Below, piece by piece: positions 1 to 38,895 of a stretch of 38,895 bases of DNA. Below the pieces are notes generated by a model. It did no database searches and was not told the DNA's origin. It saw only the letters and a list, made by a program, of their open reading frames with translations. The DNA is from Ignavibacteria bacterium. GTDB taxonomy: Bacteria; Elusimicrobiota; Endomicrobiia; PHAN01. The stretch is taken from assembly GCA_041694835.1 (NCBI GenBank), contig JBGFRZ010000015.1:1-38895 (forward strand), given 5' to 3'. Each line of letters opens with the position of its first letter. Position 1 is the stretch's first letter. The position numbers and the translations under genes were made by a program.

Positions 1-1
1 A

Positions 2-64
2 AGTTTGAGAGAAAATTCAGAAATTGAAAGAACTGTCAGCAATTTTTCAAACATAAATTGCTAA
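2..64 (+). CDS. 3' end of a gene entering from upstream (..SLRENSEIERTVSNFSNINC*), product unknown
   Basis: Frame 2 is open from the window edge to TAA at 62-64, while the other two frames stop earlier. Too short to verify. Confidence 0.3.
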   Translation, partial: SLRENSEIERTVSNFSNINC

Positions 65-122
65 ACCTACCGGCTAAATGGCGCTGGCTTTGCTAAATAC
101 TGACTTTTTCAACACTCTCACT

Positions 123-389
123 ATGAAAAACTCAAAAAAGATTCTGCTTGTAGTTTTATTTGTCTCATTTGTTTCGCTTGTAAGCGCTGTCCTGGGGTGG
201 TGGAGCGGTTTCTCTTCTATTCTTGAAACGGGGGCTTACGAATTGTCGCCTGGCGTGGTAAAAGAGCTGAGAAAACTGATATTTTCAAGGCCTCTCTACG
301 TTTTGATTATTTTGCTTCCTTTGACCGCATTGTCGTCTTTCTTTTTCATCAAAGACATTTTGAAGAGGCCCGATGAACAAAAAAAATAA
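123..389 (+). CDS. Small two-TM membrane protein, unknown function
   Basis: ATG 123 (MKNSKK) gives a basic N-terminus and two hydrophobic segments. It overlaps the next gene. An alternative start exists at 78. Confidence 0.65.
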   Translation: MKNSKKILLVVLFVSFVSLVSAVLGWWSGFSSILETGAYELSPGVVKELRKLIFSRPLYVLIILLPLTALSSFFFIKDILKRPDEQKK

Positions 390-2055
390 TACGAAAGGCT
401 TCGGACTCGTAGAGGCGATGGTGGCGATGGCGATATTCGGCGTCGCTATCATCTCTATTACTGCAACGATGCAAATGGCGATGCTTTCAGCGGTAAAATC
501 GCGCGAACAGCTCACCTCGAGTCGTCTGCTTGATATGATATTCTCAAAACTAAAAAGCATAGATTACTTCTTTCTCTTCCAGACAAATTCAAGCCTTCCC
601 AACTTCTTCCTTTCTACCGGGACATTCCAGGGAACAACCGTCTACCCCTACAGAACCACGCTTCAAAACATACATACAATTGTAAAGAATGCCGGCTTCA
701 GCCACTACACCATCGATATCGTCTTTATGAGAAGGGACACCTCCGATGCAAACGGGAACGGGCTAACCTCCGACCTCATCGCTTTCACGGACAACGACCA
801 GAATCTGATTGATGACTACGACCCGACCATCAGATACTTTGACCAGAACTCAGACGGGGATTATTACGACACATACACCCTTGGCGGGCGCAAAATTTCA
901 GAGGAGCCCGACACCCATCTAAAGGAAGTCACAGTAAAGTTGTGGAAAAAAGGATATGTCGTGACTCAGCAGACCGAGTTGATATCACTTGAACAGTTCT
1001 CGGGAATTGAGAGCATGGCATCGGGTGCAGCCCTTAAGATCTTCATATCGCAACCTGCAAACGCAACGTTTCTATACAACCTCAACACGACCGCAAGGCA
1101 GAACGCCTTTATGCTCGCGATAACAAAATCGTATCCTTCCGACGTCACGGCATACAGGGCCGATACGTTCTATCCTTTAAGACTCTGGGGGGAAACTTCG
1201 CCGCTGGCTGTTGCGCGTTTTTATGTAAACAACACAAGCACTGAGAGGGATAACAGAACCTCGGACATGAACGGGTTATTCGATTTTCAGTCAGCCGCAG
1301 TCACAAACTATCTTGTAGAGGGACAAAACAGAATCTGGGCCAGGGCCACGAAGGACGCGAATGTCTCACCATGGGGGCCCCGTGACGTTATTGTTGACCT
1401 AAATCCGCCAACGATATCAAGTGCAATTCCGACGGGAATAGTCAAAAACAGAGCGCCAAGAGTAAGTGCCGTCATAACCGACACGGGAATATCAACAAAT
1501 ACAACATCGGGGATATGTGCCGAGGTTATAACCTTAAAAGTGAACAATAACGTCGTAAACCATCTCTACGATTCAGCAACGGGAGAGGTCGTATGGGCTG
1601 ATACCACTACTGCCGCACCCATCATTTTATCTACGGGGACATACACGGCGCTTCTAGAAGGTGGGGACAGGGCATATTATAAGGTCAGGAGCACATGGAG
1701 TTTCACGGTTGAAATAGAAGACCCCGACAACTCAGCTCCGTCGATAGCCAATAGATCTCCCATAGGAAGCGCCAATACCACGTTGCCTCTGATACAAGTG
1801 AGGGTTTTTGACAATCAAAGTGGAATAAACCCGGCAAGTATAGTACTGAAGCTCAACGGACAGGTCGTGGTAAATTCTTCAAACATAGGTTCGCACTATG
1901 ACGCATCGAGCGGCTTCGTCAGTTATCTGCCCGCCTCGCCGTTTCCAAACGGGAGCTCTCACACCGTCGAGATAACCGCAAGCCACTGGGCAACGACACC
2001 GTCCGACAAGGTTACATCGACAGACAGTTGGAATTTTTTTATCAACATCCCGTAA
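373..2055 (+). CDS. Prepilin-type N-terminal cleavage/methylation protein (PilV/GspI-like) with Asp-rich loops and C-terminal Ig-like domains
   Basis: Class III signal KG|FGLVEAMVAMAIFG with E5. DxxxDG-type loops. Repeated beta-rich D(N/L)xxPxI...SWSF/SWNF modules. Confidence 0.85.
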   Translation: MNKKNNTKGFGLVEAMVAMAIFGVAIISITATMQMAMLSAVKSREQLTSSRLLDMIFSKLKSIDYFFLFQTNSSLPNFFLSTGTFQGTTVYPYRTTLQNIHTIVKNAGFSHYTIDIVFMRRDTSDANGNGLTSDLIAFTDNDQNLIDDYDPTIRYFDQNSDGDYYDTYTLGGRKISEEPDTHLKEVTVKLWKKGYVVTQQTELISLEQFSGIESMASGAALKIFISQPANATFLYNLNTTARQNAFMLAITKSYPSDVTAYRADTFYPLRLWGETSPLAVARFYVNNTSTERDNRTSDMNGLFDFQSAAVTNYLVEGQNRIWARATKDANVSPWGPRDVIVDLNPPTISSAIPTGIVKNRAPRVSAVITDTGISTNTTSGICAEVITLKVNNNVVNHLYDSATGEVVWADTTTAAPIILSTGTYTALLEGGDRAYYKVRSTWSFTVEIEDPDNSAPSIANRSPIGSANTTLPLIQVRVFDNQSGINPASIVLKLNGQVVVNSSNIGSHYDASSGFVSYLPASPFPNGSSHTVEITASHWATTPSDKVTSTDSWNFFINIP

Positions 2056-2090
2056 TATAACAAAACCTAACAGATTTACCAATATAAAAT

Positions 2091-2942
2091 ATGCCTGCTG
2101 GAAAATTTAAATTCATATATAATTCTTTAGCCGTTTTTCGGAGAAAACTCGACCACAAGGGTCTGACATTTACGGAGATTATCGTCACCGTAGCGATACT
2201 CTCCGTCATCGCCATACCAATAGCATACTATCTGACAAGCGTCCTGAAAGGCGTCACCGATTCTCAGAAAAAAATCGAGGCACAAGAAGAGCTCAGAGTG
2301 ATGCTTTCAAAGATAGAACCCTATATAATGGAAGCGAACGAAATTTTGGAAGCCAACGCAAGCAGCATGACTTTCATATGCGATCTCACCCGGGCAAGTA
2401 TTTATAATATGTACGGCGACACCGACGGAGACGGGATACCTAACATCCAGGATCCAGACGATGACAATGATGCGCATCTCTCTTTGACATTTCCGCCCAC
2501 GGCGCAATGGAGGGTCGGCTACGACCTCAAAGACGACGATGATGACAACGACGGTTTTCTTGACATGAGAGTGAAGATATATCTCGATGCCAACCGCCTA
2601 ATAATGGCTGTTTCAGAAAATGAAGGACCTTGGAAAAGTGTGGTCTGGCTCGAGGGTATAACATCGTTCAACCTTTCCTACTTCGGCTCAAAGAGGGAAG
2701 ACCTCGGGAAAAATATAGACCTTGACAACGACGGAGTAATCACATCCTATGAGATAGATTGGACATTGCCACCCACAGGTCACGGCAACCGCTCAGGGCG
2801 AATCGACACAAAAGACGAACTCAAATATATAGTATCGGTCTATCTTGATGTCGGAATCGACAAAAACAGGGACGGCGTCGAGGATTACAGCATGGAAACG
2901 GAGCTCGCACCGCATCTTCTTGTGCTAAAAAGAAGGCAGTGA
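2091..2942 (+). CDS. Prepilin-type protein (PilW/GspJ-like) with DxDxDG Ca-binding-like motifs
   Basis: KG|LTFTEIIVTVAIL with E5. Motifs DTDGDGIPNIQDPDDDND, DDDNDG, DLDNDG and DKNRDG. Confidence 0.85.
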   Translation: MPAGKFKFIYNSLAVFRRKLDHKGLTFTEIIVTVAILSVIAIPIAYYLTSVLKGVTDSQKKIEAQEELRVMLSKIEPYIMEANEILEANASSMTFICDLTRASIYNMYGDTDGDGIPNIQDPDDDNDAHLSLTFPPTAQWRVGYDLKDDDDDNDGFLDMRVKIYLDANRLIMAVSENEGPWKSVVWLEGITSFNLSYFGSKREDLGKNIDLDNDGVITSYEIDWTLPPTGHGNRSGRIDTKDELKYIVSVYLDVGIDKNRDGVEDYSMETELAPHLLVLKRRQ

Positions 2943-4177
2943 AAATGAAAAAAAATCAGAATAACAAAGGAATGGCGCTTGTAACGGTACTGATGATACT
3001 TTTTTTTATTCTACCCGTTACATTAGTATTTCTTAATTACGCCACACATCATCACCGCACCACCACACAGGAGCGCCAGATTAAAACGGCCAGATCCATA
3101 GCGAACAACGTCCTCGTTGACCTGATGAGGCAGTTCTCTCAGAGCTACTACGAAAACAGGTACGACTGGGATTATATCAGACGCGGAGAAAGCTTCTACA
3201 AGGTGGGGTTTTCCAGCGTTTCTATGATTGCAGACAGTATAAATCACTCTCTATATGTAGAGGCTTTGGGAAAATACGGGCAAGATCCCTCACATCCGTT
3301 GTTTCAAAAAAGGCTCCATGCCCTGATACAATTCGTCTCGCCGTGGACGGACTTCGGAACGATGATAAACTCAAATTTCACGACTTCGGCAAGCAACGTT
3401 ACCTACACGGGCAAATTCTGGATAAACGGAAATTACTCCGTAACAGGTACGAATGTTAGATTTTTAGGAGGACCCGTTTATGTCTCGGGAAACGTCTCGG
3501 GAGGAGCGAGCGTTGTCATAGACGGAGATCTTTACTATGGCGGAAGCTCCGCCGGAAATGTAACCGTCACAGGGACAAAGTACAACTTTATGCCTGAAAT
3601 GACCTATCCCACGGTAAACACAAGTTATTACGCCGCAAACTACAACTACCAATTGACAACAAACTCAACGATAGTTTTCAACTCAAACGGAACATTCACC
3701 GTGGTGGGCTCGACGACTATAGCCATACCTCAGACGGGATTTATCATATACGCACGGAACTGCAACCTCACGATAAGGGGAATCGTTCGCGGCAGAGTGA
3801 CGATAGTCGCCGCCGGAACCGGCCCAAACGGAGTAATAACCGTCAACGACAACCTTGTTTACGCCAACGGCACGAACTCAGCGTCAATCAATGACTCGCT
3901 TGCCGTCGTTTCCACAAACAGGATAAATTTTTCAAAAATAGGAACAGACCTCACTGTCAACGGCGTCTTCAACATAAGCGGTACAAACAATTTCACTCTC
4001 ACGGGTTCATCCGGCAGGGTTTTCCGCCTTTATGGAAGCAGAAACAAAGGCATTTCAATGTCGCCATCTACAAGCTTCAGCGGCGGCAGACTTATTGAAT
4101 ACGATATAAACCTCAATCGCTTCCCTCCGCCAGGACTTCCAGAAAAACCCTATCTCGTAACATGGCACATGAAATAA
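2939..4177 (+). CDS. PilX/GspK-like minor pilin with N/T/G-rich beta-solenoid-like C-terminus
   Basis: KG|MALVTVLMIL lacks E5, as is typical of PilX/GspK. GTGA overlap with the previous stop. Ends in LVTW. Confidence 0.8.
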   Translation: MKMKKNQNNKGMALVTVLMILFFILPVTLVFLNYATHHHRTTTQERQIKTARSIANNVLVDLMRQFSQSYYENRYDWDYIRRGESFYKVGFSSVSMIADSINHSLYVEALGKYGQDPSHPLFQKRLHALIQFVSPWTDFGTMINSNFTTSASNVTYTGKFWINGNYSVTGTNVRFLGGPVYVSGNVSGGASVVIDGDLYYGGSSAGNVTVTGTKYNFMPEMTYPTVNTSYYAANYNYQLTTNSTIVFNSNGTFTVVGSTTIAIPQTGFIIYARNCNLTIRGIVRGRVTIVAAGTGPNGVITVNDNLVYANGTNSASINDSLAVVSTNRINFSKIGTDLTVNGVFNISGTNNFTLTGSSGRVFRLYGSRNKGISMSPSTSFSGGRLIEYDINLNRFPPPGLPEKPYLVTWHMK

Positions 4178-4438
4178 GGGGTTGCCAAAGAATAATCTTG
4201 ATTTTTTGGCAGGGGGTATTTTGTTCCAGGGCAAGGCGTAAAGAGCGAGCATACTTGATAAAGTATGTAAGCGATGAACAACGCAGCCATGGGACAAAAG
4301 ACCCCTTGCCCTTCGGGAGAACTAATTTCTTCGTTGCTCGTCAGGTTACATACTTATTCAAGTATGTCCCTTCCTCACGCCTTGAAATCGCCTCAAACTT
4401 AGTTCTCCAAAATGTCAATATTATTCTTTGGCAACCCC
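4178..4438. mobile_element. MITE-like element with 19-bp perfect TIRs and a TAA target duplication
   Basis: GGGGTTGCCAAAGAATAAT (4178-4196) pairs with ATTATTCTTTGGCAACCCC (4420-4438). TAA lies at 4175-4177 and 4439-4441. The interior is palindromic. Confidence 0.85.
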
Positions 4439-4466
4439 TAACCCTTCCTGAATTTTGTTCGATTTT

Positions 4467-4475
4467 TGCTATAAT
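4467..4475 (+). promoter_or_regulatory. Extended -10 promoter element (TGcTATAAT) for the opp operon
   Basis: TG at 4467-68 and TATAAT at 4470-75. No good -35 element. Confidence 0.5.
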
Positions 4476-4482
4476 TTAATCC

Positions 4483-6123
4483 GTGAAAACAACAAAAATG
4501 CCGATTTTATTTTTAGCCGTTTTCTGTTTTCTGGTGTCCTGCACGGGCGGCGGTGAAAAAATAAAAGAAATTGAAACGGCGAAAATGCAAAAAAGTAAAT
4601 ACAGCGGGGACACTTATGTCGCGGCGCTTCTCGGGGATGCGAGCTACCTCAATCCGGTCCTGGCTAGCGATTCGGCGAGTGCGATGATAAACAACCTCGT
4701 CTATAACGGCTTGGTAAAGTACGACAAGGATATAAAAATCACAGGTGTTCTCGCCGAAAAGTGGCAAGTTTTAGACGGCGGCAAAACAATAGTATTTCAT
4801 CTCAGAAAAAACGTGAAATGGCACGATGGAAAGCCCTTCAGCGCGGAAGATGTAAAATTTACTTACGAAAAACTGATAGACCCGAAAACGAAAACGCCGT
4901 ATTCTTCGGATTACCTTCTTGTCAAATCCTTCAAAATAATTGACCCACACACAATAAAAATAGATTACAAAAAACCGTTCTCACCGGCACTCGAGTCCTG
5001 GGGAATTGGGATAATACCGAAGCACATATTCGAAAAAAGCGACTTCAACTCGAACCCAGCCAACAGAATGCCCGTCGGAACAGGGCCTTTTAAATTCAAA
5101 GAGTGGAAGACCGACGAAAAGATAGTTCTTGTCGCAAATGAAAACTACTTTGAGGGGAGACCATACATAAACAGGGTGATATATCGTATAGTCCCAGACC
5201 AGTCGGTACAGTTTCTTGAACTCAGAAACGAGTCCATAGATGAAATGGGCCTCACGCCGGATCAGTTTAACGCATACGACGAGTTTTTTAAGTCATACAA
5301 CAAATTCAGATATCCTGCTTTTTCTTACACTTATCTCGGCTTCAACCTTCAAAATCCGATTTTTTCGGACACAGAAGTTCGAAAGGCTATCGCCCACGCC
5401 ATTGACAAATCAAAGATTATAGACGGCGTACTTCTGGGTATGGGAAAACCGGCGACGGGGCCATTTCCGCCTACCTCATGGGCGTACAACCCGGATGTTA
5501 AAGATTTCGAGCATAATCCCGAACTTTCAAAAAAACTACTCCAAAAGGCGGGTTTCGAGTTAAACCACAAGGGGTTTATGGTAGACAAAAAGACAAAAAA
5601 AATACTTGAAATAACGATTATGACAAACCAGGGAAACAAAATTAGGGCAATGTGTGCGGAGATAATACAATCACAACTTAAAAATATAGGTATAAAGACA
5701 AACATAAGGATTATCGAGTGGTCGACTTTCATACACCAGTTCATAGACAAAAAAAACTTCGACGCCGTCATACTCGGATGGTCGCTCTCAAGAGATCCCG
5801 ACCAATTCTCAATATGGCACTCGGAGCAGACAAAACAAGGGCAGTATAACTTCGTGTCGTACAAAAACCCGGAAGTTGACAAACTGCTCAAACTCGGGCG
5901 AACGACCTTCGGTCAAAGCGAAAGACAAAATATATATAGGAAAATACATCGGATAATACACGCAGACGCACCGTATATATTTCTTTACTATCCGGAGGCA
6001 CTTCCCGTTATACACAAAAGATTCATAGGACCCGAGGTCTCCCCACTTGGCATCGGATGGAATTTCAGGGAGTGGCGCGTTCCTGCAGAAAAAATAAAAT
6101 ATGAGCTCGTTGAAAAACCTTAA
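4483..6123 (+). CDS. oppA: Peptide ABC transporter substrate-binding lipoprotein (family 5, AppA/OppA-like)
   Basis: Lipobox LVSC. Motifs LAEKW, LRKNVKWHDGKPFSAEDVKFTY, PVGTGPF and VRKAIAHAIDK. Confidence 0.92.
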   Translation: MKTTKMPILFLAVFCFLVSCTGGGEKIKEIETAKMQKSKYSGDTYVAALLGDASYLNPVLASDSASAMINNLVYNGLVKYDKDIKITGVLAEKWQVLDGGKTIVFHLRKNVKWHDGKPFSAEDVKFTYEKLIDPKTKTPYSSDYLLVKSFKIIDPHTIKIDYKKPFSPALESWGIGIIPKHIFEKSDFNSNPANRMPVGTGPFKFKEWKTDEKIVLVANENYFEGRPYINRVIYRIVPDQSVQFLELRNESIDEMGLTPDQFNAYDEFFKSYNKFRYPAFSYTYLGFNLQNPIFSDTEVRKAIAHAIDKSKIIDGVLLGMGKPATGPFPPTSWAYNPDVKDFEHNPELSKKLLQKAGFELNHKGFMVDKKTKKILEITIMTNQGNKIRAMCAEIIQSQLKNIGIKTNIRIIEWSTFIHQFIDKKNFDAVILGWSLSRDPDQFSIWHSEQTKQGQYNFVSYKNPEVDKLLKLGRTTFGQSERQNIYRKIHRIIHADAPYIFLYYPEALPVIHKRFIGPEVSPLGIGWNFREWRVPAEKIKYELVEKP

Positions 6124-6278
6124 TCTTTTGAACGATTTGGCAGTTTTAGGTTAAAAGTTGAAATCGTTTAGACCGCAATGTCCGACGAGCAAAGCGAGGA
6201 GTTTTGCGGTCTGATTGAAACTTTTAACCGTTAAGAAACTGCCCTTTAAGTGAAAAAGATGGGTTTTTCAATAATCTC
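6103..6278. mobile_element. 176-bp MITE, family A, copy 1
   Basis: Imperfect 17-bp TIRs GAGCTCGTTGAAAAACC / GGTTTTTCAATAATCTC. AATAT direct repeat at 6098-6102 and 6279-6283. Near-identical inverted copy at 10057-10232. Confidence 0.9.
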
Positions 6279-6325
6279 AATATACAGACTGACAAGAAAA
6301 TCCGCGGGGATTTCATAGGAGAAAA

Positions 6326-7012
6326 ATGACAATTAAAGCGGTATTGTTCGATGTCGACAACACGCTTGTCGATTTTATGAGGATGAAAAACATCGCGGTC
6401 GAGACGGCAGTAGATTATATGCTGAGCGCGGGACTGCCCGGGAAAAAGGAGGAGATAATCTCCGAGATATTCAAAATTTACAAGGAAACGCATATAGAAA
6501 GTCAGAATGCCCTTGAGCATGTAATCGAGAAAAGGATGAACCATCTTGATAGAAGGATTCTGGCCCTGGGAATCATAGGATACCAGCGGGGACGGGATAT
6601 GGCAACATACACCTATCCGAAAGTCGAATACACCATAAAAGAGATACTGAGAATGGGGCTCAGAGCTGGGGTCGTCTCCGACGCTCCAGCCGAACAGTGC
6701 TACAACCGCCTGGCCAGGCTTCATCTGATACCATGGCTTGATGTAGTTGTAACTTACGACGACACGAAAGAATACAAACCATCCGAAAAACCTTTTCTCC
6801 TCGCCCTTGAGAGGATGTCGCTAACTTCCAAAGAGGTTCTCTATATAGGCGATTGGCCCCAGAAGGATATCGTGGGAGCAAAGAAAGTCGGCCTTGTGAC
6901 TGTTTTTGCGAGGTGGGGCGAACACGGAGATGCTCCGGATACCGGCGCCGACTACGACCTGATTGCCGTCGAGGATGTGCTGAAAGTCATAAAAAAAATA
7001 AATGGAAAATGA
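6326..7012 (+). CDS. HAD-superfamily hydrolase, subfamily IA
   Basis: Motif I FDVDNT, motif II VVSD, KP motif III, and GDWPQKDIVGA motif IV. AGGAG RBS. Confidence 0.9.
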   Translation: MTIKAVLFDVDNTLVDFMRMKNIAVETAVDYMLSAGLPGKKEEIISEIFKIYKETHIESQNALEHVIEKRMNHLDRRILALGIIGYQRGRDMATYTYPKVEYTIKEILRMGLRAGVVSDAPAEQCYNRLARLHLIPWLDVVVTYDDTKEYKPSEKPFLLALERMSLTSKEVLYIGDWPQKDIVGAKKVGLVTVFARWGEHGDAPDTGADYDLIAVEDVLKVIKKINGK

Positions 7013-7088
7013 ACCCCATAATTTCACAGAAAAAATATTAACAGGATTTTATCTGCGGATATCTGCATAGATGGTTCCAATATCATAA

Positions 7089-8057
7089 ATGAAAGAGTAC
7101 ATATTCAAGCGAGTTGTTCAAAGCATCCCGGTGCTCATAGGCATAACCTTCGTCAGTTTCTTCGTAATGCAGCTTGCTCCGGGAAAACCAACCGATGTTA
7201 CCGATTTCAGCGCGAAAATATCCGCCGAGTCAAAAGAGCGACTCGTAAAACTCTACGGTCTCGACAAGCCCGTTTATGTCCAATATGTCGGATGGCTTTG
7301 GAGGTTCGTAAGGCTCGACTTCGGAAATTCGTTCAAGGACAACAGACCTGCCATCATAAAAATCGCGGAGAGATTGCCAGCAACTCTTCTTTTGAACATC
7401 TCATCTATCATTCTGATTTTTGCGCTTGCCATACCGCTCGGGGTGTACTCCGCCGTCAAACACAATACATTAGCGGAAAGAGTTGTTACGACTTTCGTTT
7501 TCGTTGGACACTCTCTTCCCGCCTTCTGGCTGGCTCTTCTATGCATAATTCTTTTCGGACTCAAACTCGGTGTTCTTCCCATCTCGGGCATCCGCTCTCT
7601 GAACTACGAGATGCTTTCTCCCATAGGAAAAATAACCGACATAGCGAGCCATCTTGTTCTACCTGTTTTCATAACGGCTTTCACGGGGATGGCTGGTGTG
7701 ACGAGATACTCGAAAACAGGCATGCTTGACGTCCTGAGAAAGGACTTTGTAAGATACGCATACGCGAAAGGAGTTGCGGAAAAAAATATACTCTTCGTGC
7801 ATGCTCTTAAAAACGCTCTTCTTCCTGTAATAACGATAATTGGCCTTTCGCTGCCCGGGGTGGTCGGCGGCGGATTCATTTTCGAGACTATATTCGCATA
7901 TCCGGGGATGGGACGGCTCGGATACGAGGCTATAATGGCGAGGGACTACCCCGTCGTCATGGCAGTAGGGGTTATCGTGGCCATACTTACGCTCCTCGGC
8001 AATATCGTCGCAGACATCCTTTATGCCTTTGCGGACCCGAGGATAAGATACAGATAA
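7089..8057 (+). CDS. oppB: Peptide ABC transporter permease
   Basis: LAPG, YGLDKP..VQY, DFGNSF, ERLPAT, EAA-like YAKG loop, ETIFAYPGMG, DPRIR. Confidence 0.93.
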   Translation: MKEYIFKRVVQSIPVLIGITFVSFFVMQLAPGKPTDVTDFSAKISAESKERLVKLYGLDKPVYVQYVGWLWRFVRLDFGNSFKDNRPAIIKIAERLPATLLLNISSIILIFALAIPLGVYSAVKHNTLAERVVTTFVFVGHSLPAFWLALLCIILFGLKLGVLPISGIRSLNYEMLSPIGKITDIASHLVLPVFITAFTGMAGVTRYSKTGMLDVLRKDFVRYAYAKGVAEKNILFVHALKNALLPVITIIGLSLPGVVGGGFIFETIFAYPGMGRLGYEAIMARDYPVVMAVGVIVAILTLLGNIVADILYAFADPRIRYR

Positions 8058-8119
8058 AATATTCCGACAGGATTTCGCGGAGCAAATACTGCGTTCAAAA
8101 TCCCGTCGATGGAAATTAA

Positions 8120-8947
8120 ATGATAAAAATTTACTTAAAAAGATTCGCGGAAAAAAAATCGGCCCTTATCGGAAGCCTGATAATACTTCTGATAGCGATT
8201 CTCGGTATCATGGCGCCTATTATATCGCCTTATCGTCCAGACGAACAAAACATAGTCGGGCGGCTAAAATCTCCATCGCAAAAACACATACTCGGGACCG
8301 ACGACCTCGGCCGGGATTTACTCTCGAGGATGCTTTATTCTATAAGGATATCATTTTCGGTCGGACTGATGGCGGTTTTCATATCGGTTGTCATAGGAAG
8401 TTTCATGGGGGTGGTCAGCGGCTATTTCGGAGGGAAAATCGATTTTATCATAATGAGATTCGTCGACATAATGCTCTGCTTCCCGACTTTTTTCCTGATA
8501 CTTTTGGTAATTGCGTTCCTTGAGCCGAGTATATTCACGGTCATGGCGATAATAGGTTTGACATCCTGGATGGGTCTTGCAAGGATTGTGAGGGCCGAGG
8601 TTATGTCGCTTAAAGAAAGGGAGTTCGTTCTCGCCGCAAGGCTTCTTGGTCTTTCCCGCTTAAGGATATTCATTGTCCACATCATCCCTAACGTGATATC
8701 GCCGATACTGGTCTCAGCTACAATGGGGGTGGGTTCGGCGATACTCGTCGAATCGGGTCTCTCTTTTCTCGGACTGGGTGTCCAGCCCCCGATGCCTTCA
8801 TGGGGACAGATAATCTCAAGCGGAAAGGACTATATACACATAGCATGGTGGCTTACGTTATTTCCGGGCATTTCAATACTTCTGACGGTTTTATCATTTA
8901 ACCTCCTCAGTGACGGGCTCAGGGATGTGTTCGACCCGAGACGTTAG
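8120..8947 (+). CDS. oppC: Peptide ABC transporter permease
   Basis: HILGTDDLGRD, EFVLAARLLG, LSFLGLGVQPPMPSWG, DGLRDVFDP. Confidence 0.93.
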   Translation: MIKIYLKRFAEKKSALIGSLIILLIAILGIMAPIISPYRPDEQNIVGRLKSPSQKHILGTDDLGRDLLSRMLYSIRISFSVGLMAVFISVVIGSFMGVVSGYFGGKIDFIIMRFVDIMLCFPTFFLILLVIAFLEPSIFTVMAIIGLTSWMGLARIVRAEVMSLKEREFVLAARLLGLSRLRIFIVHIIPNVISPILVSATMGVGSAILVESGLSFLGLGVQPPMPSWGQIISSGKDYIHIAWWLTLFPGISILLTVLSFNLLSDGLRDVFDPRR

Positions 8948-9022
8948 AAACACCGGGGTTCTTAAAGAGAAACTGAAAGTTTCAACTGAAGTTGTTATCA
9001 TCAGAAATTTCTATCGGGATAA

Positions 9023-9991
9023 ATGGACATACTTAAAGTCGAAAATCTATCGTCGGAATACCTCATACACAACAAAGCCGTCAAAATTTTAAGGGACGTT
9101 TCGTTCACTCTCAAAAAAGGCGAAACGATCGCGGTGGTGGGCGAATCCGGAAGCGGAAAAACAACGCTCGGCTATTCAATATTGAGGCTCATAATGCCGT
9201 GGGAAGGGAGAATAACCGGAGGGAAGATATTATTCAATCCCGAAAACAGCGGGTTTCAAGACATCCTTTCAGTGAACAAAAACGATTTGAGAGATATAAG
9301 ATCAAGGAAAATATCGATAATATTTCAGGATTCGAACTCATCGCTTAATCCTGTAATGAAAATATCAAGCCAGATGACGGAACTTCTCGAAAATAAATTA
9401 TCCGAAAAACAAAAAAAATCGGCAGCTATCGCCGCCTTGCAAATGGTTAAACTTCCCGAAAGAATCTACAACTCATATCCGCATCAACTTTCCGGCGGAC
9501 AGAAGCAGAGGGTCGCTATAGCCATGAGCACACTGAACAATCCCGAGATACTTATAGCCGACGAACCCACGACGGGACTGGATGCCACGATAGCCAGGGA
9601 AATAGTGGAGTTGCTTTACGAACTGAAAGAAAAATATAAAATGTCGCTCATACTGATAACTCATAATTTAAGACTCGCGTACAGTTTCTGCGAAAGAATC
9701 ATCGTTATGTACGCGGGTGAAGTTTTTGAAACAGCCGACGCAAAAAGTATAACAAATAATCCGAAGCATCCCTATACAATGGGGCTCTCGGAGGCGCTTC
9801 CCGACGCGCGGGATATAAAAAAGGAGCTAAAACCACTTCAAGGTAATCCGCCATCGCACGAGGATCTTCCGCAAGGATGTTATTTCGCCCCGAGATGCCA
9901 TTTCAAAATGGCTCTCTGCGAGAAATCGCACCCGGAGATTTTCAAAGCAGACGGAACGGCCGTAAGATGTTTTTTGCATAAGCCCCGTTAG
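9023..9991 (+). CDS. oppD: Peptide ABC transporter ATPase with C-terminal Fe-S-binding extension
   Basis: GESGSGKT, YPHQLSGGQKQR, IADEPTT, HPYT, GCYFAPRC..C..C. Confidence 0.93.
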   Translation: MDILKVENLSSEYLIHNKAVKILRDVSFTLKKGETIAVVGESGSGKTTLGYSILRLIMPWEGRITGGKILFNPENSGFQDILSVNKNDLRDIRSRKISIIFQDSNSSLNPVMKISSQMTELLENKLSEKQKKSAAIAALQMVKLPERIYNSYPHQLSGGQKQRVAIAMSTLNNPEILIADEPTTGLDATIAREIVELLYELKEKYKMSLILITHNLRLAYSFCERIIVMYAGEVFETADAKSITNNPKHPYTMGLSEALPDARDIKKELKPLQGNPPSHEDLPQGCYFAPRCHFKMALCEKSHPEIFKADGTAVRCFLHKPR

Positions 9992-10422
9992 AACTTGTAC
10001 TAAAATGTTGTTGTAACATTGGGTAAGGATTTTGCAATACCGCTATGATGTATGATGAGATTATTGAAAAACCCATCTTTTTCACTTAAAGGGCAGTTTC
10101 TTAACGGTTAAAAGTTTCAATCAGACCGCAAAACTCCTCGCTTTGCTCGTCGGACATTGCGGTCTAAACGATTTCAACTTTTAACCTAAAACTGCCAAAT
10201 CGTTCAAAAAATTAAGGTTTTTCAACGAGCTCATGATGTAAAAACAAAGTATTTTCGCTCATTCTCGTCCCGATAAATCGGGACTGCGAGGTAATCAAGT
10301 GTTCACACTTGATTAAACCCGCTCAAACACTTTGTTTTTATACGCACAACAAAAAATGGAGAAGACCCGAAAATAAAAGATTACGCCAACTCATCCATTT
10401 CAATGAACAAGTTTTGACGGGG
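9983..10422. mobile_element. Composite nested repeat: outer CCCCGTTAGAACTTGT-ended element containing family B, which contains family A copy 2
   Basis: Outer ends CCCCGTTAGAACTTGT (from 9983) and ACAAGTTTTGACGGGG (to 10422). Segments ~10003-10051 and ~10249-10368 match 19392-19595 in reverse complement. Confidence 0.75.
10057..10232. mobile_element. 176-bp MITE, family A, copy 2 (inverted relative to copy 1)
   Basis: Reverse complement of 6103-6278 with one mismatch seen. ATGAT direct repeat at 10052-10056 and 10233-10237. Confidence 0.9.
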
Positions 10423-10431
10423 TGAAAAATA

Positions 10432-11190
10432 ATGAATATACTTGAGATTAAAAACCTCAACAAGACGTTCGTTATCGAAAAGTTTTTCGCAGAAAAACTC
10501 AGGGTCATCGCCCTCAGGGACGTAAATCTTTCAGTAGAAAAAGGAATGGCTCTCGGAATTCTCGGCGAGAGCGGATCGGGGAAAACGACTCTGGCCAAAA
10601 TAACCTGCGGACTTATGGAGAAAGACGGCGGCGAAATCATCATCGTCGGCAGATCGCTTGGGACATTGAAATCGAAGGAGTTGTCTAAAAATATCCAACT
10701 TATATTTCAGAATCCCTATGACTCGCTAAACCCACGTCTTACCGTCGGAGTTCATCTCTCCGAGGCTCTTTCAGATGTTTGCGGGAAGATGAAAAACAAA
10801 AAAGCCGAAGAGTTGCTTGATAAAGTCGGACTTTCAGGCGATTTTATGAAAAGGTTCCCTCATCAGCTTTCGGGAGGTCAGCGACAGAGGGTGGCGATAG
10901 CGAGGGCGATTGCACCGAACCCCGATATCATAATAGCCGATGAACCTGTCTCGTCACTTGATATATCAATACAGACACAAATATTAAATCTTTTCAAATC
11001 GCTTAAAAAAGAGTCCGATATAACTTTCATCTTCATCTCTCACGATATACTCGCCACCGCCTATCTCGCCGACGAAATAGCCGTCATGAAAGATGGTCGA
11101 GTCATAGAAATCGGCGAAACCGAAAAAATAATTAGGCAGCCGGTTGAAGAATATACAAAAAAACTTATAAACTCTATGACATTTGTATGA
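10432..11190 (+). CDS. oppF: Peptide ABC transporter ATPase
   Basis: GESGSGKT, IFQNPYDSLNPR, FPHQLSGGQRQR, IADEPVSSLD. Confidence 0.92.
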   Translation: MNILEIKNLNKTFVIEKFFAEKLRVIALRDVNLSVEKGMALGILGESGSGKTTLAKITCGLMEKDGGEIIIVGRSLGTLKSKELSKNIQLIFQNPYDSLNPRLTVGVHLSEALSDVCGKMKNKKAEELLDKVGLSGDFMKRFPHQLSGGQRQRVAIARAIAPNPDIIIADEPVSSLDISIQTQILNLFKSLKKESDITFIFISHDILATAYLADEIAVMKDGRVIEIGETEKIIRQPVEEYTKKLINSMTFV

Positions 11191-11524
11191 TAATGTAGGC
11201 ATCAGTTTTTATTGACTTACGCATAATTATGGTCTGCTGATCCCGCCAAGGCGGGACTAAAATGCTAAAAATTCAAGCACCTACAACGGAAATTATGAAA
11301 ATAGCGCTCAAAGTGCACGATTTTTTGCTATTCTTATGTAAAAACCTTGCCACGGAGTAGAAATAGGACGCAGATTTTCGCAGATTTGGTAGATATTAAA
11401 AACTTTTGTCAAAATCGGCATTGAGCTGCGTCCAAAAATAAATCTGTGGTGAATTTTAGCGAAGCGTCAGTGAACCCTAAGTAATGGTAATCCCCGGTAG
11501 GACGGGAAAAGAGGAGCCGTCATT

Positions 11525-13042
11525 ATGGCTAATTATATTGAAAGCTTTACGAAACTGAAATCTGAAATTGAGAAAAACGTATTGTTCAGGGACATAAAAA
11601 TCATCTATCAGGGATTCGGAGCGTTGGGAGCGCATATGTTCAGACATTTCGCCGAGATAGGCGCTGTAGTATCTTTTTATTATGGCGAAGAGGTCAAAAA
11701 ACACATCGTTGATGGGTGGGGGATACCCGTATTTTCCTATGAGGAAAAAAAGAAGGTCAGACATAACTCGGTCAATCTCTTCTACGATTACTTCTATAAG
11801 GACTACGGCGACGAACTGCTTTCCTGTCTGAGCCGCCTCGAAGGGAAAGTTGTTTTCATTCCTTTCGCCACGACAACAGCTCTTCAGGATTTTCTTTTTT
11901 CAAAAGGTCGGGGATTTCATCTCTTCCAGAATCCGGTCATCGTGCAGAATTATTTTGATTACAAAGCCCGACTAGCGTGGCGAGCAAAGGAAATTGGAAT
12001 ACCGATACCCTCCGACAGCACTATAAGTTTATTCGGGAATTTAAACTATCATGAACTTTCCGATAGATACGACGGTAGTTTCGTGATACAGATACCGCTA
12101 TCGCAGGCGGGCGGGGGAACTGATTTCATCCACTCGCGCGAAGATTTTCTGAATGCGCTCGAAGAAAAAAGAAGGATGCTTGGAAAATCGTTTGATAAAA
12201 CCCAAGTCAAAATAACGAGATATCTTTCCGGACCAAGCCTCAACTGCACCGGATGCGTCGTCAACGGAGCTGTGGCGCTCTCACAACCCGACATTCAAAT
12301 AGTTGGCGATCCAACCATAACTTCTAACCCCGCCCAGTACATAGGCTCGGATTTCTCGTTGAACGAATTTACCCCCGAGCACAAAATGCAAATGCTTGAT
12401 ATAACCGAAAAAATCGGACTCTGGATGGGAAAAAACGGCTATCGCGGAAACTTCGGGGTAGATTTTCTTTCAACGGTGGACAAAAATAATCATCTGGAAA
12501 ATATATATGTAAGCGAGGTAAACGCAAGGCTTGTCGGCGAATCGCAGTACCTCGCCGATTTCCAGTACATGAAGAATCAAACGCCGCTGACGTTCTTTCA
12601 TCTTGCAGAGTACGCGGACGTAGAAATAAATTCCGCACATATAAAAAAATACAACGAAAATCTGCCTGACCTTGAGGGCTCGGCAATCATGGTCTTTTCA
12701 AAAAACAAAGGAAGTTTCAAAGCAACGGGGGGTTTGAAGTCCGGAGTTTATACATTTGAAAACGGAAATTTGAAAAAGCTCAGAGACGGCATCACTCTCT
12801 CCGACACAAAATCGCCGAATGAGTTCGTCATAACAAACGGTGTCCCATGGAACGATCTCGTGATAGGTCATCCGAAATATGGCGACGAGCAACTCTGCCT
12901 CTGCTACATAATGACAAGGGAGAGCATAGTAGACAGAGGCAACTGGAGAAGGTTAAGCGAAAAGTGGAAAGAAATAATAGAAAGTGTCAGAGCAACTCTA
13001 AAGCTTGTGCCATGCGAAAAGAGGTCACTTTTGGAGATATGA
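11525..13042 (+). CDS. Uncharacterised ATP-grasp ligase (stand-alone 'biotin carboxylase-like'/peptide-ligase-like family)
   Basis: FDYK, FVIQIPLSQAGGGT loop, YIGSDF, GYRGNFGVDFL, EVNAR (ExNxR). GAGGAG RBS. Confidence 0.75.
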   Translation: MANYIESFTKLKSEIEKNVLFRDIKIIYQGFGALGAHMFRHFAEIGAVVSFYYGEEVKKHIVDGWGIPVFSYEEKKKVRHNSVNLFYDYFYKDYGDELLSCLSRLEGKVVFIPFATTTALQDFLFSKGRGFHLFQNPVIVQNYFDYKARLAWRAKEIGIPIPSDSTISLFGNLNYHELSDRYDGSFVIQIPLSQAGGGTDFIHSREDFLNALEEKRRMLGKSFDKTQVKITRYLSGPSLNCTGCVVNGAVALSQPDIQIVGDPTITSNPAQYIGSDFSLNEFTPEHKMQMLDITEKIGLWMGKNGYRGNFGVDFLSTVDKNNHLENIYVSEVNARLVGESQYLADFQYMKNQTPLTFFHLAEYADVEINSAHIKKYNENLPDLEGSAIMVFSKNKGSFKATGGLKSGVYTFENGNLKKLRDGITLSDTKSPNEFVITNGVPWNDLVIGHPKYGDEQLCLCYIMTRESIVDRGNWRRLSEKWKEIIESVRATLKLVPCEKRSLLEI

Positions 13043-14931
13043 AAATAACTAAAAGCGAAAATTACATCGGAAAAAACAAATTATTTGTGGAATCATGGCT
13101 TCCTGATAAATCAGAAAAGGCGCCGGTACTCTTCGTCGGAGGCGCTTTCGACGGTTCGTGGATTTTCGAAAAACATGCAAAGTTTCTTTCGGAAAGTGGC
13201 TACCCCGTTCACGCGATGAACCTGAGAGGACAGTACAGGAGCAAATTCAAAGGTATTGAATCCCTCTCTTACGAAGATTATATCAATGACATTTCTGATA
13301 TAGCGAAATCGCTGGATTTGAAAAACTTTATTCTTGCGGGATACAGCATGGGTGGGATTCTCGCCCAGAAATTCGCCGAAATGAACGGCGAAGCAGTATC
13401 CGGCCTCGTACTTTTCGACACGACTCGCTCAAAGGAGATTTCGGAGCTTTCCGGTGAGCCCCGTGAGAACTCAAAACATTTGCCGTCGGTGCTCCACTTT
13501 ATCCCATCAAAGGACATCGCGGAGGAGATGTTTGATGAGACGATATCTGAAGAGAAATATAACTTTATTGTCGGAGTATTCAAGAATACCTGCGTATCGT
13601 CGAAAGCGTATCATAAACTTGAGGTGGAAAAGATAAGTGTCGATTTTTCAAAGATAAGATGCCCCGTTTTCATAATATCGGTCAGGAAGAATAGACGCGG
13701 TGATGAAGAGATGGTCAATAAACTCAATTCGTCCATTTTATATCTCGAAGGCTACTCGCACGGGAGTATTCTCGCAAGTGGTTTTTTCATGCCGGTATCA
13801 GAAAAGATTCGCCGCTGGCTTGATTCCGGATTAAAGACTGGCGAAAAGATTTATTACAACTGGCACCGCGACATTTGCTCAAAAAATGAAAGGTATGCGA
13901 CGGAACTTCGATACTATAGCGGTTGGGAAAATCCCAAAATACAAATCCAAAACAGAAACGGCCGCGCAAGAGCAGAAATTAATCTTGAGAAAATCGGGTG
14001 CGGGAGGAAAGAGGGTGAGTATATGTTCTATGCGAAATTCAACCTGAAGAAAAACAACCTCTTCCTGATAAAAAATGGCATTCTGACGGACGCCCCCTCA
14101 TCCGGCAAACTATACTCTCCTCTTGAAAAAACTCTCTATCTTGCCGACGGGGTTTTTTATTTCCGTCCTTTCGAAAACCAAAAAAATCCGGTATATATAA
14201 CTGAAAAAGTAACCTGCGATGCGTTAAACCAGATATTCGCGGTACATATAAGGCTGCCCAGGAACTACGACGAAAAAATGACATATCCTGCTTGCATACT
14301 AAACGATGGGCAGAATCAATACAAGGGCTGGGGGGCGTACGGAGGATGGCATACCGACGCTATTATGGATGACCTGTCGAAACGCGGCAGATGCAGGGAT
14401 TTGATACTCGCCGCCGTGGAAAGCCCCAAGAGAAGAAATGAAATATATCTCGCTCCGCCGCTCGGGCAGTCGGATTTATATGTAAATTTTCTATGTGACA
14501 TTCTCCTGCCGAAACTGCGCGAAAAATTCAGAATAACAAATGACCCGAAGGAGATTTCCATTATAGGGGCGTCGTACGGGGCGAATAACTCAGTCTACGC
14601 CGGCATCTTGAGACCTGAGGTATTTGGCCTCGTGGGAAGTCTTTCATTCGCGTATCTTCCGAAATGTCCCATAAGAGCCGACATGAGAGTTAAAGAAAAA
14701 CTTCCGTTCCAACGACTCTACGCTGACTGCGGCACAAAATGGTCCCACGACCAGCCCAACAGGGACGACAGTACATCTTCGACGAGAGAGCTCATAAACA
14801 TAGCCAAAGAAAAGGGTATGGTCGAAAACGAAAACTTGCTCGGGATAATATTCAACGGGCATTACCACAATGAATTCTACTGGCGGAAAAGGATAGGGCG
14901 CTGCCTCGAATTTCTCTATTCTCCCAAATAA
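13039..14931 (+). CDS. Fusion of an alpha/beta hydrolase, a linker (possible carbohydrate-binding module) and a Fes-like esterase
   Basis: Two nucleophile elbows, GYSMGG and GASYGA. LNDGQN and HNEFYWRKR esterase motifs. ATGA overlap with the upstream stop fixes the start at 13039. Confidence 0.8.
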   Translation: MKITKSENYIGKNKLFVESWLPDKSEKAPVLFVGGAFDGSWIFEKHAKFLSESGYPVHAMNLRGQYRSKFKGIESLSYEDYINDISDIAKSLDLKNFILAGYSMGGILAQKFAEMNGEAVSGLVLFDTTRSKEISELSGEPRENSKHLPSVLHFIPSKDIAEEMFDETISEEKYNFIVGVFKNTCVSSKAYHKLEVEKISVDFSKIRCPVFIISVRKNRRGDEEMVNKLNSSILYLEGYSHGSILASGFFMPVSEKIRRWLDSGLKTGEKIYYNWHRDICSKNERYATELRYYSGWENPKIQIQNRNGRARAEINLEKIGCGRKEGEYMFYAKFNLKKNNLFLIKNGILTDAPSSGKLYSPLEKTLYLADGVFYFRPFENQKNPVYITEKVTCDALNQIFAVHIRLPRNYDEKMTYPACILNDGQNQYKGWGAYGGWHTDAIMDDLSKRGRCRDLILAAVESPKRRNEIYLAPPLGQSDLYVNFLCDILLPKLREKFRITNDPKEISIIGASYGANNSVYAGILRPEVFGLVGSLSFAYLPKCPIRADMRVKEKLPFQRLYADCGTKWSHDQPNRDDSTSSTRELINIAKEKGMVENENLLGIIFNGHYHNEFYWRKRIGRCLEFLYSPK

Positions 14932-14932
14932 A

Positions 14933-16432
14933 ATGAAAGCGACCTGTATAATAAAAAAACTATCGCGTCTTTCTGCAAAAACGGATGTTTATATCGTCGG
15001 AGGAGCGGTGAGGGACTGGCTGATGGGATTTGAGACCTGCGACTTGGATTTCGCCTGTGGAAATCCCCTGAAAATTTCATCTGATTTTTCGGATAAAATT
15101 TGCGGAAAACTTCTGATTCTTGATGAATTAAATAAAATATACCGCGTAGTCAAAAAAACGAAAAACAAAACCTACAACTTTGATTTTACGAAATTAAAGG
15201 GGAAAACAATCCAGGAGGATCTCGCGAAAAGGGATATAACGATAAATGCCATGGCGTTGAAACTCAAAGACATCGCTTCAAAAAAAATTACCCCGGAGCG
15301 CCTTAAAAATTATCTAATAGATCCTTTTGGCGGTGCCGAAGACATAAAATCGAAAACAATCAGATTGCTCTCGGAAAAATCCGTCTTCGACGACCCCCTA
15401 AGGATGCTAAGAGTATTTAGGTTTTCATCCGAACTTGGATTTTGCTTGGACAATACAACCAGAAAAATTATAAAAAGACGTTCGGGGCTGATATATAAAT
15501 CATCGAAGGAAAGGATAAGAGAGGAGTTGTTCAAAATATTTTTGGTCGGCGATTCGCACCGCTACATATCACTTATGGACAAAGCGGGTCTTTTAAACAA
15601 AATTTTGCCCGTAGTCGAGCGACTGAAAAAATCGGCCAAGAAATTCTACTTTCATCCTCAAGGACTCTGGCATCACCTTACAGAAACGTTCGCCGCCATT
15701 GAAGACATAATGCTGAACATCAAGAAAAACTTCCCGAAAAACTATAACGAACTTTCGCATTATCTTTCAGAAAACATATCTTCATCGACAAGAATAGTGA
15801 TGCTAAAATACGCGACGCTTCTGCACGACATAGGAAAGCCGTCGAGCGTCAAAAGGATAAAAAACCGTGTGAGATTCTTCGGCCACGAAATAGTCGGAAC
15901 AAAACTTTTTGAAGAGGTTTCAAAGGGGATAAAATTATCAAATGATGAAATAAATTTCGGGAAGTCCCTGATAAAAAATCATATGCGAATACTCCAGCTC
16001 GTTGGCACGAACTCAACCACAGAAAGGGCGACCTGGCGCCTCATGAGGGAAGCGGGGGAAAACCTCCCCGCTCTTGCGCTTTTGTCACTCGCCGATGCGA
16101 AAAGTTATGCAAGGATTCCGGGGTTTGAAAAGAATAACTTAAAAGATATATTGAAGTACACAAGGCTGATTGTAAATCTTTATTTCGCGAAAAAGAAAGA
16201 AAAGCCCAGAAAAAAAATAATAGACGGCCACATAATAATGAAAAGACTCAAGCTTAAGCCAGGTCCTCTCGTAGGAGAACTCCTCGCTGCGATAGATGAG
16301 GAGTATAACTTAAACAAAATCAAGACAACCGAAGAAGCGTTGTCGCTATCGATAAAAATTTTAAATAATAAAAGTCGGATGAATGTTAAAATACCGCCAG
16401 ATGCGCGGGCATGGCGCAGAAAACAAACTTGA
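14933..16432 (+). CDS. Class II tRNA nucleotidyltransferase with HD domain, probably CC-adding type
   Basis: VGGAVRD..DLD, EDLAKRDITINAMA, DPFGG, DDPLRMLR, ERIREE, LHDIGK. The flexible loop is absent. Confidence 0.88.
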   Translation: MKATCIIKKLSRLSAKTDVYIVGGAVRDWLMGFETCDLDFACGNPLKISSDFSDKICGKLLILDELNKIYRVVKKTKNKTYNFDFTKLKGKTIQEDLAKRDITINAMALKLKDIASKKITPERLKNYLIDPFGGAEDIKSKTIRLLSEKSVFDDPLRMLRVFRFSSELGFCLDNTTRKIIKRRSGLIYKSSKERIREELFKIFLVGDSHRYISLMDKAGLLNKILPVVERLKKSAKKFYFHPQGLWHHLTETFAAIEDIMLNIKKNFPKNYNELSHYLSENISSSTRIVMLKYATLLHDIGKPSSVKRIKNRVRFFGHEIVGTKLFEEVSKGIKLSNDEINFGKSLIKNHMRILQLVGTNSTTERATWRLMREAGENLPALALLSLADAKSYARIPGFEKNNLKDILKYTRLIVNLYFAKKKEKPRKKIIDGHIIMKRLKLKPGPLVGELLAAIDEEYNLNKIKTTEEALSLSIKILNNKSRMNVKIPPDARAWRRKQT

Positions 16433-16553
16433 CCAAAACCGAGCCGTCTCGGGCGGAAAATTAAAAAAACCTCTCTATGCACGACAGGAAACTGAACTTC
16501 GCCATGCTCAACAACCCGAAAATGTTCGACAACATTTTTAAGTTTAAGAAAAT

Positions 16554-17522
16554 ATGAATTATTTAAAATCGCTATTTTTAATCGTATTTTTTACAGGTGG
16601 CATATACGGATGGAATGAATCGACCCATCAAATGATAGTAAGGGCCGCGGCGAAGAATCCTTATATGCCCCATGATTTAAGAATACTTTTGCGGAAAAAT
16701 CTTTTTGCGCTCGAGCTTGGGTCCATTGACCCTGACAATAAGGACCCCGAAGATATAAGGTCGCACGACGTGGAAGTTGCCGTCGATGTCATACCCGAAA
16801 TATACGACAAGATTTTAATGGCAAGGATGGATGACCGTCAATTAGCAAGACAGCTCGGAAGGATATCCCACTACATATCCGACATAAACAATCCGATGCA
16901 CACGGAACAGGACGAAGCCGAGCAGGATTTCGAAATACAAGCCCATTCGAGGTACGAAGACCAGGCCGAAGCAATCAAAATCACAGGGACATCTCTCAAA
17001 AAACCCCTCTACATAAAAGACATGAGAATATACATTGAAGAGGTCGGGGACAAATCCAACGAATATTTCGATACTCTCATAGAGATATACATCCACCCGG
17101 GGAACCACATGGCGAAAGTGAAAAACATAACGACTAAATTCATAATAAATGCGGCTCAGGACACATCGAACATATTTTATACTATATGGGAAGACATAAA
17201 AAAGGAAAAAATCAATCTCTCAAAGAATTCCGATTACATAAAGCTCGCCGGCAGATATGAGAAGAACAATCTGCTTGAAGACGCAGAGAAGACGCTTAAA
17301 AGCGCACTAAATAAATCCACTTCATCTCTTGAGATTCAGTTTGAACTTGCGAAATTTTTTCACAGAAATATTCCGAAAAACAAATCCTATAGACAAAAGG
17401 CGCTGAACGAGTATAAAAAACTTTTCGACACTAAATACAACGATGCTGCCAGAAAATCTTCGCTTCAAATATTAAGAGGAGAAAATGAAAAAAAACAAAA
17501 TGCGGCCCCAAAGAAATTCTGA
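16554..17522 (+). CDS. Secreted Zn-dependent phospholipase C / S1-P1 nuclease-like protein with a TPR-like tail
   Basis: Signal peptide followed by mature N-terminal W-x4-H (WNESTH). Motifs DPD, HYISDINNPMH and HSRYE. Helical C-terminus. Confidence 0.75.
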   Translation: MNYLKSLFLIVFFTGGIYGWNESTHQMIVRAAAKNPYMPHDLRILLRKNLFALELGSIDPDNKDPEDIRSHDVEVAVDVIPEIYDKILMARMDDRQLARQLGRISHYISDINNPMHTEQDEAEQDFEIQAHSRYEDQAEAIKITGTSLKKPLYIKDMRIYIEEVGDKSNEYFDTLIEIYIHPGNHMAKVKNITTKFIINAAQDTSNIFYTIWEDIKKEKINLSKNSDYIKLAGRYEKNNLLEDAEKTLKSALNKSTSSLEIQFELAKFFHRNIPKNKSYRQKALNEYKKLFDTKYNDAARKSSLQILRGENEKKQNAAPKKF

Positions 17523-18198
17523 TGATATCAAAAGCCTCTTTCAGATAAGCGCTGAAATAGTTTCGGACAAATACCTGAACGACATCCTCCGGTTCATAGT
17601 TACCATCACCGCCAGGATGACGGGCTCGAAAATCTGCTCTATCCTTATTCTCGACGAAAAAAAACAGGAGCTTTATATCGTGGCGACGCAGTCGCTCAGC
17701 GAGGATTACATAAACAAGCCGAATCTCAAAGTTGGCGAGGGTATATCGGGTATGGCTATAAAAAACTGCTCCATCGTGACATCGAAGGACGTGAGAGCGG
17801 ACAAGAGATTCAAATACCCCGATATAGCTAAGAAGGAAAACATCGTATCTATGATATCCGTTCCTATTATCGTGAAAAATAAGGCGATAGGCGTGATAAA
17901 CAGCTACACACAGAAAGTGCACAAATACACGAAAAAAGAAACTCAACTTCTCCATACTATAGCCAACCAGTCCGGACTCGCCATAGAAAACTCGAAACTT
18001 ATGCAAGAAATTACATCAACTAAACAGATGCTTGAGACAAGAAAATCTGTAGAAAGAGCGAAAGGCATACTTATGAAAGAGTGGAATTTGCCTGAAGATG
18101 AAGCATATCGGATTATACAAAAGAAAAGTATGGAAACTTGCAAGCCAATGAAAGAAATAGCCGATGCAATAATCATTACCAACGAGATTAAAAAATAA
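17485..18198 (+). CDS. GAF + ANTAR domain RNA-binding antiterminator
   Basis: GAF motifs (GEGISG, SMISVP, IGVIN, IANQSGLAIEN). ANTAR consensus LETRKSVERAKGILM..EDEAY..IQKKSM..MKEIADAII. GAGGAG RBS. Confidence 0.93.
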   Translation: MKKNKMRPQRNSDDIKSLFQISAEIVSDKYLNDILRFIVTITARMTGSKICSILILDEKKQELYIVATQSLSEDYINKPNLKVGEGISGMAIKNCSIVTSKDVRADKRFKYPDIAKKENIVSMISVPIIVKNKAIGVINSYTQKVHKYTKKETQLLHTIANQSGLAIENSKLMQEITSTKQMLETRKSVERAKGILMKEWNLPEDEAYRIIQKKSMETCKPMKEIADAIIITNEIKK

Positions 18199-18199
18199 C

Positions 18200-18228
18200 T
18201 TGACATTTTTCTAAAAATTTGCTATATT
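18200..18228 (+). promoter_or_regulatory. Sigma70 promoter
   Basis: TTGACA-17 bp-TATATT with TG extension. Confidence 0.7.
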
Positions 18229-18240
18229 CATAATATGTGT

Positions 18241-18284
18241 CCGCGATGAAGCGGGTTCACATTAGGTAAAGAGGTAAAGATGCC
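18241..18284 (+). promoter_or_regulatory. ANTAR dual-hairpin RNA motif, site 1
   Basis: CCGC-GATGAA-GCGG and GGT-AAAGAT-GCC hexaloop hairpins, both with G at loop position 4. The second overlaps the terminator stem. Confidence 0.7.
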
Positions 18285-18308
18285 CCGATATTACATCGGG
18301 GCTTTTTT
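18282..18308 (+). terminator. Intrinsic terminator/attenuator in the 5' leader
   Basis: GCCCCGAT-attac-ATCGGGGC followed by TTTTTT. Confidence 0.85.
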
Positions 18309-18400
18309 ATTTATCCCGTTAGAACTTATACTATGATTTAGCTGGAAAATAAAAGCATAAGCTCATTCGTTTATTTCAATAAAGCCAGTTTCCTATATTT

Positions 18401-19165
18401 ATGTGTAGAATGCTTGGTATATATACGATAAAAGAAATTTCACCATTGCTGTTGGATGAGTTCGCTGAACTTTCCACAAAGGGAGTGATTAAACCCGTGA
18501 TGCAACCCGGTCATCCGGATGGATGGGGATTAGCGGGATATCTTGGAAACTGGTCAACTTACTTCGGCAGAAGCGAAAAAAGTTTAGCGGTCGATTCGGC
18601 AAACTACAACTCGGCAATCAAAAAAGCCATACTGTCGGAAACGAAGTTCCTGATAACCCATATTAGAAAAGCATCCAAGGGTTCAGCACTCATAGAAAAT
18701 ACTCATCCATTTATACACGATGAGTGGATTTTCGCTCACAACGGAACGATATTTAACTCTAAGAATCTCGTCGCTAACGATTACAAATACGAAGGGGAAA
18801 CTGACAGCGATCGGTTCTTTATTTTTTTAATAAAAAAATTGAGTCAAAAACCAATGAATAATTATATTGCCATAATTAAAGACGCTCTGGACGAAGTGAA
18901 ATCGCTGTGCCAATACACATCACTCACTTTTATCCTAACAAACGGAAGATGCCTTATAGGCTACAGGGATTTTACCGAGAGCGAAAATTATTACACCCTT
19001 TACTATTCGCTCATAGATGACGGCTCGGTCTTTTTATGTTCTGAACCGCTCTATGGTCTTATCTATGGAATCACCTGGAATCCTTTGAATAACAGCGAGT
19101 TGTTTTACATTGATAAATTTACAAAGCAAAAAAAGATAGTAAATTTAAGTCAACTGACATATTGA
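18401..19165 (+). CDS. Class II glutamine amidotransferase (YafJ/EgtC-like Ntn hydrolase)
   Basis: N-terminal MCR, HPDGWG, HIRKAS, ENTHPF, HNG, GETDS, CSEPL. Confidence 0.88.
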   Translation: MCRMLGIYTIKEISPLLLDEFAELSTKGVIKPVMQPGHPDGWGLAGYLGNWSTYFGRSEKSLAVDSANYNSAIKKAILSETKFLITHIRKASKGSALIENTHPFIHDEWIFAHNGTIFNSKNLVANDYKYEGETDSDRFFIFLIKKLSQKPMNNYIAIIKDALDEVKSLCQYTSLTFILTNGRCLIGYRDFTESENYYTLYYSLIDDGSVFLCSEPLYGLIYGITWNPLNNSELFYIDKFTKQKKIVNLSQLTY

Positions 19166-19178
19166 CGTGTCATCCTGA

Positions 19179-19208
19179 AACAAAGAAGTTAAAATGACAA
19201 GGATGTCA
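19179..19208 (+). promoter_or_regulatory. ANTAR dual-hairpin RNA motif, site 2
   Basis: AAC-AAAGAA-GTT and TGAC-AAGGAT-GTCA, both loops with A1/G4, 4 nt apart. Confidence 0.65.
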
Positions 19209-19234
19209 AAATTCGTATGATGTATAAAACTTAG

Positions 19235-19369
19235 GTGAAGCCAACCGTAGATGCCATAATAAAAGGCGCAAAAACTGGAAAAATAGGCGATGGTAAGATA
19301 TTTATTTTAGAACTCAATGAGTGCGTAAGAATTAGAACCGGCGAAACAGGAGGGGATGCTATCGGATAG
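19235..19369 (+). pseudogene. 5'-truncated P-II nitrogen regulator (GlnB/GlnK family)
   Basis: Translates to [44 protein letters not shown]. An in-frame TAG immediately precedes it, and the N-terminal half and T-loop are missing. Confidence 0.9.
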
Positions 19370-19391
19370 ATGGCTCTAACATTAAAAATAT

Positions 19392-19595
19392 GGGTCTTCT
19401 CCATTTTTTGTTGTGCGTATAAAAACAAAGTGTTTGAGCGGGTTTAATCAAGTGTGAACACTTGATTGCCTCGCAGTCCCGATTTATCGGGACGAGAATG
19501 AGCGAAAATACATAGTCAGACAATTAACCCCACACACATCATAGCGGTATTTCAAAATCTTTACCCAATGTTACAACAACATTTGGAGAAGAGCC
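19392..19595. mobile_element. ~204-bp MITE-like element, family B
   Basis: Imperfect TIRs GGGTCTTCTCCA / TGGAGAAGAGCC. Inverted, interrupted copy at ~10003-10368. Internal hairpins AATCAAGTGT-ga-ACACTTGATT and GTCCCGA-ttta-TCGGGAC. Confidence 0.8.
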
Positions 19596-19764
19596 GAAAA
19601 TTTGGATGATTTATAAAAAAGACAAAGGCGCCAAAAACCGAAACTAAAATTGGAAATCGTGCCTTTAATAGCGTTCTTGAAAAATCATAACCCATATGAA
19701 GAGTCAATCGACTTTTTTGTAGAGATGTATAATATCGTAGTAAATTGTGGAGCGGTGGTTTTTT

Positions 19765-20793
19765 ATGTGCGGTGTAATAGGAATAACTAACTTCAACAAA
19801 AAAAGATTTTCGGGAGATGTGATTGCCAGAGCCTTGGATCACATGCGCGAAAGAGGCAATGGTCTTGGGTCCGGCTATGCGGGTTACGGGATATATCCAG
19901 ATAATCCGGATGACTGGTGCCTCCATATCTTTTTCAATTCCGAGAATTCCAGACTGAAGACCGAGGATTATTTCGACCAAAACTACGGTGTCGCAAAAAA
20001 GGAGCCCATCCCGACGAAATTCATCGAAAAGATAACGAATCCCCCTCTAATCTGGCGATATTTTCTTAAGTCCTGCGAAAAGAGCGAAGACGCTATATTT
20101 TCGTCAGTGATGAAAATCAACACGGAAATACCGGGAGCGTTCGTGGTTTCAAGTGGGAAAAACATGGGTGTGTTCAAGGGCGTCGGATTCCCCCATGAAA
20201 TCTCAGAGTTTTACGACATCAAGCGATACAAAGCCTACACATGGATTGCCCACAACAGATTTCCCACAAATACGCCCGGCTGGTGGGGAGGAGCGCATCC
20301 TTTCGGACTTCTTGATTTTTCGCTTGTCCACAACGGTGAGATATCGTCGTATGGCATAAACAAGAGATATCTCGAGAGTTATGGTTACAAACTAACGCTT
20401 CAGACAGACTCCGAGGCGATACTTTATCTCTGGGATTTACTTTTGAAAAGGCATAAACTTCCGATACCGCTCGCTGCAGCGGCCATGGCGCCGACACACT
20501 GGGAAGAGATAGACGATATGAACAAAAAAGACAAAGAACTTTTTACGGCAATAAGGATGACATATGCAAGCTGCCTTATAAATGGCCCTTCCGCTCTCAT
20601 ACTCGGTTTTGAAGGTGGAATGCTCGGGCTCAATGACAGGATAAAATTAAGACCGCTTGTGGCGGCAAGATCGAGAAATTACGGTTACATATCGTCTGAG
20701 GAATCGGGTATAACTGCGGTCAGCGAAGAGAAACTCGATGAAGTGTTTCATCCCGCAGCAGGCGAACCAATTGTTTTTAGATTAAAAAAATAG
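19765..20793 (+). CDS. Glutamine amidotransferase subunit of split (archaeal-type) glutamate synthase
   Basis: MCG start, ERGNGLGSGYAGYGIYP, SSGKNMGVFKGVG, HNRFPTNTPGWWGGAHPF, HNGEISSY, DRIKLRP. Confidence 0.9.
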   Translation: MCGVIGITNFNKKRFSGDVIARALDHMRERGNGLGSGYAGYGIYPDNPDDWCLHIFFNSENSRLKTEDYFDQNYGVAKKEPIPTKFIEKITNPPLIWRYFLKSCEKSEDAIFSSVMKINTEIPGAFVVSSGKNMGVFKGVGFPHEISEFYDIKRYKAYTWIAHNRFPTNTPGWWGGAHPFGLLDFSLVHNGEISSYGINKRYLESYGYKLTLQTDSEAILYLWDLLLKRHKLPIPLAAAAMAPTHWEEIDDMNKKDKELFTAIRMTYASCLINGPSALILGFEGGMLGLNDRIKLRPLVAARSRNYGYISSEESGITAVSEEKLDEVFHPAAGEPIVFRLKK

Positions 20794-20853
20794 AATTTTC
20801 GTTATTTTTCGTTGTATGTGTATTTGCCTAAAACCGCGCTGATTTATATCTAA

Positions 20854-20996
20854 CACTACTTCGTTAAGTGATTCTTCGGGCGACGAATGCCTCGCCCGTG
20901 TGTCATTGCGAGCCGAAGGCGCGGCAATCTCGGTGTCAAAGTCGGGATTGCTTCGGTTTCACCTCGCAATAAGACCGCTGACTTAACGAAGTAGTG
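20854..20996. mobile_element. 143-bp MITE-like element with 16-bp perfect TIRs and a CTAA duplication
   Basis: CACTACTTCGTTAAGT / ACTTAACGAAGTAGTG. CTAA at 20850-53 and 20997-21000. Carries a GTCATTGCGAG...CTCGCAAT palindrome. Confidence 0.85.
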
Positions 20997-21023
20997 CTAA
21001 TTAGTGAGAATCACTAAATAACA

Positions 21024-22583
21024 ATGAGAAAAAGACAGACATTCCCCGAGTTTAAAATAATAAGGGACATGGAACGATGCATTCAGTGCGAGGTGTGCGT
21101 AAGGCAGTGCGCCTTCGAATCGCATATTTTCGACGCCGAAACAAAAACTGTTGAAAGCGATGATTTCAGTTGCGTATGCTGCCAGAGATGTGTTTCGCTA
21201 TGCCCCACCCATGCGATTACCGTGATAAGATACCCGCAGAACTTCCGTCCTGAAAGTTACTGGTCGAAAGGGTATCTTCAGGAGATATACAAGCAGGCTG
21301 ACACGGGCGGAATTCTACTTTCGGGAATGGGTACGGATAAACCGCACAAATCCTACTGGGACAGAATCTTACTCGACGCAAGTCAAGTTACAAATCCTTC
21401 TATAGACCCCCTGCGAGAGCCGATGGAACTGCGAACTTATCTCGGTTCAAAACCGGAAAAATTAGAGTTCAGAGGTCGGAGGTCAGAGGTCAAAAAAACG
21501 AGCGACAGCCACTCACCACTCACCGCTTACAACTTACAAACCAAAATATCTCCGCAATTACAACTTGAAACCCCAATAATGTTTTCTGCGATGTCATACG
21601 GTGCGATAAGCTACAACACCGTACAGGCGCTGGCGGAGGCGGCGAAAAAAAGCGAAACTTACTGGAACACAGGCGAGGGCGGATTTCCTAAGAATTTATA
21701 CAAATACGCCGCTCACACGATAGTGCAAGTCGCCTCGGGGAGGTTCGGTGTTCATTCGAAATATCTGAATGTTGCAGCTGCCGTTGAGATAAAAATAGGA
21801 CAGGGCGCAAAACCGGGTATAGGGGGTCATCTGCCAGGTGAAAAAGTCAACGCTCTCATTTCCGAGACGAGAATGATACCCGAGGGCTCAGATGCCATAT
21901 CTCCCGCCCCTCATCACGACATCTACTCGATTGAGGACCTTGCACGACTCATAGCGGCTTTGAAAGAGGCGACGAGATATAAAAAGCCGATATCAGTCAA
22001 AATTGCCGCGGTTCACAACTCCGCCGCTATTGCTTCAGGCATAGTGAGAGCCGGCGCCGACATAGTCGCCATAGACGGATTCAGGGGCGGAACAGGTGCC
22101 GCTCCGACAAGAATAAGGGACAACGTTGGAATTCCTATCGAACTGGCACTCGCCTCCGTAGACGAAAGATTGAGACAAGAAGGTATAAGACACAGAGCAT
22201 CTATAGTCGCCGGGGGTGGTATAAGAAGTGCGGCCGATGTCATTAAAGCGATAGCTCTCGGGGCTGATGCCGTCTATATAGCGACATCGGCGCTTGTCGC
22301 TATGGGATGCCATCTCTGTCAGAAATGCTATACGGGAAAATGCAACTGGGGAATAGCCACACAGAATGAATACCTTATAAAAAGATTAAACCCCGAGATA
22401 GCAGCGGAACGTCTTTCAAATCTCATCAAAGGATGGTCGCGCGAAATAAAAGAAATGCTCGGTGGAATGGGTATAGATGCCATAGAGAGTTTAAGAGGTA
22501 ATCGTCTCAGACTTAGAGGCGTCGATATGACCGATACAGAACTCAAGATTTTGGGCATAAAGCCCGCCGGGGAGTCGCTCTAA
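21024..22583 (+). CDS. FMN-binding glutamate synthase subunit with N-terminal 2x[4Fe-4S] domain
   Basis: CxxCxxCxxxC twice, AMSYGA, NTGEGG, QVASGRFGV, EIKIGQGAKPGIGGHLPGEKV, SPAPHHDIYSIEDL, C-x5-C-x4-C. Confidence 0.93.
   Translation: MRKRQTFPEFKIIRDMERCIQCEVCVRQCAFESHIFDAETKTVESDDFSCVCCQRCVSLCPTHAITVIRYPQNFRPESYWSKGYLQEIYKQADTGGILLSGMGTDKPHKSYWDRILLDASQVTNPSIDPLREPMELRTYLGSKPEKLEFRGRRSEVKKTSDSHSPLTAYNLQTKISPQLQLETPIMFSAMSYGAISYNTVQALAEAAKKSETYWNTGEGGFPKNLYKYAAHTIVQVASGRFGVHSKYLNVAAAVEIKIGQGAKPGIGGHLPGEKVNALISETRMIPEGSDAISPAPHHDIYSIEDLARLIAALKEATRYKKPISVKIAAVHNSAAIASGIVRAGADIVAIDGFRGGTGAAPTRIRDNVGIPIELALASVDERLRQEGIRHRASIVAGGGIRSAADVIKAIALGADAVYIATSALVAMGCHLCQKCYTGKCNWGIATQNEYLIKRLNPEIAAERLSNLIKGWSREIKEMLGGMGIDAIESLRGNRLRLRGVDMTDTELKILGIKPAGESL
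21464..21537 (+). repeat. In-frame heptamer tandem arrays inside the glutamate synthase gene
   Basis: AGAGTTC-AGAGGTC-GGAGGTC-AGAGGTC, then CGACAGC-CACTCAC-CACTCAC-CGCTTAC-AACTTAC. Confidence 0.75.
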
Positions 22584-22584
22584 T

Positions 22585-23034
22585 ATGAAGAAAACGAAAA
22601 AAACAAAGAGGCTTTACGCAAAGCCCGAATACTGCATGGCCTGCCGACTATGCGAGATAGCCTGCTTCGTAAAACACTCCAAATCGAAAAAAATCATAAA
22701 GGCATTCCGCGAAGAGAGAGATACATTAAAACCAAAAATAATAGTTGAGACCAAAGGGGCGATTTCTTTCGCTCTTCAATGCCGCCATTGCGACGACGCT
22801 CTATGCATAGAGGCCTGTCTTACGGGGGCGATGATGCGAAAATCGGACGGCGCCGTCATTTGCGACGAGGGAGTATGCGTCGGATGCTGGTCGTGCATAA
22901 TGTCATGTCCATATGGAGTTATTATGAGAGACACAAAAAGGAAAAAAATCGCTACGAAATGCGATCTCTGCCCCGACAAGAATGTCCCGTCCTGCGTAGA
23001 GGCTTGTCCAAATGAGGCTCTTATATATGAATAG
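22585..23034 (+). CDS. 4Fe-4S dicluster electron-transfer protein (CooF/HydN-like)
   Basis: Four Cys clusters: CMACRLCEIAC, CRHC..C..AC, CVGCWSCIMSCP and KCDLC..CVEACP. Confidence 0.9.
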   Translation: MKKTKKTKRLYAKPEYCMACRLCEIACFVKHSKSKKIIKAFREERDTLKPKIIVETKGAISFALQCRHCDDALCIEACLTGAMMRKSDGAVICDEGVCVGCWSCIMSCPYGVIMRDTKRKKIATKCDLCPDKNVPSCVEACPNEALIYE

Positions 23035-24304
23035 GACGAAATATTTAATCATCGGCTCAGGCATTGCCTCGGTTTCCGCCATCGAATCGATAAGAAAAAC
23101 CGACGGAAAATCTTCTTTGACCGTATTAACGAAAGAAAAAACCGCATTTTATTCAAGACCGCTGATTTCTTATTGGCTTTCGGGTGAGATAAATATTGAA
23201 AAAATTCAATATCGACAACTTGAATTCATTGAAGAAAAAGCCGTAAATCTGATAGCGGAGATAGAAGCGAAAGAGTTCGATTTCAAAAAGAAAATCGTCA
23301 CATGCATTCTGAAAAACGGTAAGAAGGAAAAAATTTTATACGAGAAAATGCTTATAGCTACGGGGGGAAAGCCTTTTGTTCCCAATAACATTAAAAACTT
23401 ATCTAATGTTTTCACATTTACTACGCTCCATGACGCTAAAAAAATAGACTCAGCGATAAAAAGTGGGGCAAAAACCGCATCAGTAATAGGCGGTGGATTT
23501 ATAGGATTGAAAACTGCGGAAGCGTTAAAAAAAAGAGGAGTTGATGTCTCGATAGTAGAGATGGCCGGATTCGTACTTCCGACACTTCTCGACGAGCGTT
23601 CTTCGGAGATATTTCAGGAAAACATAAGAGCGAATGGCGTAAAGATGTTTGTCAAAGATGTCGTGGAAGAACCTATAGGCGGCGGAAAAAAACTAAAATT
23701 AAAGAGCGGAAAAATCCTTGACTCCGATATCATCATCGCAGCGATAGGAGTAAAACCTGAAATATCAACTTTCGAATCTACCGACCTGAAAATTGAAAAG
23801 GGAGTGGTCGTCGACAAATTTATGCAAACGAATATACAAGATGTATATGCCGCCGGCGATGTCTCGGAGGCAAAGGATTTTATTGCTAAGAAAAATAGAC
23901 CAATCCCAATATGGTCTCTCGCTTACAGACAAGGCGCGATCGCGGGTGAAAACATGACAGGCTCAAGGACAGTTTATCATGGAGGAATCCCTATGAATTC
24001 AATCGAGATTTTCGGACTTCCTGTGATATCCGCAGGCAAGGCGACGCCCGAAAAACCTTCTCAGAGCGTCCTTTTTAAATCCGACGAAATCTCAAAAAAA
24101 TACAAGAAACTTGTGTTCGAAGATGAAAGGCTCGTAGGATATATAATGCTCGGCGACGTGGAAAGGGCCGGCATCTACACCGGTCTTATAAGAAGCAGGA
24201 CTGATGTTTCAAAGTTCAGGTATGAGCTCATAGGTGAAAACTTCGGATTCATATCTGTGGGCGAAGAGACATGGAAGAAAAAAATCACTCCGATAGAAGT
24301 ATGA
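23027..24304 (+). CDS. FAD-dependent pyridine nucleotide-disulfide oxidoreductase (probable glutamate synthase electron input)
   Basis: IIGSGIA, YSRP, ATGG, IGGGFIG, YAAGD. Confidence 0.88.
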   Translation: MNRTKYLIIGSGIASVSAIESIRKTDGKSSLTVLTKEKTAFYSRPLISYWLSGEINIEKIQYRQLEFIEEKAVNLIAEIEAKEFDFKKKIVTCILKNGKKEKILYEKMLIATGGKPFVPNNIKNLSNVFTFTTLHDAKKIDSAIKSGAKTASVIGGGFIGLKTAEALKKRGVDVSIVEMAGFVLPTLLDERSSEIFQENIRANGVKMFVKDVVEEPIGGGKKLKLKSGKILDSDIIIAAIGVKPEISTFESTDLKIEKGVVVDKFMQTNIQDVYAAGDVSEAKDFIAKKNRPIPIWSLAYRQGAIAGENMTGSRTVYHGGIPMNSIEIFGLPVISAGKATPEKPSQSVLFKSDEISKKYKKLVFEDERLVGYIMLGDVERAGIYTGLIRSRTDVSKFRYELIGENFGFISVGEETWKKKITPIEV

Positions 24305-25035
24305 ATATAGCCGCTAAAAATCTTCATTACAGGCAACTCAACGCCAAAATCTATGACGCGCTTAAAAAAGACGTTAAAGATATTTTTCTTTCAAACGTAA
24401 ATGGACAAAGTTACATAGCAAGCGGCGTCGACGCTATAATAAAAATAAATATAGACGGACTCCCGGGAGATGACCTCGGCGCGTTCATGAACGGACCCGA
24501 TATATTCGTAGATGGGAACGCTCAAGACGCCATAGGGAACACGATGTCTGGCGGGAGAATAATTATAAACGGACATGCCGGTGACGCCGCCGGATATTCA
24601 ATGCGAGGTGGGAAGATATTTATAAGGGATTACGCCGGATACCGTGTCGGCATCCATATGAAACAATACCGTGAAATGATTCCGACTATAGTGATAGGCG
24701 GCTTTACAAAAGATTTTCTTGGCGAGTACATGGCCGGCGGAATAATAATACTGCTCGGGATCGGCTCAAAAACCGCCGCCGGAAAACTCCTCGGGACCGG
24801 TATGCATGGGGGAGTGATATACGCTCCTTCAAAAAAGATACCGAAAAAAATTTCTAAAACACTCGCTATGACAAACTGCGAAAGAACTGACCTCGACATC
24901 TTAAACACAAACATTGATGAATTCATCAAATATTTCAAACCTGACAAAAAATCTCTCGCCGAGATAAGAAAACTCAAATTCAAAAAACTCACACCATCCA
25001 CCCATAGACCATACAGTAATCTTTACGCTTACTAA
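24301..25035 (+). CDS. Glutamate synthase C-terminal GXGXG beta-helix subunit
   Basis: GNAQDAIGNTMSGG, GYSMRGG, GYRVGIHMK, FLGEYMAGG, GTGMHGG. ATGA overlap. Confidence 0.9.
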   Translation: MNIAAKNLHYRQLNAKIYDALKKDVKDIFLSNVNGQSYIASGVDAIIKINIDGLPGDDLGAFMNGPDIFVDGNAQDAIGNTMSGGRIIINGHAGDAAGYSMRGGKIFIRDYAGYRVGIHMKQYREMIPTIVIGGFTKDFLGEYMAGGIIILLGIGSKTAAGKLLGTGMHGGVIYAPSKKIPKKISKTLAMTNCERTDLDILNTNIDEFIKYFKPDKKSLAEIRKLKFKKLTPSTHRPYSNLYAY

Positions 25036-25060
25036 TTTTTATATGTTTTCCACTTATCAC

Positions 25061-25089
25061 TTGACATTGCGACTTATTTTTTATATAAT
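25061..25089 (+). promoter_or_regulatory. Consensus sigma70 promoter for the perR operon
   Basis: TTGACA (25061-66), 17 bp, TATAAT (25084-89). Confidence 0.85.
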
Positions 25090-25120
25090 AATCATTACTA
25101 AATAGTAATCATTACTATTT
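25086..25120. promoter_or_regulatory. Tandem Fur/PerR-type operator boxes
   Basis: Perfect 10-1-10 palindrome AAATAGTAAT-C-ATTACTATTT (25100-25120), plus TAATAATCATTACTA (25086-25100) overlapping the -10. Confidence 0.85.
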
Positions 25121-25132
25121 AGAAAAAATTCA

Positions 25133-25561
25133 ATGAACCCTATAAGAAGAACGGATTTACAGCACATCAATTCTATATTGAAGGAAGCGGGGCTAAAATC
25201 CACTCCTCAGCGGGCGTTCATTTATTCGTATCTTGAAAAAACATTTGCACATCCAACCGCTGAAACGATTTATAGAGATGTAAAAAAAGAGTATCCTTCG
25301 ATAAGTTTGAATACAATATATCAAACACTTGAAATTTTTGAAAAGAAAAAAATTATTTTTGCTATAATTGATGAAAATGGCGTCAGACACTACGATGCAC
25401 ATCTAAAACCGCATTTGCATCTTATATGCCTTAAATGTGGCAAAATAACCGACACACCTTACGACGACCGTCGCATAATGGGAAAGGTAAAGACAAATTT
25501 CAAGGCGATAAAATCTGTTGTCAGTATCTATGGATATTGCAAGGAAGTGGGGTGTAAATAA
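25133..25561 (+). CDS. perR: Fur-family peroxide regulator
   Basis: [22 protein letters not shown] and YGYC. Heads an oxidative-stress operon. Confidence 0.82.
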
Positions 25562-25562
25562 T

Positions 25563-25724
25563 ATGGAAAAATGGAAATGCACTGTCTGCGGTTACATATA
25601 CGATTCAACAAAAGGCGACCCGGATAACGATGTAAAGCCCGGCACCAGGTTTGAGGACATTCCCGACACATGGGTCTGTCCCGAATGCGGCGTCGGCAAA
25701 GATGCTTTTGAAAAATTTGAATAG
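25563..25724 (+). CDS. rub: Rubredoxin
   Basis: [14 protein letters not shown]...[18 protein letters not shown]. Confidence 0.95.
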
Positions 25725-25733
25725 GAGGTTACT

Positions 25734-26927
25734 ATGAAAGCTTTCAAAATAGCAGAAAATATCTATTGGGTCGGGGCGGTCGATTGGGATGTCAGGGATT
25801 TTCACGGGCATTCATACACCGTCCACCGCGGAACAACATACAACGCATACCTTATCATAGACGAAAAAATATGTCTTGTGGATTCCGTTTATACTCCTTT
25901 CTCAGAAGAACTGCTTGAACGGATAAAAAGTGTCATTGAACCTTCGAAAATTGATTACATAATCGCCAATCACGTAGAAGTCGACCATTCTGGCTCTATC
26001 TTGGAAGTGTTGAAATTTGCGCCCAACGCCAAAGTTTTTTGCACACAAAAGGGAAAAGATGGATTCCTCTCACACTTTTTTGAAAACTGGAATTTTCAGA
26101 CGGTAAAAACAGGAGAGACACTCAAACTGGGCAAAAGAACTCTCACTTTCATAGAAGCCCCTTTCATACACTGGCCCGACTCGATGTTCACATACATCAA
26201 CGACGACGCCATTCTTCTTCCAAATGACGCTTTCGGACAACATTACGCCACCGCACAGAGATTCGACGATGAAGTTCCCGAATCTGAACTGATGGAGGAA
26301 GCGGCAAAATACTTCGCAAATATACTCACGCCTTTCAGCCCTCTCATACTCAAAAAACTCGACGAGGTCGCCAAACTAAAGAACCCCATAAAAATGCTCT
26401 GCCCAAGCCATGGAATAATCTGGCGGAAAGACCCCGCAAAAATTATTAACGCTTATCAAAAATGGGCGTCTGGCGACTACAAGAAGAAGATTATTATAGT
26501 CTACGACACAATGTGGGGCAGCACCGAAAAAATGGCGAGAAACATTCTTGAAGGCATATCCTCAGACGGGAACATAGAAGTAAAACTTTTTAAGATGCCC
26601 GTCTCCGACAGCTCCGACATAATCAAAGAATTTCTTGATTCAAGATTTATAGTTATTGGTTCATCGACGCTCAACAAGGGAATACTACCCACATTAGCGG
26701 CTTTACTCGAGGACCTTGAAGGGTTAAGGTTTAAAAATAAACTCGGTGCCGCCTTTGGAAGTTTTGGGTGGTCCAGCGGAGCGGTTGAGTCAATAGAAAC
26801 CCGTCTCAAAAAAGCGGGAATTGAGGTAGCCAGTCCTTCTTTGACAACAAAATGGGTGCCTGACGGAGCCAAACTTAACGAATGTTTCGAGTTCGGCAAA
26901 AAAATAGCCGAAAAGGTGAAACAATGA
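25734..26927 (+). CDS. fprA: Flavodiiron protein (FprA/ROO)
   Basis: GTTYNAY, HVEVDH, HWPD, NDAFGQH, PSHG and flavodoxin TMWGST. Confidence 0.95.
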   Translation: MKAFKIAENIYWVGAVDWDVRDFHGHSYTVHRGTTYNAYLIIDEKICLVDSVYTPFSEELLERIKSVIEPSKIDYIIANHVEVDHSGSILEVLKFAPNAKVFCTQKGKDGFLSHFFENWNFQTVKTGETLKLGKRTLTFIEAPFIHWPDSMFTYINDDAILLPNDAFGQHYATAQRFDDEVPESELMEEAAKYFANILTPFSPLILKKLDEVAKLKNPIKMLCPSHGIIWRKDPAKIINAYQKWASGDYKKKIIIVYDTMWGSTEKMARNILEGISSDGNIEVKLFKMPVSDSSDIIKEFLDSRFIVIGSSTLNKGILPTLAALLEDLEGLRFKNKLGAAFGSFGWSSGAVESIETRLKKAGIEVASPSLTTKWVPDGAKLNECFEFGKKIAEKVKQ

Positions 26928-28099
26928 AAGTTGTAATCATTGGAAACGGAGTAAGCGGGATAACCGCGTCAGGAGAAATTCGTGAAAAAGACGCATCCGC
27001 ACAAATAGAGGTCTATTCCGACGAAAAATACCATTATTATCCAAGACCGCTCCTTATTGATTTTTTGTACGGCAAAAAAAGAGAGGACGAACTCTACTTT
27101 TATCCACCGAAGTGGTACGACAAGAAAAATATTAAAGTAACACTTGATATAACTATTGAAAAAATAGACCCACAAGCAAAAAAAATAATCACGGAACAAG
27201 GCGAGCGTATTTCATACGATAGATTGCTAATAACATCCGGCGCAAGTTGTAATCTCCCGCCCATAAGAGGAGCTGACAGGAGCGGGGTTTTTACACTCAG
27301 ATGTCTTGAGGATGCTAAAAACATTCTCGATGCGTCAAAAAGATCGAAAAAACTTGTCGTCATAGGAGGCGGGATTCTTGCTCTTGAGGTGGCAGGCGCC
27401 TTGAAAAAAGATGGTTTGGATATCACCGTCGTAGAAGTCGGCGAATATCTTCTACCCAGACAACTGGACACTGAAGGCGGTGAGATACTTTTAAAAAGCA
27501 TAGAGAGAACCGGGATAAAAACACTAACAAGTGCATCCACAGAAGAAATCAATGGCGAAAACTCAGTTACATCTATAAAACTAAAAAACGGCAAAGAAAT
27601 AGAAGCCGATATGGTTATAATTTCCGTCGGAATAAAACCTAACATAGAACTGGCGGCGGGCGTTTTAAAAACAAACAGAGGCATTGTCGTGGATGAGTAT
27701 CTCGAAACTTCTGAAAAAAACATCTATGCGGCTGGCGATGTCGCTGAGTTTGAAGGTAGATGTTACGGTATCATACCGGCGGGAATTGAACAATCTAAAA
27801 TCGCGTCTCAAAACATCATGAAAGAACATTCTGCCAAATACTCGGGAACCATAATGTCAAACACTCTCAAAGTCGTCGGTGTTGCTCTCACATCTGAAGG
27901 CGATATATTCAACCAACAAAGCGTTCAGCACAAATTCGTCGATAGTTCAAAAGAAATTTACAGAAAAATATTTGTAAGAGACGGAAAAATAATCGGGCAT
28001 ATCCGATTAGGCGACAGAAAAAACTTAAAAGAACTGTCAGCCGCAATAAGAGCAAAAAAGGAGGTGAATGACGAAGAAATCAAAAAACTGCTGTCGTAA
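26924..28099 (+). CDS. NAD(P)H:rubredoxin oxidoreductase-like FAD enzyme
   Basis: IIGNGVSG, YPRP, IGGGIL, YAAGDVAE. ATGA-coupled to fprA. Confidence 0.85.
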   Translation: MKVVIIGNGVSGITASGEIREKDASAQIEVYSDEKYHYYPRPLLIDFLYGKKREDELYFYPPKWYDKKNIKVTLDITIEKIDPQAKKIITEQGERISYDRLLITSGASCNLPPIRGADRSGVFTLRCLEDAKNILDASKRSKKLVVIGGGILALEVAGALKKDGLDITVVEVGEYLLPRQLDTEGGEILLKSIERTGIKTLTSASTEEINGENSVTSIKLKNGKEIEADMVIISVGIKPNIELAAGVLKTNRGIVVDEYLETSEKNIYAAGDVAEFEGRCYGIIPAGIEQSKIASQNIMKEHSAKYSGTIMSNTLKVVGVALTSEGDIFNQQSVQHKFVDSSKEIYRKIFVRDGKIIGHIRLGDRKNLKELSAAIRAKKEVNDEEIKKLLS

Positions 28100-28144
28100 T
28101 AAAATCATTGACAGGGCAGGGGGCTCGGAGAACACATCGGAGAT

Positions 28145-28340
28145 TAGCGAATGGCAAATAGTAGAGTAGCGAGTAGCGGGTAGATAGTAGATGGGAGAGA
28201 ATAGGAAGTTCAAGAGTTGAAAAGTTGAGAGTTGAGAGATGTCTCCGAGTATCTCTAAACTCCAAAATAAGTTCTCTAAACCGCATAACTCTGCAACTCA
28301 TAAAATCTCCATCCACTCGCTACTATCTACCATTCACTTA
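28145..28340. repeat. Complementary 7-mer arrays forming a long imperfect hairpin
   Basis: GGTAGATAGTAG (28179-90) is complementary to CTACTATCTACC (28320-31). Inner GAGTTGA / AACTC arrays. Confidence 0.65.
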
Positions 28341-28384
28341 TGAGCTTGTGCTCTTATGCACTCGCGCACTAATAAGGAGGCGTT

Positions 28385-28960
28385 ATGAAGTCGTTAAAAG
28401 GAAGTGAGACGGAAAAAAATTTGTTGAAGTCATTTGCAGGAGAGTCACAGGCAAGGAACCGCTATACTTATTTTGCCGGCGTTGCCAAAAAAGAGGGTTA
28501 CGAGCAGATAAGCGGATTTTTCATTGAAACGGCGGACAACGAAAAAGAGCACGCCAAAGTGTTTTTCAAATTTCTTGAAGGTGGCGATCTGGCGATAACG
28601 GCCGAATATCCCGCGGGAAAAATCGACAATACCGCCGAAAATCTTTCAGCCGCTGCCGACGGAGAAAAAATGGAGTGGGGGACTCTCTATCCGAATTTTG
28701 CAGCAGTCGCCAAAAAAGAGGGCTACGACGAGGTTACTAAGGCATTTGAAGAGATAGCGAAAGTAGAAGCGTTTCATGAAAAAAGATATCGCTCGCTTTT
28801 AAAAAATGTCAAAGAATCGTCTGTCTTCAAGAAGCAAAATCACATAAAATGGCACTGCAGAAACTGCGGATATATTTACTACGGCAGTGAAGCGCCGCAG
28901 ACATGCCCTGCGTGCAAACACCCGCAAGCGCACTATGAAGTTCTCGCAGAAAACTATTGA
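28385..28960 (+). CDS. rbr: Rubrerythrin
   Basis: FAGESQARNRY, ETADNEKEHA, EAFHE, CRNCG..CPAC. AAGGAGG RBS. Confidence 0.95.
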   Translation: MKSLKGSETEKNLLKSFAGESQARNRYTYFAGVAKKEGYEQISGFFIETADNEKEHAKVFFKFLEGGDLAITAEYPAGKIDNTAENLSAAADGEKMEWGTLYPNFAAVAKKEGYDEVTKAFEEIAKVEAFHEKRYRSLLKNVKESSVFKKQNHIKWHCRNCGYIYYGSEAPQTCPACKHPQAHYEVLAENY

Positions 28961-29729
28961 GGCGTTGCTCAACTCCGCCAGAAAAGCCGTTCTTGAAGGC
29001 GGCGAGACGCTTAAAAAATACCACCGACACGGCTTTGAGGTCAGATATAAAGGCGAGATAGACCCGGTCACCACCGCCGACACAAAAACTGAGTCGTTCA
29101 TAATAAAATATCTAAAAAAAAGATTTCACGACATAGATTTTTTGTGCGAAGAAAGTTGCTCAAAAGACAAAAAAGACGGGGTCTTCTGGATACTCGACCC
29201 GCTCGACGGAACTGTCAACTTCGTCCACGGCTGTCCCATTTTTTCGACATCGCTCGCTCTATACAACGATGGCGAAATTGTGCTCGGAGTAATAAACGAT
29301 GTAATGCGTAATGAACTCTTCTGTGCGAGCAAAAATAAGGGGGCATTCTTAAACAACTCTGCTATTTGCGTCTCAACCATCAAAGAACTTGGGCGTTCTC
29401 TGCTGGTGACCGGCTTTCCTTATTATATCAAGGAAAAGCACTCGCGGGTAATCAAAAATTTCAAAAATCTCGTTCTTTCGGCACAAGGCATAAGACGGCT
29501 CGGTTCAGCCGCACTTGATATGGCATATGTTGCCGCTGGTAGATTTGACGGGTTTTGGGAAGAAGGTCTTTCACCCTGGGATGTTGCGGCCGGCGCGCTC
29601 ATCATAAAAGAAGCGGGCGGAAAAATTTCGGATTTTTTTGGAAAAAATGATTACTTATTTGGTAAAATGCTCGTGGCGACAAATAGCCATATACACGGCA
29701 GTATAATAAAAATACTGACTAGTCCATAG
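28935..29729 (+). CDS. suhB: Inositol monophosphatase family protein
   Basis: VTTAD, CEE, WILDPLDGTVNF, RRLGSAALD, WDVAAG. Start uncertain; overlaps rbr. Confidence 0.9.
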   Translation: MKFSQKTIEALLNSARKAVLEGGETLKKYHRHGFEVRYKGEIDPVTTADTKTESFIIKYLKKRFHDIDFLCEESCSKDKKDGVFWILDPLDGTVNFVHGCPIFSTSLALYNDGEIVLGVINDVMRNELFCASKNKGAFLNNSAICVSTIKELGRSLLVTGFPYYIKEKHSRVIKNFKNLVLSAQGIRRLGSAALDMAYVAAGRFDGFWEEGLSPWDVAAGALIIKEAGGKISDFFGKNDYLFGKMLVATNSHIHGSIIKILTSP

Positions 29730-29918
29730 AGAGTGTAAAAAAATTAAAAAGTTTAGAGTTTAGAGACAAGTGAAGAGGTTGGCGTATAAAAATTATTGGC
29801 AGAACGAAATACCGCAAAGCGTTAAGTGTAAAGAGTTTAAACCATTCCAGCTTTTCACTTTCCGTATTTTTCTCTGTCCTCCTGCCTCTATTTTCTCGTC
29901 TCTAAACTCTCAACTCTA
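29730..29918. repeat. Complementary 7-mer arrays forming a long imperfect hairpin
   Basis: AGAGTTTAGAGAC (29755-67) is complementary to GTCTCTAAACTCT (29898-910). Confidence 0.65.
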
Positions 29919-29933
29919 TAAGGAGGAGTAAAG

Positions 29934-30119
29934 ATGAGAGTTAAAGTTCTTGAAGATGTTTGCACTGGTTGTGGTCTTTGTGTTTCGGATGCGCCGGATA
30001 TTTTCGATGTGCCAGAAAGCGTGGCAAAAGTAAAAGTGAACCCGGTTCCCGGAGAGCAGGAAGATGCGGTAAAACAAGCGGTGGCTGATTGTCCCGTTGA
30101 AGCAATAAAAATAGAATAG
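29934..30119 (+). CDS. fdx: Single-cluster [4Fe-4S] ferredoxin
   Basis: CTGCGLC...CPVEAI. AAGGAGG RBS. Confidence 0.92.
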   Translation: MRVKVLEDVCTGCGLCVSDAPDIFDVPESVAKVKVNPVPGEQEDAVKQAVADCPVEAIKIE

Positions 30120-30134
30120 GGGGTGATGAAAATT

Positions 30135-30191
30135 ATGGGATGCGGCAAAAAACACACCAAAAAATCGAAGAAAAAGACAAAAAAGAAGTAA
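30135..30191 (+). CDS. Putative 18-aa Lys-rich peptide MGCGKKHTKKSKKKTKKK
   Basis: Strong SD-like AGGGGGTGA (30118-26) 8 nt upstream. Lies directly after the ferredoxin stop. Confidence 0.55.
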   Translation: MGCGKKHTKKSKKKTKKK

Positions 30192-30308
30192 TGTAGCCCG
30201 CCGATTTATCGGGGGGAGCGAAGCGAATGATGAAATGAATTTGCAGTCCCGCTTTAGCGGGACTGCTTTGATGCATTCGGGGGGCTTTGAGACGGAGGGT
30301 GTATCAAA

Positions 30309-30959
30309 ATGAAAAAGAAAACCGAGCCCTTAACCGTCATTGAACTCTTGAAAAAGGAATATCCCGCCGCGAAAATTGCGCTAAATTACACGACTCCGTT
30401 TGAACTCCTTGTCGCCACAATACTTTCCGCACAGTGCACTGACGAAAGAGTCAATATCGTGACGGAAAAGTTGTTCAAAAAGTATAAAACACCCGAAGAT
30501 TTTGCAAACGCAAATCTCTCAATATTTGAAAAAGAGATTTATTCAACCGGATTTTACAAAAACAAAACCAAAAACATAATAGGTGCCGCAAAAAAAATCA
30601 TAAACGAATTCTCGGGAAAAGTTCCTGATAGCATGGAATCTCTTTTAACGCTTCCCGGTGTTGCAAGAAAAACAGCCAATGTCGCGCTTTACAATGTTTT
30701 TGGAAAAAATGAAGGTATCGCCGTCGACACGCATGTTTTTAGATTATCTCATCGTCTGGGACTTTCAAATAGCAAAACCGCCGAAAAAGTAGAAAGCGAA
30801 CTTATGAAAATTATCCCACATAACGACTGGGGTATAATTTCACACTTGCTTCAGAGCCATGGCAGAGCAATTTGTTCCGCCCAAAAACCAAAATGTCAAA
30901 AATGCATTCTCTCAAAAATGTGTCCCAAAACAGGAGTGAATAATCCGGAGGTGCGGTGA
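30309..30959 (+). CDS. nth: Endonuclease III
   Basis: LLVATILSAQCTDERVN, HhH LPGVARKTA, VDTHV, C-x6-C-x2-C-x5-C. Confidence 0.95.
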   Translation: MKKKTEPLTVIELLKKEYPAAKIALNYTTPFELLVATILSAQCTDERVNIVTEKLFKKYKTPEDFANANLSIFEKEIYSTGFYKNKTKNIIGAAKKIINEFSGKVPDSMESLLTLPGVARKTANVALYNVFGKNEGIAVDTHVFRLSHRLGLSNSKTAEKVESELMKIIPHNDWGIISHLLQSHGRAICSAQKPKCQKCILSKMCPKTGVNNPEVR

Positions 30960-31126
30960 AAATAAAGATAAGCATAAACGGTAAATCAATTCCCGTCAAC
31001 CCTTTTGTGGCACTTTTTATGATCAACTCTATCAAAGGGATGATAAAATCGCTTAAGGGTGTTTCAAAAATAAATAAAATCAAGATTGAAATAGTAAGCG
31101 AAGCGAACCTTGTAAACCCCCGATGA
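30956..31126 (+). CDS. 56-aa protein resembling the C-terminal domain of some MobB proteins
   Basis: GGAGGTG RBS and GTGA overlap with nth. Sequence KISINGKSIPVNPFV..MINSIKGMIKSLKGV. Below the ORF-track cutoff. Confidence 0.7.
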   Translation: MKIKISINGKSIPVNPFVALFMINSIKGMIKSLKGVSKINKIKIEIVSEANLVNPR

Positions 31127-31128
31127 AT

Positions 31129-31387
31129 GAGGCCGCTGACGCTTTGCTAAAACCTCATCACAGAGACACAGAGAAAAAACTTTACCACGAAAGCGCGAAA
31201 GTTAGAAATCATGGAAAATCCCCCTCTATCCCCCTTTTTTAAGGGGGAAGCGAAGTGGGGGATTTACAGTGACTTGTGCACTTGTGCAGACCAAGGTCTG
31301 CAACTACAAAACTTGTGCTTTGTTGCAAAAAATTTCTTACACATTTCTTTGTGTCTTGTGTGGTAGAAGAACTTTTTCAATAATCTC
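31129..31387. mobile_element. Degenerate MITE related to family A ends, filled with hairpin modules
   Basis: Left end GAGGCCGCTGA. Right end TTTTTCAATAATCTC is identical to the family A end. ATGAAT direct repeat at 31123-28 and 31388-93. Confidence 0.65.
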
Positions 31388-31423
31388 ATGAATTGTGGGG
31401 CGAGCGAAGCGAAGAAATTGACA

Positions 31424-33094
31424 ATGCGTACAACACTTCTTATCTGCGGAAAAGCCGGGCAGGGTATCCAGACGATAGGTTACATAATTTCAAAATTGTT
31501 CGTAAAGTCGGGCTATGATATATTTGCCTGGCAGGATTTTCAATCGAGAATAAGAGGGGGAGAAACATCATTCAGAATTGTTGTTTCCGACGGAAAGGTG
31601 CGTTCTCTTCCGGAATCTTTCGACATAATTGTCTCGCTGGACAAGGAAAATACAAAATTTTATCTGCCTCTTCTCAAAAAAGAAGGCATCGCAATCTATC
31701 AGGGGGCGACCGACAAAAATGTCATTTCACCTCCGATTGAAGAGCTCTCCGAGAAAGCGGGAGGAAGCAAATTCTACGCCAATATGGTTTTAACCGGCAT
31801 AATCGCCGAGGTGGTTTGTGGGGAGCTCTCTCTCGTCAATAACATAATTAAAAGGGAATTCGAAGATAAAAGCGAAGATGTGGTATCCGCAAATATCAAT
31901 GCGGCGAAACTTGGTTATGAATGGTCACTAAAAAATAATGTAAAAAAATTTTGTAAAATAACTCCAAAAAAATCTGATGGCGAAAAAATGCTTATTTCGG
32001 GCAATGAGGCCATCGCTTTGGGCGCGATCGCAGGCGGATGTAAATTTATTAGCGCTTATCCGATGACGCCTTCTAGCGGCATCATTACATATCTATCGAA
32101 AACTTCCGACAAGACGGGCATTTTAGCCGAGCAGGCGGAAGACGAAATATCGGCCGTCAATATGGCTATCGGCGCATCTTATGCCGGCGCAAGAGCGATG
32201 ACATCAACCAGTGGAGGTGGATTTTCTCTGATGGTCGAGGGGCTTTCACTTGCTGGCATGACAGAGATACCTCTCGTAATCGTATTAGCTCAACGACCAG
32301 GACCTGCGACTGGTCTGCCCACCCGTACGGAGCAAGGCGACCTGCTTTTTGCGCTGCATGCCGGCCACGGCGAATTTCCAAGATTTATATTTGCACCTAC
32401 ATCCGCTGATGATGCTTACAAATTAATGCTCAAGGCATTTGACATGAGCCAAAAATACAGAGTTCCGGTAATTATTCTTTCCGATCAATATCTGGCAGAT
32501 TCTTACTGGACCTTGAACAATTTTGATGTAAACGCCATCGCACTGACCGATTATTATGCGCAAACCCAAAAAAATTTTATGAGTTATAAAATAACCGACA
32601 GCGGAATTTCTGCCGGAATGAAACCCGGTTCAAGTGAAAATTTAGTAACCGCCGACAGCGATGAACACGACGAAAGCGGCCATATCACAGAGGTTCTTGC
32701 AATAAGAAAAAAGATGAACGAAAAACGTTGGAGAAAATTTAAATTAATGGAAAAGGAAATTTCGCACCCCAAAATTTCTCCCTCAAAAGACCCCCAAATA
32801 ATTTTGGTCGCTTGGGGGACAAACTCGCTGATTGTCGAGGAAGCCGCTGAAAAATTATCTCAAAGCGGCATAGAATCAGTCGCCGTCTCATATTCCGAAC
32901 TATGGCCATTGAGAGTGCCTGAAGCGCTGATGAATGTCGATTCCATGATATTCGCTGTGGAAAATAATCTAACGGGTCAGTTCGCCAATCTGCTAAAAAC
33001 CAAAGGCGTCAAAATAGCAGGGATAATAAGCAAATACGACGGCGAGCCGTTTACATCCGAACAGATTGCAGAAGCGGTCAGAAAAAAATTATGA
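31424..33094 (+). CDS. korA: 2-oxoacid:ferredoxin oxidoreductase alpha subunit (gamma-alpha fusion)
   Basis: GKAGQGI, SRIRGG, SGNEA, YPMTP, QAEDEI, TSGGGFSLM, RPGPATGLPT. Confidence 0.92.
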   Translation: MRTTLLICGKAGQGIQTIGYIISKLFVKSGYDIFAWQDFQSRIRGGETSFRIVVSDGKVRSLPESFDIIVSLDKENTKFYLPLLKKEGIAIYQGATDKNVISPPIEELSEKAGGSKFYANMVLTGIIAEVVCGELSLVNNIIKREFEDKSEDVVSANINAAKLGYEWSLKNNVKKFCKITPKKSDGEKMLISGNEAIALGAIAGGCKFISAYPMTPSSGIITYLSKTSDKTGILAEQAEDEISAVNMAIGASYAGARAMTSTSGGGFSLMVEGLSLAGMTEIPLVIVLAQRPGPATGLPTRTEQGDLLFALHAGHGEFPRFIFAPTSADDAYKLMLKAFDMSQKYRVPVIILSDQYLADSYWTLNNFDVNAIALTDYYAQTQKNFMSYKITDSGISAGMKPGSSENLVTADSDEHDESGHITEVLAIRKKMNEKRWRKFKLMEKEISHPKISPSKDPQIILVAWGTNSLIVEEAAEKLSQSGIESVAVSYSELWPLRVPEALMNVDSMIFAVENNLTGQFANLLKTKGVKIAGIISKYDGEPFTSEQIAEAVRKKL

Positions 33095-33930
33095 TTACTG
33101 CCGAAGAATATAAGAACGAAATCAAATCCGCCTGGTGTCCGGGTTGCAGTAATTTTGGAATCCTTACCGCTGTCAGAAACGCTCTCTTCTCAAGCAGGAT
33201 TAAACCCCACGAAATCGTGCTTGTTTCGGGAATCGGTCAGGCAGCCAAACTGCCTCATTATTTGAGATGCAATTTCTTTAACGGACTTCACGGCCGGGCC
33301 CTGCCGGCGGCAACCGCGATAAAAGCTGTAAACCCCAATCTCAAAGTCCTCGTCACCACCGGAGATGGCGATTGTTATGGCGAAGGCGGAAATCATTTTA
33401 TTGGCGCTGTAAGACGCAATCCGGATATTAAGGTGGTTGTTCACAACAATGAAATCTACGCCTTGACAAAAGGTCAGGCATCGCCAACAACGCCGTATGG
33501 AACAAAAACCAAATTACAGTTTGACGGCGTAAAAATACCCCCCTTTGACCCTCTTCTCGTAGCGCTCGCGTTGGGCTGCGGTTTTGTGGCAAGAGGTTTT
33601 GCGGGCGAACTCGTTCATTTGGCTGATTTAATTTCGGAGTCGTTTAAGTTTAAGGGATTCGCTCTTATAGATGTCATTCAGCCATGTATCATATTTGGTC
33701 AACATAAGCCGGAATTTTATAAAGATAAAGTTTTCAAACTTACACGAGAGCATTGTATCTCGGATTATGATTCCGCAATGAAACTTCTGAGAACTTCGAC
33801 CGAAAAAATTCCGATAGGCATATTCTATAAGAAAGAGAGAGAGTGTTTCGGAGCCAAAAGCGATATAACCTGCTCCGAGCCCGAAGTGATAAAAAGAAGT
33901 GTTGCCGAACTGATGAGTGAATTTTGTTAA
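33091..33930 (+). CDS. korB: 2-oxoacid:ferredoxin oxidoreductase beta subunit
   Basis: WCPGC, SGIG, LHGR, TPP motif GDGD..NN, LTKGQASPT, QPC. Confidence 0.92.
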   Translation: MITAEEYKNEIKSAWCPGCSNFGILTAVRNALFSSRIKPHEIVLVSGIGQAAKLPHYLRCNFFNGLHGRALPAATAIKAVNPNLKVLVTTGDGDCYGEGGNHFIGAVRRNPDIKVVVHNNEIYALTKGQASPTTPYGTKTKLQFDGVKIPPFDPLLVALALGCGFVARGFAGELVHLADLISESFKFKGFALIDVIQPCIIFGQHKPEFYKDKVFKLTREHCISDYDSAMKLLRTSTEKIPIGIFYKKERECFGAKSDITCSEPEVIKRSVAELMSEFC

Positions 33931-33943
33931 AATGGAGGACTTT

Positions 33944-34384
33944 ATGCAAAAAAAACTATTGGTGGTTGTCGTAGTATTTTTTGCGGCAACTTTTAATGCA
34001 GTCTTACGAGCCGGAAAAGAAGAAGATGACGCTTTCCGCGTAGAACGTTCTCAATCTTGCGGGTTGGACTGCCGCTCTCATAAAGCGCAAAAAGTAAGCA
34101 AAGAAAAAGAGTCCGGTTTCATCAAAAAAGGAGAAGCAAAAATATCATCGGGGAAAGCGTCGGACAAGAATTTTTCGCCGCAGGATTTTATCGTTGAAAA
34201 ATCCGCTTATGGCAGAACGGTCAGCTGTCCGGTAATGAAAAAGAGATTCAAAATCAATAAGAATACACCGGGCATAAGATACAAAGGCAAAGAATACTAT
34301 ATGTGCTGTCCCGCGTGCGCGGCGCCGTTCAAAAAAGAGCCCCAAAAATATCTAATTCCGGATTCGTTTGAGAAAAAGAAATAA
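33944..34384 (+). CDS. Exported YHS-domain metal-binding protein
   Basis: Signal peptide. CPVM...YKGKEYYMCCPAC..F..EPQKY. GGAGG RBS. Confidence 0.8.
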   Translation: MQKKLLVVVVVFFAATFNAVLRAGKEEDDAFRVERSQSCGLDCRSHKAQKVSKEKESGFIKKGEAKISSGKASDKNFSPQDFIVEKSAYGRTVSCPVMKKRFKINKNTPGIRYKGKEYYMCCPACAAPFKKEPQKYLIPDSFEKKK

Positions 34385-34466
34385 ATGCCCGACGGATAAA
34401 AAATAAAAAAATGTGGTATTAAAAATCCAAATCGGGGTTGTCTGACAGCCTCTCAAGGAGGGAGTT

Positions 34467-34850
34467 ATGGTTAAAAAAAGAGCGGAAGTTTTTAGGTGTG
34501 GTGTTTGTGGAAACATCGTCGAGGTTTTGTTCGCCGGAGGTGGAGAGTTGGTCTGTTGCGGAAAGCCGATGCTCCTTATGGAAGAAAAAACCGAGGAGCA
34601 GGGAAAAGAAAAACACGTTCCCGTGATTGAAGAAACGAAAAACGGTGTAAAAATCAAAGTGGGGGCGGTTCCGCATCCTATGGAAGAAAAACACTACATC
34701 CAATGGATTGAGGTCATAACAGACGAAAAAATCTATCGTAAGTTTTTATCGCCCCCAACCGTGCCCGAAGCCGAGTTTTCGATAAATCCAAAAGAGGTCA
34801 AATTGGTGAGAGAGTACTGCAACGTCCACGGACATTGGAAAAACAAATGA
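34467..34850 (+). CDS. dfx: Desulfoferrodoxin (2Fe superoxide reductase)
   Basis: CGVCG..CCG centre [23 protein letters not shown]. Confidence 0.95.
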
Positions 34851-34853
34851 ACT

Positions 34854-34882
34854 TTGATTGAATCTCGCGAAAGTGATATAAT
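34854..34882 (+). promoter_or_regulatory. Sigma70 promoter candidate for nifS-nifU
   Basis: TTGATT-17 bp-TATAAT with TG extension. Confidence 0.6.
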
Positions 34883-35180
34883 GATGCCGTTGGCAAATCT
34901 TGCCACGAAAAAAAGGAAATTAGTGAATTAGTGGACTGGCGAATTAGTTGTGTGTAGAGACGAGCGTATAGAGGCGAGAGGATAGAAGTTAGAGCAGCAG
35001 AGCAGTAGCAGGGGATTGAGAACAGAAAAAAACAGGAAGCGGAAAGAGAAGAACGCAAAGCGTGAAGGGGGAACGGCTTTTAACTCTTTCCGATATACGC
35101 TTTACGCTTTGCGATATTTTATCTCTTACCCCTAATCTCTAATTCTCTCTTCTGTGGCAAATATCTTTTCAACGGTGTCA
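34882..35180. repeat. Long nested hairpin of 7/8-mer arrays in the nifS leader
   Basis: TGATGCCGTTG / CAACGGTGTCA, TTGCCAC / GTGGCAA, CGCAAAGCGT / ACGCTTTGCG. Confidence 0.65.
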
Positions 35181-35185
35181 TAAAT

Positions 35186-36436
35186 ATGAAAGTGGTATAT
35201 CTTGACAATCAGTCGGCGACACGAATTGACGAGCGCGTCTATGAAGCGATGTTGCCCTACCTTAAGGAAAACTACGGCAATCCTCAAAACCTTCATTCAG
35301 TCGGTTCAAAAGCAAAAGACGCTCTCGATAAATCACGACAACAAACCGCTGAGTTAATCTCTGCCGACCAACGCGAAATCATTTTCACTTCCTGCGGCTC
35401 CGAAGCAAACAACCTCGCCATAAAAGGCATCGCTCAAGCAAATGCAGAAAAAGGCAAACACATAGTCGTATCGGCCATTGAACACTTTTCCGTGCTTTAT
35501 GCCGCAAGACGACTTAAAAGTTTTGGGTTTGAAGTTACAACCGTCGGCGTCGACAAATTCGGAACAATCAATTTTGAAAAATTAGAAAAAGTGATTAGAC
35601 CCGACACGACACTCGTCTCCATACAGCACGCAAATACCGAAATAGGAACTATCCAGCCACTTGTCGAAATCTCAAAAATAATAAAAGAAAAATCCAAAAA
35701 TGCTGTGTTCCATACGGACGCCGTCGGAACGGCTGGTGTCATTGACATAGATGTAAAAAAACTCGGCGTTGACGCTCTTACTTTTTCCGGCTCGCAGTTT
35801 TACGGACCAAAAGGAGCGGCGGCTCTTTATCTCAAAAAAGGTATAAGAATGACAACTCAAATAGACGGCGGAATTCAGGAAGAAGGGCTCCGCGCCGGGA
35901 CGGAAAATGTCCCCGCCATAGTCGGACTCGGAAAGGCGTGTGAACTCGCAAAATCGGAGATGCTCGAAAACAATAAAAAAATGTTTTCGCTCAGAGACAA
36001 ACTTATCGCCGAACTACCTAAAAAAATCAAACACATCTACCTCAACGGACACCATCGCGAACGGCTTCCGAACAACGCCAACTTCTCAATAGAATTTATA
36101 GAAGGCGAAGGAGTCCTTCTTTTTCTAAATCAAAAAGGAATCTGTGTCTCAAGCGGTTCTGCATGCACCTCAAAAGCCCTAAAACTTTCACATGTCCTTG
36201 AGGCGATAAAAGTTGACCCGTCTGTGGCTCAGGGCTCAGTGCTTTTTTCATTGTCGAAATATAACACGAACGAAGAAATAGATTATGTTTTGTCTGAACT
36301 TCCGCCGATAGTTGAGCGACTTCGTTCAATGTCCCCGCTTTACGCTCATTTCATAAAAACCGGCGAGCGGCTCAAAGCGGGACCCGGAACTGATTATATA
36401 CACCGTCACAATGTTGAAAATGATTCAATCCGCTGA
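35186..36436 (+). CDS. nifS: Group I cysteine desulfurase homologue (NifS/IscS) with a non-canonical PLP site
   Basis: YLDN, GNP, FTSCGSEANN, EH, RAGTEN, SSGSAC. It reads SGSQFYGPKG where SGHKxYGPKG is expected. Confidence 0.9.
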   Translation: MKVVYLDNQSATRIDERVYEAMLPYLKENYGNPQNLHSVGSKAKDALDKSRQQTAELISADQREIIFTSCGSEANNLAIKGIAQANAEKGKHIVVSAIEHFSVLYAARRLKSFGFEVTTVGVDKFGTINFEKLEKVIRPDTTLVSIQHANTEIGTIQPLVEISKIIKEKSKNAVFHTDAVGTAGVIDIDVKKLGVDALTFSGSQFYGPKGAAALYLKKGIRMTTQIDGGIQEEGLRAGTENVPAIVGLGKACELAKSEMLENNKKMFSLRDKLIAELPKKIKHIYLNGHHRERLPNNANFSIEFIEGEGVLLFLNQKGICVSSGSACTSKALKLSHVLEAIKVDPSVAQGSVLFSLSKYNTNEEIDYVLSELPPIVERLRSMSPLYAHFIKTGERLKAGPGTDYIHRHNVENDSIR

Positions 36437-36658
36437 TGAGGAATCTTATTCTGATATTGAATCAAAAAGCAAAACAGTGATTTAAGAGCACAAGATACAG
36501 GAATTGTAGCGGTGGGATTGCATCCCACAAACACACCCCTGCACCCCTCTTAGTAGAGGGGAAATTGGCGAATGGCAATCCCGACACGCTTCGCTATCGG
36601 GACATGTTTCACCCGATACTTATGCCTTGTGGCATGTGCAGTAATTTAGGAGGAATAA

Positions 36659-37042
36659 ATGTCTTTTTATTCTGATAAAGTAATGGAACACTTCTCCAAT
36701 CCCAAAAATGTAGGAGAAATCAAGGACGCCGACGGAATAGGCGAGATGGGGAACCCTGTCTGCGGCGATATGATGACATTTTACATCAAGGTAAATGACA
36801 ATAAAATTGAGGATGTCAAATTTAAAACATTTGGTTGTGGTGCAGCGATAGCGGTGTCGTCGATGGTCTCTGAGATGGCGAAGGGAAAAACGCTTGATGA
36901 GGCGCTCAAAATCACAAACGCATCTGTCGCCAAAGAACTCGGCGGACTGCCTCCGAACAAAATGCACTGCTCGAATCTTGGAGCGGATGCACTTCACAAA
37001 GCGATAGAAGACTATAAAAAAAGAACGAAGGAGGCAAAATGA
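36659..37042 (+). CDS. nifU: Fe-S scaffold NifU-N/IscU
   Basis: YSDKVMEHFSNPKNVG, GNPVCGD, FKTFGCG, LPPNKMHCS. Confidence 0.95.
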   Translation: MSFYSDKVMEHFSNPKNVGEIKDADGIGEMGNPVCGDMMTFYIKVNDNKIEDVKFKTFGCGAAIAVSSMVSEMAKGKTLDEALKITNASVAKELGGLPPNKMHCSNLGADALHKAIEDYKKRTKEAK

Positions 37043-37160
37043 AATCCCCCTCTTCCCCTCTAAAAAGAGGGGTTAGGGGTGTGTTAAGAGAGATTGTGTC
37101 TGGGGTGTCTTGAAAAGTAGGGGATTTGCTATAGTTTTTAAATAATCGGAGGATTAAAAG

Positions 37161-37361
37161 ATGTCTATTCGACGACCAAATGACAAAAAATATCAAGCGG
37201 AAAAATGCCATTGCCCAAATTGCGAGGAAGAACTCAAGTTCAGTTGCTTCGAACCTCCGTTTTGCGTCCCCTGCCAAATCAAATTCAAAAACTGCAAAAC
37301 CTGCGGAGAAATGGTCGGTGAAAATCTCAAAACCTGTCCCCACTGCGGCAGGGGAATGTAA
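37161..37361 (+). CDS. Small double zinc-ribbon protein
   Basis: Four CxxC pairs in 66 aa. GGAGG RBS. Confidence 0.75.
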   Translation: MSIRRPNDKKYQAEKCHCPNCEEELKFSCFEPPFCVPCQIKFKNCKTCGEMVGENLKTCPHCGRGM

Positions 37362-37392
37362 AATACAAAACAATTCTACCGTTGATGACCAC

Positions 37393-37529
37393 TTGACAAA
37401 AATAAATTTGTATGATAGAATGATACTATAGGGTGTACCGCTGTAGATGGACAGATGATTTAGTATTATGCTGACAAGACTGCGATTTTTGTCACATGCT
37501 TGACTTATTTTTTCTTTATTTGGTAGAAT
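37393..37529 (+). promoter_or_regulatory. Two tandem sigma70 promoter candidates
   Basis: TTGACA-17-TAGAAT (37393-37421) and TTGACT-18-TAGAAT (37500-37529), both with TG extension. Confidence 0.6.
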
Positions 37530-37635
37530 TTCATAAGAGGCAAAAAGTGATACCTCTGCTAAAAATTAGGGGAATAGATATTCATGAACATTCACAATAA
37601 AATTTGTGATGTATTATTCGTGAGAGGGAGGGATT

Positions 37636-38895
37636 ATGCGTAAGGGTTCAGGGTTGGTTTTATGTTGTTGCTTGTTACTTGTCGCTTGTTGCTGCCTTTA
37701 CTCGGCAACACCGAACAAGGTTAAGTACCAGGGTGTGCTGAAGGAAAAGGGTTCGTTGGTAACAGGAAGGAAAACGATGCAGTTCCGTATTACCAATTTG
37801 GATGGTTCAACTGCTTACTGGGGCAGCGGCAACGTTTCGGTTGAAGTTGCCCAGGGCGTTTTTACTTACACGCTTGAACCGACCGGAATAAACTGGTCAA
37901 CAGGAGGACCTTACTATTTAGAGGTAACTGTTGGTGGACAACTGCTTTCACCGCGTGAAGAGATTGGTTCAACCGTGTATGCATTACAGGCAAAGAACAT
38001 AGATGATAATGCAATAACATCTGCCAAAATACTTGATGGAACAATTGCAAATGCTGATATATCACCAACCGCAGCGATTTCTGCATCAAAACTTTCTGGT
38101 GTTTTAACAGTCGGTGGAAACCGCACAGATGCAAATCTTGATGCACTCACAGGCGGTGGAGCAACAGCGCTGCACACACATATTGGAGGCGGTGCCGGCG
38201 GCGGTCTGGGCACTCATATAGCGACAATGACATTAAATATGTCAAATTTTCCTATTATAAATGTTGCAACTATTTCAGCGACAGGAAGTATTCTTTTTTC
38301 AGGAAATGTTGGCGCTATCCCTATGCAAGGTGCAGGGACACGGCTGATGTGGTATCCTGCAAAAAGAGCCTTCAGAGCAGGGGAAGTTAGTGGAACACAA
38401 TGGAATGATGCAAATATCGGCAGTTACTCAACCGCAATGGGATATGACACAACCGCCAGCGGTAATTGGACTGCAATTGCTATGGGGTGGGTCACAACCG
38501 CCAGCGGGGACGCCTCAACCGCAATGGGATCAAACACAACCGCCAGCGGGTACATCTCAACCGCAATGGGAGAAGGCACAACCGCCAGCGGACTTGCCGC
38601 AACCGCAATGGGAAAATACACAACTGCCAGCGGGAACACCTCAATCGCAATGGGTGAGAATATAACAGCAGGTCCTGCTGCTAATACTATCGCTATTGGT
38701 AGAGGTATTGATAATACCAATCGCCTTGTCAATAATACTGCCAACACATTTGCAGTTGGCTTCAACAGAACCACCCCGACTTTAACAGTTTCTTCGTGGA
38801 CGGTAGTTGGTGATGGCAGTTTATTATTTTCAGGAACTTATGGTGGTATTCCAGCACAAGGTGCAGGGACACGGCTGATGTGGTATCCTGCAAAA
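37636..38895 (+). CDS. Large secreted surface/fibre protein with YadA-head-like repeats, 3'-truncated by the window end
   Basis: GGAGG RBS. Open frame to the end of the window: signal peptide, VKYQGVL...YYLEV...LSPRE...VYA domain, ITSAKILDG, GAGTRLMWYPAK twice, STAMGxxTTASG repeats. Absent from the ORF track because it has no stop. Confidence 0.88.
   Translation, partial: MRKGSGLVLCCCLLLVACCCLYSATPNKVKYQGVLKEKGSLVTGRKTMQFRITNLDGSTAYWGSGNVSVEVAQGVFTYTLEPTGINWSTGGPYYLEVTVGGQLLSPREEIGSTVYALQAKNIDDNAITSAKILDGTIANADISPTAAISASKLSGVLTVGGNRTDANLDALTGGGATALHTHIGGGAGGGLGTHIATMTLNMSNFPIINVATISATGSILFSGNVGAIPMQGAGTRLMWYPAKRAFRAGEVSGTQWNDANIGSYSTAMGYDTTASGNWTAIAMGWVTTASGDASTAMGSNTTASGYISTAMGEGTTASGLAATAMGKYTTASGNTSIAMGENITAGPAANTIAIGRGIDNTNRLVNNTANTFAVGFNRTTPTLTVSSWTVVGDGSLLFSGTYGGIPAQGAGTRLMWYPAK
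38428..38670 (+). repeat. ~42-bp coding tandem repeat (about 6 units)
   Basis: TCAACCGCAATGGG-N7-ACAACCGCCAGCGG units encoding 14-aa Hep/Hag repeats. Confidence 0.9.

Follow-up and report, generated by a model that had tools for sequence, protein, structure and literature searches.

A NifS-like protein with four catalytic residues missing, encoded beside NifU and a zinc-ribbon protein, is a probable non-enzymatic partner in Fe-S cluster assembly

In this work we analysed a 38,895-nucleotide stretch of DNA (the window) from an Ignavibacteria bacterium placed by GTDB in the Elusimicrobiota. It carries a NifS/IscS-like gene, here called nifS*, whose product is predicted from sequence to be catalytically dead, as four catalytic residues of cysteine desulfurases are absent from it. 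By analogy with Archaeoglobus fulgidus IscS we propose, with a probability of roughly 0.7, that NifS* is a dead type I desulfurase paralogue kept as a non-enzymatic partner of a U-type scaffold, in which Cys327 would provide the fourth cluster ligand and sulfur would come from elsewhere. Because NifS* belongs to a large conserved group that has its own C-terminal tail and a Cys-rich partner, it probably helps to build clusters without being an enzyme. The clade-specific tail motif, the association with the zinc-ribbon protein (ZnR), and a genome that has a single NifU and lacks SufB/D, IscA and HscB are new here.

Results

The nifS* gene (35186..36436, + strand) is an open reading frame of 416 amino acids. 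Its product has the aminotransferase class V fold (Pfam PF00266 Aminotran_5, 1.6e-77), and the AF2 model (pLDDT 92.5) matches IscS, NFS1 and NifS structures in Foldseek with TM scores of 0.85-0.98. The protein nevertheless falls under both the NifS and the IscS equivalog cut-offs, with 495 bits for TIGR03402 NifS against a cut-off of 530.75.

In type I cysteine desulfurases, EC 2.8.1.7, the Lys of the canonical His-Lys pair is the residue that forms the Schiff base with PLP. The initial annotation had read a Gln in its place, and this reading is borne out: the codon at 35795-97 is CAG, and HMMER alignment with solved desulfurases puts Gln204 opposite the Lys of 'SAHK', at the site of K206 of E. 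coli IscS. The preceding codon, TCG, gives Ser203, so that positions 35792..35797 encode Ser-Gln where His-Lys is expected, in the context F-S-G-S-Q-F-Y-G-P-K-G; Ser203 is equivalent to E. coli His205. The same annotation had pointed out that HTDAVG lacks its usual Gln, and indeed Gly181 (GGA, 35726..35728), equivalent to E. coli Gln183, aligns opposite the Gln of HTDAVQ, which binds PLP at O3'. MAFFT alignments place both Gln204 and Gly181 in the same way. Two further losses had escaped mention, namely the His to Ser203 replacement and the replacement of the substrate-carboxylate Arg by Leu353 (36242..36244), at the site of E. coli R354. Cys327 (36164..36166), in the flexible SSGSAC loop, is retained as first reported, and is found in 120/120 close homologues; the low confidence of this loop in the model is consistent with flexibility.

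These losses are shared by the relatives of the protein. Surveying homologues for a Lys-less group, as initially proposed, revealed that none of the 120 closest (62-79% identity, from several bacterial phyla) has Lys204, and the gene neighbourhood is conserved. None of the 120 has Arg at position 353 either, versus 114 of 115 Lys-bearing representatives, 109 of which also have Gln at the 181 site; among metagenome loci, the Arg is present in 69/69 Lys-bearing and 0/11 Lys-less proteins. The absence of both Lys204 and Arg353 from all 120 homologues therefore excludes chance or a sequencing or assembly error at Gln204. The residue at the Lys site is Gln, Val or Thr in this clade, which includes Elusimicrobia, WOR-3 and Aminicenantes among several uncultured phyla, and whose members are labelled in public databases as active cysteine desulfurase or NifS. 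Neither the bacterial Lys-less clade nor its tail or ZnR is described in the limited literature collection searched.

The tail that distinguishes the clade (36356..36433, + strand) reads K391-T-G-x-R395 ... A398-G-P-G-T-D-Y404-x-H406-x-H408 and is followed by a variable acidic or His-rich end. Of the 120 close homologues, 115 carry the motif KTGxRxxAGPGTDYxHxH, and almost all other representatives have gaps there. Beyond it the median fraction of His, Glu and Asp in close homologues is 0.75, and residues 405-416 of NifS* are modelled with a pLDDT below 50.

Downstream, nifU (36659..37042, + strand) encodes a single-domain NifU/IscU scaffold of 127 amino acids (Pfam NifU_N, 5.6e-52; TIGR03419, 208.5 against a cut-off of 187.9), and the genome has no other NifU_N match. 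Its cluster ligands had been described as intact, in agreement with the invariance of Cys35, Asp37, Cys60, His103 and Cys104 in nine aligned sequences.

The third gene (37161..37361, + strand) encodes ZnR, a Cys-rich double zinc ribbon of 66 amino acids with the pattern CxCxxC...C...C...CxxC...CxxC, nine Cys of which are invariant among eight orthologues. It matches UPF0547 weakly (25.2 bits for a 29-bit cut-off), and the genome has one full copy. The idea that ZnR might be a partner gains weight from conserved synteny and from natural fusions to NifU: among 26 Lys-less loci that have nifU in the vicinity, ZnR is separate in 13 and fused in five, NifU carries another Cys-rich extension in four, and four have none, so that 22/26 have a ribbon after NifU, a fused one or a Cys-rich extension, versus no independent ZnR in 45 Lys-bearing loci with nifU nearby. 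In a 61-genome sample of the phylum, in which kin genomes are not independent, ZnR occurs in 17/27 genomes with NifS* versus 1/34 without, and in 16 of the 17 genomes having both its distance from nifS* is at most about 1.3 kb; the remaining 10 of the 27 have no ZnR at E<=1e-6. The profile used is biased toward the NifS* clade, because it was built from loci adjoining NifS*. Synteny and fusion thus support ZnR as a real partner of NifU. A homologue search with the 66-amino-acid protein, confined to near-query lengths, gave no candidate with enough shared words. Prediction of a NifU-ZnR complex, run without controls, gave no answer (score 0.01) and speaks neither for nor against an interaction.

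In the source genome, which is 97% complete, we found no SufB/D (SUFBD_core), no IscA-type carrier and no HscB, and one Nfu-type domain lies elsewhere; SufB/D occurs in 4/61 genomes of the phylum sample. The NifS*-NifU-ZnR trio is the sole scaffold-based Fe-S assembly system found in this genome. NifS* accompanies the only scaffold found, and therefore must matter for Fe-S supply. A check for other desulfurases, suggested at the outset, turned up two Lys-bearing genes, a canonical iscS and a second desulfurase-like gene. The canonical iscS adjoins mnmA on a separate contig (C54), a position that points to tRNA thiolation as its likely role.

Discussion

The resemblance to A. fulgidus IscS, raised in the initial annotation, holds well: in both cases a Lys-less protein, inactive in the archaeon and predicted to be so here, is paired with an intact U-type scaffold. 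The A. fulgidus IscS2 structures (PDB 4hvk, 4eb5 and 4eb7, and the D199K variant 4r5f) are described as an 'inactive cysteine desulfurase paralog'. The NifS* model superimposes on 4hvk with an rmsd of 1.1 Å (Foldseek), and with 4hvk/4eb5 it gives TM scores of 0.87-0.98 at 46-48% identity, the highest among the chains listed, and 391 bits by HMMER. All four catalytic sites are altered in A. fulgidus IscS2 as well (Ala for Gln, Asn for His, Asp for Lys and Leu for Arg; the 4eb5 sites read DATA / SSND / ...TLLLTL); it keeps the Cys loop, and its gene adjoins one for a single-domain IscU. The A. fulgidus protein is reported to have no activity, to bind PMP and to provide the [2Fe-2S] cluster of IscU with one of its Cys as a ligand (PMC8918507, PMC7585200). 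In contrast with NifS*, it is archaeal, has Asp at the Lys site, is 382 amino acids long and lacks the KTGxR...GPGTDYxHxH tail, and no ZnR lies beside IscU at the single A. fulgidus-type locus retrieved (L050). A. fulgidus also has SufB*C, according to a preprint (10.1101/2024.03.20.586028), whereas our source genome has no SufB/D. Free trees part the NifS* clade from the archaeal proteins, on weak branches; a tree constrained to one group of both, a group defined with the first tree already known, exceeds them in log-likelihood by 8.5 (p-AU 0.60), so that a single origin of the NifS* clade with A. fulgidus IscS2 is not rejected by these sequences.

Canonical IscS and NifS proteins (E. coli, 1p3w; the Thermotoga maritima NifS-like protein, 1ecx; the copy on C54) have the same fold and dimer-type architecture as NifS*, contain the Cys loop and the GPKG motif, and are likewise paired with a U-type scaffold, but they have the Schiff-base Lys with its neighbouring His, the PLP-binding Gln and the substrate Arg, all of which are replaced in NifS*. 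The MIS and SMS systems were reportedly defined by Garcia et al. in 2022. The MIS of anaerobes (MisS-MisU, or IscSU*) resembles our locus in combining a desulfurase-like gene with a single-domain scaffold, without HscB, IscA or SUF. MIS is described with a cysteine desulfurase component (PMC12192291, PMC13066941), whereas the desulfurase of the NifS* system is predicted to be dead, and this system has a third, Cys-rich component, with an Nfu-type domain elsewhere in the genome. Methanosarcina acetivorans IscS1, archaeal and uncharacterised, can be likened to NifS* by description only: it is reported to lack the catalytic Lys and is proposed to act like A. fulgidus IscS (PMC7585200).

On the model of the A. 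fulgidus IscS-IscU complex, NifS* and NifU would most likely form an (NifS*-NifU)2 complex, in which Cys327 of the flexible loop may become the fourth ligand of the [2Fe-2S] cluster as it forms on NifU. A non-covalently bound cofactor may still occupy the former PLP pocket and play a structural part there, and the His/Glu-rich tail is probably an arm that binds or delivers a metal (Fe2+). ZnR could be a redox module, or a relay for metal or sulfide. Sulfur would not come from NifS* catalysis but from free sulfide, or from persulfide transfer by the co-resident canonical IscS. Non-covalent cofactor chemistry and the use of ambient sulfide had both been put forward at first; the conservation of His100, Asp178, Asn150 and Thr239 fits the former, and the latter is one candidate route beside relay, given the canonical IscS in the genome. 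Since the genome carries this canonical IscS, NifU might also be served by it, with NifS* dispensable or regulatory. The A. fulgidus model system itself is without in vivo proof, because an E. coli Fe-S mutant was not rescued by iscS2U2, as the preprint reports (10.1101/2024.03.20.586028).

A relay from a live desulfurase is a serious alternative, because canonical copies co-occur with nifS* and share its gene cluster in three of the eight loci fetched. NifS* would then be a persulfide shuttle like SufE or SufU, passing sulfur from IscS through Cys327 to NifU, possibly in an IscS:NifS* heterodimer. All 27 genomes of the phylum sample that have a NifS* orthologue (at least 57% identity) also carry a second desulfurase match (41-52% identity); the gene order is mnmA-iscS-nifS*-nifU in loci L115 and L116 and nifS*-nifU-ZnR-iscS in L117, and the Cys loop that would carry the persulfide is strictly conserved. 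We nevertheless consider this relay less likely than not. Against it, the canonical iscS of our genome is on another contig beside mnmA and does not adjoin nifU in three other genomes, and no electron donor that could reduce the persulfide came to light. To our knowledge, persulfide transfer between two desulfurase paralogues is without precedent. The relay shares with the non-enzymatic partner model the premise of a dead enzyme, the route of sulfur being the only difference.

It is rather unlikely that the former PLP pocket was repurposed into a site for a metal, for sulfide or for a cluster, built from new Cys residues and the Cys327 loop. Constraint on the pocket residues has persisted, and close homologues have Cys at position 70 (110/120) and at position 181 (55/120), the latter found in none of the 115 Lys-bearing representatives. 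However, the protein of the window has Gly at 181, and we give Cys70 less weight as a special new ligand because 13 of these 115 enzymes also carry it.

We regard it as improbable that NifS* is still an active desulfurase, working with non-covalently bound PLP, or with a different base or Lys that takes the part of K206. The pocket residues His100 and Asp178 (each in 120/120 close homologues), Asn150, Ser72 and Thr239 are still conserved in the clade, and binding of PMP or PLP persists in A. fulgidus IscS (PMC8918507). Against this, four catalytic residues, including the substrate Arg, are all missing, the protein from A. fulgidus has no activity, and even with the D199K change it still carried PMP and not PLP (PMC8918507). 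A replacement Lys is not apparent: alignment with the 115 Lys-bearing representatives yielded no clade-specific Lys column at the active site, and K209 of GPKG, which might have occupied the aldimine position, can be dismissed as a stand-in, its conservation being just as high in Lys-bearing enzymes (110/115); the alignments place Gln204 at that position. Finally, the reading of nifS* as a decaying, functionless relic, which its missing catalytic residues could suggest, is effectively ruled out by conservation: the frame is open, several phyla contribute to the 120 homologues (62-79% identity), an added tail motif and many other columns are invariant, and synteny is kept.

It is an open question how minimal systems of the ISC type can assemble clusters with no accessory proteins and, in A. 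fulgidus, with no working desulfurase either. The form with a dead desulfurase is not an archaeal oddity, since a large conserved bacterial clade in several uncultured phyla has it, and the His-rich tail and ZnR are two candidates for missing parts of such systems. More tentatively, and with the odds against it, NifS*-NifU-ZnR could be a distinct three-component Fe-S machine, the sole one in many SUF-less anaerobes, in which dead NifS* would be a cluster-ligating iron chaperone acting through its GPGTDYxHxH tail and ZnR would supply a redox, sulfide-handling or metal-handling function missing from two-gene minimal ISC systems once these are transferred to E. coli. The preprint asks what archaeal iscSU is missing in E. 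coli (10.1101/2024.03.20.586028); if true, a three-component machine would explain this lack of complementation and show how U-type scaffolds can run on sulfide. In metabolic reconstructions from metagenomes, 'desulfurase' calls for this clade should not be taken to mean that sulfur is mobilised from cysteine.

A promoter-like site, TTGATT-17-TATAAT (34854..34882, + strand), identified by its match to the consensus, lies upstream of nifS*; no terminator-like site was found on the + strand between the three genes, and comparison of 34800-37700 with Rfam yielded nothing at E<=0.1. The spacers contain a REP-like palindrome, CCCCTCT-N4-AGAGGGG, one copy (36544..36561) in the 222 bp between nifS* and nifU and the other (37055..37072) in the 118 bp between nifU and the ZnR gene; this palindrome has 30 sites in the genome, versus 0 for the reversed control.

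Loss of catalytic residues in a NifS-like protein paired with NifU

Three open reading frames on one strand occupy positions 35186–37361. The first (35186–36436, +) encodes a 416-aa protein of the class V aminotransferase fold (Pfam Aminotran_5, 1.6e-77), referred to here as the Lys-less NifS, whose nearest NCBIfam family is NifS (TIGR03402), with 495 bits against a cut-off of 530.75. It is followed by a NifU_N scaffold of 127 aa (36659–37042, +; Pfam NifU_N, 5.6e-52; above the NCBIfam TIGR03419 cut-off) and by ZnR, a 66-aa Cys-rich double zinc-ribbon protein (37161–37361, +) with only a sub-threshold UPF0547 zinc-ribbon match in Pfam.

The initial annotation had proposed that this protein lacks the Schiff-base Lys and the Gln of the DAxQ motif, and both proposals are borne out. 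Codon 35795–35797 is CAG (Gln204), and in HMMER alignments with solved desulfurases Q204 faces the Lys of SAHK while G181, in HTDAVG, faces the Gln of HTDAVQ; the placement is the same when the protein is aligned with numerous homologues or with the canonical paralogue encoded elsewhere in this genome. Two further catalytic changes are Ser203, in place of the His preceding the Lys, and Leu353, in place of the substrate-carboxylate-binding Arg (R354 in E. coli) found in 114 of 115 Lys-bearing representatives. Four of the tested features of active IscS/NifS enzymes are missing from this protein. Cys327 in its SSGSAC loop is retained, as are His100, Asn150, Asp178 and Thr239 of the pocket, and the NifU ligands Cys35, Asp37, Cys60, His103 and Cys104, annotated as intact, are invariant in nine sequences. 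Judged from the sequence, Lys-dependent PLP chemistry by the known route is impossible for this protein, and the substrate Arg is also gone. The AlphaFold2 model (58-row alignment; pLDDT 92.5, pTM 0.90) has low confidence only at the Cys loop (327–329) and residues 405–416. Foldseek matches it to structures of NFS1, NifS and the IscS proteins of A. fulgidus and E. coli (TM 0.85–0.98); rmsd is lowest (1.1–1.3 Å) and identity highest (46–48%) for the A. fulgidus entries.

The Lys-less form is shared by its closest relatives. The best 120 matches in a 5.8-billion-protein collection (62–79% identity), with source names including Elusimicrobia, Endomicrobiales, WOR-3, Thermodesulfobacteriota, Planctomycetota, Poribacteria, Firestonebacteria and Desantisbacteria, never carry Lys at position 204 (Q95, T15, E4, A3, S1, I1, L1) nor Arg at position 353 (L96, T15, V8, S1), and Cys327, His100 and Asp178 are each present in all 120. 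This common pattern rules out a sequencing error or a relic. Among the top 150 cluster representatives (clustering at 50% identity), 22 lack the Lys, and among 80 metagenome loci the Arg is present in 69/69 Lys-bearing copies and 0/11 Lys-less copies. The Lys of the GPKG motif (K209) is no replacement, because it is equally conserved in Lys-bearing enzymes (110/115), and comparison of alignment columns between the clade and Lys-bearing representatives revealed no clade-specific Lys at the active site. Conservation and gene linkage (see below) indicate that the protein is under strong constraint and tied to NifU and ZnR.

Two Cys positions line the former PLP pocket: Cys70, in 110/120 close homologues and in the window protein (35393–35395), and Cys181, in 55/120 close homologues and 0/115 Lys-bearing representatives, where the window protein has Gly (35726–35728). 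The best representative match, P0121 (550 aa), is longer, with two matched stretches, and may be a fusion variant of the Lys-less protein.

A C-terminal tail and a zinc-ribbon partner

The motif K391-T-G-x-R395-x-x-A-G-P-G-T-D-Y404-x-H406-x-H408 hardly varies among the 120 close homologues; nearly every other representative has a gap at these columns. Its core, GPG[TAS][DE][YF], is found in 115/120; the stretch after it has a median length of 9 residues and a median of 3 His, and is 75% His, Glu or Asp (for example ...YEHEHEHEE and ...YEHHHHHEE). Some metallochaperones have His-rich metal-binding tails, and by this likeness the tail would be a metal-binding arm.

ZnR had been put forward as a possible partner, and the gene neighbourhoods support this. 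Its nine Cys are invariant across eight orthologues. A word-based homologue search with ZnR, covering proteins of similar length, gave no candidate. Thirty Lys-less loci outside the window were compared (12 from genome contigs, 11 from metagenomes and 7 from related genomes, after removal of L122, a duplicate of L013). nifU lies within 700 bp of the gene in 26 of them; two of the other four are cut off by the sequence end no more than 455 bp from the gene. Of the 26 with nifU, ZnR is a separate protein in 13 and fused to the NifU C-terminus in five (Aminicenantes-type, 190–193 aa); four have another Cys-rich NifU extension (5–12 Cys) beyond the reach of the ZnR profile, and four have neither (these include the only A. 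fulgidus-type locus and two loci of a genus in which SufB also occurs). Across the 45 Lys-bearing loci that have nifU close by, the sole ZnR match is in the L117 cluster, which also carries a Lys-less NifS. In a 61-genome sample of the phylum, ZnR (E ≤ 1e-6) was detected in 17/27 genomes with the Lys-less NifS versus 1/34 others (a partial match), counts that come from mutually related genomes and from a short profile built on loci linked to the Lys-less NifS; the two genes lie within about 1.3 kb in 16 of the 17 genomes with both. One 197-aa NifU (L120:1984–2577, −) has a C-terminal extension with 12 Cys in CxC/CxxC runs, unlike the ZnR profile, and resembles an alternative means to the same end.

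Relation to A. fulgidus IscS2

A. fulgidus IscS2 (PDB 4eb5) has lost the same four sites, with DATA at the Gln position, SSND at His-Lys and ...TLLLTL at the Arg (two Asp-type representatives aligned). The parallel drawn in the initial annotation agrees with two articles, according to which this protein has Asp199 at the Lys site and no desulfurase activity, binds PMP (as does its D199K variant) and provides a Cys ligand to a [2Fe-2S] cluster in the IscS–IscU(D35A) complex, with sulfide as the proposed sulfur source; the Lys is likewise missing from M. acetivorans IscS1 (PMC8918507, PMC7585200).

Two trees were built, with FastTree (147 rows, leaving out proteins <340 or >450 aa) and with IQ-TREE in quick mode (68 rows: 6 close homologues, 19 other Lys-less and 43 Lys-bearing representatives). 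Both place our protein in a starred clade whose other members are 16 Lys-less rows and the Lys-bearing P0123, and the five A. fulgidus-type rows in a separate starred clade; the branches between clades are weak. Forcing the clades together, as a group chosen once the first tree had been seen, gave a log-likelihood 8.5 above the free search and a p-AU of 0.60; therefore one ancient loss is neither rejected nor demonstrated, and the two proteins may be of common origin. P0123 keeps His-Lys, with Ala for the PLP Gln and Leu for the substrate Arg, and may represent a reversal, or a midway step, in the series of losses.

The inactive A. fulgidus IscS2 paralogue was already known; what is new in the bacterial clade is the C-terminal tail and the zinc ribbon. 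No description of the bacterial Lys-less clade, its tail or its ribbon partner was found in the literature searched, which did not include the original MIS paper. One preprint states that iscSU of A. fulgidus and M. thermoacetophila do not complement E. coli, and asks what is missing (10.1101/2024.03.20.586028).

Sulfur source and genomic context

By analogy with A. fulgidus, we infer that the Lys-less NifS works in the manner of IscS2: it would bind NifU and lend Cys327 as a cluster ligand, and PMP or PLP may sit non-covalently in its former PLP pocket.

This genome, 1.9 Mb in size and 97% complete, was also searched for other Fe-S genes. SUFBD_core has no match in it, in a search whose control detects SufB even in M. 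jannaschii; the window nifU is the one NifU_N match, and neither an IscA-type carrier nor HscB was found in this genome. The one Nfu-type domain lies about 1.4 kb 5' of a sulfite-reductase-like ORF with a 773-aa open frame (G000:C74:3856–6605). A check for other desulfurases yielded two Lys-bearing relatives: a canonical IscS (HTDAVQ, FSAHK, AVRFS, STGSAC) immediately 5' of an mnmA-like gene, and a group-II-like protein (FSGHK) flanked on one side by an Rrf2-type regulator and on the other by cysH-like and sat-like genes, these neighbours being named from their translations. Within the phylum sample, SufB/D is present in 4/61 genomes and a Lys-less NifS orthologue (at least 57% identity) in 27/61. 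Five genomes without it (family f10, L123–L127) carry a three-domain NifU (282–318 aa) adjoining a Lys-bearing NifS, so that two mutually exclusive Fe-S layouts occur in the phylum.

If the Lys-less NifS is such a catalytically dead partner, free sulfide is our leading, still tentative, candidate for the sulfur source (probability about 0.4). This route is plausible because the genome looks anaerobe-like, with desulfoferrodoxin 5' of the cluster and sulfate-assimilation-like and sulfite-reductase-like genes, and because E. coli IscU can use H2S without IscS, as reported in PMC13015791. For such a partner, a sulfur relay from the canonical IscS is a serious, somewhat less probable alternative, supported by a second copy of 41–52% identity that strictly co-occurs with the Lys-less NifS (27/27 genomes) and by iscS occasionally sharing its operon: among fetched loci the order is mnmA, iscS, Lys-less nifS, nifU in two genomes, and Lys-less nifS, nifU, ZnR, iscS in one. 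Making oxidised clusters from Fe2+ and S2− requires that electrons be removed, not added; a rubredoxin-like role of the Cys4 ribbons of ZnR is therefore one concrete guess.

A promoter-like site (34854–34882, +) precedes the Lys-less nifS, and no terminator-like site was detected on the + strand between the three genes, both by consensus matching only; an Rfam scan of the cluster region gave no match. The spacers of 222 bp (nifS–nifU) and 118 bp (nifU–ZnR), versus typically 2–50 bp in relatives, each contain one copy of a REP-like palindrome, CCCCTCT-N4-AGAGGGG (36544–36561 and 37055–37072), which has 30 sites in the genome versus 0 for a reversed control and probably accounts for their width. 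Directly 5' of the cluster are a YHS-domain protein with an N-terminal hydrophobic stretch (33917–34384) and then the desulfoferrodoxin (34467–34850); a relative (L010) has, as read from translations, a rubredoxin-like and a rubrerythrin-like ORF at the equivalent place, and oxidative-stress genes may commonly flank the Lys-less nifS. On the other side, 37636–38895 encodes a large secreted-looking protein, continuing past the window end, with Gly/Thr/Ala-rich repeats (TASG..TAMG) and a weak YadA head-repeat match.
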